From Candidatus Bathyarchaeota archaeon (GTDB lineage Archaea > Thermoproteota > Bathyarchaeia > TCS64): DNA of 12,592 nucleotides. Location of the stretch: contig JBDRQD010000023.1 of assembly GCA_043826455.1 (NCBI GenBank), forward strand, positions 1-12,592, given 5' to 3'. This document shows, piece by piece, positions 1-12,592 of the stretch. The notes beneath the pieces were generated by a model. It was not told where the DNA came from and did not search any database. It was given only the letters and a program-made list of their open reading frames with translations. Positions within the stretch are counted from its first letter, which is position 1. Every line of letters starts with the position of its first letter. Position numbers and translations under genes: made by a program.

Positions 1-867
1 GTCCGCAACTGCGTAAAGGAGAAGCTCATCGTCTGCATCAACGGGGACTTCGGTAAAAGGTTCGCCGAGGTGGCCAGAAGCAACGGCAGGGAGGTGGTGG
101 AGGTGGTGCCCGAGCTGGGCCACCCGGTGACGCCCGAAATGCTCAAGAAAGCCATTGAGGCCGAGCCCGACGTGGAGGCCGTGGCCATCACCCACAACGA
201 GACCAGCGTGGGCATCATCAACAAGCTCCCCGACCTCACCAAGGTGTGCAAGAGGCATGATAAGCTTGTCTTCGTGGACGCCGTCAGCAGCATGGGGGGC
301 ACAGAGATCAAGACCGACGCGTGGGGCATCGACATCTGCTTCAGCAGCAGCCAGAAGTGCTTCGGCGTCCCCCCCGGCCTGGGCATCGGCTCCGTCAGCG
401 AAGCAGCCCTAGACGTATCAGAGACCATGCCCAACAAGGGCTGGTACTTCGACCTCAAGCTCTGGGAGAAGGACCACAGGGACGGCAAGGGCACCCCCGT
501 CACCAGCGCCATCCCCCAGGTGGCGGGCCTCAACGCAGCCCTCAAGATGATCCAGGGCAAAGGCGGCAAGAGGTGGTACTTCGACCTCTACAGGAAGCGG
601 AACACGGCCATCAGGAAGGGCATCGAGAGGCTGGGCCTCAGCACCTACCCCCAGAAGGGGTACGAGAGCCCCACCGTGAGCTGCATCAACGCCCCGGCGA
701 AGATGGATGGCCCTAGCGTCTACAAGGAGATGAGGGGCAAGGGCTTCGAGCTGGCCCAGGGCTACGGGGCGTTGAAGGACACGACCTTCAGGATCGGCAA
801 CATGGGCTGGATACCCGAGGAGTACATCGACGAGATGCTGGCGGCGCTGGCCCAGGTAGTATCTTAA
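1..867 (+). CDS. PLP-dependent class V aminotransferase (serine-pyruvate/alanine-glyoxylate aminotransferase-like), 5'-truncated by the window edge
   Basis: Frame is open from base 1 (VRNCVKEKLIVCINGDFGKRF...). Class V motifs NGxFGxRF, THNETSVG, VDAVSSMGG, SSSQKCFGVPPG (PLP lysine) and FRIGNMG. The GTG at 70 is internal, not the true start. Confidence 0.92.
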   Translation, partial: VRNCVKEKLIVCINGDFGKRFAEVARSNGREVVEVVPELGHPVTPEMLKKAIEAEPDVEAVAITHNETSVGIINKLPDLTKVCKRHDKLVFVDAVSSMGGTEIKTDAWGIDICFSSSQKCFGVPPGLGIGSVSEAALDVSETMPNKGWYFDLKLWEKDHRDGKGTPVTSAIPQVAGLNAALKMIQGKGGKRWYFDLYRKRNTAIRKGIERLGLSTYPQKGYESPTVSCINAPAKMDGPSVYKEMRGKGFELAQGYGALKDTTFRIGNMGWIPEEYIDEMLAALAQVVS

Positions 868-870
868 CCC

Positions 871-878
871 TTTTTCTT
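871..878 (+). terminator. Possible archaeal oligo-T terminator
   Basis: TTTTTCTT lies 3 nt after the aminotransferase TAA in otherwise GC-rich DNA. Confidence 0.45.
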
Positions 879-916
879 ATCATACCGGGGTAAGCTAAGG
901 CTGCCTCCGTGGCTCA

Positions 917-943
917 ACGCACATCATTTAACTGTGCGTACGC
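917..943. promoter_or_regulatory. Inverted repeat around an AT-rich core upstream of the MFS gene (possible operator/promoter)
   Basis: ACGCACA(917-923)-tcatttaac-TGTGCGT(933-939) is a perfect 7-bp inverted repeat. It overlaps the palindrome GCGTACGC (936-943). Confidence 0.4.
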
Positions 944-977
944 TAAATCACGTTACACCTAGAGGCCGGTGATGCGC

Positions 978-2219
978 ATGGTAGGACTCTCAGCCAGGCT
1001 CAGGGACGAGTTCGGCTTCCTCAGGGGGAACCTGCTGGTGCTCATAACCAGCTACGTCATCTTCGGTTTCACCACGGGCCTCTTCAACCCCTTCAGGAGC
1101 CTATACATACGGGAGCTGGGGGCCTCGCCACTTGTCCTGGGCCTCATGAGCTCCCTTGGCTCGGTGATCCTGGCCATCATCAGGGTCCCGGGGGCGTACA
1201 TCGCCGACAGGTACGGCCGCAGGAACATCATTGTCTTGTTCACATTCGGCGCGGCCCTCAGCTACGGGTTCTATGTCATCGCCCCCGACTGGAGGCTCAT
1301 CCTAGTGGCGGTGGTGGTATCCAACCTCAGTCACATCTACCAGCCGGCCTTGGAGGCCATCGAGGCCGACTCCATGCCCCCAGAGAAGCGTGGCCTGGGC
1401 TACATGCTCGTCTGGTGGCTGCCCGGTGCCCCCGGCCTCTTCGCGCCCGCCATCTCCGGGTACATGGTGGAGAGGTACGGTCTGGTCCCCGGTATGAGGA
1501 TGGTGTACGTGGTGGTGTTCGTCAGCGCGCTGACGATAGCCCTGATCAGGTGGCGTTACCTGAAGGAAACCATGGCGGAGAGCGCAGCCCTAGGGCTCAG
1601 GGAGCTGAGCTCCGCCTTCAGGGAGGCGGCGGGTTCCATAAGGGAGGCGTGGTTGGAGATGGGCAGGGAGATATGGTTCCTGGCGGCGGTCCTGCTGCTC
1701 GTCAGCTTCGAGAACCCCCTGTACAACCTATACTACGCGCTCTATGCGGTGGACGTCGTCGGCGTCTCGGCCATGGAATGGGGGATGGTGTCCATAATCG
1801 GTACGGCGGCCATGAGCCTGGTGGGAATCCCGGCTGGGAAGCTCATCGACAGGATCGGGCGGAGGAAGTCCATGCTCCTGGCCTACGCGTTCTCGCTGCC
1901 AGCCCTCATAGCCTTCACAGTGATAAGGGGATTCACCCAGATGGTGGTAGTGAACATCTCCTTCCTGATATGCAACTCGTTGCTGTTCCCCTCAATAATG
2001 GCGCTCCAGGCGGACCTGGTGCCCCAGGAGAGGCGGGGAAGGATAATGGGCCTCATGGGGACCCTAAGGAGCCTGGCCATGGTCCCGGCGGGCATCATAT
2101 TCGGGCTCCTGTACGAGGTGAACCGGGCCTACCCCTACTATGTAGGCGTCCTAGTCGAGGTGGCCATCATCCTCGTGATACTATTCTTCATCAAGGAGCC
2201 TGAGATGAGGGAAAGGTGA
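978..2219 (+). CDS. Major facilitator superfamily transporter
   Basis: About 12 hydrophobic segments. MFS motif A occurs twice (GAYIADRYGRR; GKLIDRIGRRK), plus the loop motifs PPEKRG and PQERRG. Start chosen at ATG 978 behind GGTGA (968-972); 969 and 972 are alternatives. Confidence 0.93.
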   Translation: MVGLSARLRDEFGFLRGNLLVLITSYVIFGFTTGLFNPFRSLYIRELGASPLVLGLMSSLGSVILAIIRVPGAYIADRYGRRNIIVLFTFGAALSYGFYVIAPDWRLILVAVVVSNLSHIYQPALEAIEADSMPPEKRGLGYMLVWWLPGAPGLFAPAISGYMVERYGLVPGMRMVYVVVFVSALTIALIRWRYLKETMAESAALGLRELSSAFREAAGSIREAWLEMGREIWFLAAVLLLVSFENPLYNLYYALYAVDVVGVSAMEWGMVSIIGTAAMSLVGIPAGKLIDRIGRRKSMLLAYAFSLPALIAFTVIRGFTQMVVVNISFLICNSLLFPSIMALQADLVPQERRGRIMGLMGTLRSLAMVPAGIIFGLLYEVNRAYPYYVGVLVEVAIILVILFFIKEPEMRER

Positions 2220-2222
2220 GGG

Positions 2223-2777
2223 TCACCTTTTCACGGACTCGTCCCCCAGGGCCCGGGCCCTCCTCATGAGAGCTTCGTCGGACCTAGCCGAGCCTGGAGA
2301 AGATGTGCCTGGCGCCCTGATGGTGGCTAGGCGCCTCATCCCCAGGTAGGATGCGATGGACTCCAGCATCTCCACTGTGGTGTCCGAGTAGCTGGAGCCG
2401 CCCCCCGAGGGCACCACAAGAACCACCTTCTTGCCTCTGAACAGGGCCTTGTCCACGCCGTACCACCGGTCTATGAAGGCCTTCGTCTGAGCGGTGGGCC
2501 CCCACCAGTAGACGGGTGTACCTAGGACCCAGACGCTGCTCAGCCTCATCTTCTCCAAGACTCCGTTGAAGTCGTCCTTCTTGGGGCATGGGCTTCCGCC
2601 GCGGCAAGCGTCACAGGCGTCGCAGGGGCGGATGTCTAAATCGCTGAAGCGCACCTTCTCGGTGGGGGCTCCAGCCTCCGATGCGCCTCTCAGCACCTCG
2701 TCCACAAGGGTATCCGTGTTGCCTCCCCGGCGAGGACTGCCCACGAGGCCTAATACATGTACCTGTTTCTTGCTCAT
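2223..2777 (-). CDS. Iron-sulfur flavoprotein (Isf)-like / NADPH-dependent FMN reductase family flavodoxin
   Basis: GSPRRGGNT FMN loop, compact CxxCxxC-x5-C cluster (CDACDACRGGSPC), GTPVYWW and KAFIDR. ATGA overlap with the upstream LLM gene. Confidence 0.9.
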   Translation of the reverse strand: MSKKQVHVLGLVGSPRRGGNTDTLVDEVLRGASEAGAPTEKVRFSDLDIRPCDACDACRGGSPCPKKDDFNGVLEKMRLSSVWVLGTPVYWWGPTAQTKAFIDRWYGVDKALFRGKKVVLVVPSGGGSSYSDTTVEMLESIASYLGMRRLATIRAPGTSSPGSARSDEALMRRARALGDESVKR

Positions 2778-3736
2778 GGCTTCACCGCCTCCACGTCCGC
2801 CACGGCGGGGACAACCTCAAGGCCTATCCTCTCAATGGGCTTGACTTTGTGAGCGTCAGGCATGTTGAATACCACGTGGTCTACCCCCAGCCCGGCCATC
2901 TCCCTGCAGAGGGCCGCGATCTGGCTTGTGGTCATGGCGTCTGGGCCAACCTTCACAGTAGCCAGCACGGTAACCTCAATCTCATCCAGGCTCCTGCCCA
3001 GGGCGTCACAGAGGCGCCTCAGCTTCCTCATCTTCCGGGTTATCCTCTCCACCCTGTTAGCGTACCAGTCGTGGATGACCGGCGGGTAGCCCTCGACGGG
3101 GCCGCCTATGTGGAAGTTACACATGTCGCAGTGCCGGGCTATGAGCCGGAGCAGCCTGCTCTCGCCGTCTCCGCCTACCAGGATCGGAGGGTGAGGTTTA
3201 GTCAGGGGAGGGGGGCTGAGGATGGGGGCCTCCAGGTGGTAGTGCTTACCCTTGAAGGGCTCCCTGCTGCCGCTCCACATGTGTCTAGCTATCATGAGGG
3301 CCTCCTCTAGCCTACTGAAACGTTCGCCTACGGTCTCCGGCCATGGGACACCCAGGCCCCTGGCCTCGTACTTGTGCCAGCCGGCGCCCATGCCCAGGAT
3401 GGCGCGGCCCGCCGATAGAATATCCAAGCTGGTCACCTGCTTCACCAAGACACCTGGGTGCCTGTACACGTTTCCGGTGACCATGGCACCTAGCTTCACC
3501 CGTCGGGTGACCCCGGCCATGTAACTGAGGGTAGCGTAGGCCTCCATGGTGGGGGCGTCTACCTTGACTGCTTCCGGGGGCCCGAAGCCGCGTCCCAGCT
3601 GGTAGAAGTGATCCATGATCCAGAGGCTGCTGAAGCCGGTCTGGTCGGCGGTCTCTGTCATCTCTCTGACCTTTTGGCCTATGTCGCCTGGGCTTCCAGG
3701 CCAGTGGAAGTGGTACAGCTGTAATCCTATCTTCAT
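2774..3736 (-). CDS. Luciferase-like (LLM) class, probably F420-dependent, oxidoreductase
   Basis: GFSSLWIMDHFYQ, VTGNVYRHPGVLVK, LDILSAGRAILGMGAGW and PHPPILVGGDGE. Start MKIGLQ at 3736 follows a GGTGA SD (3742-3746). Confidence 0.9.
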   Translation of the reverse strand: MKIGLQLYHFHWPGSPGDIGQKVREMTETADQTGFSSLWIMDHFYQLGRGFGPPEAVKVDAPTMEAYATLSYMAGVTRRVKLGAMVTGNVYRHPGVLVKQVTSLDILSAGRAILGMGAGWHKYEARGLGVPWPETVGERFSRLEEALMIARHMWSGSREPFKGKHYHLEAPILSPPPLTKPHPPILVGGDGESRLLRLIARHCDMCNFHIGGPVEGYPPVIHDWYANRVERITRKMRKLRRLCDALGRSLDEIEVTVLATVKVGPDAMTTSQIAALCREMAGLGVDHVVFNMPDAHKVKPIERIGLEVVPAVADVEAVKP

Positions 3737-3745
3737 ATGCTTCAC

Positions 3746-4945
3746 CTAGTAGAATGTGGGCTGTCTTTCGAAGACCCTGTTGGGTGCCTGCATGTTCACC
3801 GTCTCCTCCGGGGGAAGTATCTCCTCCAGCGTGTAGTCTCTGCTGCCCAGGCCCAGCTTCTCTCCGTAGCCGCAGACCAGGTAGGGGTCCTTCCAGGCCC
3901 CCCAGAGCCGTTGGAAGGGGTGGAGTGGAGCCTCAGGGTCCAGGTTGGTCTTTTTGATGTAGGGGGGTATCATCTGGGGTATGAGGCCGGCGCGGGCCAC
4001 TAGGTCCAGGGCGGCCTGCTCCACGGCCACTATGTCCCTGCCGGCTACTATGCCTATGTCGGGGACCACGGGCGGCGAGATGAGGCCGGGGCAGTCGCAC
4101 TGGGGGGTTATGTCCAGTAGGAAGCCCAGGTGGAACACCTTGTCGCCGCTGAAGGTCTCCAGTATCTTCCCTGTGGCCACTGCCATGAGTTCCTGGAAGG
4201 CGGCGAAGTTGGCCTGGGTGAGACTGAGGGCTCCTACATCCCTGTCAGCCTCTATGCACTCCAGGCAGTTTCCGTTCATGCACTCGTACCAGAGGTTGGT
4301 GAGGGTCCTCTTCTCGGGGTCGTACCTGAGGGCGCCGCAGGGGCAAGCCTTTTCCAGCTTCTCGGCGTGGCCCGAGGTGAGCTTCTCGGGGCTGTACCAG
4401 GGTACGCTGTCCTCGACCCCGTGGATCTTGTGCCACCTGTCCTCTCCGCAGTAGCCGCCCAGGGCTAGGTTCTTGAAGGCGCCGCCGTAGCCGCAGGTCT
4501 GGTGGCCCTTGACGTGGACCAGGTTGATGAGGGCGTCGGCGTCGTGGAGGGCGCCGCCCATGTTCATCTTGTCCACTGTGCGGTACCCTATCATGGTCTC
4601 GTAGCGGTACCCGTCCTTGACCCCGGACACGGGGATGATGGGGCAGCCGCAGGTCTCCTGGGTGTAGCCCCTGTCCACGGCGTTGTAGACGGCCGTGGGG
4701 TTGTCGGTGACGAAAGGATATGCGCCCACGTCCTTGAGGCGCTTGACCAGGCGTCGGACGAAGAAGACGGGGACGGTCTGGAACCCGTCCCGGAAGCCCA
4801 GGTGCATCTTGACGGCCACCTTGTCCCCCTTGGATATGGTGCTTAGGTCGAGGCGGGTCATCATCTCCTCGTACTTGGCCGCCAGGGAAGCGAAGTGGGC
4901 GGACTGGCCGTGGACTATGGAGCCGTAGTAGACTGTGGACCTCAC
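3746..4945 (-). CDS. DUF362-type Fe-S protein with internal ferredoxin-like segment
   Basis: GDKVAVKMHLG, HVKGH..CGYGGAFKNLALG, DITPQCDC and DIGIVAGRDIVAVEQAALD. GTG start at 4945 overlaps the AKR TGA (GTGA) and has GGAGG 8 nt upstream. The ORF-track extension to 5185 lies inside the AKR gene. Confidence 0.85.
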   Translation of the reverse strand: MRSTVYYGSIVHGQSAHFASLAAKYEEMMTRLDLSTISKGDKVAVKMHLGFRDGFQTVPVFFVRRLVKRLKDVGAYPFVTDNPTAVYNAVDRGYTQETCGCPIIPVSGVKDGYRYETMIGYRTVDKMNMGGALHDADALINLVHVKGHQTCGYGGAFKNLALGGYCGEDRWHKIHGVEDSVPWYSPEKLTSGHAEKLEKACPCGALRYDPEKRTLTNLWYECMNGNCLECIEADRDVGALSLTQANFAAFQELMAVATGKILETFSGDKVFHLGFLLDITPQCDCPGLISPPVVPDIGIVAGRDIVAVEQAALDLVARAGLIPQMIPPYIKKTNLDPEAPLHPFQRLWGAWKDPYLVCGYGEKLGLGSRDYTLEEILPPEETVNMQAPNRVFERQPTFY

Positions 4946-5967
4946 TTCTCTGCCTCCGCGATCTGTTTGTAGTAGGCGTGGTTCTCCTGGATGAGCTCGC
5001 GTATGGGGAGGCTGTAGGGGCACCGCTCCTCGCACTCGCCGCACTGGACACAGCTGGTGGCGGTCTCCGCGGATTTGCCGAAGGCCTTTATGACCTTGTC
5101 TCTGGGCCACAGCCTGAATAGGTTCTTCATGTAGGTGAGGAGCCATATCTCGACGCCGTGGGGGCAGGGCATGCAGTACATGCACTGGCGGCAGAACCGG
5201 TTGCCCAGCTGGTCGCGGAGGGCGTCCATGGCGGCCCAGTCATCCTTGGTTAGGATGACGCCCGCCTCCGCCAAGTCCGCTATCTGGTCCACCTCCTCCA
5301 GGTGCTCGACGCCCGGGTCGGGGACCACGCCGGGGTGGCTGAGGGAGTAGCCGAGGGCTAGCCTGGCGTCCTGGATGTTGCCCCCCGCGAAGGGCTTCAT
5401 GCCGATGAAGCCGACGTTGTGCTTGCGGGCGAGGGGGACCAGCTCGGGGGCCGCCTCCCGGGCTATGAAGTTGAAGGGGAACTGGACGGTCTCGAATAGG
5501 CCGGACTCCACGCCCTTTATAGCGGTCTCCAGGTTGTGGGTGCTGAAGCCCAGGTGGAGTATCTTGCCCTCCTCCTTGGCCTGGTGGGCGGCCTCCAGGG
5601 GGCCGCCGGGGGCGGTGACGGCCTGGAGGGCCTGGGGGTCCCGGATGTTGTGGAACTGCCAGAGGTCTATGTGGTCGGTGTTGAGGCGTTTTAGGCTCTG
5701 GTCTATGTGCTGCTGGGCGGTGGCCTTGTCGCGCCACGTGCCCTTGGTGGCTAGGAGCACCTGGTCTCTGCGTCCCTGGATGGCCTTGCCTATGATGATC
5801 TCGCTGTCGCCGTAGGCTATGCTGGTGTCTATGAGATTGATGCCGCGGTCCAGGGCCCTGTTTATTACCTTCTTGGCTTCCTCCAGGGTTGGCCGCTGGA
5901 TGGGTATGCCTCCCATGGCGACGCGGCTGACCTTGAGGCCGGTTCGTCCTAGGGTTACCTTCTTCAT
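4942..5967 (-). CDS. Aldo/keto reductase with C-terminal 4Fe-4S dicluster
   Basis: LGRTGLKVS, IDTSIAYGDSE (catalytic Asp/Tyr), LATK, SLKRLNTDHIDLWQFH, GFSTH and MKPFAGG. C-terminal CRQCMYCMPCP and CVQCGECEERCP. Start MKKVTLG at 5967 behind AGGAG. Confidence 0.93.
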   Translation of the reverse strand: MKKVTLGRTGLKVSRVAMGGIPIQRPTLEEAKKVINRALDRGINLIDTSIAYGDSEIIIGKAIQGRRDQVLLATKGTWRDKATAQQHIDQSLKRLNTDHIDLWQFHNIRDPQALQAVTAPGGPLEAAHQAKEEGKILHLGFSTHNLETAIKGVESGLFETVQFPFNFIAREAAPELVPLARKHNVGFIGMKPFAGGNIQDARLALGYSLSHPGVVPDPGVEHLEEVDQIADLAEAGVILTKDDWAAMDALRDQLGNRFCRQCMYCMPCPHGVEIWLLTYMKNLFRLWPRDKVIKAFGKSAETATSCVQCGECEERCPYSLPIRELIQENHAYYKQIAEAEK

Positions 5968-6040
5968 GGGTGTTCTTCTCCTGGGGGCGGTGATAAACGG
6001 TTCTGAGGGTGGAGCCTCAATTTTATGCACCCGTGGATAG

Positions 6041-6490
6041 TTATTTGGCTGCGGCTGCCAGGTCACGGCCCAGCTGTCTGCACTTCTCCAGCACTTTCTC
6101 GGTGGGGCGGCCGTAGGACTCGACGGGCTCGCCTATGATGGGGCCTAGGCGTTTGAATAGGCTGACCAGAGGCTGTTTGACTTTGCCTCCTCCTCCGTGG
6201 CTGTAGAAGAGGGCTATGGGTTTGTTGAAGAGGCCCTGGGTGCCCCGCTGTTCCTCTATGTAGTGGTCGTCGAGGAACATCTTGATGCCTCCGGCGGGGT
6301 AGCTAAAGTAGTCTGGGGTGCCGATGGCTACGCATGTGTATCTGGGGTAGGTTGAGCAGTCCAGTCGGTCGTGGTTGGTGTTGAGGGTGACCACCTGGTG
6401 GCCGGCTTCTTTGAGGCTTTCTGCCACTGCCTGGGCCATGGCTTCTGTGTTGCCGTGTTCCTGGCTGTGGTATATGACCAGTGCTTTCAT
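6041..6490 (-). CDS. Short-chain flavodoxin-domain protein
   Basis: IYHSQEHGNTEAMAQAVA FMN loop, IGTPDYF, SHGGGG and C-terminal CRQLGRDLA. Confidence 0.88.
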   Translation of the reverse strand: MKALVIYHSQEHGNTEAMAQAVAESLKEAGHQVVTLNTNHDRLDCSTYPRYTCVAIGTPDYFSYPAGGIKMFLDDHYIEEQRGTQGLFNKPIALFYSHGGGGKVKQPLVSLFKRLGPIIGEPVESYGRPTEKVLEKCRQLGRDLAAAAK

Positions 6491-6609
6491 GGTTGATCCT
6501 TGTTTGGGGGGGTATTTATTCTTTTGGATTCCATACGATTATTTGGTTTTTATAACGTTTGTTAATGCCCTCGTTAATCTTTTTAGCCTGTGGCGCGGAA
6601 CTGTACACC

Positions 6610-6894
6610 ATGGAGGAGCACCTGAACCGGCTGCTGGGGCCCAGCATTTTCCTGCTTATTCTGGACATGATGCTGGGGGACCCGTGCCAGTGGATGAACC
6701 TCCGGGAGATCGCCAGGCGCATCGATAAGAACCCGGGGAGCGTGTCGCCGGTGATGCCTGGGCTGGTGGAGCGGGGCCTGGTGGAGGACTGTAAGGTGGG
6801 GAAGGTGTCGGTGGTCTACAGGCTGAGGACAGATGATCCTCGGGTGCAGGCGCTCATGAGGCTTAAGGAGAGCCTTAGGGGCTCTGAGGGTTAG
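6610..6894 (+). CDS. Small winged helix-turn-helix transcriptional regulator (ArsR/MarR-like)
   Basis: NLREIARRIDKNPGSVSPVMPGLVERGLVE..KVGKVSVVYRL has an HTH plus wing pattern. ATG 6610 lies ~25 nt after a TTTTTA box. Divergent from the flavodoxin gene. Confidence 0.8.
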   Translation: MEEHLNRLLGPSIFLLILDMMLGDPCQWMNLREIARRIDKNPGSVSPVMPGLVERGLVEDCKVGKVSVVYRLRTDDPRVQALMRLKESLRGSEG

Positions 6895-7559
6895 AGTAGC
6901 TGTATCAGGGTTATGGCTTTTGTTGGGCAGGCGGTGACGCAGAGGCCGCAGCCGAAGCAGAGGTCCTTGTTGTAGTGAAGCTTGCCGTCGGCGAGGTTTC
7001 TGGCGTCGAAGTGGCATCTGTCTACGCAGGCGCCGCAGGAGGTACAGGCTGAGGCGTCGGTGGCTGTGGTGGCGATGGACTTGAGGAGGTGGACGTCCTT
7101 TCCGAGCTTGAGGCTGACGCCGAGGGTGCCGCAGCTGCAGCTGCAGCAGTTGCAGATGAAGTTGACGCCCTGAGGGTTGGGGGTGTCGGTTCTGATGTAG
7201 GCCATGGGGACCAGGCCGGCCCTGTGGGCCTCCTCGACTATGTTGAGGGCTTCCTCGACGGAAGCCTCGCGGGCGGAGCCTCGGTCTATGAACTTATTGG
7301 CGGCGTCGTTGAGGGTGAGGCAGTTGTCGACGGGGTGATCGCAGTTTTTGCGTTTGGTGCGGCAGCTGCAGGGCATGACGGCTATCTTCTGGGCTCGGGT
7401 GAGGTAGCGTTTGACGCTGTCGGTGTTGAGTACGGTGTTTTTGAGCTGGATCTCCTGGTATATGGGGAGGGCTATGCCGGCGGCTATGTGCTGTGAGTCG
7501 GCTATGGCGTTGGTTTGGTCGGTTTCGTCGATGAATGGGTGGGTGGGTTGTTTGGCCAT
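6891..7559 (-). CDS. Cys-rich 4Fe-4S binding protein of unknown function
   Basis: PCSCR..C...C, EEAL..VEEAHRAGLV and ICNCCSCSC, followed by a ferredoxin dicluster (CTSCGACVDRC; CFGCGLCVTACP). Confidence 0.88.
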   Translation of the reverse strand: MAKQPTHPFIDETDQTNAIADSQHIAAGIALPIYQEIQLKNTVLNTDSVKRYLTRAQKIAVMPCSCRTKRKNCDHPVDNCLTLNDAANKFIDRGSAREASVEEALNIVEEAHRAGLVPMAYIRTDTPNPQGVNFICNCCSCSCGTLGVSLKLGKDVHLLKSIATTATDASACTSCGACVDRCHFDARNLADGKLHYNKDLCFGCGLCVTACPTKAITLIQLL

Positions 7560-7582
7560 GGTATCAGACGCAGTGAGGTGCG

Positions 7583-7596
7583 ATATAGGTTTTATC
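7583..7596 (-). promoter_or_regulatory. BRE/TATA-like promoter of the 4Fe-4S gene
   Basis: Minus strand GATAAAACCTATAT ~24 nt upstream of ATG 7559, consistent with a leaderless archaeal transcript. Confidence 0.5.
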
Positions 7597-7598
7597 AG

Positions 7599-7880
7599 CT
7601 AGTGTAGCTGGAATGATTGTTCGGGTGTTCGTGAAGCATTTGACCGCTTTCTATTCGCTTCACGTATTGCTAGTCTCTCTGCCTCTTTCCTCATCTCGGT
7701 GAAGGGTTCGGGTATGCTGAGTGAGCCCTTGAGGTCGTCCAGTGATTTGTGGGGTAGGGGTATGATCTTTAGGTGGTCGCCCGCGTTGAGGACGAGGACT
7801 TTCTTGGTGATCCCGGTCCTTTCTCGGTCCTTCTTTGGTAATGTGATCCTGCCTTTGGCGTCTATCTCGCAGATGCTCAT
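7599..7880 (-). CDS. AbrB/MazE/SpoVT-family DNA-binding protein (VapB-like antitoxin, no adjacent toxin)
   Basis: EIDAKGRITLPKKDRERTGI...LKIIP swapped-hairpin signature, followed by an LDDLKGSL...EAERLA tail typical of archaeal VapB-type antitoxins. Confidence 0.85.
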   Translation of the reverse strand: MSICEIDAKGRITLPKKDRERTGITKKVLVLNAGDHLKIIPLPHKSLDDLKGSLSIPEPFTEMRKEAERLAIREANRKRSNASRTPEQSFQLH

Positions 7881-7904
7881 CGAGTGGTTGGATGTTCCGA
7901 GGCG

Positions 7905-7919
7905 GATAAATTTTGTTTA
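7905..7919 (-). promoter_or_regulatory. BRE/TATA-like promoter of the AbrB gene
   Basis: Minus strand TAAACAAAATTTATC ~25 nt upstream of ATG 7880. Confidence 0.5.
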
Positions 7920-7982
7920 TTGCGGGGTGGGCTGGTTCTGGGTGACTGGTATGTTTTTTCGGGAGTGTGCCCGTTTTTTTGT

Positions 7983-8255
7983 TTATCGTCTGATGTTGAA
8001 GTCTCTGTACTCGCCTGTGGCGGCTGAGTTCTCTACGTTGATGCGGGTGACGTGGGACATGGTGGGGCCGTGGCTGCACCACGCTACCAGTTTTTCTATC
8101 TGGATCGGGTCGCCTTCGGCTACTATCTCCACTGAGCCGTCTGGCTGGTTGCGTGTGTAGCCTTTGAGGCCGTACTGGGTGGCTTTGCGTTTGGCGTTGG
8201 CTCGGTAGCCGACGCCTTGGACGCGGCCGTGGATGGTGATGGTGGCTCGGATCAT
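7983..8255 (-). CDS. acyP: Acylphosphatase (90 aa)
   Basis: The last 90 aa of the 385-aa track ORF: GRVQGVGYR (catalytic Arg), GYTRNQPDGSVEIVAEG (catalytic Asn) and WCSHGP. ATG 8255 overlaps the hypD stop (ATGA). Confidence 0.93.
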   Translation of the reverse strand: MIRATITIHGRVQGVGYRANAKRKATQYGLKGYTRNQPDGSVEIVAEGDPIQIEKLVAWCSHGPTMSHVTRINVENSAATGEYRDFNIRR

Positions 8256-9340
8256 GGGGGTTGTACTCCGTAGCGGGCTGAGATGTAGCAGCTTCCTTCG
8301 TGGCTGACCATGCAGGGGCCTACGGGGGTTTCGGGTGTGCACTGGGTGTTGTATAGGGGGCATTGGTGGGGGTAGATGATGGCTGTGAGGACGTCTCCGC
8401 AGCGGCAGCCGTGGGGCATCTCGTAGGTTTCCTCTTCTTGGATGTTGAAGCGGGTTTTGGCGTCGTGGTCGGCGTACTCGTCGCGGATGGCTAGGCCGCT
8501 GAGGGGTATGGTGCCTATGCCTCTCCAGGGGGCGTCCACTGGCTGGAAGACCTGGTCTAGGAGTCGTAGGGCGCGGGGTGTTCCTTCTGGTTTCACGGCT
8601 CGTTTGTAGCTGTTCTCTATTTCGCCTCGTCCTTCCTGTATTTGTTTGAGGATCATGGCGACGCTGAAGAGGATGTCGAGGGGCTCGAAGCCTGCGATGA
8701 CCTGGGGGACGTGGTAGCGGTCGGATACGCCTCGGTATCCTTGTTCGCCTATGATGGTTGATACGTGGCCTGGGTCTATGAAGCCGTCTACGTGGGTGAG
8801 GCCTTGGGCGAGGAGGGCGTTCATGGCTGGGGGGATGAGGAGGTGGGCGCTGTAGGCGGTGAAGTTGGGTGGGGGGCCGGCTGCTAGTTCGGATGCTGTG
8901 GTGGGTGCTGTGGTTTCGAAGCCTACTGCGAAGTGGATGACTTGTTTGGTGGTTTTCTGGGCTATCTTGACGGCGTCGTGGATGCTGTAGACTATGCGTA
9001 TGTCGTGGCCTCTGGCTTTGGCGTCTTGGAGGCTGGTGTCTTGGGCTGGTACTCGGATCATGTCGCCGTAGGTGGTTACTGTGTGGCCTTGTTCGGCTAG
9101 TTTTATGGCTGTGGTGATCTTGTTGGGGGGTACTGTGCATACTGGGCAGCCTGGGCCCATGAGGACTTCGACGTTGGGTGGTAGCATGGTTCGTATGCCG
9201 TATTTGGTGATGGTGTCTTCGTGGGTGCCGCAGACGTGGACGATCCTGTAGGTGCGGTCCGGGTCTGCTAGCTGCGCTATGTATTTGGTTAGCTTGTTTG
9301 CTGTCTGGTTGTCGCGGAAGGCGTCCACGAAGCTGTACAT
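8252..9340 (-). CDS. hypD: [NiFe]-hydrogenase maturation protein HypD
   Basis: HypD motifs VCGTHE, GPGCPVC, GFETTAP, DPGHVS and GFEPLD, with a C-terminal CRCGDV...CPLY..CTP..PVGPCMVSHEGSC. Start taken at ATG 9340 (MYSFVDAFRD). Confidence 0.97.
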   Translation of the reverse strand: MYSFVDAFRDNQTANKLTKYIAQLADPDRTYRIVHVCGTHEDTITKYGIRTMLPPNVEVLMGPGCPVCTVPPNKITTAIKLAEQGHTVTTYGDMIRVPAQDTSLQDAKARGHDIRIVYSIHDAVKIAQKTTKQVIHFAVGFETTAPTTASELAAGPPPNFTAYSAHLLIPPAMNALLAQGLTHVDGFIDPGHVSTIIGEQGYRGVSDRYHVPQVIAGFEPLDILFSVAMILKQIQEGRGEIENSYKRAVKPEGTPRALRLLDQVFQPVDAPWRGIGTIPLSGLAIRDEYADHDAKTRFNIQEEETYEMPHGCRCGDVLTAIIYPHQCPLYNTQCTPETPVGPCMVSHEGSCYISARYGVQPP

Positions 9341-9396
9341 GATAGACACCACAGAGGCATAGAATAAAAACAAACCCATGAGAAGGCTAGAGATGA

Positions 9397-9415
9397 GTAA
9401 ACCTTTTTATATAAA
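9397..9415 (+). promoter_or_regulatory. BRE/TATA promoter for the small methyltransferase; palindromic TATA could also serve hypD
   Basis: GTAAACCTTTTTATATAAA. TTTATATAAA (9406-9415) is a perfect palindrome between divergent genes. Confidence 0.55.
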
Positions 9416-9485
9416 TATAATTGTAACTTAAATCTAAAAAGACGCATTAATTCGATTAAAATATCTCTTTATCTATTACTAAAGC

Positions 9486-10133
9486 ATGGCACGCTATCCT
9501 ATTTCTCATAATGGTTCTAAGAAATTGGGGGAATATTTCAAAGAGATCATAGAACTCCATGTTCCTCCATCTAAAGAAACTAGAATACTTGACCCTACAT
9601 GTGGAAAAAAACATCTCTGGACAAACTTCTATGCACCAAACCTCAAGGGCGATACTCCAATCAATAATTATGGTGAAGTTATTTTCTCGGACATTATTGA
9701 CTATGGTCAGGATATTGTGTCAGATATTAGGAACCTAGAATTTAATGAACCATTCAATTGTATAATATACGATCCACCGTATCTCTTTGGTTATAAAGGG
9801 TCTAATGATCCACGGCGAAAAGATTATGGTGATTATCTTCAGAATTACGAAGATCTTGTTTGGTTCATGGATTTTGCTAATAAAAGATTTCCAGAATGGT
9901 TAACCAGTGACGGAAAAATCATTGTAAAATGTTCAGATCAATACCAGACTAAGGAAAGAAAATTTTATTGTCATCATAATACTTGGATTAATAAGCTATC
10001 TAATTTTGATATCATTGATCTCATGATATTCACGCACCACAGGATATCTCCAACGGCTTTCCAAGTCAAGAACAGGCCATGCTCCGTGATAATGCACACA
10101 TACTTCTTAGTGTTTCAGAAACGCGTCCAATGA
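9486..10133 (+). CDS. Small SAM-dependent DNA amino-methyltransferase (m6A or m4C), specificity unknown
   Basis: Motif I ILDPTCG (9585-9605) precedes motif IV IIYDPPY (DPPY 9771-9782), then L..DGKIIVKCSD and a terminal HTYFLVFQK. At 215 aa there is little room for a target-recognition domain. Confidence 0.8.
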   Translation: MARYPISHNGSKKLGEYFKEIIELHVPPSKETRILDPTCGKKHLWTNFYAPNLKGDTPINNYGEVIFSDIIDYGQDIVSDIRNLEFNEPFNCIIYDPPYLFGYKGSNDPRRKDYGDYLQNYEDLVWFMDFANKRFPEWLTSDGKIIVKCSDQYQTKERKFYCHHNTWINKLSNFDIIDLMIFTHHRISPTAFQVKNRPCSVIMHTYFLVFQKRVQ

Positions 10134-10955
10134 GAATTTATTGATATTAGTGACCAGAATTTCATCAACAGGCCCACGCTTATCAGCTACAGAGTTGATA
10201 GCTCGATTCGCTTTAACTATATCAACACTAAAACTATCAACCTCACGATACTTATCCACAAGCGTCTCAACATAGGAGTTGCTCAAAACAAAGAGCACTC
10301 CTTTATCATCTAAACTTACACAAGTATCACGAAGCCGAATCTGGTCATCAAAACTGAACCCATCTTTTGAGTATGATGTGAAATCAGCGGTATCACTCAC
10401 AGGTAAATACGGGGGATCAAAGTAGCAGAGATCCCCTTCCTTAGAATAATCGATTACATAGGTGAAATCTGTGCAAAGTACCTCGATATTCTTCAAGATC
10501 TGACTTGCTTCAGATATTCTCTTCTCGTCAACTATAGTGGGGTTCTTGTAGCGTCCAAAGGGCACATTGAATTTTCCCTTCGAGTTCACTCTGTAAAGCC
10601 CATTGAAAGCTGTCTTATTTAGATAGAGAAGAAGCGAGGCATCTTCAATGTCTGAGAGCCCAGGTTCGTTGAAGCGTTCCCTGAGCCGATAGAACTCATC
10701 TTTATCATGGCGGTAGGTCTTGGCTAGCTCTATGAGTTCATCGGGATTATCTCTCACTACCCTGTAGAAGCTCATTAGCCGAGGGTTTACATCGTTGATA
10801 GATCCTTGCTTAGGTTTTATCTTGAAGAAGACGGCCCCTCCCCCAAAAAAGGGCTCATGAAAGGCTCTCTGTTTGTAGTCTCTGGGAAATTGAGCTAGGA
10901 TGTTGGGTATTAATTGTCTTTTTCCTCCAGCCCATTTCAGGATCGGATCCGCCAT
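10107..10955 (-). CDS. dam: Dam/DpnM-family (alpha class, D12) DNA adenine methyltransferase, probably GATC-specific
   Basis: LKWAGGK, EPFFGGGAVFF, INDVN, YLNKTAFNGLYRVNSKGKFNVPFGRY (GATC-recognition region of Dam/DpnM), YFDPPY and LSNS. GGAGA SD 5 nt before the ATG. Confidence 0.95.
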   Translation of the reverse strand: MADPILKWAGGKRQLIPNILAQFPRDYKQRAFHEPFFGGGAVFFKIKPKQGSINDVNPRLMSFYRVVRDNPDELIELAKTYRHDKDEFYRLRERFNEPGLSDIEDASLLLYLNKTAFNGLYRVNSKGKFNVPFGRYKNPTIVDEKRISEASQILKNIEVLCTDFTYVIDYSKEGDLCYFDPPYLPVSDTADFTSYSKDGFSFDDQIRLRDTCVSLDDKGVLFVLSNSYVETLVDKYREVDSFSVDIVKANRAINSVADKRGPVDEILVTNINKFSLDAFLKH

Positions 10956-10983
10956 ATTATCTCCATATCATCCTTGTCATCCC

Positions 10984-12075
10984 TTAAAAATCCTCAAGGC
11001 GTTTAGCCTTCTGTCCAAATGATACTAGCTTGATATTTGCCTTGAACTCTCGTGGGATATAACTTTCAGAATTGCTCTTAAACGATGGAGCGTAGAGGTA
11101 AAGAGCGATTCTGTCTAGCTCGTCTGGTGCAATTTTTTGAAGCCATTTACCGTATCGGACTAATTGCTCAACCTCAGCTTTACCTGAACCTCGGTATTTT
11201 AACTCGATGATGATGTTCGGGATGGTTCCATCTCTTATTTTATCATCTGAATAGTAGGTTATGTCTGCTCTATCCATCTGTGAGGGTTTGAAAGGTGATA
11301 TTGGTATTTGTCGGCAAAGTGTCCAATCCTCTTTTGGGTTCAGAATTGGTGGTAGTAGGCCTGGGTTCGCTAAGACGGAGGTTTCTAAGTGAGACTCAGT
11401 GGTAGCTTCTTCCACCTTTGATATTCCATATTCGGGTTTGAATGGAATGAGGTCTCCTTCTAATTGTATCGTCTCTTTTGTTCCTTTGAAGATATTATCT
11501 CTAGATTTCTCCATGAGCCTTAGCAGAATATCAACTTCGCCGGGTGTCAAGGTGCAGAAACTCATGTTTTGGATAGCGTTTGATGGTAAAGGATATGGGT
11601 ATGAGCCTAGCTCGAAGTATAGGTCATCTGAGCTTATTGTCTGGCCTCTAAGCGAAAGTCTATCTGAGAACCTTATGAGATAAGGTTGACAGCGCTCTTT
11701 TCTGTCATCTTGGACTTGTCGTAAGAAGATGCCAGGGGTTTCTGTAGGGTCGTATATCGTTCTCTTTGACTCATCCCAGACAAGGGGTGCATTGGCTTTT
11801 TTTCCTATTGGGAAGAATGACCCATTGAGGTAATAGGCTCCGTAATGTTTTGAGCCTTCTATTTGTCCCCCATAGATAATTTTACGTTTCATGAAGAAGA
11901 AGACATGTGTGCCTTCTCTGCCACAGGAGTAGTCTGCTAAGGCAGGATAATGATTGCTTCTAGGGCCGATTACTCCATTATTGTATGGCATGAGGAAGCT
12001 GTAGATTCCTCTGTCAAGATAAAGGTTCAAGGTATCAATATCGTATAACGTAATGAAAAATCCAGAGTTAAGCAT
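10984..12075 (-). CDS. Putative restriction endonuclease: N-terminal PUA-like (EVE/DCD-type) domain plus C-terminal PD-(D/E)xK nuclease (NucS/Mrr-like)
   Basis: C-terminus ESHLE...RADI...IIIELK...EVEQLVRY..WL fits E-D-ExK-QxxxY. N-terminus FFIT..TLNLYLDRGIYS...EGTHVFFF..KIIYG...W...PYLIRF...SFCTLTPGEVDIL resembles the EVE/DCD pattern (by eye). Confidence 0.72.
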   Translation of the reverse strand: MLNSGFFITLYDIDTLNLYLDRGIYSFLMPYNNGVIGPRSNHYPALADYSCGREGTHVFFFMKRKIIYGGQIEGSKHYGAYYLNGSFFPIGKKANAPLVWDESKRTIYDPTETPGIFLRQVQDDRKERCQPYLIRFSDRLSLRGQTISSDDLYFELGSYPYPLPSNAIQNMSFCTLTPGEVDILLRLMEKSRDNIFKGTKETIQLEGDLIPFKPEYGISKVEEATTESHLETSVLANPGLLPPILNPKEDWTLCRQIPISPFKPSQMDRADITYYSDDKIRDGTIPNIIIELKYRGSGKAEVEQLVRYGKWLQKIAPDELDRIALYLYAPSFKSNSESYIPREFKANIKLVSFGQKAKRLEDF

Positions 12076-12105
12076 GAAACCCCTAGTAACATTAGGTTTT
12101 TCTGA

Positions 12106-12120
12106 ATATATGAAATTTCA
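12106..12120 (-). promoter_or_regulatory. Possible promoter of the nuclease-dam operon with palindrome over the BRE
   Basis: Minus strand TGAAATTTCATATAT ~30 nt upstream of ATG 12075. TGAAATTTCA (12111-12120) is a perfect palindrome. Confidence 0.4.
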
Positions 12121-12188
12121 GGCTAAATAACATTTACTTAAAATTAAACGCATAGTTAAAAAATTTACTATATGTCTTCTGTTTTAAT

Positions 12189-12210
12189 AATAACCATTTT
12201 ATATATATTA
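12189..12210 (+). promoter_or_regulatory. BRE/TATA-like promoter of the terminal ORF
   Basis: AATAACCATTTTATATATATTA ~30 nt upstream of ATG 12235. Confidence 0.5.
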
Positions 12211-12234
12211 AAAGAAATAAAAATAGATATTATT

Positions 12235-12592
12235 ATGGCGAAATATTTTTCGGGAAAGACATTTTTTAAAGACAGGGGCGAAGAGTTTACCTCAATTCTA
12301 GATATAAAATTTGATAATAACCTATTCATCTATGTTTTTCCTGGTCGAATAACTAAGAATGACATTTGGATAAAGTTCAGAGATTTTAATGTCGCTACAA
12401 CACGAATTCGTACTCCTAGACACATTCATTGGGTTGTAGATTTATTGATTAAAAAAGATAAAGAAAACTCTCTATCTTCCCAGTTTTTATATTCAATGTT
12501 AGATAGATGGAAATCCATTAAACCTCTATCAGATAGGAAATACGATACAGTGCTTGAAAATTTAGTTCTATCTAGGAAAAATAATTTTCTCG
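12235..12592 (+). CDS. Hypothetical protein, 3'-truncated (at least 119 aa), not in the ORF track
   Basis: Hand translation is stop-free to the window end in very AT-rich DNA: MAKYFSGKTFFKDRGEEFTSILDIKFDNNLFIYVFPGRITKNDIWIKFRDFNVATTRIRTPRHIHWVVDLLIKKDKENSLSSQFLYSMLDRWKSIKPLSDRKYDTVLENLVLSRKNNFL. A TATA box sits at the expected distance. Confidence 0.85.
   Translation, partial: MAKYFSGKTFFKDRGEEFTSILDIKFDNNLFIYVFPGRITKNDIWIKFRDFNVATTRIRTPRHIHWVVDLLIKKDKENSLSSQFLYSMLDRWKSIKPLSDRKYDTVLENLVLSRKNNFL

Follow-up and report, generated by a model that had tools for sequence, protein, structure and literature searches.

A predicted EVE/YTH-type nuclease encoded with GATC-type methylases: a candidate family of methylation-blocked restriction enzymes

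PUA-superfamily domains on nucleases are usually taken to mean that the enzyme cuts modified DNA. Does this hold for a nuclease with a predicted domain of this kind whose gene lies in a cassette with DNA methylases? The question is raised by three adjacent genes near the end of the window (the whole stretch of DNA that was analysed, 12,592 nt).

A low-GC cassette upstream of hypD

The cassette consists of a nuclease gene (10984-12075, minus strand; 363 aa in the ORF list), a Dam-family methylase gene (10107-10955, minus strand; 282 aa) and a gene for a small methylase, MT2 (9486-10133, plus strand; 215 aa), a minimal amino-methyltransferase. The stop codon of the nuclease gene and the ATG of the Dam-family gene are separated by 28 nt (10956-10983), and a ribosome-binding-like GGAG is found in this gap by sequence (10961-10964, minus strand), 5 nt ahead of the ATG. 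The Dam-family and MT2 genes are convergent and overlap by 27 nt. The GC content of the three genes is 0.36-0.43, compared to 0.58 in hypD, and the low-GC insertion (9400-12592) lies upstream of hypD, at the end of contig C23, and reaches past the contig end. The layout agrees with an earlier note on this DNA, which had described three adjacent genes in an AT-rich island, a 28-nt gap with a Shine-Dalgarno sequence before the Dam gene and a converging second DPPY methylase. An ORF at 12172-12591 gave no usable match in the Atlas.

The three-gene block is not peculiar to the source assembly. In a metagenome contig (L047) it also lies beside hypD, with 85% identity in DNA, and is directly followed by a host gene. 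In a genome of the same genus (L192) the site is empty, and hypD adjoins a homologue of the host gene that flanks the block in L047. Because both a filled and an empty site exist, we consider the three genes to be a recurring unit. Contig C28 has a low-GC tail beside the gene that flanks the insertion site in L047. Among 301 genomes of the host's class, full-length nuclease matches were found in two, one of them with a stop. The GATC frequency of the host genome was only mildly low (0.87) and not informative, since palindromic hexamers are depleted generally.

The Dam-family protein is a DpnM/Dam-family adenine methylase, predicted to be GATC-specific. It matched Pfam D12 (E 1e-66) and TIGR00571 (285.6 bits; cut-off 114.85), its best solved relative was DpnM (2dpm, E 6e-70), and NGLYRVNSKGKFNVPFGRY in its sequence lines up with DpnM as well as with the Dam of E. 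coli.

Predicted fold and active site of the nuclease

An AlphaFold2 model of the 363-aa nuclease, built from 114 sequences (pLDDT 93.9), predicts an EVE/YTH-type domain of the PUA superfamily followed by a NucS-type PD-(D/E)xK domain. By structure comparison, the putative PUA-like domain spans residues 1-195 (11491-12075, minus strand) and the putative PD-(D/E)xK domain residues 226-354 (11014-11400, minus strand). Residues 1-195 resembled PH1033 (VIA Z 9.8, rmsd 3.3, 128 aligned), the EVE domain of VcaM4I (VIA Z 9.7, rmsd 4.1, 143 aligned) and the YTH domain of YTHDC2 (VIA Z 9.3, rmsd 2.6, 120 aligned), whereas residues 226-354 resembled NucS (2vld; VIA Z 8.7, rmsd 2.8, 105 aligned). The VIA Z values for the nuclease domains are modest, yet the best nine rows were all of EVE/YTH type. 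The two-domain architecture was also given by Foldseek and by the Atlas, through its clusters EVE and NucS_C, and together with the model these results back the combination of a reader with a PD-(D/E)xK domain that had been proposed from the sequence.

At the sequence level, the nuclease had nothing above cut-off in Pfam, PADLOC or NCBIfam, in line with the earlier note, which had seen the genes as a candidate new defence system. The NCBIfam NucS model scored 13.6 bits (cut-off 216), sequence searches of the PDB gave weak NucS matches only (profile E 0.005), and seven distant relatives had no PADLOC match. We collected 490 close matches (218 representatives at 50% clustering) and 1237 matches from a sister clade; the names given to these relatives at the source are of the type "hypothetical". 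The nuclease of the window had no plasmid match and a sister-clade protein no phage match, and three sister-clade queries all gave the same two plasmids.

The active site is predicted to be intact: E227, D271, E291, K293, Q304 and Y308 are kept in all 47 distant relatives compared, and the PD-(D/E)xK domain also has an SPFKP loop. In the PUA-like domain, the aromatic residues Y25 and F173 are conserved in both clades, and W100 in the close clade only. These conserved aromatics may form a base pocket; a profile alignment of the pocket to 26 EVE domains reached a probability of 2.6% at best. We also considered a role in mismatch repair, of the NucS or Vsr kind, and rejected it, as the likeness to NucS is confined to the catalytic domain and as m6A methylases, where they are the partners, create no T:G lesions.

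Gene neighbourhoods and the likely target

To describe the genomic context of the nuclease we used 46 genome loci, collected by peptide patterns, and considered neighbours up to 3 kb away. A DNA methylase was found within this distance in 44 of the 46, a count inflated by kin and duplicate contigs since the loci are not independent. Dam was present in 31/46, beta/DpnA-like methylases in 19/46 and HPPY-motif methylases in 18/46. The two methylase-free exceptions are L041, in which the copy is truncated by the end of its contig, and L043, a fragment that contains two stops. Both archaea and several phyla of bacteria show the linkage; in a quick tree of 57 rows, from which 8 short or broken rows had been dropped, 14 rows form a single clade, mostly Bacteroidota. 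When whole genomes were searched, 33 of the 46 had a match to Dam and 26 had one to DpnII. These neighbourhoods support the paradox pointed out in the earlier note, a nuclease with a reader fold that keeps company with methylases.

The identity of the methylase varies, and a single type can be enough (Dam only in 3/46, HPPY only in 8/46, beta only in 1/46). Three loci are two-gene cassettes without any other cutter (L010, L013 and L149, the last a Dam-nuclease pair), and in two others (L023 and L026) Dam and nuclease are fused into one ORF. A second GATC nuclease lies within 3 kb in 27/46 loci (DpnII in 24, MutH-like in 3). For 17 of the 44 methylase-linked loci, the restriction families tested gave no further match within 3 kb of the nuclease, some of the flanks being short; six of these (L005, L006, L014, L024, L026 and L035) have more than 4 kb on both sides, and DpnII was not found in their genomes. 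Among 65 loci checked for decay, there was no case in which the nuclease was intact and every methylase broken, and in L151 the nuclease is broken and Dam intact. No recurring unexplained cluster of neighbours was found beside the nuclease. We conclude that this nuclease family requires a methylase, but no particular one, and no other nuclease.

The sister clade, which is 22-25% identical to the nuclease where aligned over the full length and identical in the catalytic residues, has a GATC-type methylase or restriction gene as a neighbour in 12/12 loci examined. These neighbours are Sau3AI-type genes in nine loci (L134-L141 and L222) and Dam in three. In L136 and L140 a C5 methylase adjoins the nuclease and a Sau3AI nuclease was not found; these two C5 methylases are 49-69% identical, over the full length, to those beside Sau3AI-family nucleases. 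The C5 partners of the sister clade are 46-69% identical to each other over the full length, whereas two other C5 genes in L136 reach only 25-34%, measured on the catalytic part. The Sau3AI-type C5 partners represent about seven independent loci, and most of the C5-linked loci of the sister clade have another GATC nuclease as well. In L222 the Sau3AI ORF is whole but the C5 gene is fragmented, and decay patterns are therefore noisy. A C5-linked member is 58% identical to a Dam-linked one, and in the quick tree a C5-linked member groups with two Dam-linked ones (SH-aLRT 92). A still more distant match (L223) also abuts an HPPY-like methylase. Judging from gene position and protein family, not from methylomes, the HPPY family, the C5 partners and MT2 would all be specific for GATC, and the common term among the methylase partners thus appears to be the site rather than the chemistry.

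MT2 has the fold of class-I methyltransferases, with motif I preceding the DPPY motif (DPTCG...DPPY) and no separate target domain evident. It matched the PADLOC orphan-MTase model (E 1e-8), and its match to Pfam N6_N4_Mtase (E 0.0013) was below the cut-off. Only 32 columns align with a beta-class set, and weak profile scores place its register nearer to that of the HPPY methylases than to that of DpnA, a beta-class enzyme. We found 171 matches of MT2. In 80 metagenome loci, a set that contains duplicates (62 distinct of 70 rows), the neighbours were DpnII in 37, Dam in 32, a nuclease of the 363-aa type in 5 and both nucleases in none; the upstream flank was long enough to exclude DpnII in only two of those five. 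MT2 occurs in 8 of the 301 genomes of the host's class, with DpnII in four, a MutH-like nuclease in one, the nuclease described here in one and no cutter seen in two. Thus, DpnII, MutH-like and 363-aa-type nucleases are three interchangeable cutters beside the same pair of MT2 and Dam, and MT2 occupies the slot of DpnA, the second methylase, in DpnII-type cassettes. In an unrooted tree with modest support, the nuclease-linked copies of MT2 fall in two places among DpnII-linked ones.

In five well-flanked loci MT2 is the sole methylase found beside a full-length DpnII. Since DpnII is blocked by 6mA (PMC12707154), it is likely that MT2 marks GATC, provided that these five genomes have no Dam at another place. 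None of the 46 nuclease loci from genomes had MT2, and with DpnII as its usual companion (37/80) we rejected it as a dedicated partner of the nuclease. These counts do not support the earlier proposal of a special role for the second methylase.

Taking these data together, we think it probable, with some reserve, that the nuclease represents a new family of restriction enzymes which act on GATC, are blocked by its methylation and fill the DpnII slot. We infer that its target is GATC because its partners, though from unrelated protein families, are all of the kinds found in GATC systems, and blocking by methylation is suggested by the near-obligate linkage to methylases. As relatives of the nuclease nearly always adjoin GATC-type methylases, it likely cuts unmethylated GATC and not modified DNA. 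The cassette would then be a Type II-like restriction-modification system, in which the nuclease, with its EVE/YTH-fold and NucS-type domains, would cleave incoming DNA at GATC sites that lack methylation or close to them, the product of the Dam-family gene would shield the GATC sites of the host by adenine methylation, and MT2 would likely add a second GATC mark, like DpnA in DpnII systems. DpnA methylates single-stranded DNA (PMC3573125). The reader pocket would verify that the base is unmethylated instead of demanding a mark. Cutting of methylated GATC is unlikely because the host genus already has Dam (27/32 genomes, with a host-like copy on contig C73), and such cutting would kill the cell itself, provided that this Dam gene is active. 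Of the mixed logics that the earlier note saw in this module, the discrimination between unmethylated and self-methylated sites is the part that our best reading retains, whereas two methylases serving two logics is unsupported because single-methylase cassettes exist.

Observations fall on both sides of a methylation-blocked GATC enzyme. The slot swap, the 17 cutter-free loci, the Dam-nuclease fusion ORFs, the two-gene cassette of L149 and the decay pattern count for it. The second GATC nuclease in 27/46 loci counts against it, as such redundancy is awkward, and this is its weak point. The retention of reader-type aromatics also counts against it, and within one family blocking by either m6A or m5C, or a switch between them, would be needed. 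There is also, to our knowledge, no precedent for Type II enzymes whose specificity domain is PUA-like, and none appeared in our literature and database searches. Nor did the literature searched, which scarcely covered subscription journals, REBASE and supplements, describe an EVE/YTH-NucS nuclease tied to GATC methylases.

The coexistence with intact DpnII or Sau3AI (27/46) is better explained by a sensor of the Metis kind, a reading absent from the earlier note. According to a preprint, m6dAMP is the predicted ligand of a PUA-like domain in MisA and activates this protein, which also needs the Dam of the host; putative type III Metis systems carry their own methylase, and methyl-cytosine versions are foreseen (bioRxiv 10.1101/2025.11.05.686725). 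By analogy, the PUA-like domain would bind a methylated mononucleotide freed by viral degradation of the methylated DNA of the host (m6dAMP for Dam-linked members, methyl-dCMP in Sau3AI- or C5-linked ones) and would switch on the PD-(D/E)xK DNase, so that infection is aborted. The methylases would be the source of the signal and not a shield. This sensor would jointly account for the methylase linkage in 44/46 loci, the kept reader aromatics and the orphan decay seen in L043. However, any frequent methyl mark would serve it, yet the partners seen are families of GATC systems, including Sau3AI-type C5 methylases; members 58% identical would need different ligands; and Dam is present in the host genus anyway. 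A DNase effector would moreover amplify its own signal, yet a phosphatase to mop it up was not found: the motif of a MisB-like HAD phosphatase, searched as a crude N-terminal pattern, occurred in 0/379 neighbouring ORFs. Neither does it explain why DpnII and the nuclease never occur together beside MT2 (0/80). Because partners restricted to GATC systems, ligand switching and the absence of the phosphatase are not predicted by such a sensor, we regard it as unlikely, although it is the main rival. We give the same low weight to its evolutionary counterpart, in which the nuclease gene was grafted onto GATC restriction cassettes, so that their methyl mark came to serve a second layer of defence that acts by abortive infection.

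The predicted fold, closest to EVE/YTH readers, would also suit a passenger, Type IV-like nuclease that depends on modification, acts as a back-up against hypermodified viruses resisting DpnII or Sau3AI and does not need the methylases. EVE- and DCD-PD-(D/E)xK fusions have been proposed as Type IV enzymes (PMC7641849), and coexistence with intact restriction genes is in line with such a role. Nevertheless, none of the 46 loci has an intact nuclease copy free of methylases, the two-gene cassettes of L149, L010 and L013 have no other cutter, and a general reader would have no reason to track one four-base site across unrelated systems. In addition, among published PUA-fused nucleases (n=350) a methylase lies nearby in less than 6% (PMC6765204). 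We consider this explanation improbable. Finally, a two-mark gate, in which GATC is cut only when it carries both a host and a foreign mark, or one methylase protects and the other licenses cutting as the earlier note had suggested, fits the methylase dependence, the DpnII coexistence and the two methylases in the window but is very improbable, given that one methylase can be the sole companion of the nuclease (Dam only in 3, HPPY only in 8 and beta only in 1 of 46 loci; also L149) and that MT2, chiefly a DpnII companion and the sole methylase in five DpnII loci, points to a plain protective mark.

Whichever reading holds, a widespread nuclease family (490 and 1237 matches in two clades) breaks the genomic rule behind the view that PUA-superfamily nucleases cut modified DNA. 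If it is a methylation-blocked GATC enzyme, a restriction family has been missed by Pfam, NCBIfam and PADLOC, a reader fold works with inverted logic, and many "orphan" Dam or two-methylase loci become complete systems. In the event of a Metis-like role, it would be the foreseen methylase-carrying form, with a nuclease effector and possibly a methyl-cytosine sensor. MT2, for its part, is a methylase not described before in the position of DpnA.

Comparison with known systems

Several known systems share parts of this cassette. The mismatch endonuclease NucS/EndoMS resembles the nuclease in its C-terminal catalytic domain; the likeness is limited to residues 226-354, and the context of the nuclease is restriction cassettes, not repair. 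Metis (MisA-MisB) combines a PUA-like sensor with an effector and is Dam-dependent, and the predicted PUA-like domain of the nuclease may correspond to that sensor. In Metis, the effector role falls to a calcineurin-like NAD+ diphosphatase or to a membrane protein (MisC) with a HAD phosphatase partner (MisB), whereas the cassette nuclease has a predicted PD-(D/E)xK domain and no PF00149 match, and a HAD partner was not found. The modification-dependent nucleases of the PUA superfamily (VcaM4I, an EVE-HNH protein, and predicted EVE/DCD-PD-(D/E)xK proteins) have the same order of a reader fold followed by a nuclease domain. The predicted architecture of the nuclease is the one proposed for Type IV enzymes (PMC7641849), but its genomic setting differs, with a methylase nearby in 44/46 loci of this family against less than 6% of PUA-fused nucleases (PMC6765204).

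Among GATC systems, those of the Sau3AI/DpnIII type, with a C5 methylase, are absent from the window and differ in having a MutH-like nuclease and another methylase chemistry. DpnII/MboI-type cassettes (DpnM, DpnA and DpnII) are similar in composition, with a DpnM-like Dam gene, a second amino-methylase and one nuclease. However, the nuclease of our cassette is not of the DpnII family: the 363-aa protein has no Pfam match, and the DpnII family (PF04556) had no match in the genome (G000, 97.7% complete). MT2 is likewise not a beta-class DpnA, though its slot is identical. With a nuclease and a second methylase that belong to neither of the corresponding families, the cassette is not a member of the DpnII type, yet it is the DpnII type that it would most resemble in the way it works.

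The insertion site and the edges of the island

Different low-GC DNA is found upstream of hypD, at the same position as the insert of the window, in two relatives (L184 and L186), and because of this the position suggests itself as an insertion hot spot. Elsewhere in the host genome, contig C28 ends in a low-GC tail (48900-50242, GC 0.31) holding a 250-aa ORF, possibly membrane, and this tail adjoins the gene bordering the insert in the metagenome contig L047, which carries the same three genes. The tail probably represents the opposite side of the island seen in the window, separated from the part on the window by unassembled DNA.

Other genes of the window

An ORF of no known family (12172-12591, forward strand, open at the contig end), which is very AT-rich (GC 0.28), lies in divergent orientation to the nuclease gene. 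Among the 301 genomes of the class, its single further match (L213:3217-3822) adjoins a Dam-MT2-MutH-like cassette, and there is no counterpart in L047. The window also carries a probable acylphosphatase gene (~7983-8255), as well as, at 7599-8160 on the reverse strand, a MraZ/AbrB-like small gene with a following ORF that resembles a PIN-domain partner in L047.

Dam genes, partner methylases and nucleases at other loci

Dam was found in 27 of the 32 genomes of the host genus, and the host itself carries a second, host-like Dam gene on contig C73 (5243-6043, L152; GC 0.62). A Dam homologue at another locus (L055:712-2118) has a 190-aa C-terminal extension that matched no Pfam family. The HPPY methylases, which are among the putative GATC-type partners of the nuclease family, reach ~500 aa in L001, L002, L004, L005, L008, L012, and L035; their extra C-terminal part repeats the last methylase motifs, resembling a decayed second domain.

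Two near-identical nuclease copies (P0094 and P0390) are on record for one haloarchaeal-type genome. Stand-alone MutH-like nucleases of 200-230 aa adjoin adenine-type methylases in L002, L016, L040, and L213, and possibly represent minimal GATC restriction enzymes. In L135 and L014, members of the nuclease family adjoin DISARM-like genes (helicase, DUF1998, PLD; DrmE).
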